From Gemmatimonadota bacterium (lineage in GTDB: Bacteria > Gemmatimonadota > Gemmatimonadetes > Palauibacterales > Palauibacteraceae), in assembly GCA_963666735.1 (NCBI GenBank), contig OY762926.1, positions 2,432,001 through 2,496,000 on the forward strand: a DNA stretch of 64,000 nt, in the 5' to 3' direction. The translations under genes and the position numbers were made by a program. The notes beneath the pieces are model-generated. The model was not told where the DNA came from, made no database searches, and was given only the letters and a program-made list of their open reading frames with translations. How positions within the stretch are numbered: the first letter of the stretch is position 1; the number at the start of each line of letters is the position of its first letter. Positions 1 through 64,000 of the stretch are shown here, piece after piece.

Positions 1-348
1 GAGGAATGGATAGCTCAGCAAGTCCGGCGCGGACGGCAAGTCTACATACCTCCAGTGCGACTACCGGCGGTTACGGGCTTCGCGGGGGGACCCGAGGGGA
101 CGATCTGGGTGAGGGCGGCGAGACCGGTCGAACTGATGACCTCACACGTCCTCTACGCACGTCCTCCCGTGCGCGAGTTCTGGTCACGGAATTGGGAGGT
201 CTTCTCCGCCGACGGTCGGCTCCTGGGTACTGTTGTGCTGCCCCCGAGATTCACTCTTTTCAGGATTCGGGGGGATTACATCTACGGCGTGGAAGAGGAC
301 GATTTCGATGTTCAGCGTGTTGTACGCTTACGGCTCCAGACTCACTGA
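1..348 (+). CDS. C-terminal part of 6-bladed beta-propeller protein (truncated by window start)
   Basis: Frame open from base 1 to TGA at 348; ends ...WEVFSADGRLLGTVVLPPRF...IYGVEEDDFDVQRVVRLRL, a typical propeller C-terminus. Confidence 0.7.
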   Translation, partial: EEWIAQQVRRGRQVYIPPVRLPAVTGFAGGPEGTIWVRAARPVELMTSHVLYARPPVREFWSRNWEVFSADGRLLGTVVLPPRFTLFRIRGDYIYGVEEDDFDVQRVVRLRLQTH

Positions 349-1410
349 CTCGCGAAGATTGCGACCGGTGCTTCTCACCATCACGAGCCATGAGCAGGCG
401 CAAGCCCACAACGGCTTGGTCGATACCGGCATGGATGAAGATGACCGGAGGTCGGGCTGGACGTACTCGCGAACGCGAGTTGCCTTCACCCGCTGCCGGG
501 CCCAGGCGGTCGCGAATCTCACGAACCACGCGGCACCGGCCGAGCGCAGCAGGCCCCGGGCCTCGCGCTGGGCCGCCGGAGCGGCGGAGGGCGAGAGCGT
601 TCCGGGCAGCAGCAGCGGTCCGGTGTACGTTCGGCAGCGATAGAGATCGCCCTTGAAGAAGGCGCATTGCGCCTGGTTCAGGAGCGCGCAGGCCTCGTCC
701 GCCTCCGAACTCTCGAGCACCTCGTCCAGCTCCCGGCAACTGCGCAGACGTTCGAGGGCGGCATCGAAGTCGCCGAGTTCGAGCAGGACCGCGCCGTGGT
801 TGTTGAGGCTGGCCGATCCGTACCGGTTTTCCTCCGGTGGTCCGGCGGCGGCCGGAACAGCCAGGGCGTCCCGGAGACGGGGCCCGCGCATCGCGGACCC
901 AGAACTCGGCGGCCGCGCTGGTCCTGCCGCCCTCATAGCCCAGAAGGACGAGGCGGCGGCGGCACTTCTCGAGCAACAGCCTTGCCTCGCTCCGGGTCCC
1001 CCGCCGGGCGAATTCGCCGAAGACGAGTCGAAAGGCGCGGCACCATGTGCCTGCGAAGAGGACGTCTTCGGGGGAGAGGGAGAGCAGCATCCGGCGGAGG
1101 GTCTCGAACGCCGCCGCGCGGCGGGGCCCGGATTCGTTCCCACCGCCCGGAGGACCTGGAGCTGCAGCGCGACCGCGTGGCGTAGCGGATCCTCGGTAGC
1201 GTGCTCGCGTGCCTCCTCCAGCCAGCGATACTGAAGGTCGCGCGCAAAGGCGTCTCCAGAGGCGGTCGCGGCCCTCGCCAACGCGAGGTGGACCCGGCCC
1301 AGGTCGCTCCCGGCTTCGACGATGGCCGCGATCTGGTGGCGCACGGCGGTCGCCCGGCGATGGCGTCCCCGCTGCAGTTCGGCGTCGGCGAGCAGGAGGC
1401 CGGAGCGCAA
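328..1410 (-). pseudogene. Degenerate TPR-like protein, apparently with several frameshifts
   Basis: TPR-like segment SLNNHGAVLLELGDFDAALERLR...ALLNQAQCAFFKGD; protein-like stretches alternate between ORFs 328..1410 and 260..1090. Confidence 0.4.
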
Positions 1411-1471
1411 GCGGCCCGCGACACAGGTGGCGTGCTCGGGGGAGTGGAAGGCCAGCCGTTGGCTACTTCGT

Positions 1472-2448
1472 CTAGATCACGACGGCGCCGCAGCGGGAAT
1501 CGGAGCCGGAGAACTCGGCCGGGAGTCCCGCCGCCCCCACGTAGACCTCCAGCCCGGCGTTCTTCGCTTCCGCGACCATGTGCGTGATGCGGAGGGGTGC
1601 CCAGCGCTCGATGTCCGCCGCCGTGAAGTACGTGCCGTTACCGGTCAAGTCCCCCCAGTACTTGCGTTCGTAGAAGCCGTTGACCTCCAGGCGGCGCGGT
1701 CTCGTCGCGGTCGCGACCAGCGGCTCCAACTCCACGGGGTCCGGCGACAGGCCGATGTCGACCTCTGTGGTGAGGCCTCGTGTCACGGTGACCGGGTACG
1801 TCAGCGCAGCGTATCCGAGGTGCCGCACCGAGAGTTCGTGCGCGCCGACGGGGAGCCCACTGAGGGCAAAGCGGCCCCGTCGGTCGCTGGCGACCACCTC
1901 CGGGCGACCCGTGATGGAGACCGCTGCCGTGGCGACGGGCTGATCGGTCCGTGCATCTCGAACCTGGCCTGCGAGCCGCCCGGTTCTCGTCTCTCCGAAC
2001 AGGAGCCGGAGTTGGACCTCGTGCGCCACGCCGGGTTCGAACGTGACGACCGCCTCCTCGCTCGATGCGTCGCCGACTCGGCCCACAGAGTGGCCTGCCT
2101 GGCGTCTCCGGGGACACGGAGGAAGAAGCGCCCATCTGAATCGGCGGCTTCGCGCACGGGTCTTCGAACCGCGTCCGCCCAACGCAAGACGACCGTGGCG
2201 CGGGGGACCCGAATAAGCTCGGGCTCGTCGCTGACCGTGACGACAAGCGCGGCTCGGTCACCGCAGTCCTCCGCCTCCTGTTGCACAACTTGCGAAGAGA
2301 CGGCGGAATCCGCGCCGATCGCGAGCGCCAGGGCGGTCGATGCCGCCATCGGCAACGAGCGCGCTACCGACCGTCGCAGGCCCCGGGAATGGCGTGACGG
2401 ACAGCTTCGCCGTTCGTCGTGAATGGGCATTCCTGCCTCCTGTCGCAC
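1472..2448 (-). pseudogene. Carboxypeptidase-regulatory-like domain / TonB-plug-like protein, frameshifted
   Basis: N-half in ORF 1801..2448 (...QATLWAE), C-half in 1472..2182 (GDASSEEA...GRFALSGLPVGAHELSVRHLGY...GFYER...CGAVVI); 1-nt shift near 2079; the end reads GAVVI-TAG-ACG-AAG-TAG where WTK would be expected. Confidence 0.65.
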
Positions 2449-2503
2449 TCGTACTCGCTCATACGTCCATACGCCACGAAGCGGCGAGAGTTCACGGGAA
2501 GGG

Positions 2504-2809
2504 CTACAGGGGGGGCTGGATTTCGTCCGGAGCCGCGAGACCCTCGTGGATCGCCTCCTCGATCTCGTCGAGCATGTCCGGCCACTCGAGCGCGGGGTTC
2601 TTCGTCACGGTGATGAAGTTCTCGACGATGAGCAGGGCGCGAACCCCGTCCACCTCGAACAGGCGGGCGGCCAACGGGTCCCCGGCGGCGGATTCGGGGT
2701 CAAAATAGCTTCGGCTCCCCTCGCCCGGAATGTCGCGGTCGAGCACGAACTTCGCCGCGTGCGGATTCGGGGTTCCCTCGACGGTGATCTGGATGCCGGG
2801 GTCTGTCAT
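2504..2809 (-). CDS. NifU N-terminal (Nfu_N) domain protein
   Basis: TPNPHAAKF...PLAARLFEVDGV...FITVTK...W motif; ATG at 2809. Confidence 0.85.
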   Translation of the reverse strand: MTDPGIQITVEGTPNPHAAKFVLDRDIPGEGSRSYFDPESAAGDPLAARLFEVDGVRALLIVENFITVTKNPALEWPDMLDEIEEAIHEGLAAPDEIQPPL

Positions 2810-2943
2810 CGGGTCCGGAGTTGGTGGCGGTGGATGCGATCCGTTTGAGTATCGGCAGGCTGGGCTTGCTCGCAAGGCCTCCTTGCCCGGACATCCTCCC
2901 GCGGGCACGATGCGAACGCGGACCCACCGACCCTGGATGATCC

Positions 2944-5751
2944 ATGATCGCTCACAGGCAACGCGGACTCGGCGCCGTCCTTCCGGTGGCGGCGCTGGCG
3001 GGCCTCGCGGGGGCCACCGCGGCGGCGGCGCAATCGGGCCCCGCCGGGCGGGCGCCGGATCGCGTCCTCGCCTTCCCCGCCCCGGTCGGAGAGGAACGGC
3101 TGGACGTGGACCGCGGAGCCGTGGGGGCCTGGCACCGGATCCGCAAGCTCGCCACGACGGCCAGCCTGCTCCACGTCACCGCCCACCCGGACGACGAGCA
3201 CGCCGGCATGCTCGCCCTGGCCAGCCGGGGGTGGGGCGCCCGGACGGCGCTGCTCAGCCTCAACCGCGGCGAGGCCGGCGCGAACGCGATCGGCCCGGAA
3301 CTCTTCGACGCCCTCGGCCTCATCCGGACCCGCGAACTCGTCCTTTCCGGCCGCTACTACGGTCTGGACGACCTCTACTTCACGACGGCGGTCGACTACG
3401 GCTACTCGAAGTCGGTGGACGAAGCCTTTCGGAGCTGGGACCGCGAGGCGGTGCTCGAGGACATGGTCCGCGTCATCCGCATCAACCGCCCGCTCGTCGT
3501 CGTGAGCCGCTTCCACGGATCGACGCGAGACGGGCACGGCCACCACCACGCGGCGGGGCTGCTCACGCCGGAAGCCGTGGCCGCGGCCGCGGACCCGACG
3601 CGCTTTCCGCACCAGATCACGGAAGAGGGGCTCCGGCCCTGGCGGGTCCTCCGCACGTTTCGGGGAGGGGTTCGAATCGGCGAGCCCTACGATGTGGAGG
3701 TGGATGCGTCCGGGATGAGCCCGTGGCTCGGTGACACCTGGCAACGCTGGGCCAGCCGGGGTCTCGGCCTGCAGCGCTCCCAGACGGCGGGGCGCGTGCG
3801 AACGGGCGGCGGCCGCTATCTCTACGAGCACCTCGACGGAACCGGCGGCGGGGCCGCGGCGACGGCCGAGACCGGGGATTCGTTCTTCGCGGGGCTCGAC
3901 ACGACGCTGAGGGGGCTCCCGGCGCTCCTGGCCGAAGCGGCCTCTCCGGAGGCGGATTCGCTGCTCGCCGAACTGGACGGCCTCGTCGGCGCCGTGGCGG
4001 CGGCCTTCGACTTCCGGGACCCGGAGCGCGCCGTTGCCGACATGGCTCGCGGGCTGGGATGGATCCGGGCGGCGATCGCCGCGCTGCCGGACGCTCCGGA
4101 GACCCGGTTTCACCTCTCGCTGAAGGAACGGCAGTTCGAGGACGCCCTTCTGGCGGCGAGCGGAACCACCGTGTCCGCGGAACTTGCGGGCGGCCCGGCC
4201 GGCAGTGGCCCGGCCGGCAGCGGCGAGGCCGTCCTGACGCCGGGCCAGCGCGCCGCGATCCGCCTTCGGATCGAGCCGCCGGAATCCGTGGAGGGCGCCG
4301 GGGTCGCGGCCCGGATCGTGAGCCGCGGCGAGGTTTTGACGCCGTCGAACCGCGTCGCCCTCCAGCCGGATGGCTCGACGGAGCCGCTCGAGGTGCGGGT
4401 TCCGGCTACGCCCGCCGCACCGTACTTCGGGCGCGGGGACGTGTCGGAGAACCACTACCAGGTGTCCGACTCGGCGGACCTTCACCTCCCGTGGCGGCGG
4501 CCGGCGCTGGCGGCGGAGCTCGAACTCGCCATCGGGGAACACGTCATGGCGCGCACGGTGCCGGTGACGGCCCCCGTCTCGCGTCTTCCCTACGGCTCCG
4601 TGACGCGGACGGTGGAGACGCTGCCCGCCCTCTCCGTTTCCCTGGCGCCGGGCGTGGGCATCGTCCCCGTCGAGGCCGCGGGTAGCGGCAGCGGCTCGCC
4701 CGGGGAACCGGCCGCGACGCCGCTGGAAGTGCGAGCGCGGGTCGTGGCGAACGCGGCGCCGCTCTCCGCCACCGTGCGCCTCGAGTTGCCGGAGGGGTGG
4801 AGCCTGATTTCCGGCGCTCCCGGCACTCCCGGCACTCCTGGCACGGTCGAGCACGAGTTCCGCAGTCCGGGCGAGACCATGGACGCGGCGTTCCTCATCG
4901 CGCCTCCAGCCGGCTGGCGAGGCGAAGCGGAGATCGCGGCCGTGGCCCGCGCGCTGGGAGTGGACTATCGCCGAGGGTACCGGACCATCGAGCACCGGGA
5001 CCTGCCGCTCGCGCGGCTGTGGCGCCCCGCGCGGTCCACGGTGCGGTCCGTGGGCGTCGCCCGGCTCGACGGCGTCCGGGTCGGCTACGTGATGGGGGTC
5101 GGCGATGAAGTCCCGGCCGGGATCGAGGCGCTCGGCGCCACGGTCGAACTCCTGGACGAAGCCGCTCTCGCGGAGCTGGATCCGGCCGTCGGCACGGGTT
5201 CCGGCGGGGAGGCGGGGTTCCACGCGATCGTCGTGGGCACCCGCGCCTACGCCGTGCGCGAAGACCTCGTCGAGCACAACCAGCGTCTCCTGGAGTACGC
5301 CCGCCGGGGCGGGCACCTCGTCGTCCTCTACCAGACTCAGGAGTACGTGCCCTCCGAGATGGCGCCGTATCCGGCTTCCCTCCCGCGGGGAGCGGAAGAA
5401 GTGTCGGAGGAGGACGCGCCCGTCCGCCTGCTCCGGCCCGGCCACCCGTTGATGGCGGCGCCCAACCGCATCGCCGAAACCGATTTCGACGGGTGGATCG
5501 AGCAGCGCGGCTCCAAGTTCTTCTCCGCCTGGGATCCGGCCTACACGCCGCTCGTGGAGACGCACGACACGGGCCAGGCTCCGCAGGAAGGCGTGTGGCT
5601 CACGGCCCCCGTGGGCGAGGGGCGCTACACCTATCTCGCGCTCGCCCTCCACCGGCAGTTGCCGTACGGCGTGCCTGGCAGCTACCGCATCCTCTCCAAC
5701 GTCCTCACGCCTCGCGCGGCATCGACGCCCGCGCCCGATGGGGACCGCTGA
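2944..5751 (+). CDS. Secreted PIG-L/LmbE-family deacetylase with Ig-like and C-terminal glutamine-amidotransferase-like domains
   Basis: Signal-peptide-like N-terminus; AHPDDE zinc motif, RTRE, DYGYSK, HGHH; C-terminal VGYVMGVGD...VVGTRAY...LHRQLP. Confidence 0.9.
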   Translation: MIAHRQRGLGAVLPVAALAGLAGATAAAAQSGPAGRAPDRVLAFPAPVGEERLDVDRGAVGAWHRIRKLATTASLLHVTAHPDDEHAGMLALASRGWGARTALLSLNRGEAGANAIGPELFDALGLIRTRELVLSGRYYGLDDLYFTTAVDYGYSKSVDEAFRSWDREAVLEDMVRVIRINRPLVVVSRFHGSTRDGHGHHHAAGLLTPEAVAAAADPTRFPHQITEEGLRPWRVLRTFRGGVRIGEPYDVEVDASGMSPWLGDTWQRWASRGLGLQRSQTAGRVRTGGGRYLYEHLDGTGGGAAATAETGDSFFAGLDTTLRGLPALLAEAASPEADSLLAELDGLVGAVAAAFDFRDPERAVADMARGLGWIRAAIAALPDAPETRFHLSLKERQFEDALLAASGTTVSAELAGGPAGSGPAGSGEAVLTPGQRAAIRLRIEPPESVEGAGVAARIVSRGEVLTPSNRVALQPDGSTEPLEVRVPATPAAPYFGRGDVSENHYQVSDSADLHLPWRRPALAAELELAIGEHVMARTVPVTAPVSRLPYGSVTRTVETLPALSVSLAPGVGIVPVEAAGSGSGSPGEPAATPLEVRARVVANAAPLSATVRLELPEGWSLISGAPGTPGTPGTVEHEFRSPGETMDAAFLIAPPAGWRGEAEIAAVARALGVDYRRGYRTIEHRDLPLARLWRPARSTVRSVGVARLDGVRVGYVMGVGDEVPAGIEALGATVELLDEAALAELDPAVGTGSGGEAGFHAIVVGTRAYAVREDLVEHNQRLLEYARRGGHLVVLYQTQEYVPSEMAPYPASLPRGAEEVSEEDAPVRLLRPGHPLMAAPNRIAETDFDGWIEQRGSKFFSAWDPAYTPLVETHDTGQAPQEGVWLTAPVGEGRYTYLALALHRQLPYGVPGSYRILSNVLTPRAASTPAPDGDR

Positions 5752-5754
5752 CGG

Positions 5755-7566
5755 GTGGCGCTGACCACGCTCGACTGGATCGTCGTCTGCGTGTACGGCG
5801 CGATCGTCCTCGCCATCGGGTTCGGCTTCGCCAGGCGGGCGAGCGGCAGCATCGAGGATTACTTCATCGCCGGCCGCTCGCTTCCCTGGTGGCTCGCCGG
5901 CACGTCCATCGCGGCCACGTGGTTCGCGACGGACGCCCCGCTCGCGACGGCCGCCCTCGTGCGCCGTCAGGGCGTGTACGGCAACTGGCTGTGGTGGTAC
6001 GAGGCGGCGGGGATCCTCATGCTCACCTTCTTCTACGCGCGCCTGTGGCGGCGGGCGGGCGTCCTCACGGACGCGGAGGTCATCGAGATCCGCTACGGCG
6101 GCGCCCCGGCCCGCGCCCTGCGCTGCTTTTCCGCGGTGTACCAGGGACTCCTCAAGAACGCCGTCGTCATGGGCTGGGTCATGCTGGCGATGGTGAAGTT
6201 CAGCCAGGTGCTCCTGGGGTGGGACCCCGCGCTGACCCTGACTGTCTGCATCGGACTCGCGCTGGCCTACACGGTCGCGTCGGGACTTTGGGGCGTCGTC
6301 GTGACCGACCTCCTCCAGTTCGTCGCCGGCATGCTCGGGGCGATGACCCTGGCCGGGATCGTGCTCACGCGCTTCGGCGGCCCGGCGGCGATGGCCGAGG
6401 CCGTGCGCAACGTTCCGGAGGCGCCGCCGGGCGCCCTCGATCTCGTGCCGTCGGCCGCGACCGCGTCCTCGCTCGAGATCGTCTCCTTCCTGTGCCTCAT
6501 CGGCGTCCTCTGGCTGAGAAGCGGACAGGGCGACGGCTACGTGGCCCAGCGCCTGTTCGCCACGCGGGACGAGCGGCAGGCCGTGAAGGCCTCGCTGTGG
6601 TTCGCCTTCGCGGGAACGGTGCTCCTCACCTGGCCCTGGATCGTGGTGGGACTCGGGTCGCTCCTCGTCTTCCCGCCGGGGACGATGGAGCCGGCGCTCG
6701 CCGCCGACCCCGAACTCGCCTATCCGATGATGATCCGGGAACTCATGCCGGCCGGGCTCAGGGGGCTGATGGTCGCCACCTTCCTGGCCGCGTTCATGAG
6801 CACGATGGACACGCACCTGTGCTGGGGGGCGTCGTACATGGTGAACGACGTCTACCGCCGCTTTCTGAGGAAGGACCGCTCCGAGCGGCACTACGTCGCG
6901 GCGTCGCGGATCATGGTCGTGCTGCTCGCGGTGGTCGCCGCGGGCGTGGCGTGGCAGATGGATTCGATCCAGCGAGGGTGGATCTACATCATCGAACTCA
7001 CGGCGGGGGTCGCGCTCGTCTGGCTCCTGCGCTGGTACTGGTGGCGGGTGAACGCGTGGGCCGAGATCGCCGCCATGGCCGGTTCGGTGCTCCTGGCCAA
7101 CGGGCGCCTCCTGCTCGGCGCGCTCGAGCCGGTCCTTCCCGCTGCGGCGATCCGCGCCGTCGACGGCTTCTACGCGCCGGAGATGGACCTCATCCGGGGG
7201 GTGATCATCCTCGTCGCGTGCACCGCGCTCTGGCTGGGCGTCGTGCTTGCCACCCGGCCCGAGTCGGACGAAGTGCTGGACCGCTTCTACCGGCGGGTGC
7301 ACCCGGGCGGCTGGTGGGACCGTGTCGCGGAGCGCACCGGCGTCCGCTCCTCCGACCCGCCCGCGAGCCGCATGTGGCCGGGCTTCCTGCTCGGCGCGCT
7401 CTTCGTCTACGCCAGCCTCCTCGGCATCGGACACCTGCTCACGGGCCGGGCCGGCACGGGCTCGCTCCTGCTCGTCGTGTCGCTGGCGGCGGGCGCCATC
7501 ACCGTCCGGATCGCGCACGCCGACACACCCGCAGCGCCCCCGGGGGCCTCGGGGACGTCACCGTGA
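5755..7566 (+). CDS. Sodium:solute symporter (SSS family)
   Basis: DYFIAGRSLPWW, VVVTD, QRLFA, AAFMSTMDT motifs; many TM segments. Confidence 0.92.
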   Translation: MALTTLDWIVVCVYGAIVLAIGFGFARRASGSIEDYFIAGRSLPWWLAGTSIAATWFATDAPLATAALVRRQGVYGNWLWWYEAAGILMLTFFYARLWRRAGVLTDAEVIEIRYGGAPARALRCFSAVYQGLLKNAVVMGWVMLAMVKFSQVLLGWDPALTLTVCIGLALAYTVASGLWGVVVTDLLQFVAGMLGAMTLAGIVLTRFGGPAAMAEAVRNVPEAPPGALDLVPSAATASSLEIVSFLCLIGVLWLRSGQGDGYVAQRLFATRDERQAVKASLWFAFAGTVLLTWPWIVVGLGSLLVFPPGTMEPALAADPELAYPMMIRELMPAGLRGLMVATFLAAFMSTMDTHLCWGASYMVNDVYRRFLRKDRSERHYVAASRIMVVLLAVVAAGVAWQMDSIQRGWIYIIELTAGVALVWLLRWYWWRVNAWAEIAAMAGSVLLANGRLLLGALEPVLPAAAIRAVDGFYAPEMDLIRGVIILVACTALWLGVVLATRPESDEVLDRFYRRVHPGGWWDRVAERTGVRSSDPPASRMWPGFLLGALFVYASLLGIGHLLTGRAGTGSLLLVVSLAAGAITVRIAHADTPAAPPGASGTSP

Positions 7567-8957
7567 ACGACGACCTCAGGATCGTCCTCGCCGGGGCCGG
7601 CAGCCGCGAGTTCGGCCCCGCCTCGATCCGCGATCTGCTCCTCAGCGATCCGCTCTGCGATCGGGCATTGAGCCTGGTTCTCGTCGACATCGACCCCTCG
7701 GAACTTCCCCGCACCCGGGCGTACGCGGAGGCGGTCGCGGAGCGCCTGGGCCGGCGTGTCGCCGTGTCCGCGACGACGGATCTCGAGTCCGCACTCCCGG
7801 GCGCCCGCGCGGTGGTCCTCGCCATCGAAATCAACCGTTACTTCTACTGGGCCCAGGATTTCCACATCCCCCGCATGTTCGGCTCCTCCCAGATCTACGG
7901 AGAAAACGGAGGGCCGGGCGGCCTCTTCCACGCCCTCCGCAACATGGGTCCCGCCGTCGAGTTGGCGCGGGCCATGGAGGTCCACTGCCCCGAGGCGTGG
8001 CTCGTCAACTACACGAACCCGCTCACGAAGCTGTGCGAAGCCCAGACCCGTCTCTCCTCGGTACGCGTCGTCGGCCTCTGCCACGGCGTGTTCCACGGGA
8101 TGGAACAGATGGCGCGCCTCCTGGAACTGCCGGTGGAGCGCCTCGAAGCCCGGGCGAGCGGACTCAACCATTTCAGCTGGTTCGAGTCCGTGCGCGACCG
8201 CGAGACCGGCGAGGATCTCTACCCGAGACTCCGGCGCCGCGAGCGCGAGGCGCACTGGCTCCACGACTGGGACGAGATCGCGCTGAGCCGGATCCTGTTC
8301 CGCGTCTTCGGCCGGTATCCCAGCCCCGGAGCGAACCACATCGGCGAGTACCTGGGCTGGGCGCGGGAATTCCTCGGCAGCAGCCTGCTCCAGTTCTTCT
8401 ACGACCCCGTGCGCGGCGCCCCGTGGGAAGCCGGAGAGACGCCCACCTGGCTCTACAACCTCGGCGAGAATCCGACCGGCGTGCCCGCGTTTCCGGAGTC
8501 TCCGCTTCCCCGCGTGCGGGACGACGGCGACGAGACGGGCCGGAAAGGCGAAGTCGGAGCCGCCGGGGAACTGACGCCGTCCGGCGAGTTGGCGGTCCCG
8601 CTGCTGGAGGGAGTCCTGTGCGGGATCGACACCCGTCTCGACGCGGTGAACGTGCCGAACCAGGGATACGTGCCGGGCCTGCCGGACGGAGCCGTCGTCG
8701 AAGTCCCCGCCCGCGCCGACGCGAGCGGGCTGCATCCCGCCGTCATGGAACCGCTGCCCGAAGGGATCCTCGGACTGCTCCGGACCCAGACGTCGATCAA
8801 CCGCCTCCTCGTTGACGCCTTCGCCGACGGCTCCCGTCGGACGCTGCTGCAGGCGCTCCTTCTCGACCCGACGACGACTTCCTACCGCACCGCGGTCCAC
8901 ATCATCAATGAGATGTTCCGGCTCCAGGGGGACGTGCTGCCCGAGATGGAGTGGTGA
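7563..8957 (+). CDS. Glycoside hydrolase family 4 (NAD-dependent alpha-glycosidase-like)
   Basis: GTG start overlapping the upstream stop (GTGA); GAGS Rossmann motif, GENGGPGG, NYTNP, GLCHG, GLNHFSW, VVEVP. Confidence 0.9.
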   Translation: MNDDLRIVLAGAGSREFGPASIRDLLLSDPLCDRALSLVLVDIDPSELPRTRAYAEAVAERLGRRVAVSATTDLESALPGARAVVLAIEINRYFYWAQDFHIPRMFGSSQIYGENGGPGGLFHALRNMGPAVELARAMEVHCPEAWLVNYTNPLTKLCEAQTRLSSVRVVGLCHGVFHGMEQMARLLELPVERLEARASGLNHFSWFESVRDRETGEDLYPRLRRREREAHWLHDWDEIALSRILFRVFGRYPSPGANHIGEYLGWAREFLGSSLLQFFYDPVRGAPWEAGETPTWLYNLGENPTGVPAFPESPLPRVRDDGDETGRKGEVGAAGELTPSGELAVPLLEGVLCGIDTRLDAVNVPNQGYVPGLPDGAVVEVPARADASGLHPAVMEPLPEGILGLLRTQTSINRLLVDAFADGSRRTLLQALLLDPTTTSYRTAVHIINEMFRLQGDVLPEMEW

Positions 8958-9017
8958 CCAACCGAGCAACGGGGTAGCCCGGGGGCGCGTCCACCGCCCT
9001 TCCCATACCCCCGTTGG

Positions 9018-9704
9018 TCAGGCCTTACCGCCGGTCGTCAATTCGTCGCGGTCACGCTCGTAGACGGGGGCCAACCGGACGATGGCGCGCAAAGCGTACC
9101 AACTGCCGGCCATCACCCCTATCAATGGGACCAGCGAGAGAGTGACGATGCCCGCCGGGGTGAGGATTACCGCCGGCCATCCCTCGAGCAACGTCGACAT
9201 CCAGACGAAGGCCATGAGGACGGCTAGAAGGATGGAGAACATGGATCGGACTCTCTGGCCCGAGAACCTGTACTGGAGCGCCACTCCCAGCAGGGACAGC
9301 AGGACCGCGGCGATACCCGCGCTCACCGCGACAATGAACGCTCCGGGAAGGGACATCAGTCCGAAGAGTGGGAGCACGGTCGCGAAGTGGATGACCGCTG
9401 GCATCGCCAAAGTGACGGCGGCCACAAGGCGGCTCGCGGCGTGTTCCCGGCCCGTGACGGGCAGGGAGGCCAGGAAGCGGAGGGAACCATCGATCTTCTC
9501 GCCGGTCATGTTCAGGGCCGCCGCAACGGGCAGCAACACAAGCAACCCGCCGGGCACTCCGACCGTGAAGTCCGGATTCAAAGCACCCGAAAACACGGGC
9601 GGAAGCACCACGACGACACCCATCGCCAATCCGACCTTCCACAGCGGTTTCACGGTCCGGTACACGTGAAGGCGAGAGAGTCTAAGGACGACATTGCGCC
9701 TCAT
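9018..9704 (-). CDS. ABC-2 type transporter permease
   Basis: About 6 hydrophobic segments; EKIDGSLRFLASLPVT motif; overlaps the ABC ATPase stop. Confidence 0.75.
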   Translation of the reverse strand: MRRNVVLRLSRLHVYRTVKPLWKVGLAMGVVVVLPPVFSGALNPDFTVGVPGGLLVLLPVAAALNMTGEKIDGSLRFLASLPVTGREHAASRLVAAVTLAMPAVIHFATVLPLFGLMSLPGAFIVAVSAGIAAVLLSLLGVALQYRFSGQRVRSMFSILLAVLMAFVWMSTLLEGWPAVILTPAGIVTLSLVPLIGVMAGSWYALRAIVRLAPVYERDRDELTTGGKA

Positions 9705-10456
9705 CTCCCCGCCGCTCCCAGCAACATTCGCTTCGCCGTCTCGCGAATGCCGGCGTCGCTCGACACCAGCGCGCCATCCCCCGCCGGATTCAGGGCCCCC
9801 CCCTCCCGCAAGACGAGAAGGCGGGTGAACGGGATTTCGTCCAGGTCCTCGAGTATGTGCGTGGCCAAAACGACCGCAACATCGGGGAATTGCCTCGTGT
9901 AGGACAGAATAAGCTGGAGCGCGTCGTGCCGGGCCACCGGGTCGAGGCCTGCCGTGGGCTCGTCAAACAGGAGGAGCTTGGCTCCCTGGGCCAGGGCCGT
10001 GCAGAGGGAGACCTTCAGGCTCTGTCCGCGCGAGAGCTCCCGCAGGCGGTCGGCCAGCTTGAGATCCAGCTTCTCGGCCATTTCCCGTGCCTTCGCCATG
10101 TCCCAACCGGAGTAGAAGTGGGAGAGGAAGTCGAAGTGCTCGCCCACCCTCATCCATCGGAGCCCCAAGAGCTGGGCCGGAACGATCGCCACCTGCTCGC
10201 GGAGCGCCGGGTCCACCCGACCCCGCTCCCTCCCCAAGATCCATACCCTGCCCGCCGAGATGACGCGGTGGCCGGACAGGATGCCGAGGAGCGTTGTCTT
10301 TCCCGCGCCGTTGGGTCCCACAAGCGCCACAGCGGCGCCGGGGCGAATCCGCATACTGAGTGGACCGAGCCGGAACTTCGGATAGCGAAACTCGACCTCC
10401 CGGAGGTGGACGACACAACGGTCGTCCCGGGTTTCAACGCTCCTCGCTTCGATCAT
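9701..10456 (-). CDS. ABC transporter ATP-binding protein
   Basis: GPNGAGKTT, LSRGQ, LLFDEPTAGLD, ATH; likely start MIEARS at 10456. Confidence 0.92.
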   Translation of the reverse strand: MIEARSVETRDDRCVVHLREVEFRYPKFRLGPLSMRIRPGAAVALVGPNGAGKTTLLGILSGHRVISAGRVWILGRERGRVDPALREQVAIVPAQLLGLRWMRVGEHFDFLSHFYSGWDMAKAREMAEKLDLKLADRLRELSRGQSLKVSLCTALAQGAKLLLFDEPTAGLDPVARHDALQLILSYTRQFPDVAVVLATHILEDLDEIPFTRLLVLREGGALNPAGDGALVSSDAGIRETAKRMLLGAAGR

Positions 10457-10547
10457 CGAAGCAGCTCCCTGTATGTGCCGGGCCTCACCGGGCCTCCGAA
10501 ATTGTCGAGATACGCCCGAGGTCACGACGCCAGCCAAGCGGGCCTCG

Positions 10548-11528
10548 TTAGTCACCAGGCAGCCGCACAACCCCCAAGTACCCGTAGTCCTCCAGGTCGA
10601 ACAGATCAAAGGCCGTGTACTCGCCGGATGGCGGATCGACGGGCTCAGCTAGATCGTCGCCCACCCCGGCACCGCGCTGGACCCACAGCGCGTTTGCCGG
10701 CCCTTGGAACATCTTCGACACGGCGGGGAACGTCTCGGCGAACCGGATTTGCGACAAGAGGGCGGGAGGTGCGGGCTCTGTCCCTACCCACGCCGCCCAG
10801 CCCCCTGGCGCCGACGCAGGATTCTCAAGGTATCGTAGCATCTTGTCGCGGAAGTCGTCGGTCACGGGCCTGATATCCACGTCACGCGAGATCAATCCCA
10901 CCTCTTGGGCGGTACCGAAGTTCAACACTCGCGCAGCGTACGTGTCTCCCTGGGCGACGACGAACCGCTCATCGTCGAGGGCAGCCATCGATGGCAGGGC
11001 CCCGAAAATGACGCCAGGCTGAAAGGTAACCGGTACGACCGCAAGAGTACGTTGATCGGAGAGGGCGATCACTTCGGCCTGCTCCATGACCGCCAAGACG
11101 AGAGCGAACGGTTCATCGCCGAGGAGCGCCACGTCCGCGACGAACGTTGTGGGGTTGTCGACTCGGAGGTTCTCGATGAAATCACCATCCAAATGGCATA
11201 CGCCCACCTTGTCGCGCTCGGCCACGAAGACGGTCGAATCGTTCGCGGCTATCGCGATCGGTAAGGTGAATTCACCCGGCCCACCACCCATCCGGCCCCA
11301 TACGTGCTTTATCTCCCCTTTGGGGTCCAGCACGATCACCTCGTCAAGGTCGAGGATCACGAGGTCGCCGGAGGGTGCGTAATACATATCGCGCACTCCG
11401 ACCAGTTCCTTGTCCATCCCACCGATGGCAACGCTAATGACAGGATCCAAGAGCATCGGCTGCGCCTCTAGCGGCGCAGCCGATGCTAGCAACATGAGCC
11501 AGAGCCCTGGGGAGATGAACCTCGCCAT
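10548..11528 (-). CDS. Exported 6-bladed beta-propeller protein, C-terminus possibly truncated
   Basis: Signal peptide MARFISPGLWLMLLASAAPLEAQ; GRMGGGPGEF; FDLFD...GYLGVVRLP then a stop, with propeller-like NEARLAGVVT continuing in another frame. Confidence 0.7.
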   Translation of the reverse strand: MARFISPGLWLMLLASAAPLEAQPMLLDPVISVAIGGMDKELVGVRDMYYAPSGDLVILDLDEVIVLDPKGEIKHVWGRMGGGPGEFTLPIAIAANDSTVFVAERDKVGVCHLDGDFIENLRVDNPTTFVADVALLGDEPFALVLAVMEQAEVIALSDQRTLAVVPVTFQPGVIFGALPSMAALDDERFVVAQGDTYAARVLNFGTAQEVGLISRDVDIRPVTDDFRDKMLRYLENPASAPGGWAAWVGTEPAPPALLSQIRFAETFPAVSKMFQGPANALWVQRGAGVGDDLAEPVDPPSGEYTAFDLFDLEDYGYLGVVRLPGD

Positions 11529-11595
11529 ACCGTACAGCTTAGGCTTAGCGAAGCGACCCGCCCTCGGGAAATGGGATCTTACTGACGCGGCAGCC

Positions 11596-11623
11596 ACCCT
11601 ACGGGGGGGGAGGGGGGTGTCAA
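11596..11623 (-). promoter_or_regulatory. Putative sigma70 promoter TTGACA-N16-TAGGGT
   Basis: Perfect -35 on the minus strand at 11623-11618, C-rich spacer, TAGGGT, about 70 bp upstream of the propeller gene. Confidence 0.45.
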
Positions 11624-11692
11624 GGAGCATCGAAGATGTCCCCGTCAAACCAAAGTAGAAATGTCCGGGGTTAGGGCGCAGTAGTAATGTCC
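11618..11692. mobile_element. Solo insertion-sequence end, IS1202/ISNCY-like
   Basis: Starts TGT and carries three spaced sub-terminal repeats: GAAGATGTCC, GTAGAAATGTCC, GTAGTAATGTCC; no intact transposase adjacent. Confidence 0.5.
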
Positions 11693-11849
11693 TCCCCCGT
11701 CGGTTCGGTGTTGCCCCGCTCCCGGGCCGGTTCGGTCGCGCGGGGCGGTTCCTTCTCGTTGGATATCGCTTCTCGCTCGCGGCGGAGGTCTCGGCGGGCG
11801 ACGGCCCGCCGGACGGAGGCTTGGCGCCGGGTTGTCAGGTATCCCGTTT

Positions 11850-12098
11850 CTACCAATTGTAGGATGTCCACGCGCCGCAGTCGGCCGACGGGCACGCGAG
11901 TCGGACCCGGAACGGCGAGTCGTCGGAGCGGGGCGCCCGATGCTGTTCGACGCAGCGCACCATGCGGGTCTCGCACCGGGGGCAGTCCGGTTCGCCCCCG
12001 GGACCGCCGTGCTTGCGGTCGCGCCGTTCGAGCGTCCGGCCTGCCTCGAAATCGAGAAGCGGCCCCTGCTCCGGGGCCGATTGTGACGGATCATCCAT
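11850..12098 (-). CDS. Small putative zinc-ribbon protein
   Basis: 82 aa with CPRC...CPSADC; protein-like C-terminal part of ORF 11850..12524; start uncertain. Confidence 0.5.
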   Translation of the reverse strand: MDDPSQSAPEQGPLLDFEAGRTLERRDRKHGGPGGEPDCPRCETRMVRCVEQHRAPRSDDSPFRVRLACPSADCGAWTSYNW

Positions 12099-13320
12099 GG
12101 GGAAACAGGATATTCCGGCCGAGCTCGGATCGGCCAGCCCGGCGGTCGCGACCGCGGTAGCGGAGTCCGCGCTGCCGCTCGATGATCGCATCGACGAGTT
12201 GAGGGGCCAGTTCCCGATTCTCTCCCGCAAGACATACCTCAACTCCAACTCCCTCGGCGCGCTCTCTCTTCGCTCCGTCGAGGAGCGCCGGCGGTTCGAG
12301 GAGTTGTGGCACGAGATGGGCGCGGGCGCCTGGTATGAGATCTGGGTCGCCAAGCTCGAGGAAGTCCGGACGCAGTTCGGTCGAACCATCGAGGCCGACG
12401 CCGACACGGTCGCGCTCATGTCGAGCGTCTCGGCCGCAGTGTCCGTCGTCTGGGGAGCCATCGCGGCAGGCCTCCGGGGCACCGTCCGCAACAAGGTGGT
12501 GCTCACGGAACTCGACTTCCCCACCGTCGGCCATCACTTCCTGTCCCAGCGGGCGAACGGCCTCGAGGTGGAGATCGTGCCGAGTCCCGATGGGATTCAC
12601 GTCCCCCTCGAATCGATTCGCGCGGCCGTCGACGAGCGCACCGCGCTGCTCGCGACATCGCATGTCTTCTTCACGAGCGGCAACACCCAGGACGCGGCCG
12701 AACTCACTCGCATCGCGCACGATGCCGGGGCGTTCATTTTGCTGGACACCTACCAATCCAATGGACAACTCACGATCGACGCCGGAGCGCTGGGGGTGGA
12801 CTTCCTCGTCGGCGGGGCGCTCAAGTGGCTGTGCGGCGGACCGGGCATGGCCTACCTCCACGTGAACCCCTCCGTGCGCCTCGATCCGGTCACGCTCTCA
12901 TGGTTCGGTGTTGAAAACCAGTTTCTTTTCGACATTCGCGATGCGACCCCTCGGGCGGACGCCAGGCGCTTCGAACTCGGAACCCCCGCCGCGGGCGTCG
13001 CGTACACGGCCGCGGGCGGCCTGTCCATCGTTCTCGAGTACGGGATCGCGGCGATTCAACAGCGTAACCGGTTCCTGGCAAATGACTTGCGGGAGAGGTT
13101 GTCGGACCTGGGCTACAAGCTGCACCAAGCCTCCGATCCGGCGGCGCGATCGGCCCTCGTCCTCGTCGAGCATGAGGAGGACGCCGCCGCCGCCGTGCGC
13201 CATCTGGGCGCGCGGGACGTAATTGTCGACCATCGCGGACCCCTGGTTCGCTTCTCGCCCCACTTCTACAACACGCTCGAGGACAACGAACGCGCGGTGG
13301 CGGCCCTGGCCGAGACTTGA
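12097..13320 (+). CDS. Class V PLP-dependent aminotransferase (kynureninase/cysteine desulfurase-like)
   Basis: YLNSNSLG, DFPT, LDTYQS, GGALKWLCGGPG, RFELGTP, RFSPHFYN. Confidence 0.9.
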   Translation: MGKQDIPAELGSASPAVATAVAESALPLDDRIDELRGQFPILSRKTYLNSNSLGALSLRSVEERRRFEELWHEMGAGAWYEIWVAKLEEVRTQFGRTIEADADTVALMSSVSAAVSVVWGAIAAGLRGTVRNKVVLTELDFPTVGHHFLSQRANGLEVEIVPSPDGIHVPLESIRAAVDERTALLATSHVFFTSGNTQDAAELTRIAHDAGAFILLDTYQSNGQLTIDAGALGVDFLVGGALKWLCGGPGMAYLHVNPSVRLDPVTLSWFGVENQFLFDIRDATPRADARRFELGTPAAGVAYTAAGGLSIVLEYGIAAIQQRNRFLANDLRERLSDLGYKLHQASDPAARSALVLVEHEEDAAAAVRHLGARDVIVDHRGPLVRFSPHFYNTLEDNERAVAALAET

Positions 13321-13436
13321 CGCTGTCCGCTCCCCGGTACGGACGCCACTCAGCAAGAGGTAAAGCGAAACGGTAAAGGACGTGCGACCGGGGACCGGTC
13401 GTGTATTTGGCCCGTAACCGAGAATGGGAGGAACCG

Positions 13437-13829
13437 ATGGAAGACCTCACGCGGGCAGTGGAAGTGTTCGTGTCGATCAACCTCATCGCCTTGGGGGCGT
13501 CGTACCTCCTCCGGCCGGCGGACTGGAGGGCGTTCATCGAGCACCTGCAGTCGAAGGGTGCGGCCGGCAGCCTGACGGTCGCGTTCCTCGCCATGGGCAT
13601 CGGATCCTTCATCGTCGCGTTCCACAACGTGTGGGGCGGCGTGCCGACGATCCTCACCGTGTACGGCTGGTTGGCGCTGGCGAAGGGGGGGTTCTACGCC
13701 CTGATGCCCGGGCTCGCGCAGAAGGGGATGGAGACGGCCCTGGGGATGGGCGCCGGGCTGTGGCGGGCCGGCGGCGTACTGGTCGCGGCAGTCGGTATCG
13801 TCGTCCTCCAACACGCCCTGCAGGGGTAG
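13437..13829 (+). CDS. Small 4-TM membrane protein
   Basis: GGAGG upstream; four hydrophobic helices; FHNVW...TVYGW. Confidence 0.7.
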   Translation: MEDLTRAVEVFVSINLIALGASYLLRPADWRAFIEHLQSKGAAGSLTVAFLAMGIGSFIVAFHNVWGGVPTILTVYGWLALAKGGFYALMPGLAQKGMETALGMGAGLWRAGGVLVAAVGIVVLQHALQG

Positions 13830-13865
13830 GAAGCGGCTCCTTCCAGACCCAACCGGTGGCGGCCG

Positions 13866-14741
13866 TCAGGCCAGCGTGGCGTCGGCGGACATCGCGATGG
13901 CGCCCGTGTCGTCCAGCGCCCTCAGGTCGATCTGGTTCTCGGCGCGCCGGCCCTGAACGGTGATCCGCCGGTCGACGAACATCGGCCGGCGGGCCCGGAA
14001 GGCCAGCGTTCGCAGCGGCCGCCCGGAGCGGCGGGTCGCGAGATCCGCGAGCAGCAGCGCCGTCAGCGGCCCGTGCACGACGAGATCGGGATACATCTCG
14101 ACATCGCGCGCGTAGTCCCGGTCGTAGTGGATGCGGTGCGCGTTGAAGGTGAGCGCCGAAAACCTGAACAGCATCGCCGCGTTCGGCGCCACGGACTCCG
14201 ACCACTCCATCTCGTCCTCGGGACCCGCAACGTCCGGCAGCACGAGCGGTTCGACGGGCCGCTCGAGGAAGACGAGGTCCTGCTCTTCAACGATCTCCCC
14301 GTCGTTGCCCGAGATCCGGTGCTCGACCGTGACCAGCACCAGCGGCCCGCTCCGGCCCTGCTTGGGCGTGACCCAACGAACCGCCGAGCGGCGGCGGAGG
14401 GGCTCTCCGATCCGCAGGCTCCCTTCGAAGGCGATCCGTCCACCCGCCCACATCCGGCGGGAATACGGCAGCGCCGGCAGGAAGTCGCCGCGTTTCTGGT
14501 GGCCGTCGCCGTCGAGTCGGCTGCCCGGCGCCAGTTCCCGGCAGTACATCCAGTGGAAGAGAGGCGGGAGGGAGTCTCCCTCGCCCAGCGCCCGCGGGTC
14601 CCGGTCCAGGGTGGCCAGCATGGCGCCCGCGAGCGCGGCGGAGGCCCGGTCCACGACCTCTTCGGTGCGCCCGACGCCGCGCGCCTCTCCCTCGATTCCG
14701 TCCATCGCCGGACTCCCCTCCATCGCCGGTCCTCCATCCAT
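13866..14741 (-). CDS. MaoC/FAS1-like acyl-CoA dehydratase (mesaconyl-C4-CoA/itaconyl-CoA hydratase-like)
   Basis: DGH..RG.FLP, RRMWAGG, LFRFSALTFNAHRIHYD, LVVHGPL. Confidence 0.88.
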   Translation of the reverse strand: MDGGPAMEGSPAMDGIEGEARGVGRTEEVVDRASAALAGAMLATLDRDPRALGEGDSLPPLFHWMYCRELAPGSRLDGDGHQKRGDFLPALPYSRRMWAGGRIAFEGSLRIGEPLRRRSAVRWVTPKQGRSGPLVLVTVEHRISGNDGEIVEEQDLVFLERPVEPLVLPDVAGPEDEMEWSESVAPNAAMLFRFSALTFNAHRIHYDRDYARDVEMYPDLVVHGPLTALLLADLATRRSGRPLRTLAFRARRPMFVDRRITVQGRRAENQIDLRALDDTGAIAMSADATLA

Positions 14742-14759
14742 CGCCCGTCCCCCCCCGCT

Positions 14760-15923
14760 TCAGAAGGACTTCGGGAGACCCAGCACATGGGTCGCCACGT
14801 GGGACAGGATCAGATTCGTGGAGACCGGCGCGATCTGATACAGCCGGGTCTCGCGAAACTTGCGTTCGATGTCGTACTCGGTGGAGAAGGCGAACCCCCC
14901 GTATGTCTGCATGCACATGTCGGCCGCGGCCCACGAGGCGTCGGATGCGAGGTACTTGGCCATGTTCGCTTCCGCTCCGCACGGCACCCCCTCGTCGAAC
15001 AGCGACGCCGCCCGCTCCACCATGAGCGCCGCCGCTTCCGTCTTCATGTGGGCCTCGGCGATGGGAAACTGGATGCCCTGGTTCTGCCCGATCGGGCGCC
15101 CGAACACCTCGCGGCCCTTCGCATACTCCGCGGCACGCTCCACGAAGAACCGCGCGTCCCCCACGCACTCGGCCGCGATGAGCACGCGCTCCGCGTTCAG
15201 CCCATCGAGGATGTAGCGGAACCCCTTCCCTTCGTCGCCGATGAGATTCGCCGCCGGCACGCGCAGTCCGTCGAAGAACACTTCGGTGGTGGAGTGGTTG
15301 ATCATCGTCTCGATGGGCCGGATCGTGACGGACTCCCCGACTTCGTTCCGCAGGTCGACCAGGAAGACGGACATCCCCTCGGTGGGTTTCGCGCTCTCCT
15401 CGCGAGGCGTCGTGCGCGCGAGCAGGAGCATGAGATCGGAGTGTTCGGAGCGGGAGATCCAGGTCTTCTGCCCGTGGATCACGTAGGCATCGCCATCGCG
15501 CTCGGCCGTCGTCTCGATCCGGGTCGTGTCCGTGCCGCAGGTCGGCTCGCTCACCCCGAACGCCTGCAGACGCAACTCTCCCGCCGCGATTCGGGGCAGA
15601 TACCGCCGCTTCTGCGCCTCGCCGCCGTGCCTGAGCAGAGTGCCCATGATGTACATCTGGGCGTGACAGGCGGCCCCGTTGCACCCGGTGCGCTGGATCA
15701 TCTCGAGGATCACGCACGCCGCCTTGAGGTCGAGTCCGGCGCCTCCGTATTCCTCGGGGATGAGCGCGGCGAGATATCCCGCTTCGGTCAGCGCATCGAT
15801 GAACGCGGTCGGGTACGCGCTCTCGCGGTCCCGGTCCCGCCAGTACTCGCCCGGAAAGCGCTCGCACAGACCGCGAACGCCCTCCCGGATCGCCTCGTAG
15901 CCGTCTTCGGCGCGCGCGAACAT
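14760..15923 (-). CDS. Acyl-CoA dehydrogenase
   Basis: IPEEYGGAG, FGVSEPTCGTD, GQKTWIS, LNAER, FGRPIGQNQ, YGGFAF. Confidence 0.95.
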   Translation of the reverse strand: MFARAEDGYEAIREGVRGLCERFPGEYWRDRDRESAYPTAFIDALTEAGYLAALIPEEYGGAGLDLKAACVILEMIQRTGCNGAACHAQMYIMGTLLRHGGEAQKRRYLPRIAAGELRLQAFGVSEPTCGTDTTRIETTAERDGDAYVIHGQKTWISRSEHSDLMLLLARTTPREESAKPTEGMSVFLVDLRNEVGESVTIRPIETMINHSTTEVFFDGLRVPAANLIGDEGKGFRYILDGLNAERVLIAAECVGDARFFVERAAEYAKGREVFGRPIGQNQGIQFPIAEAHMKTEAAALMVERAASLFDEGVPCGAEANMAKYLASDASWAAADMCMQTYGGFAFSTEYDIERKFRETRLYQIAPVSTNLILSHVATHVLGLPKSF

Positions 15924-16006
15924 TCTCCGAGGGTACGAGCTACGCGCGGCCCCGGCGATGGCTCCGGCGATGGCTCCCCTCGGAGCCGCACCGCATATTG
16001 CGGCCG

Positions 16007-16543
16007 ATGACCTCGAGAGACGGCGGCGACGACTGGGGAGCGGAGGTATTCGAAGCGCTCCGAAGACTCGGGATCCGGCATGTCGCGACGGTGCCGGACG
16101 CCGGTCTCGGGAGGTTTCTCGAGCTGTGCGAGGCGGACCCCGGGATCCGGCTCATCACGCTCACGACGGAGGAGGAGGGGATCGCCCTCGCGTGCGGCAC
16201 GTGGCTCGGAGGCGAACTCGCGGCCGTGGCCATGCAGTCGAGCGGGGTCGGCAACATCGTGAACATGCTTGCACTCCCGAACGTGTGCCGGATTCCGTGT
16301 CTCCTCCTCGTGTCCATGCGCGGCGAAGCCGAGGAGCGGAACCCGTGGCAGGTCCCCGTGGGGCGCGCCGTGCCCGGTCTCCTCGCCGCCCTCGACGTGG
16401 ACGTGTTCCGTCCGGAGTCCGCCGCCGGGGTGGCGCCGGCGTTCGCGGAAGCCGCCGCGCGGGCGCGGGAGACGGGACGCCCCGCCGCCGTGCTCGTCAG
16501 CCAGCACATCATCGGAGCGAAGTCGTTCGTGGGCGGAGACTGA
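16007..16543 (+). CDS. Sulfopyruvate/phosphonopyruvate decarboxylase-like alpha subunit
   Basis: VPDAG, TTEEEGIALACG, MQSSGVGN, MRGE..E.NPWQ. Confidence 0.85.
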   Translation: MTSRDGGDDWGAEVFEALRRLGIRHVATVPDAGLGRFLELCEADPGIRLITLTTEEEGIALACGTWLGGELAAVAMQSSGVGNIVNMLALPNVCRIPCLLLVSMRGEAEERNPWQVPVGRAVPGLLAALDVDVFRPESAAGVAPAFAEAAARARETGRPAAVLVSQHIIGAKSFVGGD

Positions 16544-17178
16544 TGCGGGAGACGAGGCTGGACACGGGGCTGGACACGGGGCTGGACACGGGGCTGGACC
16601 GGCGCGCGCTCGTCGCCGGGATCCTGGACCGGCGCGGCAATGCGGCCGTGGTGGCGGGACTCGGTTCTCCGGCGTGGGACTGCCACGCGGCGGGCGACTC
16701 GCCGCTGAACTTCTACTTCTGGGGCGGAATGGGCGGGGCCGCGATGCTGGGGCTCGGCGTCGCCCTCGCGCAGCCGAACCGGCGAGTGCTTGTGGTCACC
16801 GGGGACGCGGAGATGCTGATGGGGGTGGGGAGCCTGGCCACGATCGCGGCCCAGGCCCCCTCCAACCTCGCCCTCCTGGTGCTCGACAACGAGGCCTTCG
16901 GCGAGACGGGGCGTCAGGCCGGGCTCACCGGGAAGAACACGGATATCGCCGCGGTCGCGCGCGGGGCCGGCATGGAAGTCGCCTTCACGGTCGGCGGCGA
17001 CGTCGAGGAGGGGCCTGCCAGGCTGGACGCCGGCGCGCTGGCGGGCACGCTGTTCGAGGAAGAAGGGCCGGTGCTGTGCGTCGCGAAGGTCGCTCTCGGC
17101 GCCGAACCGGGCTCATATCCGCCGCGGGACGGGGTCCTGCTCCGGGACCGTTTTCGGGCCGCGCTTGCCGGTGACTGA
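16543..17178 (+). CDS. Sulfopyruvate/phosphonopyruvate decarboxylase-like beta subunit (TPP-binding)
   Basis: TGATG coupling; GGMGGA, GDAEMLM...LDNEAFGETGRQ. Confidence 0.85.
   Translation: MRETRLDTGLDTGLDTGLDRRALVAGILDRRGNAAVVAGLGSPAWDCHAAGDSPLNFYFWGGMGGAAMLGLGVALAQPNRRVLVVTGDAEMLMGVGSLATIAAQAPSNLALLVLDNEAFGETGRQAGLTGKNTDIAAVARGAGMEVAFTVGGDVEEGPARLDAGALAGTLFEEEGPVLCVAKVALGAEPGSYPPRDGVLLRDRFRAALAGD
16556..16599 (+). repeat. 12-bp tandem repeat GGCTGGACACGG x3 plus partial
   Basis: Read directly; encodes LDTG x3. Confidence 0.9.
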
Positions 17179-17193
17179 GCGCCGTGGCGCCGC

Positions 17194-18447
17194 TCAGGGC
17201 TTCAGGAGGCCGGAAGGGTCGTAGCCCGCACCCCGCACGATGCGCTCCACCGCCTCCCCGAGCTTCGAGTTCGGCGTGGAGGCGCCCGCCGTGATGCCGA
17301 TGCTGATGTTCCCGTCCGGCAGCCACGCGTCCTCCGTCACCGTTTCATCGGTTCCCAGCGGCTTGTGCGTGATGCGCCCCCGCACGGTATCGATGCAGGC
17401 GGCGTCCTCGATGTGATACGTCGTCGTGTACAGTCCGCAGAGGTACGCGAGCTGGTTCGTGTTCGACGAATTGTAGCCTCCGATCACGACCATGAGGTCC
17501 GGCGGGTCCTCCATCATTTCCTTCACGGCGTCCTGCCGCTTCTGCGTGGCCGAGCAGATCGTGTCGAAGCTGCGAAACCGGTCCGGCATCTCCTCGGAGC
17601 CCCAGCGATCCGCGATCGCCTCGCCGAGTTTCGCGGCGATGGCCAGCGACTCGGAAGCCAGCATCGTCGTCTGGTTGGCGACGCCGATCTTCTCCAGGTG
17701 GAGGTCGGGATCGAACCCGTCGGACACCGATTCCGCGAACAACTGCATGAAGGAAGCCCGCTCCCCTTCTCCGCGGATATACGAGCAGACGAGTTGGGCC
17801 TGCTCCATGTCGCGGACGATGAGGAACTTCCCGTCTTCGTGTTTCAGAACCTGCGAGCTTGTCGCCCGCGTCTCCTCGTGCCAGTGCTTGCCGTGGATGA
17901 TCGAAGCGAAACCATCGCGGGCGTAGCCCTCCACGCGTTTCCACACGTTGAGCACCGAGCCGCAGGTGGTGTCGACGAGAATGCAGTCGAGGGCCCGCAA
18001 CGCTTCGAAGTCGTGCAGCGTCACGCCGAAGGCCGGGATGATGACGACGTCGTCCACGGTGACGTCGCTGAAGTCGAACTCCCCCGCGTCGGAAGGATAG
18101 AGGAACTCGATCTCCATCTCCCGGAGCCGGCGGTTCACGTGCGGGTTGTGGATGATCTCGCCCACGAGCAGGATCCGCCGGTCCGGGAACTTGCGGCGCG
18201 ACTCGTACGCATAGTCCACCGCACGGTCCACGCCGTAGCAGAACCCGGAACTCTTCGCGAGGCGCAGGAGGATCCGCCCCGCCTTAAGCTCGAAGTCGCG
18301 CTCCCTGATGAGGGAGACGATCGCGCTCCCGTACTCGAAATCGATCACCGGCTGGATCTCCTTCTTCAGACCCAGCCCGCGCCGGAAATAACGTTCGTCC
18401 GCGGTCGACGCCTTGCGACCGCCCGATCTCAGCGTCTGTTTCATCAT
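17194..18447 (-). CDS. ispH: 4-hydroxy-3-methylbut-2-enyl diphosphate reductase
   Basis: GFCYGVDRA, IIHNPHV, DTTC, HEET, NQTT, DTICSAT..RQ, GGYNSSNT, TAGASTP. Confidence 0.96.
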   Translation of the reverse strand: MMKQTLRSGGRKASTADERYFRRGLGLKKEIQPVIDFEYGSAIVSLIRERDFELKAGRILLRLAKSSGFCYGVDRAVDYAYESRRKFPDRRILLVGEIIHNPHVNRRLREMEIEFLYPSDAGEFDFSDVTVDDVVIIPAFGVTLHDFEALRALDCILVDTTCGSVLNVWKRVEGYARDGFASIIHGKHWHEETRATSSQVLKHEDGKFLIVRDMEQAQLVCSYIRGEGERASFMQLFAESVSDGFDPDLHLEKIGVANQTTMLASESLAIAAKLGEAIADRWGSEEMPDRFRSFDTICSATQKRQDAVKEMMEDPPDLMVVIGGYNSSNTNQLAYLCGLYTTTYHIEDAACIDTVRGRITHKPLGTDETVTEDAWLPDGNISIGITAGASTPNSKLGEAVERIVRGAGYDPSGLLKP

Positions 18448-18667
18448 ACCCTGAAGGTGGCGAAATCCCGTGCGGCTGCCAAGCAAGCGCCGATCCTGCC
18501 GTCTTGACGCACACCGCCCGCATCGGCAGACCTCTACACGCGTCGTTGCGCCAAATCGACGGATGCGGGGGTCCGGCGACCCAAACCGGCGGGCCCGAAA
18601 CCTGCACCGGAAGACGCGACTCTCACAGGCGCGCACGTTTGCGCGAGGACATAGAAGCTACGCGAGT

Positions 18668-21409
18668 ATGAGCGAAGAAAACGGACGCAAGGATCAGGCT
18701 GAAGCGCCGCCAGCCCAAGACGGCGGGGTCCTGCTCGAGATGAGGGTGGCCGAGGTGGAGGGCGCCGAAGCAGCCGCCCCCGGCGAAGAGACGGAACCCG
18801 GGACCGGGACCGACTCCAAGCGCGTGCGGCTGCCGGTACTCCCCCTCCGCGGCACGGTCGTGTTCCCCGCCGTGGCGGCGCCGATTGCGGCGGGTCGGGA
18901 AAAGACGATGAAGGCCATCGACCGGGCGATCGCGGGGGAGAAGCTGCTCTTTGCGGTCGCCCAGCTCGATGCCGAGGTCGAGAGGCCGGATCCGGAGCAC
19001 CTGTACCGCATCGGGACCGTGTGCCGAATCGCGCAGATGCAGAAGGTGCCCGGCGGCATCCAGATGGTCATCCAGGGCGACACGCGCGCCGCCGCCCTCG
19101 AATACACCGAGCGCGACGGGTACCTGGAGGTCGTCGCGCGAGAGATGGAAGACATGGACCCGCTCGACCCCGAAGAGCGGGCCTTCGCGGCTCTCTACAA
19201 GGAGGTCCACGAGAGAGCGGCGGAGGTCAGCCGCCTGCGCGGCGTCCCGAAGGAAATCGTCGATCATCTCCTGGGCGGCGTGTCGACGCCCGGCGAACTG
19301 GCCGATCTCGTCGCCTTCTACACCGAACTCGAGGTCGAGCAGAAGCAGGAACTCCTTGAGACCCTCCCGGTCGAGGCGCGGCTGCGCTCGCTGCTCGTGC
19401 ACCTGCAGAAGCAGATCGGCCTGCTCGAGGCGCAGGAGGAAATCCGCGAGCAGGTGCAGGAGGAGTTGGGGGAGCGGCAGCGCGAGATCTTTCTGCGCGA
19501 GCAGATGAAGGCGATCCAGAAGGAGTTGGGCGAGGACATCGACTTCCAGGAGACGAACGATCTCCGCGAGCGCATCGCGGCGCTCGAGTTGCCCCAGGAG
19601 GCGCGCCAGGAAGTCGACCGCGAGCTTCGGCGCCTCGAGCGCATCCCGCGCGAGTCCGCGGAGGCTCAGGTCGTGCGAACGTATCTGGAAATCGTCGCGG
19701 ACCTCCCCTGGTCGGAGACGACCGAGGAACAGCTGGACATCGCGCGCGCCGAAGAGATTCTGGAACGGGACCACTACGGACTTCGCGACGTGAAGGACCG
19801 GGTCCTCGATTTCCTCGCGGTCCGCAAGCTCCAGGAAGAGACGAGGTTGCGCGAGGCGCGCGAATCGGGAGGCGGCGACGCGCAGGCGGACGGCGGCGCC
19901 AACGAATCGGAGGCGGACGGCAGCTGCGGCGACGCGGAGGCGGAGGACGACGGCGCGGAGGCCGAGGCGCCGGGGGACGGCGACGCGCCGAGCGAGGCGG
20001 ATGCCACGGCCGACGACGGGGAAGAATCCGACGAGGCGGAGCCCGAGCCGGTACCGGGATACGAGGACGACCGCGCGGGGGAGACGCTGCTCTTCGTCGG
20101 GCCGCCGGGCGTGGGCAAGACGTCCATCGCCCGTTCCATCGCCGACGCCATGGGCCGCAAGTACGTCCGCGTGTCGCTGGGCGGTGCGCGCGACGAGGCG
20201 GATATCCGCGGACATCGACGCACCTATGTGGGCGCGATGGCGGGCCGCATCATCGAGGGACTGAAACGGGCCGGAACGAAGAATCCCGTATTTCTCCTGG
20301 ACGAGATCGACAAGCTGGGGGTGTCGTTCCAGGGCGATCCTTCGGCAGCGCTCATGGAGGTGCTGGATCCGGCGCAGAACGAGGCGTTCGTGGACCACTA
20401 CCTCGGGGTGCCCTTCGATCTCTCGCAGGTGCTCTTCATCGCCACGGCGAACGTCTTCGAGCAGATCCCCGGACCCCTGCGCGACCGGATGGAGGCGATC
20501 GAGTTCCGCGGCTACACGGAAGCCGAGAAGCTCGAGATCGCGCGCCGGTTCCTCCTGCCCCGGCAGAAGCGGCGGAACGGCCTGCTTCCGGAGCACCTCG
20601 AGGTCGAGGAGGGGGCGATCCGCGCGATCATCACGCGCTACACCCGCGAGGCCGGCGTGCGGCAGCTCGAACGCGAACTCGGTTCCGTGTGCCGAAAGTT
20701 CGCGCGGAAGATTGCGACAGGATCCCCGGAGGCCGCGGTGGGCGCGGACGACCTGCGTGAGCTGCTGGGCCGGCCGAAGGTGCATGCGGCCGAAAAGATG
20801 GAGGCGGACACGGTCGGCGTGGCGACGGGCATGTTCTACACGCCCGTGGGCGGCGACATCATGCTCGTCGAGACGAGGGTCCTGAAGGGCAAGGAGGGGC
20901 TCGTCCTCACGGGGCAACTCGGCGACGTCATGAAGGAGAGCGCGCAGGCCGCCCTCACCTTCGCGCGCAGCCACGCGAACGGGCTCGATCTCACGGAGGA
21001 GCGGCTACGGGATCACGAGATCCACATTCACGTCCCGGCCGGCGCCATCCCCAAGGAAGGGCCGTCGGCGGGCATCGCCATGGCGGTGGCGCTGGTGAGT
21101 GCCCTGGGCGACCACCCCGTGCGGCACGATGTCGCCATGACGGGCGAGATCACCCTGTCGGGACGCGTGCTCCCCATCGGCGGCGTGAAGGAGAAGGTGC
21201 TCGGGGCCGCCCGCGCCGGGATCGGCGAGATCATTCTCCCGGCGGTCAACGAGGGGGACCTCGAGGATCTCCCGGATCACGTGTGCGAGCAGCTCGAATT
21301 CCACCTGGTGGAGACCCTCGACCAGGCGCTCGCGGCGGCGCTGGCCAACGGCTCGATCGAGGGAGGGACGCTCGCCTTCTCGGAGAACGGGACGGACGCC
21401 GGGGACTGA
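18668..21409 (+). CDS. lon: ATP-dependent Lon protease with an acidic insertion
   Basis: LPVLPLR, DHYGL, GPPGVGKTS, GHRRTYVGA, LDEIDK, PKEGPSAG, PIGGVKEK. Confidence 0.97.
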   Translation: MSEENGRKDQAEAPPAQDGGVLLEMRVAEVEGAEAAAPGEETEPGTGTDSKRVRLPVLPLRGTVVFPAVAAPIAAGREKTMKAIDRAIAGEKLLFAVAQLDAEVERPDPEHLYRIGTVCRIAQMQKVPGGIQMVIQGDTRAAALEYTERDGYLEVVAREMEDMDPLDPEERAFAALYKEVHERAAEVSRLRGVPKEIVDHLLGGVSTPGELADLVAFYTELEVEQKQELLETLPVEARLRSLLVHLQKQIGLLEAQEEIREQVQEELGERQREIFLREQMKAIQKELGEDIDFQETNDLRERIAALELPQEARQEVDRELRRLERIPRESAEAQVVRTYLEIVADLPWSETTEEQLDIARAEEILERDHYGLRDVKDRVLDFLAVRKLQEETRLREARESGGGDAQADGGANESEADGSCGDAEAEDDGAEAEAPGDGDAPSEADATADDGEESDEAEPEPVPGYEDDRAGETLLFVGPPGVGKTSIARSIADAMGRKYVRVSLGGARDEADIRGHRRTYVGAMAGRIIEGLKRAGTKNPVFLLDEIDKLGVSFQGDPSAALMEVLDPAQNEAFVDHYLGVPFDLSQVLFIATANVFEQIPGPLRDRMEAIEFRGYTEAEKLEIARRFLLPRQKRRNGLLPEHLEVEEGAIRAIITRYTREAGVRQLERELGSVCRKFARKIATGSPEAAVGADDLRELLGRPKVHAAEKMEADTVGVATGMFYTPVGGDIMLVETRVLKGKEGLVLTGQLGDVMKESAQAALTFARSHANGLDLTEERLRDHEIHIHVPAGAIPKEGPSAGIAMAVALVSALGDHPVRHDVAMTGEITLSGRVLPIGGVKEKVLGAARAGIGEIILPAVNEGDLEDLPDHVCEQLEFHLVETLDQALAAALANGSIEGGTLAFSENGTDAGD

Positions 21410-21422
21410 GGCGCGCGATCCG

Positions 21423-22106
21423 TCAGGCAGGCGGCCGCGACGGGTCGGGCGCCGCGACGTAGCGGAGGAGATCCTCGAGCGCGTCGAGCATGATGTGGGG
21501 ACGCTCGATGACCAGTTCCCGCTCCGAAAACGGGCCCCACAGGGCGGCGATCGTCGTCACGCCGGCCGCGTGTCCCGCCCGCATGTCCCACACCGAGTCG
21601 CCCACGTAGGCGGCGGTCTCGGCGGCGGCCTCCAGGCGTTCGAGCGCGAGGCGGACGGGGGCCGGGTCGGGCTTGTGCGGCACGGGCTCATCGGACGTGA
21701 CGATCACGTCGAAGAGCGCTTCGTCCAGCCCGCACGCCGCCAGGCTTCGGGCCGTTCCGGCACTCGCCTTGCTCGTGACGACGCCGACCCGCACCCCTTT
21801 CCCGCGGAGTCGCTCGAGCGTCTCGGCGACGTGCGGAAATGAGCGGATGAGCCGTTCGTGTTCCCGGAAGTTGTGGTCGATGTAGGTGTCGACCATGGCC
21901 TGGACTTCCTCGGCCGTGTCCACGAGGTAGCCGAGTTGGGTCCGCAGCGGCTGGCCCAGCGTCCGCAGCCACACCTCGTCGGGAGGGGGGTCCTCGAAAT
22001 GCGCCCTCATCGTATGCCGCCAGGACTCGGCGATGAGATGGGTCGAGTCCACGAGCGTGCCATCGAGGTCGAACAGGATCGTTTGCAACGGGCGGCGGGG
22101 CGACAT
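21423..22106 (-). CDS. HAD-family hydrolase (PpaX-like)
   Basis: FDLDGTLVDS, VVTSK, HKPDP, YVGDS..D. Confidence 0.9.
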   Translation of the reverse strand: MSPRRPLQTILFDLDGTLVDSTHLIAESWRHTMRAHFEDPPPDEVWLRTLGQPLRTQLGYLVDTAEEVQAMVDTYIDHNFREHERLIRSFPHVAETLERLRGKGVRVGVVTSKASAGTARSLAACGLDEALFDVIVTSDEPVPHKPDPAPVRLALERLEAAAETAAYVGDSVWDMRAGHAAGVTTIAALWGPFSERELVIERPHIMLDALEDLLRYVAAPDPSRPPA

Positions 22107-22197
22107 GGGGAGCGAGGGTGCCGGCCCGCGGGCGCAGCGTCAACCCCCGCTGTCTCCGGTAGTGGCGTCAACCTCCACTCTCGCCGATAATCGGGCC

Positions 22198-23364
22198 ATG
22201 AACGAGAAGAAGACGATACCCGGCGACGAGGATCTCGCGACGGCCGCACCGCGCGCGGACCGGGCGGGAAAGATCCGGAAGATCGCGATCAACACCGGCG
22301 GAGGCGACGCGCCGGGGCTGAACGCGGTGATCCGGGCCATCGTGTTGAGCGCCCTCCACCGCGGCTGGAGCGTGGTGGGCGTCGAGAACGGCTACGGGGG
22401 GCTGCTGCCGGATGATCCGGGGCGGGTGATTCCGCTGGGGAGCGATGAAGTGCGGGGGATCACACACCGCGGCGGGACGATCCTGGGGACGACCAACAGC
22501 TTCGACCCGTTCGCGTGGCCGGTACGCCTGCCGGACGGTTCGATCGAGGAGCGCGACCGGTCCGGCGAGGTTATCGAGGGCCTTCGGCGGCATGGCATCG
22601 ACGCGTTGATCGCGATCGGCGGCGACGGCAGTCTCGATCTCGCGCACCGGCTGTCGAAGCGGGGGCTCCCGGTGGTGGGCGTGCCGAAGACGATCGACAA
22701 CGACCTCTGCGGAACGAGTCTCACGTTCGGGTTTCTCACGGCGGTCGCGACGGCGACCGACGCGATCGGGAAGCTCCACTCCACGGCGGAGAGCCACCGC
22801 CGCGTCATGGTGGTGGAGGTCATGGGACGGCACGCCGGCTGGATCGCGCTCTACAGCGGGCTGGCAGGCTCGGCCGATGTCATCCTCATCCCCGAGATTC
22901 CCTTCGATATCGAGAGAGTGTGCGACAAGATTCGGGACCGTGAGGCGGCGGGGCGCGACTTCAGCATCGTCTGCGTGGCGGAGGGCGCAACGCCCGCCGG
23001 GGGCGAGCTGGTGATGAAGACCGTCCACGGCGGCGCGGACGACCAGGAGCGTCTGGGCGGGCTGGGCGAGGTGGTGGCGCGCGAAATCGCCCGGCGCACG
23101 GGGAAGGAGACGCGATCGCTGACGCTGGGTCACCTGCAGCGCGGCGGTACGCCGAACTCCTACGACCGCGTCATCTCGCTGCGCTTCGGCGCCGCCGCCG
23201 TGCGTTGCGTGGCCCGCGGCCGCTTCGGGACGATGGTCGCGCTCGATCCGCCGCACGTCCGGGCGATCCCGCTCGCCGAGGCGCTCGCCAATCTCAAGGT
23301 GGTGCCGGTGGACGGCGACATTGTGATGACCGCCCAGGCGCTCGGGGTCAGCCTCGGCGACTGA
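22198..23364 (+). CDS. pfkA: 6-phosphofructokinase
   Basis: TGGGDAPGLNA, GGTILGT, GGDGS, PKTIDND, EVMGRHAG, LGHLQRGG. Confidence 0.95.
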   Translation: MNEKKTIPGDEDLATAAPRADRAGKIRKIAINTGGGDAPGLNAVIRAIVLSALHRGWSVVGVENGYGGLLPDDPGRVIPLGSDEVRGITHRGGTILGTTNSFDPFAWPVRLPDGSIEERDRSGEVIEGLRRHGIDALIAIGGDGSLDLAHRLSKRGLPVVGVPKTIDNDLCGTSLTFGFLTAVATATDAIGKLHSTAESHRRVMVVEVMGRHAGWIALYSGLAGSADVILIPEIPFDIERVCDKIRDREAAGRDFSIVCVAEGATPAGGELVMKTVHGGADDQERLGGLGEVVAREIARRTGKETRSLTLGHLQRGGTPNSYDRVISLRFGAAAVRCVARGRFGTMVALDPPHVRAIPLAEALANLKVVPVDGDIVMTAQALGVSLGD

Positions 23365-23397
23365 CCCCGCGCCCGGGTCGCGCGCGATTCGGCGTGG

Positions 23398-24009
23398 TCA
23401 GCCGGTGGCGGCGGCGTAGCGGGCGGCCACGGCGGCCCAGTCCACGACGTCCCAGAACGCGGCGAGGTAGTCGGCCCGGCGGTTCTGGTAGTTCAGGTAG
23501 TACGCGTGCTCCCACACGTCCACGCCCAGGAGCGGCGTGTCTCCCTGCATGAGCGGGCTGTCCTGGTTCGCGGTGGAGTACACGGACAGATCTCCGCCGC
23601 CGCCAGCGACGAGCCACGCCCAGCCGCTGCCGAAGCGGGTGAGTCCGGCCTGCTGGAACGCCGCCTTGAAGTCGTCGAAGGAGCCGCAGGCGCCGTCGAT
23701 GGCGGCCGCGAGATCGCCCGATGGACTCCCGCCCCCGTTCGGAGACATCGAAGTCCAGAACATCGAGTGGTTCGCGTGTCCGCCGCCATGGTTCCGCACC
23801 GCGCCGCGGATCGACTCGGGCACGTCGGCGATGCCGCGCAGGAGAGCCTCCAGCGAGAGACCCGCAAGGGCGTCGTGACCCTCGAGCGCGCCGTTCAGCA
23901 TGTTCACGTATACCTGGTGATGCTTGCCGTGGTGAATCTCCATCGTGCGCGCGTCGATCGTCGGTTCGAGCGCATCGTGGGCGTACGGCAGGTCGGGCAA
24001 GGCGTGCAT
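23398..24009 (-). CDS. sodA: Superoxide dismutase (Mn-type signature)
   Basis: [33 protein letters not shown]. Confidence 0.93.
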
Positions 24010-24189
24010 CCTACCTCCTCGGAATCAAGAGCCCCCGGTCGGGGGGTCTTCGTGGCGAATGTCGGTTTCCTGAACGGTTCGCCAAGGTATGCGCGGGGTG
24101 GGGACCGGGACCAGCCGCCGCCACCTCCCGTGACCCGCTTCCCGCCTGCCTCGTCTTTCTCCTGTCCAATCGAATGATCCGTGTGAAGC

Positions 24190-25371
24190 ATGACGGGAAG
24201 CCTGAGGGGAAGCACGAGGCGGAGCATGAGGGGAAGGATCGCAGTGACGGGAAGATGTCGTGCGCTGGTGGCGGGGCTGCTCTTGCTGGCGGCCGCGGGT
24301 TGCGCGGAAGAACGGGGCATCGTCGGACCGCCGCTGCCCGATCCTCCCTTCGATCCCGAGTTGGCGGCGAACTCCATCTACTCGCTCCGCTTCGCCGCGG
24401 ACAACGCGGTCGTGGCGCAGGTGCGGACAATCGCCGAGGTGCTCGGGCTGGCCGCACCCCGGGCGAATCGGGTCGCCCACTCGCAGCTTCGCGGCTCATC
24501 CGACCGGGTCGATCTCCTCCGCGCCCTCGAGCCGCGTTCGCTCGAACGCGCGGTGGCGAACGTCGCCGCGAGCCGGGCACAGGGCGCGAAGATCCCGCTC
24601 TTCCCCATCAACGTCCTCGGCAAGGAGTTCATCTTCGATGCGTCCATCGACGCGTATGTCGAATACGGCGAGGGCGGTCCGGAAAACGGCGTCCGGTTCG
24701 AGTTGTATGCGGTCGACCTTTCCTCCGGGCTCCCCGCGCTTCCGCTGCGGCCGTACGGGTTCGTGGATCTCACCGACGAGAGCGACGCGGTGTCCGCGCG
24801 GCTGGCGGTGCGGGCCTTCGACGGGAGCGGCGGCGGCGCCCGGCGCGTGGCCGACTACCTGCTGGACGGCGCCTTCGCATCCGACGCGAACGGGGTATCG
24901 GTGAGCCTGCTCGCCGAGGGCTTCGTGGAGGACCACAACGGACGCTTCGACTTCGAACTCGACGAGTTGCTGGAGTCGGATGACGCGGCCCGCATGACGC
25001 GGGTCACGTCGACGCACCGCGTGCTCTCTGCCGAGGGAACCGAGGTCCGATTGCGGGTCGGCGGCAATCTGTCGGCTGATGGATCCTTCGCCGATCTCCT
25101 CTTCCGGATGGACATCGATGGCTCGGCGGGGCTGACGCTCGTCGACCTCGCCGTCGTGAACGGGGCGCAGGAGGGAGAGATCCGCCAGGCGGGACGCGTG
25201 GAGGCACTGGTGGAGGGCACCGTTGAGGCGCCGGTCTTCATCGATGCCGCCGGACGGGGATTCAACGACTCCGAACTCGTGGCCCTCGACGAGATCCTGT
25301 TCGGTATCGACGACGTTCTCGCGTTCGCCGGCGAGGCCTACGTCCCGCTCGCCGACCTCTTCGCCTACTGA
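24190..25371 (+). CDS. Hypothetical lipoprotein
   Basis: Lipobox-like LLLAAAGC; long ORF with host-like codon style. Confidence 0.7.
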   Translation: MTGSLRGSTRRSMRGRIAVTGRCRALVAGLLLLAAAGCAEERGIVGPPLPDPPFDPELAANSIYSLRFAADNAVVAQVRTIAEVLGLAAPRANRVAHSQLRGSSDRVDLLRALEPRSLERAVANVAASRAQGAKIPLFPINVLGKEFIFDASIDAYVEYGEGGPENGVRFELYAVDLSSGLPALPLRPYGFVDLTDESDAVSARLAVRAFDGSGGGARRVADYLLDGAFASDANGVSVSLLAEGFVEDHNGRFDFELDELLESDDAARMTRVTSTHRVLSAEGTEVRLRVGGNLSADGSFADLLFRMDIDGSAGLTLVDLAVVNGAQEGEIRQAGRVEALVEGTVEAPVFIDAAGRGFNDSELVALDEILFGIDDVLAFAGEAYVPLADLFAY

Positions 25372-25416
25372 GCCCCGCCTACCGAGCCCGGGGAGCGACC
25401 GCGTGGCCACAGTTCT

Positions 25417-26412
25417 TCAGGCGGCGGCGATCTCGTTGAGGGCGCGACGGACGAGGACGGGGATCATGGCCCGGCGCCATTCCGGGTCGACCGTGATGTT
25501 GGAGAGCGGGTGACACTGGCGGAACGCCTGCTCGGCGACGGCTTCGATCACGCTCGGGCCGAGGCGGTTGCCCAGAGCGGCGTCCTCGACCTTCCCCACG
25601 TGGCGGGGATAGGCGCCCATCGCTGACACGACGAGGCGAAAGTCGGACACCCGGCCGTCGTCTTCGCGCCCGACCCGCACCGCGAGGTTGGCCAGCGGGA
25701 AGTCGATCGCCGCGCGGGACCGGAGTTTCTGGAACGCGACCTGCGTACCCGGCGGCGGCCGCGGAATCCGGATCGCGACGACGAGTTCGCTGCTCCCGAT
25801 GGACCGGTTCCAGATCCCGTCGGATGTGAAAAACTGCCGTATCGGCACGTCGCGGGTCCGATCCCCGTCCGCCCCGTCCGCGACCTCGAGGACCGCATCG
25901 AGCACGGCGAGCACGGGAGGCGTATCCGCCGAGTGCGCCGCGACGCAGCGGGTGCCGCCCTTCACGACGTGGCAGACATCGCCGTCCTTCTTCAGGCAGT
26001 AGCCGAGCGCCTTCCGCCAGAACTTCGTCTGGTTGTAGTACGCGCACCGCGTGTCCAGACAGACGTTGCCGCCGATGGTGCCGACGCGCCGCAGCTGCGG
26101 CCCCGACACGAGTTCGGCGGCCCGGGCCAGACCGGGGACCTGCGCGAGGACTTCCGGGTGGGTCGCGACCGAAGTCAGCGTCTCGGCCGCCCCGATGCGG
26201 ATCTCGTCCCCTGTGGAAGCGATCCCGCGCATCTCCCGTACCCGGCCGAGGGCGACGAGGTGGCCGGGCGTGAACAGCCCGTGCTTCATGTTGGGGACGA
26301 GGTCGGTTCCGCCGGCGATGGGCATCGCGTCGTCGCCGTGGGTGGCGAGCAACGACAGCGCCTCGTCGAGCGCGCGCGGCATGTGGTATTCGTACGGATG
26401 AAGCCTGAGCAT
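25417..26412 (-). CDS. Xanthine dehydrogenase-family FAD subunit, 4-hydroxybenzoyl-CoA reductase beta-like (Cys insert)
   Basis: AGGTDL, TIGGN, CLDTRC...C..K..DVCH...C Fe-S insert, AIDFP. Confidence 0.88.
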   Translation of the reverse strand: MLRLHPYEYHMPRALDEALSLLATHGDDAMPIAGGTDLVPNMKHGLFTPGHLVALGRVREMRGIASTGDEIRIGAAETLTSVATHPEVLAQVPGLARAAELVSGPQLRRVGTIGGNVCLDTRCAYYNQTKFWRKALGYCLKKDGDVCHVVKGGTRCVAAHSADTPPVLAVLDAVLEVADGADGDRTRDVPIRQFFTSDGIWNRSIGSSELVVAIRIPRPPPGTQVAFQKLRSRAAIDFPLANLAVRVGREDDGRVSDFRLVVSAMGAYPRHVGKVEDAALGNRLGPSVIEAVAEQAFRQCHPLSNITVDPEWRRAMIPVLVRRALNEIAAA

Positions 26413-26475
26413 GTCCGGCAACCTATCCTGTGGGCCGGATTGCGCTCAAACTCGAACCCCGAAACCGGAGGAGAG

Positions 26476-27252
26476 GTGGACCCCGATTCGCTGAGAGAAT
26501 TCGCCGCGGAGTTGGCCGAGGCGTCGGGCCGGGCGATCGCGGGCATGTTCCGCCATCCCGACCTGGCCGTGGAATCCAAGGCGGACGCGTCGCCCGTCAC
26601 GGTGGCGGACCGCTACGCCGAGACGCTCCTGCGCGACCGGATTCTGGAGCGCTTCCCCGACCATGGCATCGTCGGCGAGGAGTTCGGCCCGCAGAACGAC
26701 GACGCGGAATACGTGTGGGTGCTGGATCCGATCGACGGGACGATCTCCTTCGTCGCGGGAGTCCCTCTGTTCGGGACGCTCATCGGGCTGCTGCGCGACG
26801 GGGAGCCGATTCTGGGGGTCATCCACCAGCCGGTCACGGGCGAGCTGGCCATCGGCACGGCGTCGGGGACGACTTTCAACGGGGAGACGGTGCGGGTGCG
26901 CGAAGACCGCTCGCTGTCGGAGGCGACGCTCCTGACGACGGATCCGGGCGCGGTCGGCCGGCACCGGAACCTCGCCGGGTTCGAGGCGCTTTGGTCGAGA
27001 ACGGCGCTGTACCGTGGCTGGGGCGACTGTTACGGATATCTCATGGTCGCGACGGGGCGAGCCGACATCATGCTCGATCCGATCATGCACCCCTGGGACA
27101 TTGCGGCGCTGGTGCCGGTGATCAGGGGCGCGGGCGGCGTGATCACGACCTGGGAAGGGAACGATCCCATCGGCGGCGCCTCGACGGTGGCGGCCGCGCC
27201 GGCCCTCCACGGAGAGGTGATGGAGATCCTGAACGGAACGGGAACGTCATGA
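26476..27252 (+). CDS. hisN: Histidinol-phosphatase (inositol monophosphatase family)
   Basis: K.D.SPVT.AD, GEE, WVLDPIDGT, GDCYGY, WDIAA; GGAGG before the GTG. Confidence 0.85.
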   Translation: MDPDSLREFAAELAEASGRAIAGMFRHPDLAVESKADASPVTVADRYAETLLRDRILERFPDHGIVGEEFGPQNDDAEYVWVLDPIDGTISFVAGVPLFGTLIGLLRDGEPILGVIHQPVTGELAIGTASGTTFNGETVRVREDRSLSEATLLTTDPGAVGRHRNLAGFEALWSRTALYRGWGDCYGYLMVATGRADIMLDPIMHPWDIAALVPVIRGAGGVITTWEGNDPIGGASTVAAAPALHGEVMEILNGTGTS

Positions 27253-28502
27253 CGGGAATGAACCGGCATCCGGGAGCGTGGGCGGCACTGTTGGCCGGCC
27301 TCGCGGCGTGCGGCGGGCCGGGGTCGATCATGGTCGACGACGCGAACATCATCGACGGCACGGGGGCCGTGTGGCCGGCCGGGCGGCTCGTCGTGGTCGA
27401 CGGCCTGGTGACGTGCGTGGGCGCGCAGGCCGACTGCGCCGAGCCGGCGGGCGTGGAGGTGCTCGACGCCGATGGCTTCTGGGTGGTGCCGGGGCTGATC
27501 GATGTGAAGGAGGCCGTCGAAGTGCCGAGCAACGAGCAGGCCGCCTACCTGGCCTTCCTGCTCGGCGTCACGACGGCGGCTGTGCCGGAGATCCCGGAGG
27601 GACCCGAGGGGGAGCCGCTGCCGCCCGCGGGAAGCGATGACCGGCGCATTCCCGCGCCGCGGCCGGCGAATCCCGTTGAGGAGCCGCCCCACCCGCTCGG
27701 TCTCTTCGGCCAGGTCGTCGCGGCGACGATCCCGCTCGACACCGGGCCACCGGGACGCGGGGAGCGAGATCTCCTCGTCTACGGGCGATCGCGGTCGACG
27801 CTGGCCGACCGCGGGGCGCTGTTGGACTCCGCCCGCGCGATGGGGGCCCGGGGCGCCGCGTTCGCGCCACGCCTGCTGGAGCAGGAGCGCTGGGCGGCGC
27901 CCTACCGGCTCCCGCACGGGATGAACCGTCTCCTCGAGTACGCGATGGTCACGGAGCGCATTCAGGACCGACTCCTTCCCGGCCGCACGCCCGCCGAGGC
28001 CGAACAGTTGAGCGCGGCGCTCGAGGTGCTCCGCGAGTTCGTGCGGGAGTTCCACGCCGCCGGGGGATCCGTCTCCACGGCCACGAACGGCGCGCTCGCG
28101 CCGGGGCTGGCGCTGCACGAGGAGATGGACGCGCTCGTCGCGGCCGGGTTGACGGCGGAAGACGCCCTCTACGCCGCCACGCGCGAGGCGGCCCGCTACC
28201 TGGGACTCGAAGATTCGCGGGGCACGCTGGAGCCGGGCAAGCTGGGGGACTTTCTCATTCTCGAGAGCGATCCGCGTCTGGACATTTCGCTCACGCAGAC
28301 GGTTTCCCGCGTGGGCAAGGGCGGGGTCCTGTACGATCCGCCCACGCTCTTCGACGCCCTGCTCGACAGCCCCGGAAACCGCGTTTCGGACAACCCGGTG
28401 CGACTCGTCATCGGCGGAGCCGCGCTCCTGCTCACGCTGCTCCTCTTTGCGCGCGGCGTCCGGAACCATCGCCGTTCGCTGGGTCCGCGCATCGTGCCCT
28501 GA
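27249..28502 (+). CDS. Amidohydrolase-fold lipoprotein with C-terminal TM helix, metal ligands degenerate
   Basis: Lipobox LAAC; VVPGLID; LHEEM..LV.AGL...AL.AAT; GTLEPGKLGD. Confidence 0.75.
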   Translation: MTGMNRHPGAWAALLAGLAACGGPGSIMVDDANIIDGTGAVWPAGRLVVVDGLVTCVGAQADCAEPAGVEVLDADGFWVVPGLIDVKEAVEVPSNEQAAYLAFLLGVTTAAVPEIPEGPEGEPLPPAGSDDRRIPAPRPANPVEEPPHPLGLFGQVVAATIPLDTGPPGRGERDLLVYGRSRSTLADRGALLDSARAMGARGAAFAPRLLEQERWAAPYRLPHGMNRLLEYAMVTERIQDRLLPGRTPAEAEQLSAALEVLREFVREFHAAGGSVSTATNGALAPGLALHEEMDALVAAGLTAEDALYAATREAARYLGLEDSRGTLEPGKLGDFLILESDPRLDISLTQTVSRVGKGGVLYDPPTLFDALLDSPGNRVSDNPVRLVIGGAALLLTLLLFARGVRNHRRSLGPRIVP

Positions 28503-28525
28503 CTGTGCCCTGACTGTGCCCTGAC
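28494..28525 (+). repeat. 11-bp tandem repeat TGTGCCCTGAC x3 spanning a stop codon
   Basis: Read directly. Confidence 0.9.
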
Positions 28526-28563
28526 GGGTATCGGAACGACCACCAGCACGGATGCCGGGACGG

Positions 28564-30057
28564 CTACCAGAACGGTTCCGTCGCGGCGAAGGTCCGCCAG
28601 GATTCGATGAGGCCGGGCTCGGCCGCGCGGACCCCCTCGTCGCACCAGTCGCGGACCCGCGACGCACCCTCGGCGGCGTGCGGATCGACCGCAGCCAACT
28701 CCCGCGAGATCTGCCGCGCGACCGCCGCGTCGTTCAGGCGTCCGAGATCGTCCTGCAGCGACGAGAGATGCCGCAGGCAGGTTCCGGCCGCCGGGCCCGC
28801 GAAGAGGCTCCGGGAGTAGTCGCACGCATAGCGGAGCTTCTTGAGCGCGATCCTGACCCGGTGGCGCTCCGGCTCGCCGAGGTGATCGAAGCCGCTTCCC
28901 GCCTTCATCAGGGTCCCGTATCTCGCGGCGAGTCTGCCCTTCGCCGTCTCCATGAGGGATTCGCCACTGTCCCCGACGACGAGTCCGCCGCCGTGCGCCA
29001 CGTCCAGCAGATCCAGGACGAAGCGGTTGAACCGCCGGCCCAGGAGCAGCTTTCGAGCCGACGCATGGGCCGCCCCCCTCCGCTCCCGGGCGGCGTCACC
29101 AAGCCGCGACAGCGAGGAGACTCCGGGGTTCGCGTCGATCACGGGGGGCAACGTCTCGAGCAGAAAGACATCGAGGTCGCGGGCCGGGCCAAGCCGCTTG
29201 AGCGCCCGGCGGGCCTCGCGGTTCAGGGCGGCGGCCCGCGAGCCGAGATGGTGTTTGAGGAAGACGAGCGCCGAGCGCAGCCGCCTAAGGGAGACCCGCA
29301 GTTGGTGGATGCCTTCGGGATCGCCGGCCTCCAGGACCGCGGCGAGATTCCCCATTGCGTGGACGCACGCCGCCCGGACCACCTTCGCGAGCGCCGCGTC
29401 GATCGAGTCCGCCGGGTCGAGTTTCACTCGAGTCGCCCGGACGGCGGGCGGCGATGTGCCGAGAAGCAGGTCCGTGCCCCGCGCCGCCTTGGAGCGCGTC
29501 CCGACCGCGAGGCGACGCTCTTGCAGGAGCGCGCGCGCACCCGCCAGCATGTCCCCCACCGGCCCGCTCAGCAGTTCCAACTCCAGTTCGGCGACCGGCG
29601 TCTCACGCCCGCCGGCCGAGATCCGGCCCGCATCCAGCGCGACCTCGACCAGCGCGTCGCCCATCCTGGTTTCCTTCTTCGTGCGCTCGATGTCCGTGAG
29701 GAAGGTGGGGTCCAGTGCGTCGGTCGCCGTGACCCCGAGGTCGTCGACGGGCGCCTCCGCGGGGAGTCGATCGAGACTCGGCGTCCCTTCGTCATCGGTC
29801 GCGGGCGCCAGGGGCGATGTCCACTCGCCACGGGTCAGTCCATCCCCCTCGTCCTTCTTGAGGGTCAGTTCCCGGACGCCGCGCCGGCTCCGGATTCTGA
29901 GGGCGTAGCCACGGCGCCGAAGATGACCCTCCGGCGTGTCGTAGTAGGTCGTCGTGAGTTGCTGGCGGGCCGGGCGACTTCCGCCGAGATCGTCAAAGGC
30001 CGCGGACAACTCCGCGGGACGCCCGGTTAGCTTGACCTCGACTTCAACCGTACTCAT
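28564..30057 (-). CDS. CYTH + CHAD domain protein (inorganic triphosphatase-like)
   Basis: EVEVK, YYDTP, LRIR, ELELE; HQLRV.LRRLRS, RDLDV, HRVRIALKKLRY, LQDDLGRLND. Confidence 0.92.
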   Translation of the reverse strand: MSTVEVEVKLTGRPAELSAAFDDLGGSRPARQQLTTTYYDTPEGHLRRRGYALRIRSRRGVRELTLKKDEGDGLTRGEWTSPLAPATDDEGTPSLDRLPAEAPVDDLGVTATDALDPTFLTDIERTKKETRMGDALVEVALDAGRISAGGRETPVAELELELLSGPVGDMLAGARALLQERRLAVGTRSKAARGTDLLLGTSPPAVRATRVKLDPADSIDAALAKVVRAACVHAMGNLAAVLEAGDPEGIHQLRVSLRRLRSALVFLKHHLGSRAAALNREARRALKRLGPARDLDVFLLETLPPVIDANPGVSSLSRLGDAARERRGAAHASARKLLLGRRFNRFVLDLLDVAHGGGLVVGDSGESLMETAKGRLAARYGTLMKAGSGFDHLGEPERHRVRIALKKLRYACDYSRSLFAGPAAGTCLRHLSSLQDDLGRLNDAAVARQISRELAAVDPHAAEGASRVRDWCDEGVRAAEPGLIESWRTFAATEPFW

Positions 30058-30063
30058 GAGCCG

Positions 30064-31185
30064 CTACGCCACCGCCGCGTACGCCTCCTCGAGGAGGGCC
30101 GCCACCCGGTCGAGGGCCTCGTCGAGTTCCGCGGCCGGGTTCCCGAAGCCGATCCGCAGGTACCGGTCCATGCCGAAATGGTCCCCCGGCACGAGGAGCA
30201 CACCCTTCTCGGCTCGCAGCCGCTCCGCCAGTTCGGTGGAGTTGATGTCGAGACCGTAGCGCACGTAGCAGATCGCGCCGGCATCCGGGGCCCGGTACGA
30301 GAACAGGTCCGCGCGGTCGTCGAGCCAGCGGGTGACGCGGGAGAGGTTGGCGCGGATGATCCCCCGGGTCCTTTCGAGCACGCGGGGGCGCACGTCGGCG
30401 TTCAGAACGCGCCGCGCCGCGATGTCCGAAAGGGTGGCCGGCGTGATCGTCGTGTAGTCCTTGCGGCTCCAGAACTCCTCGTGCATGTGCGCCGGCGCGG
30501 TGATCCAGCCGAGCCGGAGCCCCGGAAGCGCGTACGCCTTGGAGAGCGAGTCCGTCACGATCACCCGGTCGTAGCGGCCCCAGAAGCTCGGCGTCTCCCG
30601 GCCCTCGACCTCCGCCCCGATGTAGACCTCGTCGGCCAGTATCCAGGCCCCGACCGCCGCCGCCGCCGCGACGATCTCGTCCATCGCGGCCTCGGTGAGG
30701 ACGGATCCCGTCGGGTTGTTGGGGTTCGTGACGATGACGAGACGCGTTCCGGGCGTGATGACGGAGGCGGCGCTTCCCGGCTCCGGCTGCCAGCCGAGAC
30801 CCTCCCTCAACTGCCACGAGACGACGTCCGCGCCGAGCCCCCGCGCGAGTCCCGGCGTCTGGCCGTAGGTCGGCTCCAGCGCCACCACGCGATCTCCCGC
30901 GGACACAAGGCTCCAGAGGACCACGTAGTTCGCCTCGGCCCCGCCCGTCGTGGCGATGACGTTGTCGGGCGCCGCCCCCTCGTACAGGTCCGCGATCGCG
31001 GCCTTGAGCGGATCGGAACCGTCGCTCTGGCCGTACTCGAGGCGAACGTCGCCCGGGTCCAGGTCGATGAAGTCCAGAAGTTCCGAGAGGGTGAGCGGAT
31101 GCACGCCGCTCTCGGAAATGTTGTAGTCCACGCGGTGCTCGAACGTCGACTGCCAGCGCTCCATCAGGAATGGGGGGACACGCAT
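30064..31185 (-). CDS. Class I/II PLP-dependent aminotransferase
   Basis: NPNNPTG, DEVY, SLSKAYALPGLRLGW; start MRVPPFLMERWQ. Confidence 0.92.
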   Translation of the reverse strand: MRVPPFLMERWQSTFEHRVDYNISESGVHPLTLSELLDFIDLDPGDVRLEYGQSDGSDPLKAAIADLYEGAAPDNVIATTGGAEANYVVLWSLVSAGDRVVALEPTYGQTPGLARGLGADVVSWQLREGLGWQPEPGSAASVITPGTRLVIVTNPNNPTGSVLTEAAMDEIVAAAAAVGAWILADEVYIGAEVEGRETPSFWGRYDRVIVTDSLSKAYALPGLRLGWITAPAHMHEEFWSRKDYTTITPATLSDIAARRVLNADVRPRVLERTRGIIRANLSRVTRWLDDRADLFSYRAPDAGAICYVRYGLDINSTELAERLRAEKGVLLVPGDHFGMDRYLRIGFGNPAAELDEALDRVAALLEEAYAAVA

Positions 31186-31260
31186 GTCAACTCCTGTCGG
31201 CTCCTGCGGTATGATCGGCATACACCTGTGTGCGGCGTACGATCTTCGGAGGATACCGAA

Positions 31261-31416
31261 ATGAAGGAGAAACAGAAACAAACCACGGCGGAGTTCTTTG
31301 CCGAGCGCTCGGACGAGGCGGACATCCAGGCGGCGCGACGGCTCCTGAAACGATCCGGCGGCGAGCCGCCTCACGCGTCGGATCGCCTTGGTGAGGACGA
31401 GGTTGGGGGGCGCTGA
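31261..31416 (+). pseudogene. C-terminal fragment of a HicB-like/RHH antitoxin
   Basis: TAEFFAERSDEADIQAARRLLKRSGGEPPHASDRL resembles the C-half of small RHH antitoxins; the DNA-binding N-half is absent. Confidence 0.45.
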
Positions 31417-31466
31417 CGTAACAGTCTGGTCACGACGCTTGCACCGCGCGGAAATCGGCCTAGGGT
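31416..31466 (+). promoter_or_regulatory. Putative Pho-box-like direct repeat plus promoter
   Basis: GTAAC (31418) and GTCAC (31429) at 11-bp period, then TTGCAC-N16-TAGGGT, upstream of a phosphate transporter. Confidence 0.4.
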
Positions 31467-31546
31467 TGGCGCTGAAAAGCGCTTTGTGCGGCACCTCGGT
31501 GTGACCGTATTCCGGACGTAGGCGGCCCCAGCCAGGCGTTGATCCA

Positions 31547-33076
31547 TTGTTCGAAACCATTGCTCTGCTTCTGATTCTCGGGCTCGCCACCTTCGACCTC
31601 TGGGTCGGGGTCGCGAACGATGCCGTGAACTTCCTGAACTCGGCGTTCGGATCCCGGGTGGCTCGACGGCGCCTCATCATGATGATCGCCACGGTCGGGA
31701 TCCTTCTCGGCGCCTTCACATCGAGCGGCCTCATGGAAGTGGCGCGCCGCGGCGTGTTCGATCCCGGCTTCTTCACCAACGTAGACGGGACGATCATCCT
31801 GACCTCGATCCTCGCCCTCTACCTCGGGGTTATGGCGGCGGATGTCCTGCTCCTGGATCTCTTCAACACCTTCGGGCTGCCGACCAGCACGACGGTATCC
31901 ATCGTGTCGGAGCTGGTCGGCGCCTCGATCGCGGTCGCCTTCTGGACCACGGCGGGTGGGTTCCGCGAGGCACTGGGGGTGATCAACACCGGACCCGTGC
32001 TCGGCATTTACACCGCCATCTTTCTCTCCGTCATCACCGCCTTCGTGAGCGCGGCCGCGATCATGTGGCTGGTCCGGGTCCTGTACGGATTCGATCTGAA
32101 GAAGAGCTTCCCGCGCTGGGGCTGGCTCTGGACGGGTGTCTCGTTCTCGGCGATGTCCTACTTCGTGCTGTTCAAGGGTCTCCAGGGCGCCGCGATCCTC
32201 GGTGAAGGGACGATGGCGATGCTCCGCGATCAGATCGTCCTGATCCTCGTGGGCGTGTTCGCGCTGTCGAGCGTGTTTGCGCTCGCGCTCCGGCATCGAC
32301 CCAAGACGGTGGTCGGCGTCATCGTCCTCACGGGCACGGGGGCACTGTCCATGGCGTTCGCCGGGAACGATCTCGTCAACTTCATCGGACCCTCGGTGGC
32401 GGCCTTCCAGGCGGTGCTCGTCGAGGGCGTCGACCTCTCGGGCCGGGTGCCGACGCCGCCCTGGGCGCTGCTGCTGGCGGGCATCATCATGGCTGTGGCG
32501 CTCATCAGGTCCCGGAAGGCGCGGCGCGTGACGGACACGGAGATCCGGCTCGCCGCGCAAAGCCATACGCCGCAGCGCTTCCGCGACAGCAAGCTGGGCA
32601 CGTCGATCGCGACGTGGGGGTACTCCGGCTTCCTCACGGCGCGGCGCCTCACGCCGCGCAGGATCCGGGCGCATATCGAAGAGCAGACCGCGCCGCCCCC
32701 GCCGGACCCCCAGGATCCTCCGTACGACCTGCTTCGCGCCAGCGTGAATCTCACAGTCGCCGCGCTGCTCATTTCCATCGGGACCGCGAACAGGCTGCCC
32801 CTGTCGACGACATACATCACGTTCATGGCCGCGATGGGCGCTTCGTTCGGAGACCGGACGTGGACCATGACGGACGGCGGCCAGCGCGTAACGGGCATCA
32901 TGGTCGTACTCGGCGGCTGGCTCCTCACGGGACTCATCGCCGCGGCAGTCGCCTTCGTGATGGCTTCCCTGATCGTCCTCACGGGGACGGCCGGCCTGCC
33001 CATCGTCGCGGTGCTCGTCGCGGTCGGCATGTGGCGGCTCGGACGGGTCCGCCAGCCCGAGCCGGAGCACGGCTGA
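31547..33076 (+). CDS. Inorganic phosphate transporter (PiT family)
   Basis: GVANDAVNF, GLPTSTT, AFAGNDLVNF, LPLSTT. Confidence 0.92.
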   Translation: MFETIALLLILGLATFDLWVGVANDAVNFLNSAFGSRVARRRLIMMIATVGILLGAFTSSGLMEVARRGVFDPGFFTNVDGTIILTSILALYLGVMAADVLLLDLFNTFGLPTSTTVSIVSELVGASIAVAFWTTAGGFREALGVINTGPVLGIYTAIFLSVITAFVSAAAIMWLVRVLYGFDLKKSFPRWGWLWTGVSFSAMSYFVLFKGLQGAAILGEGTMAMLRDQIVLILVGVFALSSVFALALRHRPKTVVGVIVLTGTGALSMAFAGNDLVNFIGPSVAAFQAVLVEGVDLSGRVPTPPWALLLAGIIMAVALIRSRKARRVTDTEIRLAAQSHTPQRFRDSKLGTSIATWGYSGFLTARRLTPRRIRAHIEEQTAPPPPDPQDPPYDLLRASVNLTVAALLISIGTANRLPLSTTYITFMAAMGASFGDRTWTMTDGGQRVTGIMVVLGGWLLTGLIAAAVAFVMASLIVLTGTAGLPIVAVLVAVGMWRLGRVRQPEPEHG

Positions 33077-33083
33077 TCCCCTG

Positions 33084-33120
33084 CCCCGGCCGGCGCGGCG
33101 TCCGACCGCGTCGGCCGGGG
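33084..33120. terminator. 15-bp GC hairpin between convergent genes
   Basis: CCCCGGCCGGCGCGG / CCGCGTCGGCCGGGG; no U-tract. Confidence 0.45.
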
Positions 33121-33180
33121 GCCAGGACCGGCCGGCGCAGTCAGCCGCATCCGCCCGGCGTCAGTCCATCTCAGCCCATT

Positions 33181-33588
33181 TCAGCCCAGCAGGGCGTCGA
33201 CCGTCATCTCGTCCTCATCCATCGTGCCCCAGAGGACCATGGCGCCGGCGAAGATGATGATCGAGGGATAGAAGAGGACCTGCGATCCGTCGAGGACCCA
33301 GCCCCACGGATCGAGGATCGACTTCCACACGGCGAGCGCCGTGATGAGGAGGACGACGAACGTCACCGGGTAGGCCCGCTTCCTCCACAGGCCCGCCACC
33401 ACGAGCAGGCCGAGGAGGATCTCCAGACCGCCGAACACGTTTTGGACCACCGCCTGCGCACCGATCCCGAGATAGAAGCTCTCGGCGACGCGCTGTCCGT
33501 GCTCCACGTTCACGAACTTGTCGAGACCCCACATCACCAGCAGCCACCCCGTACTCACTCTCAGCAGCAACAGACCCCAGCGTTTCAT
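33181..33588 (-). CDS. DoxX-family membrane protein
   Basis: LLLRV..G.L..WG.DKF; E...GLL...GL. Confidence 0.8.
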   Translation of the reverse strand: MKRWGLLLLRVSTGWLLVMWGLDKFVNVEHGQRVAESFYLGIGAQAVVQNVFGGLEILLGLLVVAGLWRKRAYPVTFVVLLITALAVWKSILDPWGWVLDGSQVLFYPSIIIFAGAMVLWGTMDEDEMTVDALLG

Positions 33589-33766
33589 GTCGGCCTCCGG
33601 ATTCCGGTGTCGCGGGACGTTCCTCGTGGCTTTCAGAGTGGTCCTCCGCCTCTGCGCGCGTCAATCGCGAGGGGGCGGCGGGTGTTTTGACGCAGGCGGC
33701 GGACGACTAATTTCCCTCCGCGTTGCCGGAGGCTCGAGTTCAAGGGGTCGGAAGGGGTCGGGACGA

Positions 33767-35617
33767 ATGGTGGTCGGTTCGAGAAGCAGGACAATCGGAG
33801 GCGTGGCGTGGCTGGCGCGCGCGGCGCTGGCGGTCGCGGTCGCGGGGTCTCTCCTCCCGGGCCGCGGCGTGGCGCAGCTTCCTCGACAGGGGGCGCCGGA
33901 TCTCGAGAAGGGGGACATCGCCATCGCCCTCGACCGCACCGCATACCTCGCCGGCGAGGCCGCGCAACTCGCGGTGCGCCTCACCATCGAGGCCGGCTGG
34001 CACACGAACAGCTACGAACCGACCTACGACTACCTGATCGCGACGGAGATCGACATCGAGGCGCCGCCCGACTGGCCGGCTCCGGAGTCGCCTCGCTATC
34101 CCCCCGGCGAGATGAGGCGCTTCGATTTCGCACCCACCGCCATCTCCGTGTACGAGGGCGAGATCTTCATCCGGACCGCGCTGACGACGCCGGCGGGAGC
34201 GGCGGCCGGCACGTACCCCATTCGCGCGAACGTCACCTACCAGGCGTGCGACGACAAGATGTGCCTCGCGCCGGTGACGACGCCGGCCACGGTGGGACTG
34301 ACGATCGCCGCCGGGGGTGAGGTCGCGAACCCCGAGTTCTTCGCGGCGGCGGAAACCCCGACGGGCGGGCGGGGATCGCAGCTCGGCGGCGCCGGACGCG
34401 GGCTTCTGTGGTTCGTGCTCCTCGGCTTCCTGGGCGGGCTGATCCTGAACGCGATGCCGTGCGTCCTTCCCGTGCTGTCGCTGAAGGTGTTCGGACTGAT
34501 GAAGAGCGCGGAGGGGGGCAGGCGCGCCCTCACGACGGGTAGCCTTGCCACGGCAGCCGGCATCATCCTCTCCTTCCTGCTGCTGGCGGGGGCGGCGATC
34601 GGGGCGCGCGCGGCCGGCGTCGCGGTGGGCTGGGGGATCCAGTTCCAGGAGCCGTTGTTCGTCGGAGCGCTCGCGGTCGTGATCCTGCTCTTCACGCTCA
34701 ACATGTGGGGACTGTTCGAGATCCACCTGCCGGGGTCGCTGGCGAAGGTGGGCTCGGCGGGTCCATCCGAGGGGCTCGCGGGCCACTTGGTGACCGGCTT
34801 TTTCGCCACGCTGATGGCGACCCCCTGCTCCGCTCCCTTCCTGGGGACGGCGCTGGGCTTCGCGCTCACGCAGGATTCGGGCACGACGGCCGCCATGTTC
34901 GGCGCGATCGGGACGGGCATGGCCTCCCCGTATCTGCTCCTGGCGGCGTTCCCGGCGGCGGGGCGCGTGCTGCCGCGGCCGGGGCCGTGGATGGCGACCT
35001 TCCGCGTCGTGATGGGGTTCCTGCTCGCGGCGACGCTCGTGTGGCTCCTGTTCGTGATGTCGGGCCTCGTGTCGGCGCCGCGCGTGGCCTTCTTCGAGAT
35101 CGGCCTGCTCGCCGTGGCCCTCGCGATCTGGCTCGCGAGCCGGTCGCGGCGCGGCCAGGCGGCGCGCCGCCTCGCCGGCGTCGCCGCGGCGGCGCTGATG
35201 GTCGTGTCCGTCTCCACGGTGGCCGCGGGGCGATCCGAAGCGGGGCCCTCGACGATCGGTGTCGCGCCGGAGAATCGCCTCATCGCTTGGCAGCCCTTCG
35301 ACCGCGAGCGGGCCGAGGGACTCGCCGCCGAGGGCAGCTACGTGTTCGTCGACGTGACGGCGGACTGGTGTTTCACCTGCAAGGTCAACGAGACGCTCTT
35401 CCTGGAGACCGAGGAGGTGGCCGGGGCGTTCGAGCAGCACGGCGTCATCGCCATGCGGGCCGACTGGACCCGCCGCGACGAGTCGATCGGCCGCTACCTG
35501 GCCGACTTCGGCCGCTACGGCATCCCCTTCTACGTGCTCTACCGGCCGGGCGGGGAACCCCACGTCTTCTCGGAGTTGATCTCGAAGTCCGCGATCCTCG
35601 ACCTGCTCGGGGACTAG
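33767..35617 (+). CDS. DsbD-like thiol:disulfide interchange protein
   Basis: QACDDKMC, LNAMPCVLPVL, ATPCSAPF, PRPGPWM, TADWCFTC. Confidence 0.92.
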   Translation: MVVGSRSRTIGGVAWLARAALAVAVAGSLLPGRGVAQLPRQGAPDLEKGDIAIALDRTAYLAGEAAQLAVRLTIEAGWHTNSYEPTYDYLIATEIDIEAPPDWPAPESPRYPPGEMRRFDFAPTAISVYEGEIFIRTALTTPAGAAAGTYPIRANVTYQACDDKMCLAPVTTPATVGLTIAAGGEVANPEFFAAAETPTGGRGSQLGGAGRGLLWFVLLGFLGGLILNAMPCVLPVLSLKVFGLMKSAEGGRRALTTGSLATAAGIILSFLLLAGAAIGARAAGVAVGWGIQFQEPLFVGALAVVILLFTLNMWGLFEIHLPGSLAKVGSAGPSEGLAGHLVTGFFATLMATPCSAPFLGTALGFALTQDSGTTAAMFGAIGTGMASPYLLLAAFPAAGRVLPRPGPWMATFRVVMGFLLAATLVWLLFVMSGLVSAPRVAFFEIGLLAVALAIWLASRSRRGQAARRLAGVAAAALMVVSVSTVAAGRSEAGPSTIGVAPENRLIAWQPFDRERAEGLAAEGSYVFVDVTADWCFTCKVNETLFLETEEVAGAFEQHGVIAMRADWTRRDESIGRYLADFGRYGIPFYVLYRPGGEPHVFSELISKSAILDLLGD

Positions 35618-37410
35618 CGGGCGGCGGCGATCCGGTCGAGGAACCCCGCCACGTCGAGAAGCACGATGTCGTCGCGCTGCCGGAGTTCGCGGAGGAACGG
35701 CCCCTTGTGTCCCGCTCCGTAGGTGAGGAGGAAGCGGACGCCCTCCCCCCGGTGACGGTCCAGCCCGTCCTCGATGTACGCCCAGTGCGAGGCATTGATC
35801 GCCTCCCAGCCTCCGGGACCCAGATCCGCGTCGAACAGGCGGGCGTACGTCCGCATCCGGATGTCGTAGGCCTCATCGTAGGCATCGGTGTGGATCCAGC
35901 GCGGGTCGTCCGCCGCGCCCGCGGCGAGCGCGTCGGCTGAAGCCTCCGCGGCGGCGCGGTACTCCGCCCATCCTTCGGCCCGGGCCAGGTCCCGCGAGTA
36001 GGCGTCGAGATAGGCGGCGCGGAAGTCCGACATCGGCTCCGTCCACCCCGCGGTGGGGATGACCTCGAAGTCGAGTTCGCGAGAGAGGGGGAAGAGTCCC
36101 TCCATGTACTCGGGGAAGCGGCGGACCCGCGGCTCCTCGACCGTCCCGGTGGCTTCGAACTCGGCCCACGCCCGGTCCCAGCGGTTGGGCGGGATCTCCG
36201 TCATCCAGTAGTCCGGATCGATCTGGCGCACCAGGTCGCGGACGACCTCGAGGCTGAACATCTCGCTGGTTTCGTGGCCCGAGTGGATCATCCCCACCAC
36301 GACAACTTCGTTTAACACCCCTGCTCCCTCGCGGGAAGCCGGCGACTCGGCGGGGGCCGCGGGCGGCATGGCGGCCGGCAGCAGCTCGACCAGCGTGCCG
36401 GAAACTTCGTTGGCCACGAACACGCGCTCGCCGTCCGGGTGCGCGCGCAGGACGATCGGCTGATCCCCAACCTCCAGCCGCTGGACGACGGCGCGGGACT
36501 CGAGGTCGACGACGGAAACGGTGCTGCCGCCCGCATTGTTGACGAGCGCGTAGCGACCATCGCCGGGTACGACGACCGAGAACGGGCGGGGTCCGAGACC
36601 CTCCGACACGCGGCCCGTGATCGCGAAGGACGCGGTGTTGATGAAGGCCACTTCGTCCGATCCGCCGCAGGCGACGACGTACGTGACCTGGTCGGGCGTG
36701 AGCGCCCCCCCCGGCGGGCCCGGACACGCCTCGACGGTGGCGTCCGTTTCCCCGTTCAGGAGGTCGATGACGGAGACCGTCCCGGCATCGAGGTTGGGCA
36801 CGAAGGCGTAGGACCCGTCCCACATCACGTCCGCCGGATAGGGGCGATCGCCCGTGGCATGGAACGCCCGCGGCGCCCCCTCGCGCGTGTCCACCGTCCA
36901 CAGCCGGTCCGAGAACTCGGTCGTGATCCAGGTCTCTCCGCGCACGGTCCCGGGCGTGAATAGCGACGGACCCGCCCCGACGCCCCACACGGCGCCGGGG
37001 ACGATCCGGCCCTCGTCGTCGAGCCGGATGAGCGTCGAATCCCGGAACTGGCTCACGAGCCAGCCGCCGTCGACGCGGACGAGGTCGAGCGGCGTGTCCC
37101 CGGCTTCCCAGCGCGCCACGACGGCGGCCTCGGAGAGGTCCACGACCGCGATCCGCCCTTCGCCGCTCAGGGCCACCCAGGCGGTGTCCCCATCCGGACT
37201 GAACCGGATGCCGTGCGGGGCTTCCCCCACCTCGATCGTCGCGCCGATGCGGTAGGGAGCGTCGGCCGCGCCGGCTTCGCCCGGCGACTCGCTGCAGGCG
37301 GCCACCCCCATCGCCAGCGCGGCCACTGCCGGCGCCCGCGCGAGGACCGCGACCCGTGGGCCGGCGTTCGCGGTCCGGGGGCGGCGACGGCGCGGGCGGG
37401 GCGTCTCCAT
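35614..37410 (-). CDS. YVTN/YncE beta-propeller lipoprotein fused to a putative TraB/ChaN-like hydrolase domain
   Basis: VGEAPHGI, TVSVIDL, VGDQP repeats; C-terminal GMIH...TEIPP...YGAGH. Confidence 0.75.
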   Translation of the reverse strand: METPRPRRRRPRTANAGPRVAVLARAPAVAALAMGVAACSESPGEAGAADAPYRIGATIEVGEAPHGIRFSPDGDTAWVALSGEGRIAVVDLSEAAVVARWEAGDTPLDLVRVDGGWLVSQFRDSTLIRLDDEGRIVPGAVWGVGAGPSLFTPGTVRGETWITTEFSDRLWTVDTREGAPRAFHATGDRPYPADVMWDGSYAFVPNLDAGTVSVIDLLNGETDATVEACPGPPGGALTPDQVTYVVACGGSDEVAFINTASFAITGRVSEGLGPRPFSVVVPGDGRYALVNNAGGSTVSVVDLESRAVVQRLEVGDQPIVLRAHPDGERVFVANEVSGTLVELLPAAMPPAAPAESPASREGAGVLNEVVVVGMIHSGHETSEMFSLEVVRDLVRQIDPDYWMTEIPPNRWDRAWAEFEATGTVEEPRVRRFPEYMEGLFPLSRELDFEVIPTAGWTEPMSDFRAAYLDAYSRDLARAEGWAEYRAAAEASADALAAGAADDPRWIHTDAYDEAYDIRMRTYARLFDADLGPGGWEAINASHWAYIEDGLDRHRGEGVRFLLTYGAGHKGPFLRELRQRDDIVLLDVAGFLDRIAAAR

Positions 37411-37418
37411 CCGGCGGA

Positions 37419-38723
37419 TCAGCCCTCTTCCTGCTGCATTGTCCCGGCGACCTCCTCGGCGGCGCGCCAGATGCGGAGCGTATTCCCGCCCCAGAGCTGC
37501 CGGATCTCATCCTCGGAATAGCCCCGTCGCACGAGTTCGATCGTGATGTTGAGCGTCTCCGAGGCATCGCTCCACCCGTCGATCCCGCCGCCACCGTCGA
37601 AGTCCGAGCTGATCCCGACGTAGTCCAGGCCGACCAGGTTGACCGCGTAGTCGATGTGGTCGACGAAATCCGCCACGTTGACCGCCGGGTAGCGCGACCG
37701 GATCTCGGCCATCCCGTCGCGGAAGGCGACGCGCTGCTCGTCCGTCATCTGTGAGAAACTTGTGAAGCCGATCGACTCGCGGAGCGCGGTCACTTCCGCC
37801 TGCTGTTCCCCGGAAGGCGACTTCACGAACGCACCCAGCGCCACGGTCTGGATCACGCCTCCGTTCTCGCGCAGGGCGTAGAGCTGCTCGTCGTCCATGT
37901 TGCGGGGATGGGGGTTCACCGCGTGGGCGCCGGAGTGCGACGCGATGACCGGAGTCTCGGAGAGTTGCATGGCCTCGAGGCTGGCCGCCTTCGAGATATG
38001 GGAGACATCGACCATGATCCCGAGCCGGTTCATCTCGGCGATCACTTCTTCGCCGAAGTCGCTGATCCCCCCGTTTTCTTCGGGCGTGTCGCCGTAGGCG
38101 AAGTTGGGCTGCGCAGAGTCTGCGATGTCGTTGTTCCCGTTGTGGGCCAGTGTGATGTAACGCGCCCCGAGTTCGTGGTACGTCTCGAGGAGCGAGAGAT
38201 CCTTCCCGATCACGTAGCCGTTCTCGATCCCGATCGCCGCCACCAGCCGACCCTCCGCATGTATGCGCTCCACGTCGTCGGCCGTGTACGCGAGGCCAAT
38301 CCGGTCCGGATACATCTCGTTCGCCATGCGGTGGATCGCCTCGAACTTCGTCATCGCACCCTGCTTCGCAGCCTCGTAGTTCTCCGGCGTGCGATCGGTC
38401 TGGCCCACGTAGACGATGAAGAAGCCGACATCGAGTCCGCCGGCCCGCATCTTCTCGAGGTTCACCTGCCGGTCCGCATTCAGCGGATCGACCTCTGGCG
38501 TTGCGAAGTTGTAGGGGATGTCGTCGTGCGTGTCGATCGTCAGTACGCTCTCGTGGATCTCCCGCGCGCGGCGCTCGATTTCCGCCTCGTCCATGGGGCT
38601 TTCATCTCCCGCGGCGGCCTCCCCGTCGTCCGGCAACTCCCCGCAGCCGGTGGCGAGGAACGGGACAAGGGAAAGGAACAGAGCGGGCAGGAGGACTTGG
38701 TGCGGGCGGGCGGGCTGTCTCAT
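37419..38723 (-). CDS. Membrane dipeptidase (peptidase M19) lipoprotein
   Basis: DTHDD, GIENG, TLAH, MNRLGIMVDVSH, ASHS, SSDFDGGG. Confidence 0.93.
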   Translation of the reverse strand: MRQPARPHQVLLPALFLSLVPFLATGCGELPDDGEAAAGDESPMDEAEIERRAREIHESVLTIDTHDDIPYNFATPEVDPLNADRQVNLEKMRAGGLDVGFFIVYVGQTDRTPENYEAAKQGAMTKFEAIHRMANEMYPDRIGLAYTADDVERIHAEGRLVAAIGIENGYVIGKDLSLLETYHELGARYITLAHNGNNDIADSAQPNFAYGDTPEENGGISDFGEEVIAEMNRLGIMVDVSHISKAASLEAMQLSETPVIASHSGAHAVNPHPRNMDDEQLYALRENGGVIQTVALGAFVKSPSGEQQAEVTALRESIGFTSFSQMTDEQRVAFRDGMAEIRSRYPAVNVADFVDHIDYAVNLVGLDYVGISSDFDGGGGIDGWSDASETLNITIELVRRGYSEDEIRQLWGGNTLRIWRAAEEVAGTMQQEEG

Positions 38724-38840
38724 CTTCAACTCCTCGTCGGATCCGGGCGGACGTGGCGCAAGCTCGTCCGCGTCCCGGCGAGGCGCAACGCGGGGTCGAG
38801 CCCCGCGAACTTCTCGAGCCCCGGAGGACGGACGAACGTG

Positions 38841-39740
38841 ATGGACGCTTGGAAGGTGCCCGGCCGGCTGCCTCGCCCGGCGCTCGTCGCGCTGGTGGCG
38901 CTCGGGTGCGGGGACGCCACGGGTCCCGAGCCGCCCGCAGCGGGTGAGATCGTCTTCACGGCGATCCGCGAGCAATACATGCGCATCTGGGTGGCGAACG
39001 TCGACGGGACGGGACAGAGGCCCCTGACGGAGGAGGGCGAAACGAACCTCGAGCCCAGCTGGACGCCGGACGGGTCGGGGATCGTGTTCACGAGCTGGCT
39101 CGACGGAAACCCCGACATCTTCCTGATGGACGCGGACGGCTCGAACTGGAGGCCCGTGACCCGCGACACGGCGTACGATCGGTCCGGGCGCCTGTCTCCG
39201 GATGGGACTCGCGTGGTCTTCGTCTCCGAGCGGACGGGCGATCCGGACATCTGGGTCATCGACGTGGACGGATCGAATCCGGTCAACCTCACGCGGAACC
39301 CATCGTCGTTCGACGTGGACCCGGACTGGTCGCCGGACGGCACGCGGATCGTCTTCGCGTCGGACCGCGACGGGGGCCGGCGGTTCTCGCTTTGGACGAT
39401 CGGGGCCGATGGGACGGGGCTCTCGCGGCTTCCCGTCGAGGGCGGGGCGCGTTCGCCCACCTGGTCGCCGGATGGATCGCGGATCGCCTTCACCTCCTAC
39501 CGGGACATCGACGACGCGGAGATCTACGTGATGCGGGCGGATGGCAGCGGCCAGACGAATCTCTCCGGACGCGCCGGAGTGGACGAACTGCCGCGCTGGT
39601 CGCCCGACGGGGAGTACATCGTGTTCTCGACGAAACGGGACGGGAACTCCGAGATCTACGCGATGCGGGCGGACGGATCGGGGCCGGTCAACATCACGCG
39701 CAACCCGCGCTGGGATGCCATGGCCGCTTGGAGGCCGTAG
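38841..39740 (+). CDS. TolB-like PD40-repeat beta-propeller lipoprotein
   Basis: Repeated P.WSPDG..I.F.S.RDG...IY.M.ADGS; LGC lipobox. Confidence 0.9.
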   Translation: MDAWKVPGRLPRPALVALVALGCGDATGPEPPAAGEIVFTAIREQYMRIWVANVDGTGQRPLTEEGETNLEPSWTPDGSGIVFTSWLDGNPDIFLMDADGSNWRPVTRDTAYDRSGRLSPDGTRVVFVSERTGDPDIWVIDVDGSNPVNLTRNPSSFDVDPDWSPDGTRIVFASDRDGGRRFSLWTIGADGTGLSRLPVEGGARSPTWSPDGSRIAFTSYRDIDDAEIYVMRADGSGQTNLSGRAGVDELPRWSPDGEYIVFSTKRDGNSEIYAMRADGSGPVNITRNPRWDAMAAWRP

Positions 39741-39859
39741 TGTCGCCGCCTCGTGCGACGCGAACATCCTTGAGCCGTGAAACCCCGCAGGCTACGTTGT
39801 TGTTGCGTTATGTGGCGACGAGCCATCACCTAACGATACTACGCGGGAGCTGCCCCACG

Positions 39860-40084
39860 ATGGATCGCATCGCGCGAGCGTTGAAGAACTACGCAGCGAG
39901 ACGATTCCCTTCGTACAACTCACCCCCGCCGCCTCTTCGGCGACGAGCGGCTGCCGTTTCGGATTCCGCCGCGGTCATGCGTGACCTCTACGTGGTTATG
40001 AACGATCTCAAGATCGCGACGCGACGCGCGATGAAGCGCCACGACTACGAACCAGAGCAGGTGGAGCTTTTCTCGGAACCGTGA
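39860..40084 (+). CDS. Small hypothetical protein
   Basis: 74 aa, GGAG upstream, helical C-half; lies in an AT-richer patch. Confidence 0.4.
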   Translation: MDRIARALKNYAARRFPSYNSPPPPLRRRAAAVSDSAAVMRDLYVVMNDLKIATRRAMKRHDYEPEQVELFSEP

Positions 40085-40351
40085 GCCGGGAAGACGAAGT
40101 CGGCCAAGACCTGCCTGACAGCCTGAGCGATACCGCTCTCCCCGAAACACTCCCGCCGGTCTCGCGGCCTGGGGGATCGAGGGCGCACTGATGCTTGTAT
40201 CTCGGATCCTCGCCCACTTGCAGCAACGACAACCGCGAGAATCGACACAACAGGTGGGCACCGTGAACGTCGGAGATGTGCAGATAAACCAACAAGTCGA
40301 TCGGTGAGGGATCGAAAGGTCCTACCGCACCAGCCAAACAGGAAGCCGCAA

Positions 40352-42061
40352 ATGCCCATGCGCGACGTAGCCACGACTCTTGTCCTCGGCGTACTTCCCG
40401 TGACCGCCGCCGGCTGCGGCACCGCGGACGCGGAGAGCCTGGGGAACTCGTCAAGTCAGGAGGCCGCGATGAATGCTCCGGGGTCCATGGCGGGGCGGTC
40501 GACCGTCTACGCTCCGAACGGGATGGTCGCGACGAGCCAGCCCATGGCGTCGAGCGTCGCGCTCGGCGTGCTGCGCGACGGCGGCAACGCCTTCGATGCG
40601 GCAATCGCGGCCTCGTCCGTGCTCTCGCTCGTCGAGCCGCACATGACCGGGCTGGGCGGTGACCTGTGGGCGCTCTTCTGGTCCGCGGAGGAGGGCCGGC
40701 TCGTGGGCCTGGACGCGACGGGCCGGGCCGGCACGAACATGACGCCGGAGCGGATCCGGGCCGACGGATTCGACCGCGTGCCGGGCTCGGGACCGGGGGC
40801 GGTGACCGTGCCGGGCGCGATCGCGGGCTGGGGCGCCCTCAACGAGAAGTACGGCAGCCGTCCGCTCGCCGAACTCGTGGCGCCGGCCATCGCGCTGGCC
40901 GAGGAGGGCTTCCCCGTCACGCCGATCATCGCGGGCCAGTGGCGGGGGCAGTTGAACAAGCTGCAGGCCGACCCCGGGGCCGCCGCGACCTACCTGATCG
41001 ACGGTGAGCGGGCACCCGAAGCGGGTGAGTGGCTCCGGAACCCCGACTTCGCTCGCTCGCTCCGCACGATCGCGGCGGAAGGCCCGTCCGCCATGTACGG
41101 CGGAGCGCTGGGCACGCGCGTGGCCGAGGGACTGGCCGAGCTCGGCGGATACCTGACCCCGGCCGACATGGCGGCGATGGAGGTGCGCTGGATCGAGCCG
41201 TTGTCGATGGACTACAAGGGCTGGACGATCTGGGAGCTGCCACCGGCGGGCCAGGGAGTCGCCGCCCTCCAGATGTTCGGGATGCTCGAGCCGTTCGACC
41301 TCGCGAGCATGGGGCACAACTCGCCCGAATACCTGCACCACCTCATCGAGGCCAAGAAGGTCGCCTTCGCGGACCTGGCCCGGCACGTCGCGGACGCCGA
41401 CCACATGGAGATCGACCCGAAGCAACTCCTCGAGCCCGACTACCTCGCGGCGCGCCGGGCGCTCATCAACCCGGCCGGGGCCGCCGAGCGGATCGAGCCG
41501 GGCGAGTTCGCGACCGCCACCGAGACGATCTACCTCTCCGTCGCGGACCAGTACGGGAACATGGTCTCCTTCATCCACTCCATCTACGGCGCGTTCGGTT
41601 CAGGCGTGGTCGTGCCGGGGACGGGCTTCGTGCTACAGAACCGCGGCGCCGGCTTCACGCTCGAGGACGGGCACCCGAACCAGGTCGCGCCGGGCAAGCG
41701 GCCCTTCCACACGCTCATCCCGGGGTTCGTGACCCGCGACGGAGAGCCGTTGATGGCGTTCGGCGTGATGGGCGGGTCGATGCAGCCGCAGGGGCACACG
41801 CAGGTCGTGCTCAACATGGTCGAGTTCGGGATGGACCCTCAGCAGGCGATCGACGCGGCCCGCTTCCGCCACATGGGCGGGCTGCGCGTCGCGGTCGAGC
41901 GGCTGACCGGCGGACTCGCAAACGACATGAGCGCGCTCGGCCACGAACTCGTGGACTGGGAGAGCGCCTCCTTCGGCGGCGGCCAGCTCGTCATGAAGCT
42001 CGAGCGCGGCTGGGCCGGCGCGTCGGACCCGAGGAAGGACGGCCTCGCCATCGGCCACTGA
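40352..42061 (+). CDS. ggt: Gamma-glutamyltransferase
   Basis: GGNAFDAA, GLGGD, ETIY, QNRG, KRPFHTLIP, GVMGG.MQPQG, SDPRKDG. Confidence 0.95.
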   Translation: MPMRDVATTLVLGVLPVTAAGCGTADAESLGNSSSQEAAMNAPGSMAGRSTVYAPNGMVATSQPMASSVALGVLRDGGNAFDAAIAASSVLSLVEPHMTGLGGDLWALFWSAEEGRLVGLDATGRAGTNMTPERIRADGFDRVPGSGPGAVTVPGAIAGWGALNEKYGSRPLAELVAPAIALAEEGFPVTPIIAGQWRGQLNKLQADPGAAATYLIDGERAPEAGEWLRNPDFARSLRTIAAEGPSAMYGGALGTRVAEGLAELGGYLTPADMAAMEVRWIEPLSMDYKGWTIWELPPAGQGVAALQMFGMLEPFDLASMGHNSPEYLHHLIEAKKVAFADLARHVADADHMEIDPKQLLEPDYLAARRALINPAGAAERIEPGEFATATETIYLSVADQYGNMVSFIHSIYGAFGSGVVVPGTGFVLQNRGAGFTLEDGHPNQVAPGKRPFHTLIPGFVTRDGEPLMAFGVMGGSMQPQGHTQVVLNMVEFGMDPQQAIDAARFRHMGGLRVAVERLTGGLANDMSALGHELVDWESASFGGGQLVMKLERGWAGASDPRKDGLAIGH

Positions 42062-42136
42062 CGGGGCGGCCCTGGGCTCGCGCCCTGGGCTATCCGGCCG
42101 CGCGGGGCATTTCGGCAGGTAGCGGACGTTCTCTCG

Positions 42137-42379
42137 CTACATCCAGATCGTAACCCGCTGGAGATTGAGCCAGAACCGCGCCGACGGGCCGAAGTAGTGC
42201 GACAACCGCAAGGCGGTGTTGGCGGTGATCGCGCGCCTGCCATGGACGATCTGGTTGATGCGGCCGGGAAGCACGCCTATGTCGGTGGCCAAACGATATT
42301 GGCTGATTTCCATTGGATCGAGGAATTCTTCCAGCAGCACTTCGCCGGGGTGCGCGGGCGGCATCCTTGCCGGCGTCAC
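42137..42379 (-). pseudogene. higA: HigA-family antitoxin (XRE HTH), frameshifted near the C-terminus, no higB
   Basis: HPGEVLLEEFL, RINQIVHGRRAITANTALRL..YFG...FWLNLQ; the expected GYDLDVA continues in a shifted frame. Confidence 0.8.
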
Positions 42380-44370
42380 GTTGATGCTTCGACCAGTGGC
42401 TGATTACCGTCTTCTTTCAACTTCGCCCCTCCGGTTTCCTCGCCCTGTCCCTCCGTTGCCACGGCCGGTGCCAAGAAGGGCGACGCGAGTAGCTTTCGCT
42501 TGAAATCACCCTGCCAATCGCTCCCCAGGTTGCCAACGCTTAGGAACTGTTCTCCGATGACGCTCAAGAAGGCTCCCTCGTTTCCGCCACTCACGTGACG
42601 ATTCCGATCCGCACACGCCCTCCCTTGCCCTGCTTGACGCCTTGGAGATGCTTCCAAGAGTAGGTCTGAATCGCACGACACCATACCCGCCTTCCACGGC
42701 CCTGTCTCGTTCTCTGCATGGACAACTTGGTATTCGACCGCATGAAACCCGGCATCCTCCAACGCCTGGAACAACGCGATCCAAGCCGTTGGCTCCTTGT
42801 TCGCGTAGCTGAATACGAACCGTCCATCTGATTCGAGGACACGATGAATCTCTCGAAATAGGTTGCTAAGCAGTCCCCGATAGGACTCCACGTCACCTGC
42901 GTTCCCGTTCACACGGTTGACGGCCGCATCGCCTCTTCCGTCGTGTACGCCGAGTTTCGCCCACGCGCGAAGCGGCATAGATAGTTCTCCATACTGGACA
43001 TCGTCATGATACGGAGGGTCCGTCAGGACGAGATTGACGACAGCGTCTGGCAAGGCCATACGCTCTGAACTGCCGAGCACGACACGTGCTGCCACGTCCT
43101 CCGTCAAGGCGCTTCTAGGACTCGACGAATCCCACGGTCCTTCTACCAAGACCGAATTACCCACTTCACTCCTTAGCCAGTCCGACGCTTTTGCCATTGC
43201 CCGCACCCTCTGCGAGAACGTTCCTCGACCATATCGGTAGGCGCCCCAGACGTTGGGCTCCGCCGACAGAGTCGTAAAGTTAAAGCGATGCAACGCCATG
43301 GTCTCGTAGTTCTTGAGGTACCAACGATCCCATCGTGAAGCATACCCGGCTGTCTCGGCGACGCCGACCGCTGCCAGCTCCAACGCCATCAAGACGGGTT
43401 CAGTCACGTCGAGTGCTGCCACCGCCTGCAGCAGTGACTCCAGCACCGCTCTTTGTCTAGCTGGATATAGAGACTCCCAGTTCTGAAATCCATGTCGCAG
43501 CAACACGCGCGTTTCCACGCCAAGGGGTATGGGTCCGAGATTCGTCGTTGGATTCCACGGCCTATCCTTGCTTCGCTCGATCTCGCCCTCAGACGGGTGC
43601 GACAGCTCCCGCTGTTCCCGGCCTGCTCTCTGCACTAGGATCGGCAGCCACGTTACGCCCCGTCGCATTAGGTCCGCCAACGAGGACTCCAAGCCGCAGC
43701 TTGGGCATGTAGTTCTTCGCCCAACCAAGTATCGTTCGTCGGGGTCAACCCATTCCGTACACTCCACACATTTGCGGGCGCGAATGTTTGACCGAAACAA
43801 ATGACCCCTGCGGCACGCGAGAAACGCTTCTCCGGCCTTGGTCTCCTTACGCTTTACCAACGAGGTCATCGCATATGGATAGAGTCGTCGTTCAATTCCA
43901 CACCTCGGACATGTCGCGGCAGCTACCCGCACGGTGTGGGTAACGATACCGTCATGACCCGAAGCCATCTCCGTCTTGTACGCCTCATCGAGCAGGGGTT
44001 GAAGCTTAGCTTCGAGTTGACGTTTTGCTTCCAGCAATTCGTCTGACGGCGGTAGACGGAGCGTCGTCGCAAGCCCGTGAGCCACCCACGAATTGATGTC
44101 CTGTGCGTAGATTTGATATCCGCGTGCCAACGCCGCGAAGGCTACGATGCCACCACCGACGAACGGGTCCGCGACTAGCCCCCCTTCGCCGCGAAGTCGC
44201 TTGTACGCTGCAAGGATCGAATCCGTGACTGCCATCGTCCTACGCGCCCACCATCGATACGACGACACTGGCGGGACTATTTTCTCCCGCTGCCTCGTTT
44301 CTGACCGCGCGCGTGCACCTACTCTTTCGGGGCGCAACTGCGCTAGGATGCTCGAACGCCGATCGCTCAT
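42376..44370 (-). CDS. DUF1156/COG1743-like adenine DNA methyltransferase with Zn ribbon
   Basis: RWWARR, DPFVGGG (motif I), CPRC/CVEC/CPSC, TDPPY (motif IV). Confidence 0.88.
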   Translation of the reverse strand: MSDRRSSILAQLRPERVGARARSETRQREKIVPPVSSYRWWARRTMAVTDSILAAYKRLRGEGGLVADPFVGGGIVAFAALARGYQIYAQDINSWVAHGLATTLRLPPSDELLEAKRQLEAKLQPLLDEAYKTEMASGHDGIVTHTVRVAAATCPRCGIERRLYPYAMTSLVKRKETKAGEAFLACRRGHLFRSNIRARKCVECTEWVDPDERYLVGRRTTCPSCGLESSLADLMRRGVTWLPILVQRAGREQRELSHPSEGEIERSKDRPWNPTTNLGPIPLGVETRVLLRHGFQNWESLYPARQRAVLESLLQAVAALDVTEPVLMALELAAVGVAETAGYASRWDRWYLKNYETMALHRFNFTTLSAEPNVWGAYRYGRGTFSQRVRAMAKASDWLRSEVGNSVLVEGPWDSSSPRSALTEDVAARVVLGSSERMALPDAVVNLVLTDPPYHDDVQYGELSMPLRAWAKLGVHDGRGDAAVNRVNGNAGDVESYRGLLSNLFREIHRVLESDGRFVFSYANKEPTAWIALFQALEDAGFHAVEYQVVHAENETGPWKAGMVSCDSDLLLEASPRRQAGQGRACADRNRHVSGGNEGAFLSVIGEQFLSVGNLGSDWQGDFKRKLLASPFLAPAVATEGQGEETGGAKLKEDGNQPLVEAST

Positions 44371-44389
44371 ACTAACCGACCATCCCTCC

Positions 44390-44598
44390 TCAAGTGTCCA
44401 CGTGATCCAACTCTAGAGGCAGTCCCTGCATGAGCAAGGCGCGATCCAATAGCAGCTCCACCGACGTCCATCTGCCGACCGGCATACCATTTCTGTCGCG
44501 TGGTAGAGCGCCCGCTATCGCTTCATACTGACACCATCCACGAGCCTTCACGATACCGCTGGCGAACCGATCGCACACCATGAGAACCCAACGTTCAT
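44390..44598 (-). pseudogene. 3' part of DUF3883-type nuclease gene, separated by an IS
   Basis: In frame with 46631..45938 after IS removal: ...NEAERGERDERWVLMVCDRF... Confidence 0.85.
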
Positions 44599-44719
44599 CT
44601 CTGGAGCTGTCCCGCTTTCACGGACGGTTAGTTTCTGTGGTTGATCGCCTCCGGTTCTTCTCCTTTCAGCCTCCCTCAGGCGCTCGGGAGAGGATGTCGG
44701 TGCGCGCCGCGGGTGCGCC

Positions 44720-45568
44720 TCAGGCCGCATGGTTGCTCTCGTAGTCGGCCGGCGACTCGTAGCCGAGTGCCGAGTGCAGCCGCCGGGTGTTGTAGAAGCC
44801 CTCGATGAAGCCGAAGACCTCCCGTCGCGCCTCATCCGCCGTGCGGAACGAGCGCTTCCAGATCAGCTCGCACTCGAGGGTGGCGAAGAAGCTCTCGCAC
44901 ATGGCGTTGTCGTACGCATCGCCCGCCGAGCCCATGGACTGGGCGATGCCCGACTCGCGGCAGCGCTCCCCGAAGGCGAGCGAGGTGTACTGCGAGCCCC
45001 TGTCGGAATGATGCACGACACGACCCTCGGGACGACGCCTTGCGAGAGCCATCGCCAGCGCGGTCTCGACGAGCTCGGTCCGCATGTGCGTCGCCATGGC
45101 CCAGCCGACGACGCGGCGGCTCCAGACGTCGAGCACGACGGCCAGATACAGCCAGCCAGCCCACGTGGGGACGTAGGTGATGTCGGCCACCCACAGCTCG
45201 TCGGGCCCCGAGGCCGAGAAGTCACGGTCCACCAGGTCCGGCGCGGGGCGGGCCTCGGTATCCCTCTTCGTCGTCGCCGTCTTGAAGCGCCGCCTGGTCG
45301 CGCCCTCGATCTCCAGCCCCCTCATCAGCCGCCCCACGCGCTTCTGCCCCACCCGCTCGCCCTCGGCCCTGAGCGCCGCGTGGATCCGCGGACGGCCGTA
45401 CGTCTCGCCGCTGCCGGTCCATATCTTCGCGATCCGGGCCTCCAGTTCCGCGTCCCGACGCGCGCGGTCCGAGGGAGGACGCCTCAACCAGTCGTAGTAG
45501 CCGCTGGGGGAGAGACCCAGCACCCGGCACATGGCCCGAAGCGGGAACTCGGCCCGGTGCGCCCTCAT
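44720..45568 (-). CDS. IS3 transposase OrfB (DDE/rve)
   Basis: YGRPRI, WVADITY, HHSDRGSQY, DNAMCESFF..LE.E, FYNTRRLHSALGY. Confidence 0.95.
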   Translation of the reverse strand: MRAHRAEFPLRAMCRVLGLSPSGYYDWLRRPPSDRARRDAELEARIAKIWTGSGETYGRPRIHAALRAEGERVGQKRVGRLMRGLEIEGATRRRFKTATTKRDTEARPAPDLVDRDFSASGPDELWVADITYVPTWAGWLYLAVVLDVWSRRVVGWAMATHMRTELVETALAMALARRRPEGRVVHHSDRGSQYTSLAFGERCRESGIAQSMGSAGDAYDNAMCESFFATLECELIWKRSFRTADEARREVFGFIEGFYNTRRLHSALGYESPADYESNHAA

Positions 45569-45879
45569 GAACGCATACCCCCGCCGGGGATCGATCCGCT
45601 CTCCCTCGCGAACCAGGCCGCGGCTTTTTTTAGGATGTCGCGCTCCATCCTGAGCCGCTTGTTCTCCCGCTCCAGGCGCCGCAACTCGCTGCGCGCCTCC
45701 GTTGTCAGCCCGTCGCTACGGAACCCCTCGTCCACATCCGCCTGCCGGACCCAGTTCCGGATCGTCTGCTCCGACGGCTCGAACTTCCGGGCGAGTGACG
45801 CGGCACTACGCCCGCCCCTCACCAGTTCCACCAGCCGCTCCCTGTACTCGGATGGATACCGCCCCTTCCGGCCCGCCAT
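45565..45879 (-). CDS. IS3 transposase OrfA (HTH) with A7G -1 frameshift site
   Basis: YPSEYRE...TIRNWV...ELRRLERENKRLRMERDILKKAAAWF; AAAAAAAG at 45631-45624. Confidence 0.95.
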   Translation of the reverse strand: MAGRKGRYPSEYRERLVELVRGGRSAASLARKFEPSEQTIRNWVRQADVDEGFRSDGLTTEARSELRRLERENKRLRMERDILKKAAAWFARESGSIPGGGMRS

Positions 45880-45937
45880 GGAACACCTCCTTGCTTGACC
45901 CCAATGGATAGGTGTCCGTCAAAGCGGGGCAACTCCA

Positions 45938-46631
45938 CTCTCTCGCCTCGCTCTGCCTCGTTGCGGCTCAAGAACACCCTCGCTGGCTCTCGGCCTCTAG
46001 ATTGAGTCTTCACCTCGATTCGCACCGTAGTACCTGACAGATTTGGTGTAACCACATCGTACCCGAGTTGATCCGACACCTCACTTACGACGGCGACCCG
46101 CCGAGCCAAGTCCGGCCGTCCGCGTCGCGTAAGATAGTCTCTGCAGGCCTCCGCTACATATCGTTCTCCTTCACGTCCGACTTTCCGTAGCGCCTCGGCA
46201 TCGACCTTCTTCGCGACTGCCATCAAGATTTCGTCACGTCGACGCTGATCAGGACAGATGCTCCTGAGCCGTGTGTCAACACCTTCCGGAACGTATTCCC
46301 AACGCGCTTCTTCCCACCCTGCAGCGACAACCCATCCCGGACGCTCCCGCAATAGCAGCGTCTCAACGATCACCAGGATCGCATCCTCCTCAGGCAGTCG
46401 TGCGATCCTCCTTGCCGCGTCGGACACCAATAGCTGTCCGTCTTGTTTCCTCAATAGGCCTGCTCGCTCCAATATGGCCCTACCCTTGTCCAGCTCCATC
46501 GCTCCGTACACCCCGTCGCTCGGATCGTTGATGTACGCCGAGTGCAGCGTCTCCATAGTCTCACCGGCGTCGTCCACTAGGCTGATCACGCGTACCGCCG
46601 CTCGGCAGATGTGAGACGTGGGAAAACTCAC
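45938..46631 (-). pseudogene. 5' part of DUF3883-type PD-(D/E)XK nuclease gene, IS-interrupted
   Basis: GREGERYV...VSDQLGYDV...IEVKT...FLSRNE; GTG start overlaps the helicase stop. Confidence 0.85.
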
Positions 46632-48517
46632 GGCTCGTCCCGCTCCGCTCCTCGAAGATGGGCCAGCACTGCCGATATGTCTCTCGCGTCCTCCACTGGT
46701 GCTCCATATTCCTCTTCATCGGGAAGCGCCATCGTAGCAATGTCCCCGTCCTCCAGCATCGTTCCAAGACGCTCAGCTTTTGCACGAACGCGTTCGTCGA
46801 TTACTTCGTCGATCGTATTCTCCGTCACCAAAAGAGTGATCCGCGTCTCCACATCAGGTCCTAGGCCCAATCGATGAATGCGATCCACACTCTGAAGATA
46901 TTGTCCCGCGTTGAACGTTCGTTCCAAGTAGATTGCGTCGTGACAAACCTGATGAAGGCTAATACCCTCGCCTGCGGCGGCCGGGTTGGCGATCATTACC
47001 AAGCACGCATCGTCGTTCCGGAACTTCCGCAGTTCGCCAATGCGATCCCGGTCGCCCTCCTTTTGTGCCTCCACAGGGATGCCTCCGTGAATCACGGCAG
47101 GATTAAGTTGTCTTAGCAACCTTTCGAGCGTCGCAATGTTTCGGACGAAATTGGTCCAAATCAATGTCTTGCGACCCTTTGTGGCATTAGCGTGGACCAG
47201 GTTCGCCAAGATCTCGAACTTCTGAGGGGTCTCGTAGGAACCGAACGACGTCAACAGGTCCACCAAATGACCTTGCTCTGGGAGTGGAAGAGGTGGATGT
47301 CGGAATACAATCGGGTCGAGTGGAGACGATCCCGCAACCAGAAGAGCGGGGTTTGTCGCCGCTTCTATCAGGTACATGACAATCCTGCCCATTCTTGCTA
47401 GAGATGCTTGGTCCGCCCTGCCCATCTCAAACGCACCAGCGTACTGGTTTCGAATGGCTTGGTACACATCTCGTTGTAGCCCGATCAGCGGCACCCTGAG
47501 GGCCTTGAATTCCGGCGGTCGCAAACCCAACTCCGCCTTGCGGGTTCTGACGAATATGGGGCGTATCGCCTCCGACACTCCCGCTACGACCTCAGGCGCC
47601 GCACTCCGCAAGTCACGCCGCGACGGAACGAGACGACGCCCAACGGTAGGCCAAAGGAAATCCAGAAGTGCGAGAAGATCCTCGGGACTGTGTGGTGCAG
47701 GTGTGCCGGTAAGGACATCTCGTCGCTCGGCCACAAACGCCAAATTCAAGCAAGCCCGTCCCCACTTCCCGTCCCAGCCCCTCTTTACTCGATGCGCTTC
47801 GTCAAGAACGACATGGGTCGCCTGCCCTCCAACCCAGCGTGACACGGCTTCATAGGCCCGATCTGTCGCCAGTCGCTGATAATTGATCAGGACAACCTCG
47901 GCTCGAAGACTAATCTCGTCGTCGAAGACTTCAATCGTCGGTGGTTGCTGAAAGCACTCATTCGCCTCTGACATCCACGCGTCGAATGACGAGATCGGTC
48001 CGACCACCAAGAGGGACTGGACCCGGCCCGCAAGGCGTTCCGCTTCGTAGACTCCGAAGGTTACCGTCGTCTTGCCTGCCCCAGGCACCGAGAAGTTCGC
48101 GCCGTGCGACAAGGCCAACAGCTTAGCCACGTCGCGTACTTGGAAGTCTCTTAATTCTCGGACGAAGCGGCCCCCCGCCAACCTGGCCGCTACTTCAAGT
48201 GTTGATACTGGCGAGGTTGGGCCGTACGCTTCGTCCAGTTGGTCGCCTAGTGCCGCCAGGCCCGTGAGAACGGCTCGTACTTGATCATCGGGACAGATTC
48301 GAAGTTTGTAACGCAAGCAAATCGTGCGAAGCGCTCCCGTGAAGGCGAGAAACGTGTCCAGCGGTACGGTCAGACGACCCTCTGTCGTAGATGCCTGAGC
48401 GCCATATAGCCCGCGTAAGCGTAGCCAGACTACATGGCGATCCTGAGCCTGTAGAGAGAGCGTTACCGACGACGCTGCGCGATCCAAGCGCAACGTGAGT
48501 TGGCCCGCGGACGCCAC
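46628..48517 (-). CDS. SNF2-family (SF2) helicase/ATPase
   Basis: LRDFQ, SVPGAGKT, LDEAH, LTGTP, AAGEGISL, QSVDRIHRLG. Confidence 0.93.
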   Translation of the reverse strand: MASAGQLTLRLDRAASSVTLSLQAQDRHVVWLRLRGLYGAQASTTEGRLTVPLDTFLAFTGALRTICLRYKLRICPDDQVRAVLTGLAALGDQLDEAYGPTSPVSTLEVAARLAGGRFVRELRDFQVRDVAKLLALSHGANFSVPGAGKTTVTFGVYEAERLAGRVQSLLVVGPISSFDAWMSEANECFQQPPTIEVFDDEISLRAEVVLINYQRLATDRAYEAVSRWVGGQATHVVLDEAHRVKRGWDGKWGRACLNLAFVAERRDVLTGTPAPHSPEDLLALLDFLWPTVGRRLVPSRRDLRSAAPEVVAGVSEAIRPIFVRTRKAELGLRPPEFKALRVPLIGLQRDVYQAIRNQYAGAFEMGRADQASLARMGRIVMYLIEAATNPALLVAGSSPLDPIVFRHPPLPLPEQGHLVDLLTSFGSYETPQKFEILANLVHANATKGRKTLIWTNFVRNIATLERLLRQLNPAVIHGGIPVEAQKEGDRDRIGELRKFRNDDACLVMIANPAAAGEGISLHQVCHDAIYLERTFNAGQYLQSVDRIHRLGLGPDVETRITLLVTENTIDEVIDERVRAKAERLGTMLEDGDIATMALPDEEEYGAPVEDARDISAVLAHLRGAERDEP

Positions 48518-49327
48518 CTAGATCGCGCCGATCTTGTCATACTGCGCGCGCAGGTCTCGGACCGCTTTTTCAAGCTTGCGTACTCTGTAGGTGAAGTCGT
48601 TTCGATCGAACGCCGAATCCTCCATCGCGGTTCTTAGCTGCGACCGGGCTCGTCGGATCTTGCCTGTGGCTTCCTTCAGCCTATTGCCCGGTGCTTCCGC
48701 CGCCTGCTCCCGTGCGTGATCTTGCTTCGCCAGTTCGGCGGCTCCATCCAACACTTGGCGAACCTGTTCGCGAATTCGATCACGATGTACTGTGACACGG
48801 GCGTCTCCCGTTCTTGCGTGGGGCGTATACTCCTCCAGGCCCGCCAGCCAAGTAAGGAAGGGCTCCGGATCTGAGCCCTCGCTCTCGGTTTCCGCCGAAG
48901 CACCGAGCAGGCCTAGGTTAAGATCATCCTCCGCCGTCTCTTCGGCGCTGCCAAATACCGCTTCGGTGGGCAGGAAGGTGCTTAGGTCCTGATCTTCGGA
49001 GAGGGCCGGCGCAAGATACGATTCGAAGAAATGCTCATTCATTTGTCGCAAGACCATGTAGCCGGATTCCAGGATGATACCGATAAAGCGCGTTGACCGC
49101 AGGCGGTCGGCCGCGTCGGGATCGTCCTTCTTCAGCTTCTCGTACGACGTGTCCAGTTCCTCCAGCGAGACCCGTTGATCATCAAAGACTTCATAGCTGA
49201 TTCTGTCCTGCGAGATCCCTTGAATCTCTCGAATCATGGAGAGGATTCGAATGGCCTGTTCAACCCTCGCGACGCCCTTTCGCATATGTGTCAGATCTGA
49301 AGACTGAGCATACCGAAGCATGAGAGC
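48518..49327 (-). pseudogene. 3' part of ParB-like protein gene, IS-interrupted
   Basis: In frame with 51227..50661 after IS removal (...HPLDGI|ALMLRYAQS...); helical, with an acidic linker and coiled-coil-like end. Confidence 0.85.
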
Positions 49328-49381
49328 GATTGAAGTGACCCCAAGAAGTTGGACACCCGACCTCCGGGTTTATTGTGCTGC

Positions 49382-50308
49382 TCAGCCCTCTCGGTAGAGG
49401 TCCTCGATGATGGTCATGGGTGGCCGGTCTCCGAGGGAGGAGTGACGGCGTACCCGATTGTAGTAGTTGATCCGGTCGCGGACGACGGCCGCGAGTTCCT
49501 CGACCGAGCCGGCGTCGAGGATCAGAGACCTGTTCTCCACCTTGAAGCGGCCGAAGAAGCTCTCCATCTCCGGGTTGTCCCTCGGTCCGCGCAGCGCGTA
49601 GGAGAGCCGCGCGCCCGCCGACAGCAGCCGGCGGGTCCATGCATAGCCGGTGAACACCGGGTCCCGGTCCTGGTGGACGATGATCCCGTCCAGCGAGTGC
49701 CGGAGGCGGGCCAGGGTCCGCTCCGCCGCCGTCCAGGCCGAGAGCGCCAAGCCGGAGTCGGCCGACGCTCCAACGGCGAAGCCCGCGACGTACTTCGTCG
49801 CGTGATCGAGGATGGGGATCAGCCACGCCTTGCTCGTCCCGCCGGCGTGGACGAGTTCGGTGAAGTCGGTGTAGAAGACCTCCAGCGGCCCCATCTCCGC
49901 CTTCGGCCGTCCCGACAACAGGTTCGCGCGCGGCCCCGCCGCGTCTATGGCCCGCCGGACCGCGCTCGGCTTCGGCCGCGTAACCGTACGCCTCAAGGGC
50001 AGATCCCACAGCCGGTGCAGCCGCGCCACGACCTTCCGGTTCACCCGGTGGCCGTACGTCTCCCGGAGTTCCGCGGCGGTTCGCCGGTACCCGTACTCCG
50101 GGTGCGCCTCGGCGATCGCCTTGAGCGGCGCCTCCAGGTGCGCGTATTTCTCCGCGTACGGCACTCTCGTCCGCGTGTGGTGGTACCACGTCGAGCGCGC
50201 CAGCTCCACCGCCCGCAGCGACGGCCCCAGGCCGTACGCCCCATGCGTTCCGGAGACGAGCGCCGCCTTCTCAGCCACGCTCAGCCGCTCCGGCCCAAGA
50301 AGTTTTTT
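49382..50308 (-). CDS. IS3-family transposase OrfB (DDE), entered by -1 frameshift
   Basis: YGYRR, YTDFTE, HQDRD, DNPEMESFFGRFKVE, YYNRVRRHSSLG; AAAAAAC slippery site at 50308-50302. Confidence 0.9.
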   Translation of the reverse strand, partial: KKLLGPERLSVAEKAALVSGTHGAYGLGPSLRAVELARSTWYHHTRTRVPYAEKYAHLEAPLKAIAEAHPEYGYRRTAAELRETYGHRVNRKVVARLHRLWDLPLRRTVTRPKPSAVRRAIDAAGPRANLLSGRPKAEMGPLEVFYTDFTELVHAGGTSKAWLIPILDHATKYVAGFAVGASADSGLALSAWTAAERTLARLRHSLDGIIVHQDRDPVFTGYAWTRRLLSAGARLSYALRGPRDNPEMESFFGRFKVENRSLILDAGSVEELAAVVRDRINYYNRVRRHSSLGDRPPMTIIEDLYREG

Positions 50309-50559
50309 AAAAGGGCGATCTCCACCTCCTTCTTGCCCAGAAGCTGCTCCAGGTCCCGGATCCGGCGCTCGTACTCCTTCACCGTCGTCTCCCGGGCGAA
50401 GACCTCCGGCGCCCGGTCCACGAACCGCCGCCTCCAGAGCTGTACCGAGTTCGGGTGCACCCCGTACGCCTTGGCCACCTGCCCGGGCGTCTTCTCGCCA
50501 CCCAGGACCTCCAGCACCACCTGTGCCTTCAGCTTGGGCGTGTACCGCCGCCGTGCCAT
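50281..50559 (-). CDS. IS3-family transposase OrfA (HTH)
   Basis: RRYTPKLKAQVVLE...VAKAYGVHPN...W...IRDLEQLLGKKEVEIALLKNF. Confidence 0.92.
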   Translation of the reverse strand: MARRRYTPKLKAQVVLEVLGGEKTPGQVAKAYGVHPNSVQLWRRRFVDRAPEVFARETTVKEYERRIRDLEQLLGKKEVEIALLKNFLGRSG

Positions 50560-50660
50560 GTCGACCTCCTTCCGGTCTGCCGGGTTCTACCCTGCGCAGC
50601 ACCGCGCCCGGAGGTCAAACGTCACAATGGTGGGGTGTCCAGGATCTGGGGGTCATATCC

Positions 50661-51227
50661 GATTCCATCCAGCGGATGTTCGTAGGTCGTGTGGAGCTCT
50701 TCCACGAACAACAGTTGATTCGTGAACGTGTAGTTTTGCTTGAACTCTCGCGTCATTTGGAGTTTGAGCTCCAATTCAGCGATTTCACGCTCGGTCGCAG
50801 CAGGTGGAAGAACAGCAACACGGATGTAGTCGTTATTCAGGTCACCAAGCGCAACAGCGCGCCGGTTGCCGTTCACCAAGAGGCCGGTTCTAGTGACGAC
50901 GCCGGGTTGTCGCTGTCCTTCCTCGGCAAGATTTGCCTTGAGGTCCTCGTAAGTGTCGTCTTTACGTATCAAGTCGGCGAGGATTTCTTGAGCGGCGGCT
51001 TCCGTCGGGGCGGTCTGCACCGCATCCCTACCGGGATGGGATGCCAATTGGGCCTGGAGGCGGTGGCTACGGTGATTCAACACAACGGCGTCCATCCGGA
51101 GACGTACAACGTCGCAGAGCTGCTGAGTACCTTTCCAAGGGATCCGGTGACGTTCGCGTTCTCCGGATGAGTCATTGAGTTCGTCAATTATCTGCTGTTG
51201 GCGGTTGTGTCGAGAAAGCGGTGCCAT
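50661..51227 (-). pseudogene. 5' part of ParB/Srx-like protein gene, IS-interrupted
   Basis: GGAGG RBS; LKANLAEEGQRQPGVVTRTGLLVNGNRRAVAL, a ParB/Srx GxRR-type motif. Confidence 0.82.
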
Positions 51228-51311
51228 CCGGACGCCTCCGTAAGGTTGCGATGAGCAGGTGAAGAAGAAGGTGAAACTACGGAAGTCTCAAAGTATGTCC
51301 CGAGCCCCAAG

Positions 51312-54300
51312 TCAGGTTGACAAGCGGCGGCCGGGGGTCCAGGGGGCCCCGGCCGCTTCGAGCGCACTCTCGGCGCCGGCGAAGGCGCCGTCCATGAAGT
51401 TCGCGAACTCCGACATCCACGCGCCGAAGTCCGTTTCGGCGATCTCCAGGTTGCGGCGGTGGGTGTCGGTCGGCGTCTGCCGCGTGTCCCAGTGGCCGCC
51501 GATCACCCGGCCCACGCGGTTCGAGATCGAGGGTACGGTGGACTCGTTGAGGCGCTGCCGGGCCGGGTCCCCGAAGAGACGGATCGAGAAATCCTGGAGG
51601 CTGGCGCCGAGCGCATCCAGTTCGCCGAAGAGTTCGAGCGAGGCGTTCGGCGCCTCGAGGAGCGCGGCCCGCATGTGACGCAGCCGGTCCCGGGCGCGGC
51701 CCACCTCCTCGCCCGCCGAGGCGATGCGGCGCCTCAACTCCGACGCCTCGTTCTGGAAGGCGACGACGGCCCCGAAGTCGGTGCCGGCCTCGGTCGTGGG
51801 CACGGCCACCACATCGAAGGTCTGCGCCAGGCCGACCTCCCGCGCGCCTTCGGCCGTGACGACGACGAGTTGCGCGGAGTATTCGCCGGGGGCGACGAGG
51901 GGCCCCTGCGGCGGTCCCACCCACGGCGGCGTGAAGCCGGGCACCGTGAGGTCGATCGGGTCGGGTGCCGGGGCGCGCAGGTCCCAACTCACGCGGTGCA
52001 GGCCCTGCCTGGCGGGAGCGGCGAGCCAGCGCACGGTGCCACCATCGGAGTCGGCGATCGCGATCAGCGCCCTCGGGCCGCTCTCGGTCGCCTCCTCGTG
52101 CAGCGCGTCGTAGCCGGGGAACGCCACGTCCCCGCCCTGGTCCCGCACCATCCGCTCGGCCGCGCGGCGCGCTTCGGTCGCCGTCGTCACCGTCTCGGGC
52201 AGGTAGTAGGTGAGGGTGGCCCCGAAGTCCGGGTTCGGCGCCGTGTAGTCGTCCGACCCCAGCGTCGGCTTGCCGCGGGCCTGCATGGGGACCGATGGGA
52301 TGTACCACCAGGCGTCGCGGATCGGGAACACAGCCCCTCCCTCCGCCGCGGCCATGGCCGTGTTCGTGCCCCCGGCGAGTTCGCGCAGCGGAGTGTAGTC
52401 GTCGAGCACGTAGAAGCCACGGCCGAAGGTCGCGCCGACCACGTCGTTGTCGCGGCGCTGGACTTCCAGATCGCGGTGCGGGATGGTGGGACCGGGCAGC
52501 AGGTGCCAGTTCGCGCCGCCGTTCACGCTCGCGTACATGCCGAACTCGGCCCCGAGAAAGAGCAGGTTCGGGTTCAGGTGATCCTGCTCGATCGCCCACG
52601 CGATCGTCCCGTCGGGCAGATCTCCCGCGATCGAACGCCACGTCCGGCCCGCGTCGTTGCTCTCGAACACGAGCGGCCGGAAGTCGCCCTCCTTGTGGTT
52701 GTCCGCCACGGCGAAGACCGTCGCCGCGTCGAACTGCGACGCCTCCACGTCGTTGATGAACGCCCGTTCGGGCACGCCGGGAAGGGCGTTCGCGAGCCGC
52801 CAGTTCGCCCCGTCGTCCTCCGTCACGTGGATGAGTCCGTCGTCGCTCCCCGTGTAGATCACGCCCGCCGTCACCGGTGATTCGGAGATCCCCGTGAGCG
52901 TCGCGTACTTGGACATGGCGCCGTTGTCGATGAGGTCGTCGACGCTCCATACGCGGCCCATGAACTCCAGTTCGTAGCGGTTCACGTTCGTCGTCAGATC
53001 GCCGCTGATCGCCGTCCACGAGTTGCCCCGGTCGTCGGAGCGCCACACGCGCTGCGAGCCGTGGTAGATGCGGTCGGCGTCGTGCGGGCTGATGAGGACC
53101 GGCGCGTCCCAGTTCCAGCGCTCGGGCGGGTCGCCGGGCGCGGGCTGCGCCTGGATGTCCAGCGCCTCTTCGCTCTCCCGGTCGTAGCGGTAGAGGTTTC
53201 CCTGCTGCGTCTGCAGGTAGAGGATGTCCGGATCCCTCGGGTCGATCTGGACCGCGTACCCGTCGGCCCCCATGGGCGCGTACCAGTCCCGGTTCCGCAC
53301 GCCCTCGACGTTGGTGGTGCGGGCGGGCCCCCACAGGGTGCCGAGGTCCTGCGCGCCGCCGAGCACGTGGTAGAACGGCTCCGCGTTGTCGAGGGCGAGC
53401 TTGTAGAACTGCGAGATCGGCAGGTTCGGGAAGTGCCGGAACGTGCGGCCGTCATCGAAGCTCTCGTACAGGCCGGCGTCCGTCCCGACGAGCAGGTGCA
53501 GGGCGTCCTCCGGGTCGATCCAGAGGGCGTGGTTGTCGCTGTGTTTGTCGCGCGCCGTCTCGAGGTTCCCGAACGTCGCGCCTCCGTCCCGCGTGACCTG
53601 GATGAAGACGTCCATCTGGTACACGACGTCCGCATCGTGCGGGGAGGCTTCGATCTCCTGGTAGTAGTGGGGACCGGTGCCGCCGGAGATGTACGAGTTC
53701 CGCCGCTCCCAGCTCTCTCCCTTGTCGAGCGAACGGTAGAAGCCGCGCTCGTCGTCGTTCGCCTCCATGGTGGCGTACACGACCTCGGGGTTCGCGGGGG
53801 TGACCGCGAGTCCGATCTTTCCCACGTCGCCCGTCGGGAGTCCCGCCGAGATCCGGCGCCAGCTCTCCCCGCCATCGGTGGACTTGTAGATGCCCGAGTT
53901 GGGGCCGCCGGCGAGGTGCCCCCAGATCTTCCGGCGACGCTCGTACGCCGCCGCATAGACCATGTCCGGATTGCCGGGCGCGAATTCGATGTCGGTGACG
54001 CCCGTGTTCTCGTCGATCTCCAGCACGAGCCGCCAGGAGTCGCCGCCGTCGGTGGACTTGTACACGCCGCGGTCGCCGCCCGGAGCCCAGAGCGACCCCT
54101 CCGCAGCCACCAGGATGACATCGCTGTCGCGCGGGTCGACGAGGATCTTCCCGATGTGCTGCGAGTCGGCGAGACCGACGTTCTCCCACGTCTCCCCGCC
54201 GTTGCGGCTGCGGTAGACGCCGTCCCCCCAGCCGACGTGGCGCCCGCTGACGTTCTCTCCCGTCCCCACCCAGACCACATCCGGGTTGTTGGGATCGATC

Positions 54301-54641
54301 GCCACGTCGCCGATCGAGTACACGGACTGGTCCTCGAAGATCGCGTCCCACGTCACGCCCGCGTTCGTCGTCTTCCACACCCCGCCCGAGCCGGCCGCGA
54401 TGTACCAGGTGCTGCTCCGGTGCGGGTGTACGGCGATGTCCGCGATCCGGCCGCCCATCACCGCGGGACCGATCTCGCGCAGGGGGAGGCCGGCGACGAC
54501 CTCCGCCGCCAGCGCCTGGTCGGTCTCCTGTGCCCGAGCTTCCGCCATCAACGGAGGAAGGATCCCGGGAACTCCCATGAAGACGCCCCAAACGAACACC
54601 AACCGCGCGCGCGCCGCGCGCCGCCTCGACGAATCCCTCAT
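51312..54641 (-). CDS. BNR/Asp-box (VPS10/sortilin-like) repeat glycosyl-hydrolase-like secreted protein
   Basis: REIGPAVMGGRI; many S.DGG.SW/TW Asp-boxes; start uncertain. Confidence 0.88.
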   Translation of the reverse strand: MRDSSRRRAARARLVFVWGVFMGVPGILPPLMAEARAQETDQALAAEVVAGLPLREIGPAVMGGRIADIAVHPHRSSTWYIAAGSGGVWKTTNAGVTWDAIFEDQSVYSIGDVAIDPNNPDVVWVGTGENVSGRHVGWGDGVYRSRNGGETWENVGLADSQHIGKILVDPRDSDVILVAAEGSLWAPGGDRGVYKSTDGGDSWRLVLEIDENTGVTDIEFAPGNPDMVYAAAYERRRKIWGHLAGGPNSGIYKSTDGGESWRRISAGLPTGDVGKIGLAVTPANPEVVYATMEANDDERGFYRSLDKGESWERRNSYISGGTGPHYYQEIEASPHDADVVYQMDVFIQVTRDGGATFGNLETARDKHSDNHALWIDPEDALHLLVGTDAGLYESFDDGRTFRHFPNLPISQFYKLALDNAEPFYHVLGGAQDLGTLWGPARTTNVEGVRNRDWYAPMGADGYAVQIDPRDPDILYLQTQQGNLYRYDRESEEALDIQAQPAPGDPPERWNWDAPVLISPHDADRIYHGSQRVWRSDDRGNSWTAISGDLTTNVNRYELEFMGRVWSVDDLIDNGAMSKYATLTGISESPVTAGVIYTGSDDGLIHVTEDDGANWRLANALPGVPERAFINDVEASQFDAATVFAVADNHKEGDFRPLVFESNDAGRTWRSIAGDLPDGTIAWAIEQDHLNPNLLFLGAEFGMYASVNGGANWHLLPGPTIPHRDLEVQRRDNDVVGATFGRGFYVLDDYTPLRELAGGTNTAMAAAEGGAVFPIRDAWWYIPSVPMQARGKPTLGSDDYTAPNPDFGATLTYYLPETVTTATEARRAAERMVRDQGGDVAFPGYDALHEEATESGPRALIAIADSDGGTVRWLAAPARQGLHRVSWDLRAPAPDPIDLTVPGFTPPWVGPPQGPLVAPGEYSAQLVVVTAEGAREVGLAQTFDVVAVPTTEAGTDFGAVVAFQNEASELRRRIASAGEEVGRARDRLRHMRAALLEAPNASLELFGELDALGASLQDFSIRLFGDPARQRLNESTVPSISNRVGRVIGGHWDTRQTPTDTHRRNLEIAETDFGAWMSEFANFMDGAFAGAESALEAAGAPWTPGRRLST

Positions 54642-54811
54642 CTCGCTGCTCTCCTTGTACCTCGCCCTCGGGTCTGTGTGTGGCTTCGCCGAATACGCTA
54701 TCTCCGAAGACCCCGGCCAGACAGGGCTCACGGAAGGGCCGCGAAGCGACGCGACGGACGAGGGAGATGGAGGGCAGCCGGGTCGCGCGGGGCGGCCTGC
54801 CGAGCCTCGCG

Positions 54812-55213
54812 TCAGCTCCTGCGGGGCGACCGGGAACGCCAGGCGGCGGCCAGCGCCCGGTCGAACGTCATGAGGTCCTCGGGCTCCCGCCGGATACAGC
54901 AGGCAAGATGAACAAGATCGCGCGCCTGGAGTTCAGGGTGCGGGGTCGACAGATGTCGTGCCCGTTCCACATCTTCTCTTTCGACGGGCCAGACTTCCGC
55001 CACTGTCGCGTCCACGAGATCGAAGGCGACGTTCAAGGTGCGCCGTTCGCCTCTTCGGACGTATGTGTGGAGTAGTTCCTGAAGTATTTCCGCCGACGTC
55101 ACGAGGCGTCGGTCGCGCCGCTTCGAGCGAAAGAAGAACGCCCGGGCCTCCGCCTTGAAAGCCTGATCGGCGCCGACGAAATACATGAAGACGTTCGCGT
55201 CGACGAAGATCAC
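54812..55213 (-). CDS. vapC: VapC-type PIN-domain toxin
   Basis: IFVDANVFMY, SAEILQE, ARDLVHLA, TFDRAL; GTG start overlapping the upstream stop. Confidence 0.88.
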   Translation of the reverse strand: MIFVDANVFMYFVGADQAFKAEARAFFFRSKRRDRRLVTSAEILQELLHTYVRRGERRTLNVAFDLVDATVAEVWPVEREDVERARHLSTPHPELQARDLVHLACCIRREPEDLMTFDRALAAAWRSRSPRRS

Positions 55214-55380
55214 GTCGTCTCGATCCCGGAGAGCCTGGACTCCGAGATCACTCGCCTCACGTCGGGCCAGTCGGGTTTTGGAGCGTCGGACCGCCGCGCA
55301 TCGCACGCGGCGTTGAACTCGCGAAGTTTTTCCAAGGTGACCTTACGCGGACGCGTGGCGGCCAGCCTCATGAAAATCAT
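55210..55380 (-). pseudogene. Chimeric remnant: toxin start (MIF) fused to the C-half of a second antitoxin
   Basis: LAATRPRKVTLEKLREFNAACDA...PDWPDVRRVISESR aligns with the C-half of the upstream antitoxin. Confidence 0.7.
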
Positions 55381-55646
55381 GCGCCAGGATCCGGAAACCG
55401 AGTCTCGACGAGCATGCGCTTGGTCTCCTCCCAGTTCGGCTCCCTGGCGCCGGGTGGATGCATCGCGTCGCACTCGGCGGCGAACGCCTCGAGTTCCTCT
55501 ACGGTAAACAGGCGTGGACGCGCCGCCTCCAGCTTCTCATCGGCCGCTTCCCGCAGCCATTGCCCGAGCGACTTCTCCTCGCGCTCCGCCTGGGCCTGGT
55601 AGCGGATCTTGGCGCTTTCCCTGACGACGAAGTGAATCCTCGACAT
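55377..55646 (-). CDS. RHH-type antitoxin (VapB-like)
   Basis: MSRIHFVV...AEREEKSLGQWLREAA; GAGGGG upstream; precedes the PIN toxin. Confidence 0.8.
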   Translation of the reverse strand: MSRIHFVVRESAKIRYQAQAEREEKSLGQWLREAADEKLEAARPRLFTVEELEAFAAECDAMHPPGAREPNWEETKRMLVETRFPDPGA

Positions 55647-55660
55647 GACCCCTCTTGTAT

Positions 55661-55700
55661 GTGCATGATTGTGACACATGCACCACGTTGTGATGCATCA
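55661..55700. promoter_or_regulatory. Putative TA operator palindromes
   Basis: GTGCATG-N9-CATGCAC (55661-55683) and TGATGCATCA (55691-55700) just upstream of the antitoxin. Confidence 0.5.
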
Positions 55701-55751
55701 GTCCATCCGTCAACCACTGACCATCAAGTACCGTCCGTCATCATCCGTGCA

Positions 55752-57332
55752 TCAACGATCGAGCGGCGGCGCGGTCGCGGGCGGGCGGCGGTGGTGCGTC
55801 GCCTGCTCGTAGGCGTAGCCGAAACCGAGGAGCATCGCCTCCGTGAACGGGCGTCCCAGGAACTCGAGACCCACGGGGAGGCCGTCGTCCGTGAACCCGG
55901 CGGGGACCGTGAGCGCCGGGAACCCCGTCAGCGGGCTCAGCGAACGGTTGTCGCCGAGGGCGTAGCGGTCGTTCGGGGCGGGGTTCGTCTCCACATCGTC
56001 GGCGATCGGAGCCGGCGGGTGGTCGAAGGTGGCGTAGACGAAGGCGTCGAGGTCGTGCTCCGCCATCGTCGCCATGACGTCCTCCCTCACCCGGTCGCGC
56101 GCCAGGAGGTATTCCAAGTAGCCGGGGTCGCGGGTCGTCTTGCCCAGAAGACCGGCCATGCCGGCGGCCCGCCACGGATTGACGCGGCCCGAGAGGAGGA
56201 TCGAAGCGAGGGTGCGGTACGGCGGGTCGCGGAGCTCGGCGAGGTAGGCGTCGGTCACCTCCTCGGTCTCGTAGGAGTTGGCGCCGAAGATGGCGCTCAC
56301 CCGTTCGATCCCGGGGACAGCGACATCGAACACTTCGGCCCCCAGGTCGCGGAGCGCGCCGGTCGCCGCCTCCATCCGCGCGCGCACCTGCCGGAATCCC
56401 GCCGATGTCGTGTCCACGGAGCGGTCCATCGGCTCGCGGATGACGCCGATCCGGGCGCCCGCCAGCGCTCCCGTATCGAGTCCGGCCGCGTAGGAATCGG
56501 GAACCTGTCCCACCGAGTACGCCGTCACGGGATCGTTGGGATCGTAGCCGGCGATGACATCGAGGAGGATGGCCGCGTCCGTCACGGTGCGGGTCATCGG
56601 GCCCATGGTGTCGGTGGTGGGGTTGGCGGGCATCATCCCGAACCGGCTCACGAGGGGGAGCGTGGGACGGAGACCGACGAGCGAGACCACGGCCGCCGGA
56701 CCCCGGATGGAACCTCCCGTGTCCTCGCCGATGCCGATCATGCCGAGGTTCGCCGCCACGCCGGAGCCCGTGCCGCCGGAGGAACCGCTCGGATTTCGCC
56801 GCGGGTCGTACGCGTTGCGGATGATCCCGAACCCCGAGCCCACATAGCGCGAGGCGAACTCGCCCATGTTCGTCTTCGCGATGATGAGCGCGCCCGCCTC
56901 CTTCATCCGCGTGACGATGGTCGCGTCGCGCTCCGACATGTAGCCCTCGAAGAGCGCCGACCCGTAGGTCGTCGGCATGTCGCCGGTCTCCACCTGGTCC
57001 TTGAGGAGGACGGGGATGCAGTGCAGCGGTCCGGTGAGGCCGCCGGACGCGAAGGCGGCGTCGAGGCTTCGCGCTTCCTCGAGGGCTCGCGGGTTCACGA
57101 CCGCGATCGAGTTGAGAAGCGGTCCCTGTTTGTCGTACGCTTCGATGCGCGCCAGGTAGCTCTCCACCAGGCCCTCGCACGTGAGGTCGCCCGACCGGAA
57201 AGCGGCGTGGACTTCCGCGATCGTCGCCTCTTCGACCGCGAATGCCTGCGCCTGGAGCGAGACGGGAGCCGCCGTGAGCGCCAGGGCGAACGAGAGGGCC
57301 AACCTGATTGCGATCGACGTTCGAGCAGACAT
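55752..57332 (-). CDS. Amidase-signature family protein (secreted)
   Basis: GPLHCIPVLLKD, AKTNMGEF, GSSGG, GEDTGGSIRGPA. Confidence 0.93.
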   Translation of the reverse strand: MSARTSIAIRLALSFALALTAAPVSLQAQAFAVEEATIAEVHAAFRSGDLTCEGLVESYLARIEAYDKQGPLLNSIAVVNPRALEEARSLDAAFASGGLTGPLHCIPVLLKDQVETGDMPTTYGSALFEGYMSERDATIVTRMKEAGALIIAKTNMGEFASRYVGSGFGIIRNAYDPRRNPSGSSGGTGSGVAANLGMIGIGEDTGGSIRGPAAVVSLVGLRPTLPLVSRFGMMPANPTTDTMGPMTRTVTDAAILLDVIAGYDPNDPVTAYSVGQVPDSYAAGLDTGALAGARIGVIREPMDRSVDTTSAGFRQVRARMEAATGALRDLGAEVFDVAVPGIERVSAIFGANSYETEEVTDAYLAELRDPPYRTLASILLSGRVNPWRAAGMAGLLGKTTRDPGYLEYLLARDRVREDVMATMAEHDLDAFVYATFDHPPAPIADDVETNPAPNDRYALGDNRSLSPLTGFPALTVPAGFTDDGLPVGLEFLGRPFTEAMLLGFGYAYEQATHHRRPPATAPPLDR

Positions 57333-57445
57333 GGCAGCACCTGTCCTCGGGGGAACTCGATTGACCGGCCGTTGATGAGGGTCCGTAACCTAAACTTTAG
57401 CGGGACGTGATCCGCCCGGAAGGCTTGGCCCAATGGGAGGACGCA

Positions 57446-58795
57446 TCAGCCCGCCCCGGTGCCGCAATAGCGGATTGCGGTGACGGCGAGGATGCGGGCC
57501 AGTTCGACGAGGTCCTCGGCGAGGATGCTCTCGTCGGGGCGGTGGGCCTCGCGGACATCGCCGGGGCCGAAGAGCACCGTGGGCACGTGGCCGTGGTTGA
57601 CGAGGAGCCGCATGTCCGCGCCGTAACGCACGCCCCCGACGCGAGGTTCCGTGCCGCCGAGTGACCGCGCGGCGCCGGCCAGGGCGCCGACCACGGGGTC
57701 GTGCGCGTCCGTGCGGGCGGCCGCGAACTGCGCCCCGACCCACTCGACGATGGGCGGGTGGTCGCGCAGCCAGGCATCACCGGAAGCGGCTTCGGCCACG
57801 GCGTCCTCCAGCGCGCGGCGCGCCCTGGCGAGGTCCTCTCCGGGCGCGACGCCGTAGCGACCCTCCACGACGAGGGTCTCCGCCACCGTCGAGGGCCAGA
57901 TCCCGGCACGGAGCCGTCCCATGGTCAGGGCGTACGGCGGCGCTTCCCCGCGGAACAGCGGGTCGGCCACGTCGCGGTTCCGGTCCGCCTCGAGCGCCCG
58001 AAGCCGCCGGAAGATGGGGATGAACTTCTCGACCGGGTCCACACCTTCCTCCCGCAGCGCCCCGTGCGCGGCGAGGCCCGGGACGGTGAGCCGGAAGCTG
58101 AGGGCGCCGGCGTGCGCGGGCGCGATGACGAACTCCGTCGGCTCGACGACGATGGCGCCGTCACCGGTGTGCCCGCGCTCGATCGTGGCCAGCATCCCCG
58201 CGCCGCCGTCCTCCTCGCCGATCACGCTCTGGATCTGGAGCGCGCCGTCCAATTCGATCCCGGCGTCGCGCAGCGCCCGCGCCGCCGCCAGCGCGGCGCA
58301 GAGCTGCCCCTTCATGTCCACGACCCCGCGCCCGACCAGACGACCGCCGCGACGCGTGAGTTCGAAGGGCGGGTGCGTCCAGCGCTCGACCTCGCCCGCG
58401 GGGACCACATCGATGTGGCCGTTCAGGATCAGCCTGCGGCCCTCTCCCCGCCCCATGGTTCCGGCGACTCCCAAACCCTCGTGGCGTTCCACGTCGGCGG
58501 TGTAGGCGGGGTGGCGGCGCAGTTGCTCGAAATCGATCTCCCACACGTCCGTCTCGAGACCGATCGCGCGCATCTCCGCGGCCACGCGCTGCTGGGCCGG
58601 CGTCTCGCGGTTTGCGACGCTCTCGATCGCGATGAGGTCGGCCAGGAGCGCGAACAGGCGTTCCGCGTTCACGGCCTCCGCAGCCCGGCGCTCTTCGGAC
58701 GACAGCGCGCCGCCGTCGCCCGCAACGTTCCCGCGGCAACGTCCTGCGTCGGTCTCCTTCCCGTCCCCCGGCATGGCCTCCTCCCCTGCGTCCAT
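57446..58795 (-). CDS. ArgE/DapE-family M20 deacylase
   Basis: LNGHIDVVP, GRGVVDMKG, GEEDGG, EPT, FGPG...AHRPDE. Confidence 0.92.
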   Translation of the reverse strand: MDAGEEAMPGDGKETDAGRCRGNVAGDGGALSSEERRAAEAVNAERLFALLADLIAIESVANRETPAQQRVAAEMRAIGLETDVWEIDFEQLRRHPAYTADVERHEGLGVAGTMGRGEGRRLILNGHIDVVPAGEVERWTHPPFELTRRGGRLVGRGVVDMKGQLCAALAAARALRDAGIELDGALQIQSVIGEEDGGAGMLATIERGHTGDGAIVVEPTEFVIAPAHAGALSFRLTVPGLAAHGALREEGVDPVEKFIPIFRRLRALEADRNRDVADPLFRGEAPPYALTMGRLRAGIWPSTVAETLVVEGRYGVAPGEDLARARRALEDAVAEAASGDAWLRDHPPIVEWVGAQFAAARTDAHDPVVGALAGAARSLGGTEPRVGGVRYGADMRLLVNHGHVPTVLFGPGDVREAHRPDESILAEDLVELARILAVTAIRYCGTGAG

Positions 58796-58936
58796 GCGCG
58801 GAGTATGTCACGGATCGGCCTCTCGGGGCGACCCGCCATGGCGGTCTCGTCCGCGCGTTGCGCAATGGCTACCGTACCGGCACGAAGCAGGACTCAGGCG
58901 GGATTAACAAGGCGGGATGAACAAGGAGCACAATCC

Positions 58937-60394
58937 ATGCGCCTCCGGACACGACCTTCATTTACGAGGTTTACGAGGCTGGCCGCCGCGACGCTCGCCG
59001 TCGCGCTGCTGCCCGCCCTCCCCCTCGCGGCCCAGTCCGTCTCGCCGGCGGACGACCCGGGCCTCGGCCGCCTCCTCGCGGAAATCGAACGGCTGGCGCC
59101 CGGCAGCGGCGGCACGGTGGGGGTGGGCGCCGTCCACATCGAGACGGGCCGCGCCGTGTGGTTCAACGAGGACGAACGCTTCCCGATGGCCTCGACCTAC
59201 AAGGTGCCGATCGCGGTCCAACTCCTGTCGCGGGTCGACCGGGGCGAGATCACGCTCGCGGACATGGTCGAACTCGAGCCCGGCGACATCCATCCGGGCA
59301 GCGGGACGATCTCGAACCTGTTCGACGACCCCGGCGTGGCGCTCTCCCTCCGGAACCTGCTCGAGTTGATGCTGCTCATCTCCGACAACAGCGCGACGGA
59401 TCTCACCCTGGCCGCCGCCGGCGGACCCGCCGCCGTGAACGCCCGCATGGCCGAACTCCGGGTCGACGGCCTGAGCGTGGACCGTCCGACATCCGTCCTC
59501 ATCGGAGACTACTCCGGCGTGGAGACGCCGGGCGACGGCAGGATCTCGCTGTCCGAGTTCCGTGGCCTCGCGGGCGATGTCACGGCGGCGGACCGGGCGG
59601 CCGCGCGCGAGACCTTCGCTACCGACCCCCGGGACACGTCGACGCCCCGCGCCATGGCTCACCTGCTGGCGATGACCTGGGCGGGGAAGGCGCTGGGCTC
59701 GAAGAACACGGAGGTCTTCAAGGACATCATGCTGCGCGTGCAGACCGGCGCCGGCCGCATCAAGGGCGTGCTGCCTCCCGGGACGCCGGTCGGACACAAG
59801 ACGGGCACGATCGGCGGGACGACGAACGACGTCGGGTACATCTACCTTCCGGACGGGGCCGGGCACGTGATCACCGTCGTGTTCGTGAAGGATTCCGAGC
59901 GTTCCGTCCCGGCGCGCGAGGCGGCGATCGCCCAGATCTCGCGCGCGATCTACGACTACTTCCTGTTCAATCCGGGGACGCCGGCAGACGCGGCCGCCGG
60001 GCGCGACAACCCGCGCTTCGGGGTGTGGAAGCTGCGCTCCGGCGCGCCGCCCCCGTCGCTCAACGTCATGACGTACGAGCCCTGGGAGGACGGCGGGATG
60101 AAGATTACCGTCGAGTCCACGAACGCCCGCGGCGGCGAGTCGAAGTGGAGCTACGAGACGATGTTCGACGGCGCATTCCACCCCGTGACCGGACGGGACG
60201 GGGTCGAGACTGCGGTGGAAGTCGTGGACGAGTTCACGAACCGGATCACGAGCCGCCGGGATGGCCGCGTCACGCAGGTCATCATCAACGTCCTCTCGGA
60301 GGATGGAAACCGGATCGACAACGAGTACCGCAGCACGGACGCGGAGGGGAACGAGCGCGTGTCGTACGCGGTGTACGAACGCATCGGCGGGTGA
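58937..60394 (+). CDS. Class A beta-lactamase-like serine hydrolase fused to a C-terminal beta-barrel domain
   Basis: Signal peptide; FPMASTYK, SDN, HKTGT; extra ~130 aa starting NPRFGVWKL. Confidence 0.88.
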   Translation: MRLRTRPSFTRFTRLAAATLAVALLPALPLAAQSVSPADDPGLGRLLAEIERLAPGSGGTVGVGAVHIETGRAVWFNEDERFPMASTYKVPIAVQLLSRVDRGEITLADMVELEPGDIHPGSGTISNLFDDPGVALSLRNLLELMLLISDNSATDLTLAAAGGPAAVNARMAELRVDGLSVDRPTSVLIGDYSGVETPGDGRISLSEFRGLAGDVTAADRAAARETFATDPRDTSTPRAMAHLLAMTWAGKALGSKNTEVFKDIMLRVQTGAGRIKGVLPPGTPVGHKTGTIGGTTNDVGYIYLPDGAGHVITVVFVKDSERSVPAREAAIAQISRAIYDYFLFNPGTPADAAAGRDNPRFGVWKLRSGAPPPSLNVMTYEPWEDGGMKITVESTNARGGESKWSYETMFDGAFHPVTGRDGVETAVEVVDEFTNRITSRRDGRVTQVIINVLSEDGNRIDNEYRSTDAEGNERVSYAVYERIGG

Positions 60395-60402
60395 GGCGGG
60401 CG

Positions 60403-61710
60403 ATGTCCAGGGACTACGACGCGATCATCATCGGGGCCGGCGTCATCGGCGTCTGCACCGGGTTCGAGCTGGCCAAGCGGGGCTTCCGCACGCTCAACGT
60501 CGACAAGCTCCCCGCGGCCGGGTACGGCTCCACCTCGAACACGTGCGCCATCATCCGGCTCCACTACTCGACGCCGGACGGCGTGGCCATGGCGCGTGAG
60601 TCCTACTTCTACTGGCTCGACTGGGGGAAGTACGTCGGCGTGCCCGATCCCTCCGGGCTGGCCCGTTATGTGAACACCGGCTGTCTCGTAACGAAGACGG
60701 AGAAGAACCACTACTTGGAGCGGGTGAAGGCGAGTCTCGACGAACTCCACGTCGTGTATGAGGACCTCGACGCAACGGGGATGAAGGAGAAGCTCTCCTT
60801 TCTCGACACGCGACAGTTCGGACCTCCCGTAACGGAGGAGGAGCCGGGCTTCGGACGGCCCACGGGTGGAAACGTGGAGGGGGCCCTCTACATCCCGGAA
60901 TCCGGCTACATCAACGATCCGCAGCTCTGCTGCCACAACGTGCAGCTCGGCTGCGAGGCGCACGGGGGCGAGTTCCGCTTCAACACCGAGGTCACGGAGA
61001 TCCTCCGGGAGAACGGCCGGGTCGCCGGAGTGCGGGTGAAGGATGGGTCCGAGGTGCGCGCGCCCGTGGTGGTCAACGTGGGCGGTCCCCACTCCTTCGT
61101 CATCAACCGGATGGCGGGCGTCGAGGAGGGAATGAACATCCGGACGCGCGCGTTGAAGCAGGAGGTCTGTCACGTCCCCGCGCCGGAGGGCGTGGACTAT
61201 AACGTGGTCGGCATGCTGATCTCGGACAGCGATATCGGGTGTTATTCCAGACCCGAAGTCGGCAACCACATCCTCATCGGGTCGGAAGATCCGCCCTGCG
61301 ACGATCTCGAATGGGTGGAGGATCCGGACGACTATGACAAGACGTTCAGTGATCAGTGGAGGACGCAGGCCCTGCGCGAGGCCCAGCGGGTGCGGGGACT
61401 CCCCGTGCCGGAGGCGCGACAGGGGCTCGTCGATCTCTACGATGTGTCCGACGACTGGATCCCGATCTACGACAAGTCCGATCTGCCCGGCTTCTATATG
61501 GCGGTAGGAACATCCGGGAACCAGTTCAAGAACGCGCCCGTCGCCGGCCAGCTCATGGCGGAGCTGATAGAGGCGGTCGAGGACGGGCGCGATCACGACG
61601 CGGACCCCGTACAGTTCCACATGAAATATACGAGGCGGGACTGTAACCTCGGGTTCTTCAGCCGACTCCGGACAATGAATCCGGACTCGTCCTACTCGGT
61701 CATCGGCTGA
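60403..61710 (+). CDS. FAD-dependent oxidoreductase (DAO/sarcosine oxidase beta-like)
   Basis: IIGAGVIG, GST...AIIR, YDVSDDWIPI, GTSGNQFK.AP. Confidence 0.9.
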   Translation: MSRDYDAIIIGAGVIGVCTGFELAKRGFRTLNVDKLPAAGYGSTSNTCAIIRLHYSTPDGVAMARESYFYWLDWGKYVGVPDPSGLARYVNTGCLVTKTEKNHYLERVKASLDELHVVYEDLDATGMKEKLSFLDTRQFGPPVTEEEPGFGRPTGGNVEGALYIPESGYINDPQLCCHNVQLGCEAHGGEFRFNTEVTEILRENGRVAGVRVKDGSEVRAPVVVNVGGPHSFVINRMAGVEEGMNIRTRALKQEVCHVPAPEGVDYNVVGMLISDSDIGCYSRPEVGNHILIGSEDPPCDDLEWVEDPDDYDKTFSDQWRTQALREAQRVRGLPVPEARQGLVDLYDVSDDWIPIYDKSDLPGFYMAVGTSGNQFKNAPVAGQLMAELIEAVEDGRDHDADPVQFHMKYTRRDCNLGFFSRLRTMNPDSSYSVIG

Positions 61711-61735
61711 GCCGCCGCCACTCGACTCGCATTCG

Positions 61736-62998
61736 ATGAGCCCTGGACCGCTGGGGAGGCTGAAGTCCGCGCTCGGAGCGGGGGTCTTCCGCCCGGGCCG
61801 CCTGTGGGAGGAGAAGCCGCTCCGCCGCCACTACGACGTGGTGATCATCGGGGGCGGCATCCACGGGCTCGCCACGGCCTACTACCTGGCGAAGGACCAC
61901 GGCGTGCGGGACATCGCCGTGCTCGAGAGCCAGTACATCGGGTTCGGAGGGTCCGGGCGGAACACCGCGATCGTACGGGCGAACCAGCGCACCCAGGAGA
62001 ACGTTCCGCTCTATGACGAGGGCCTGAGGCTGTGGCCCATCCTCACGGACGAACTCGACTTCAACCTCATGTTCCATAACTGCGGCAACCTCAACCTCGC
62101 GCACAGCGAGGCCGCGGTGGCCGCGCTCCGCCTTTCCATCAACACCGCGAACTTCTGCGGGGTGCGCTCGGAACTGCTGGACCCGAAACAGTGCGGGGAA
62201 CTGGTCCCGGCGCTGGACGTCTCGGACCGGCCCGCGCATCCGATCCAGGCGGGCATGTACCACCCGCCGGGGGGCGTTGTGCGGCACGACGCGGTGGTGT
62301 GGGGTCTCGCGCGGGGCGCCAGCCTGCACGGGGCGTCGATCCACCAGGGCGTCGGGGTACAGGGGATCGACACGGAGAGCGGGCGGGTGACGGGGGTGCG
62401 GACGAACGCGGGGCCGGTCGGGTGCCGGAAGCTGGGGATCATGGCGGGCGGGTACGGGCCGGCGGTCGCGGCGATGCTCGACATCGAACTGCCGGTGAAC
62501 CCGCTCACGATCCAGGCCATGGTGACGCAGCCGTTGAAACCGTTCCTGCACCACGTCGTGAGTTCCGGGGCGTATCACGTCTACGCGAACCAGACGCTGA
62601 AGGGGGAGATCGCGACGGGCGCGCACATGGATCCGCAGGTGAACTACACGACGGATGTCACCGCGGGCTACTTCAAGCACCAGGCGGAGGCGCTCACGGA
62701 TCTCATGCCGTGCCTGAAGGGCGTGCGGTTTCTGAGAGTGTGGGCGGGGCTGGCGGACATGACGCCGGACATGGCGCCCATCCTCGACGGCAACTTCGTG
62801 TATGACGGCCTTTACCTGGACGTGGGATGGGGGTATTTCGGCTTCAAGTCCGGGCCGGTGGCCGGGAAGTACATGGCGGAATTCATGGCGCGCGAGAAGG
62901 CGCCGGAGATCCTGAAGCCCTTCGCGCTCCGCCGTTTCCTCGAGAACCGGTACATGGGGGAGACCGCCGCCACGATGAAGTACGGACAGTGGGACTGA
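61736..62998 (+). CDS. soxB: Heterotetrameric sarcosine oxidase-like beta subunit
   Basis: YDVVIIGGGIHGLATAYYLA, GSGRNTAIVRAN, RHDAVVWG, DMTPD, GWGYFGFK. Confidence 0.88.
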   Translation: MSPGPLGRLKSALGAGVFRPGRLWEEKPLRRHYDVVIIGGGIHGLATAYYLAKDHGVRDIAVLESQYIGFGGSGRNTAIVRANQRTQENVPLYDEGLRLWPILTDELDFNLMFHNCGNLNLAHSEAAVAALRLSINTANFCGVRSELLDPKQCGELVPALDVSDRPAHPIQAGMYHPPGGVVRHDAVVWGLARGASLHGASIHQGVGVQGIDTESGRVTGVRTNAGPVGCRKLGIMAGGYGPAVAAMLDIELPVNPLTIQAMVTQPLKPFLHHVVSSGAYHVYANQTLKGEIATGAHMDPQVNYTTDVTAGYFKHQAEALTDLMPCLKGVRFLRVWAGLADMTPDMAPILDGNFVYDGLYLDVGWGYFGFKSGPVAGKYMAEFMAREKAPEILKPFALRRFLENRYMGETAATMKYGQWD

Positions 62999-63017
62999 CG
63001 GTGGCACTGACCGTGGG

Positions 63018-63323
63018 ATGGACCCTGGAGGGCCGGTCGTGACGTTCCGGTTGACGTGCCCGGTGTGCGGGAAGCGGGACGTGTACGAGTTCACGTACGG
63101 CGGGCCGGAGAGGGGGGCCCGGCCGACCGGGATGGATCTCGACGGCGGGGCGGAGCCGCACTTCCGCTGGTCCCAGTTCCGCATGAACCGCCCGGAGCCG
63201 CGCGAGGAGTGGTGGCACCACGGTGCGGGCTGCGGCGTCTGGTTTTCGACGTGGCGCGACCCGGCCACGAACCGGGAGACACGGCCCGGCGGCGCGGGGG
63301 CGAGCGGGGGAGATTCGTCGTGA
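63018..63323 (+). CDS. soxD: Sarcosine oxidase-like delta subunit
   Basis: CPVCGKR...EFTYGG...EEWWHHGAGC..W...RD..TN. Confidence 0.88.
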   Translation: MDPGGPVVTFRLTCPVCGKRDVYEFTYGGPERGARPTGMDLDGGAEPHFRWSQFRMNRPEPREEWWHHGAGCGVWFSTWRDPATNRETRPGGAGASGGDSS

Positions 63324-64000
63324 GCCGGCTGCCCCTTTCATCGACGGAACGGATCGACCGCTCCCGGCCGCTCGGTTTCCGCTGGTGCGGACGCGCGCTG
63401 GAGGGGTTCGAGGGAGATACCGTCGCATCGGCGCTCTGGGGGGCGGGGGTCCGCACCTTCGGCCGAAGCCTCGAGTATCACAGGCCCCGGGGGCTCTACG
63501 ACCTGGAGGGAGAGGGGTCGAGCCAACTCGTCTCGATCAACGGCGTTCCGAACCAGTCCGCCGGGACGACGCCGCTGCGCGAGGGGATGGAGGTCGGAGC
63601 CCAGAACGTGCGCGGCGATCCGCGGTTCGACGCCTTCGGTTTCCTGGACCGGCTGGACCGGTTCATGCCCGCGGGCTTCTACTACCGGCTCTTCCACCGG
63701 CCCGCCTGGGCCGCCCGGTTCTTCCAGGAGCGGATGCGCGGGCTGGCCGGCCTGGGCGTGTTGCGGCTCGACGCACCGGACGGGGCGCGGGCCGGGGAGC
63801 GGGCCGGGGAGCGGGCCGAGCGCTACCTGAACGCGGACGTGGCCGTGGTCGGCGGCGGCCCGGCCGGGATGTCTGCGGCGCTGGAGGCCGGGCGCCTCGG
63901 CCTCCGCGTATGCCTGTTCGAGCGCCGGCCGTGGCTGGGGGGGCATCTCGACTGGCGCGTGCGGGACGGTCGTCCGCTCGCCGCGGAGGTATCCGCGCTG
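63320..64000 (+). CDS. soxA: Sarcosine oxidase-like alpha subunit (runs off the window)
   Basis: Translated by eye from GTG 63320: IDRSRPLGF...GDTVASAL...RS..YHRPRG...PAGFYY...VVGGGPAG. Confidence 0.88.
   Translation, partial: MSRLPLSSTERIDRSRPLGFRWCGRALEGFEGDTVASALWGAGVRTFGRSLEYHRPRGLYDLEGEGSSQLVSINGVPNQSAGTTPLREGMEVGAQNVRGDPRFDAFGFLDRLDRFMPAGFYYRLFHRPAWAARFFQERMRGLAGLGVLRLDAPDGARAGERAGERAERYLNADVAVVGGGPAGMSAALEAGRLGLRVCLFERRPWLGGHLDWRVRDGRPLAAEVSAL

Follow-up and report, generated by a model that had tools for sequence, protein, structure and literature searches.

Within the window, the 64,000-nucleotide stretch of DNA analysed here, a putative defence cassette, horizontally acquired, has been broken by two IS insertions. 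It carries genes for a ParB-like protein, a SNF2 helicase, a DUF3883 nuclease and a DNA methyltransferase (MTase), in this order and all on the minus strand (Table 1). Its gene set, folds, conserved catalytic motifs and linkage to DNA MTases, as well as the two IS breaks, are directly supported. On the basis of the sequences and structural models, we propose, with a probability of roughly 55%, that this is an AbiR-related, methylation-protected and motor-driven restriction-like defence cassette that is inactive in this genome.

Table 1. Features of the insert, in window coordinates
Feature	Coordinates	Strand	Description
Whole insert	42064..51323	.	between convergent gamma-glutamyltransferase and VPS10/BNR-repeat genes
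HigA-like antitoxin remnant	42158..42364	-	apparent frameshift near its end; without higB
Amino-methyltransferase, intact	42376..44370	-	664 aa; WWARR, DPFVGGG (motif I), a Cys-rich insert and DPPY (motif IV)
Nuclease gene, 3' part	44390..44601	-	69 codons; final strands of the nuclease sheet in a homologue model
IS3-family element b	44602..45937	-	1336 bp; 3-bp target duplication GAG
Nuclease gene, 5' part	45938..46631	-	231 codons; winged helix and most of the DUF3883/NOV_C PD-(D/E)XK domain, catalytic residues included
SNF2-family ATPase, intact	46628..48517	-	629 aa; subfamily signature NFSVPGAGKT
ParB-like gene, 3' part	48518..49330	-	helical HTH-like middle, acidic linker, C-terminal helical hairpin
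IS3-family element a	49331..50660	-	1330 bp with two ORFs; target duplication of 3 bp (ATC)
ParB-like gene, 5' part	50661..51227	-	codons 1-189; ParB/Srx nucleotide-binding domain, NGNRR (GxxR-type)

The 9.3-kb insert lies between a gamma-glutamyltransferase gene ending at 42061 and a VPS10/BNR-repeat gene ending at 51312, and in 10 of the 13 congener loci this site is unoccupied. In one congener locus the site is occupied by higBA. Without the IS elements the cassette has a GC content of 0.579, as compared with 0.685 for the genome, which bears out the AT-richer island described in an earlier note on this DNA. The tight junctions between the four co-oriented genes that the note reported are likewise present: the TAG stop of the ParB-like gene ends at 48518 and directly adjoins the helicase GTG at 48517, the helicase stop and the nuclease GTG overlap as GTGA, and 19 bases separate the nuclease stop (44390) from the MTase ATG (44370). 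The promoter scan returned 0 sites, as compared with 1.7 in shuffles. The note had proposed looking for the same gene order elsewhere, and the identical four-gene set and order recurs in 15 of the 80 best of 321 GTDB loci; the arrangement is therefore more than chance.

Element a, which has one further full copy in the genome (100% identical), splits the ParB-like gene, and element b, with 11 further full copies (>99% identical), splits the nuclease gene. In its present state, the 5' part of the ParB-like gene continues into element a, where a stop at 50622 closes a frame of 201 aa. Excision of both elements in silico restores open frames of 458 aa for the ParB-like protein and 300 aa for the nuclease. 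Because these two IS3-type elements split two of its genes, the cassette copy in this genome is probably dead. No junction skipping either IS is listed in the contigs of four runs, in which rare variants are dropped. Selection sparing the MTase from IS hits was considered and rejected: two random insertions miss the MTase 46% of the time, so its intactness is no evidence of selection.

The repaired ParB-like protein aligns without gaps to the intact protein P0001 (89% identity), which matches no Pfam family. Its NGNRR motif occupies residues 119-123, and R56, Q105, N119, N121 and R123 are invariant in 74 ParB-like sequences; the arginine of the Box II GxxR motif (R123) is thus kept, yet the motif reads NANTR in many members. 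The P0001 model resembles PadC (Z 9.9), KorB (Z 9.5) and PDB 5K5D (Z 9.4; rmsd 3.6, 204 aligned). Foldseek ranks 5K5D first for this model (E 1.8e-3), with nothing at E 0.001 for either model searched. As in the ParB/Noc/KorB clamps, a ParB fold with a GxxR-type motif is combined with an HTH-like middle and a helical C-terminus. By comparison, the ParB-like family lacks a ParA partner, has a 458-aa representative here and forms a separate family without a Pfam model, comprising 1192 clusters at E 1e-10. The ParB domain, HTH-like middle and C-terminal hairpin suggest a putative nucleotide-gated DNA clamp. For the CTP-gated ParB/Noc/KorB clamps, nucleotide preference is described as unpredictable from sequence (PMC12704722).

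The helicase carries GAGKT at 146, DEAH at 239 and QSVDRIHRLG at 542. Among the best 80 of 321 GTDB loci, the helicase gene comes after the ParB-like gene in 78, and the other two are truncated by a contig edge; all 63 metagenome or viral loci with room for it show the same succession. The first metagenome scan, with P0001 as sole query, had found none. An apparent 920-aa helicase-nuclease fusion in locus L016 proved to be a frameshift. The ParB-like/SNF2 pair is the constant core, as judged from these sequences, and the MTase and nuclease are swappable partners. The suggestion in the earlier note that the novelty lies in an added nuclease-MTase module does not hold, as neither partner is fixed. 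Neighbours across loci include Shedu, Kiwa, GmrSD, AbiEii, TIR, STAND and HEPN genes.

The nuclease scores above the cut-off for PF13020 and contains SDQLGYD at 186 and IEVK at 205. Its model combines a winged helix with a PD-(D/E)XK domain of Hjc-like fold (Z 10.4), and the active-site residues E164, D198, E212 and K214 are invariant in 51 aligned sequences. The DUF3883 gene is missing from 4 of the 39 loci with a window-type MTase (among the best 80 of 321), and across loci the effector is exchangeable between DUF3883, HNH-like and PLD proteins.

The MTase, a probable distant relative of the PglXI/HmaB/DUF1156 MTases, contains WWARR at 40, DPFVGGG at 68, DPPY at 451 and four Cys clusters (154, 186, 201 and 222), so that every motif claimed in the earlier note for the four proteins is present. 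An MTase lies within 2.6 kb of the core in 74 of the best 80 of 321 GTDB loci: 39 of the window family, 16 Eco57I-like, 19 C5 and 1 N6/N4, with one locus counted twice, among C5. M.LlaKR2I, the methylase of AbiR, is a C5 enzyme. Five of the six loci without an MTase are cut by contig ends; an MTase is absent from locus L017 and from viral contig L105. Both core trees follow the three profiled MTase kinds, with two class changes, the minimum, on each tree against shuffled means of 29.6 (ParB) and 28.1 (helicase), bearing in mind that linkage alone can cluster, that kin are not independent and that the loci are the best 80 of 321. The window MTase family itself occupies four different placements on these trees. 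A REase-fold partner occurs in 24 of the 39 loci with this family among the same 80; a PDB sequence search with the alignment of this REase-like partner gave 0 matches. Word avoidance across 73 cassettes gave no clear signal for a target site, and the control GCCGGC, which we take to be the expected depleted word for the Streptomyces C5 group, did not feature among those with the strongest depletion.

In the restriction-like reading, the MTase would mark host DNA at a short site, probably as m6A given its DPPY motif. The ParB-like clamp, comprising the ParB domain, the HTH-like middle and the C-terminal hairpin, would close on DNA at an unmarked site, from which the SNF2 ATPase would translocate and deliver or unlock the nuclease. 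The winged-helix PD-(D/E)XK nuclease would then cut. Where a REase-fold partner exists it would read the site; in the four-gene form this role would have to fall to either the ParB-like protein or the MTase.

The main rival is a suicide guard, in which the ParB-like protein, the SNF2 ATPase and the effector watch the partner MTase or the methylation of the host chromosome and, in response to a phage that blocks methylation or gets ahead of it, kill or arrest the cell. Such a module would double as an addiction module. We regard this as a real but rather unlikely alternative. AbiR is classed as abortive infection, not restriction (PMC13064643), which speaks against the restriction reading. Its reported toxicity without M.LlaKR2I (PMC13064643) is in keeping with a guard, although any restriction-modification (R-M) system is expected to be toxic without its MTase. 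Also against restriction, many loci hold complete type II or III R-M systems including their own nuclease, and in such loci a guard role fits better. The core adjoins R-M systems of many kinds, including type III mod-res (L082, L083), dcm with MutH/Sau3AI (L084, L086), NgoMIV (L081), NgoFVII (L061) and XamI (L062), and the exchange of effectors is in keeping with a guard. However, among the flanking ORFs scanned, no recognised second nuclease for a guard to protect is present either in the four-gene form or in 13 of the 16 Eco57I-like loci, which makes the module the sole cutting arm there.

Two further explanations are improbable. A type IV-like modification-dependent nuclease, whose winged helix reads foreign base modification with help from the core and with the MTase as a travelling companion, would match the nuclease architecture, and winged-helix nuclease fusions are reported to be able to sense m6A (PMC11037411); it leaves unexplained, however, the MTase in 74 of these 80 loci and its class following both core trees, and DpnI is a weak row in the fold search (E 0.15). 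A mobile-element maintenance, partition or DNA-repair module lying beside R-M genes by chance is very doubtful, since the ParB fold and ParB-like domain order of the first gene, the frequent integrases and relaxases among neighbours and the 14 matching plasmid records (phage records gave 3 matches, weak and partial) are set against the lack of a ParA family among the listed Pfam matches of 112 flanking proteins, a 9.3-kb insert without integrase or replication genes, and a conserved nuclease active site and an MTase that are no partition parts.

Returning to the restriction-like reading, it may extend to a large unnamed class of restriction systems, of which AbiR would be the sole outlier described so far. 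In such systems a nucleotide-gated sliding clamp of the ParB type, loaded at unmethylated sites, would hand DNA to a SNF2 motor and an exchangeable effector; we put this forward tentatively, as a possibility we would not bet on. If true, a single core would be compatible with at least four kinds of MTase and with several nucleases, and the clamp of the four-gene form would itself read methylation, as ParB reads parS. A ParB-type clamp would then serve discrimination of self from non-self DNA. The family sets AbiR among more than 1000 protein clusters, and its compact four-gene versions are easy to test. The finding for this genome by itself is modest.

Among known systems, DISARM and BREX are likewise multi-gene, methylation-linked defences with a SNF2 helicase, and DISARM classes likewise swap adenine and cytosine MTases. 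By comparison, the cassette contains no DrmA, DrmB, DrmC, PglZ or BrxC, and its matches to DrmD and BrxH are restricted to the helicase C-lobe. Membership of either system was rejected, as DrmA with DrmB and PglZ with BrxC were not found. The Hma and DUF499 type-1 BREX-related systems, as described in PMC12839542, share with the cassette a SNF2 helicase and a PD-(D/E)XK nuclease, and possibly a DUF1156-related adenine MTase. The MTase here matches PglXI, HmaB and NF042963 weakly (45 bits for NF042963, whose cut-off is 1000) and keeps WWARR, with no Pfam DUF1156 match at E 0.1. In contrast to these systems, the cassette has a ParB-fold protein instead of the DUF499 AAA+ ATPase, a 629-aa helicase without a fused nuclease and a 664-aa MTase; PF04465 is absent from the cassette and was not found in the 94%-complete genome, and membership was rejected on the lack of this ATPase. 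The earlier note had thus correctly described the cassette as free of DUF499, DISARM and BREX hallmark genes. Its suggested link to Azaca fails. Azaca also combines a SNF2-class NTPase with a nuclease; in the descriptions consulted no MTase is named, and its reported preference is for modified T4 DNA (bioRxiv 10.1101/2025.07.10.664194; PMC10925250). ZacA is DUF6361 (bioRxiv 2025.07.10.664194), whereas P0001 has a ParB fold without a Pfam family, and no Zac model is among the PADLOC matches.

PADLOC 2.0.0 and NCBIfam gave generic domain matches, with no model naming the module. A description of the four-gene cassette was found nowhere in the literature covered, which was largely open-access and included supplementary files of PMC12704722. 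The note's claim of an undescribed system therefore stands for a conserved, mobile, restriction-like module that these models leave unnamed, but not for its core, which resembles AbiRb/AbiRc of the described AbiR.

AbiR, from Lactococcus lactis plasmid pKR223, consists of AbiRa, AbiRb and AbiRc with M.LlaKR2I (PMC13064643, PMC13712998, PMC10925250). Known since 2000, it is reported to require its methylase and to lower phage DNA replication, and a 2026 review still calls its mechanism unclear (PMC13064643). AbiRb is described there as a ParB-fold protein resembling 5K5D, the structure that also tops the Foldseek rows for the cassette. In both systems the ParB-like gene is followed directly by that of a SNF2 ATPase, and both have a nuclease and a tied-in DNA methylase. 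The cassette differs in lacking the sigma70-like AbiRa, for which the insert leaves no room upstream, although a sigma70-like gene is present in L088. Its helicase has no PLD match, whereas AbiR is described with an N-terminal PLD-type nuclease domain, such as the helicase of plasmid homologue L084 carries. In addition, the cassette encodes its nuclease separately, as a winged-helix DUF3883 protein, and has within the operon a Cys-rich amino-MTase, as compared with the type II R-M methylase of AbiR. The name AbiRc was not found among the 120 matches listed, and no AbiR-named PADLOC model matched the look-alike plasmid loci. These loci, with an AbiR-like layout, and the core are each other's reciprocal best hits and share subfamily motifs, including NFSVPGAGKT in the helicases. 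Profiles built from seven Bacillota plasmid pairs, the plasmids including ones with AbiR-like layouts, were searched against 20126 frames; they retrieved the window ParB piece (E 2.5e-16; next match 3.6) and the window helicase (1.9e-64; next match 4e-22) and missed the canonical ParB of the genome; identity of the ParB-like protein to the Bacillota proteins is 23-30%, mostly within the N-terminal domain. Architecture and look-alike plasmid loci, with AbiR itself compared by description, point to AbiR as the closest known system, and by this analogy the cassette is probably a widespread, unnamed relative of AbiR.

The cassette comprises a ParB-like gene, an SNF2 helicase, a DUF3883 nuclease and a Cys-rich amino-methyltransferase (MTase). 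All four genes lie on the minus strand, with the junctions and every motif quoted in the earlier note, and the AT-richer island described there is borne out by a GC content of 57.9% for the cassette versus 68.5% for the genome. The genes for the 629-aa helicase and the 664-aa MTase are uninterrupted, and the ParB-like and nuclease genes are each split by an IS3-family element (Pfam HTH_Tnp_1 and rve), termed a and b, respectively. Without element a, the ParB-like frame encodes 458 aa and is 89% identical, with zero gaps, to the intact homologue P0001; without element b, the nuclease frame encodes 300 aa. Element a lies immediately past the ParB domain, while element b, according to the structure model, retains the nuclease catalytic residues and removes the final strands of the nuclease sheet. 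The cutting arm is very probably dead in this genome. The genome carries a heavy IS3-family load: element b is present in 12 near-identical copies, and a 72% relative in eight or more.

Features of the window, its genome (G000) and homologous loci
Feature	Location	Strand	Remarks
IS3-family element a	window 49331-50660		3-bp duplication; ends fixed by one further identical full copy elsewhere in the genome
IS3-family element b	window 44602-45937		3-bp duplication; 11 further full copies in the genome
HigA-like antitoxin remnant	window 42158-42364	-	11 bases past the MTase stop; apparently frameshifted near its end
MTase-profile match	G000:C1:208009-209232	-	90.5 bits; adjoins another element b copy; perhaps a second broken MTase gene
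Second SNF2 gene, related MTase and 1125-aa frame together	G000:C1:3628000-3646600	-	MTase 118.7 bits (family profile); possibly another restriction-like system
Two REase-fold partner copies and N6/N4 MTase	L034:8904-16269		MTase of a different family
ParB-like, SNF2, DUF3883, then GIY-YIG gene	L105:2547-7920		IMG/VR contig; no MTase seen
ParB-like/SNF2 immediately behind type III mod-res	L082:483-8497; L083:1828-10079		two plasmids; no recognised nuclease of their own
dcm, ParB-like, PLD-SNF2, MutH/Sau3AI	L084		plasmid
dcm, Sau3AI, ParB-like, PLD-SNF2	L086		plasmid
sigma70-r4 protein, ParB-like, SNF2	L088		plasmid

The breaks were further followed in contigs from four runs of three studies, one run perhaps being the source and one labelled a sponge metagenome. 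Contigs of all four runs stop at the IS junctions and carry the four genes without changed letters, and no joint skipping either element is listed among them. This shows a broken form common to the runs; as contigs lose rare variants, it does not show that the intact form is missing. The helicase was not found among 60 relatives, and the ParB profile gave two weak matches in 400 other genomes of the phylum. Among 13 congener loci compared, drawn from 33 matching genomes, the flanking genes lie ~45 bases apart in 10; one of the others holds a 0.1-kb remnant and two hold other DNA, in one case higBA. At congener locus L098, higBA stands next to a 60-base duplicate of the ggt 3' end, which points to an integration site at that place. 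No higB accompanies the higA remnant of the window, and no integrase lies within the insert. The site looks like an insertion hotspot.

The ParB-like profile matched 1829 clusters (50% identity) at E 0.001 and 1192 at 1e-10. The GTDB search yielded 321 matching stretches; the best 80, which were retained, represent six phyla. Within the best 80, the helicase follows the ParB-like gene in 78, the other two stopping at contig edges. Of 81 metagenome/viral loci, 63 extend 700 bases or more downstream, and the helicase follows in every one of them. The DUF3883 gene comes next in 59 of the best 80 by profile and in two more by tblastn, and a winged-helix HNH-like gene (a label from consensus reading, with no Pfam match) replaces or joins it in 13. 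The combination singled out by the earlier note recurs elsewhere: the four genes stand together in 35 of these 80 loci, 15 of them in the window's order, which occurs without a fifth gene in three. Four alphaproteobacterial loci (L003, L005, L011 and L014) have the ParB-like, SNF2 and MTase genes, lack the DUF3883 gene and in two cases lie near a Shedu gene. In cultured Streptomyces strains (L064-L080), a winged-helix HNH-like gene, ParB-like and SNF2 genes accompany a C5 MTase near DruM models. Defence genes are frequent, by raw count, among 112 flanking proteins scanned out of 146 candidates.

An MTase lies within 2.6 kb of the ParB-like/SNF2 core in 74 of the best 80 of 321 GTDB loci: 39 of the window's family, 16 Eco57I-like N6, 19 C5 (L003 being double-counted) and the N6/N4 enzyme of L034. 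Five of the six remaining loci are truncated by contig ends, and none was found in L017. Uncut metagenome/viral loci carry an MTase in 13 of 15 cases, the other two being L105, where none is seen, and the ambiguous L107. The MTase is constant in function and variable in family. The window's family takes four placements (22 downstream on the same strand, 10 downstream on the opposite strand, and five and two upstream). The three profiled classes require two changes on the ParB tree versus a shuffled mean of 29.6 (90 rows, 16 unlabelled), and two on the helicase tree versus 28.1 (84 rows, 14 unlabelled, four split ORFs excluded). Since both are quick trees with long-branch warnings and labels are common to kin, this pattern shows a long partnership of core and MTase class, not co-evolution. 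L034, in a clade otherwise carrying the window's family, is one recent partner swap. A search of the genome for Pfam DUF499 gave no match.

A fifth, 380-aa REase-fold gene occurs in 27 loci, 24 with the window's MTase family and none with Eco57I-like or C5 enzymes. Its closest named look-alikes, BanI (0.94) and DpnII (0.93), serve as a lead only. The alignment shows no conserved pair of acidic residues where a reference motif would place the active site, and the protein is possibly a dead reader. Searches of G000 and of 12 other genomes with loci lacking the gene, of mostly unstated completeness, did not find it, while two of two controls matched. Given this absence, the four-gene form would have to read its site through the ParB-like protein, the winged helix or the MTase.

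The ParB-like model (pLDDT 90.5) resembles PadC (Z 9.9, rmsd 2.6, 95 aligned), KorB (Z 9.5) and pNOB8 ParB 5K5D (Z 9.4, 204 aligned, including the middle region), and has an acidic linker of low confidence and a C-terminal helical hairpin. This domain order is that of ParB clamps, and ParB-type folds bind CTP, ATP or GTP unpredictably, according to PMC12704722. The nuclease model combines a winged helix with an Hjc-like domain (Z 10.4) whose catalytic residues are invariant in the alignment. The helicase signature, NFSVPG[AS]GKT, sets it apart from two ordinary SNF2 proteins encoded elsewhere in this genome. In the MTase, motif I precedes DPPY, a Cys-rich insert is present, and PglXI, HmaB and DUF1156 models match weakly. 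We predict, with a probability of roughly 0.55, MTase-protected, motor-driven cutting of incoming DNA: the MTase would mark self, the ParB-like clamp would load at sites without the mark, the SNF2 motor would translocate, and the nuclease would cut. The strongest rival, a suicide guard over methylation, is favoured by the phenotype of the lactococcal AbiR system and by a complete R-M system next to the core in many loci, and is still rather unlikely. Modification-dependent cutting and a non-defence role both explain the MTase linkage poorly and are very improbable.

None of the PADLOC 2.0.0, NCBIfam and Pfam models names the system, and no published description of the four-gene cassette was found in the limited literature covered, which includes PMC12839542, PMC10853773, PMC10925250, PMC11037411 and bioRxiv 2025.07.10.664194. 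The present analysis locates the IS breaks precisely, finds the site vacant in congeners, maps the MTase classes onto the ParB and helicase trees, tests the profiles in both directions and describes a four-gene form that has no dedicated reader. According to PMC13064643, AbiRb superimposes on 5K5D, AbiRc is an SNF2 protein with a nuclease domain, AbiRa resembles sigma70, and the system is toxic when the LlaKR2I methylase is missing; SAR11 AbiRb/c-like pairs without AbiRa are left unassigned in PMC13712998. Plasmid searches queried with the window's proteins led to Bacillota loci with the layouts tabulated for L082-L084, L086 and L088, and all seven ParB-like proteins of these Bacillota loci score against the family profile (62-93 bits). 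In the reverse test, with profiles built from the plasmid proteins, the window's genes come out on top of 20126 frames, and the canonical ParB of the genome is not picked up. Through these AbiR-like plasmid loci, homology to AbiR itself is highly likely. The cassette lacks two AbiR features, the sigma70-like AbiRa and the PLD domain on the helicase, and is therefore AbiR-like in its working without being filed as AbiR; it is an unnamed AbiR-related family.
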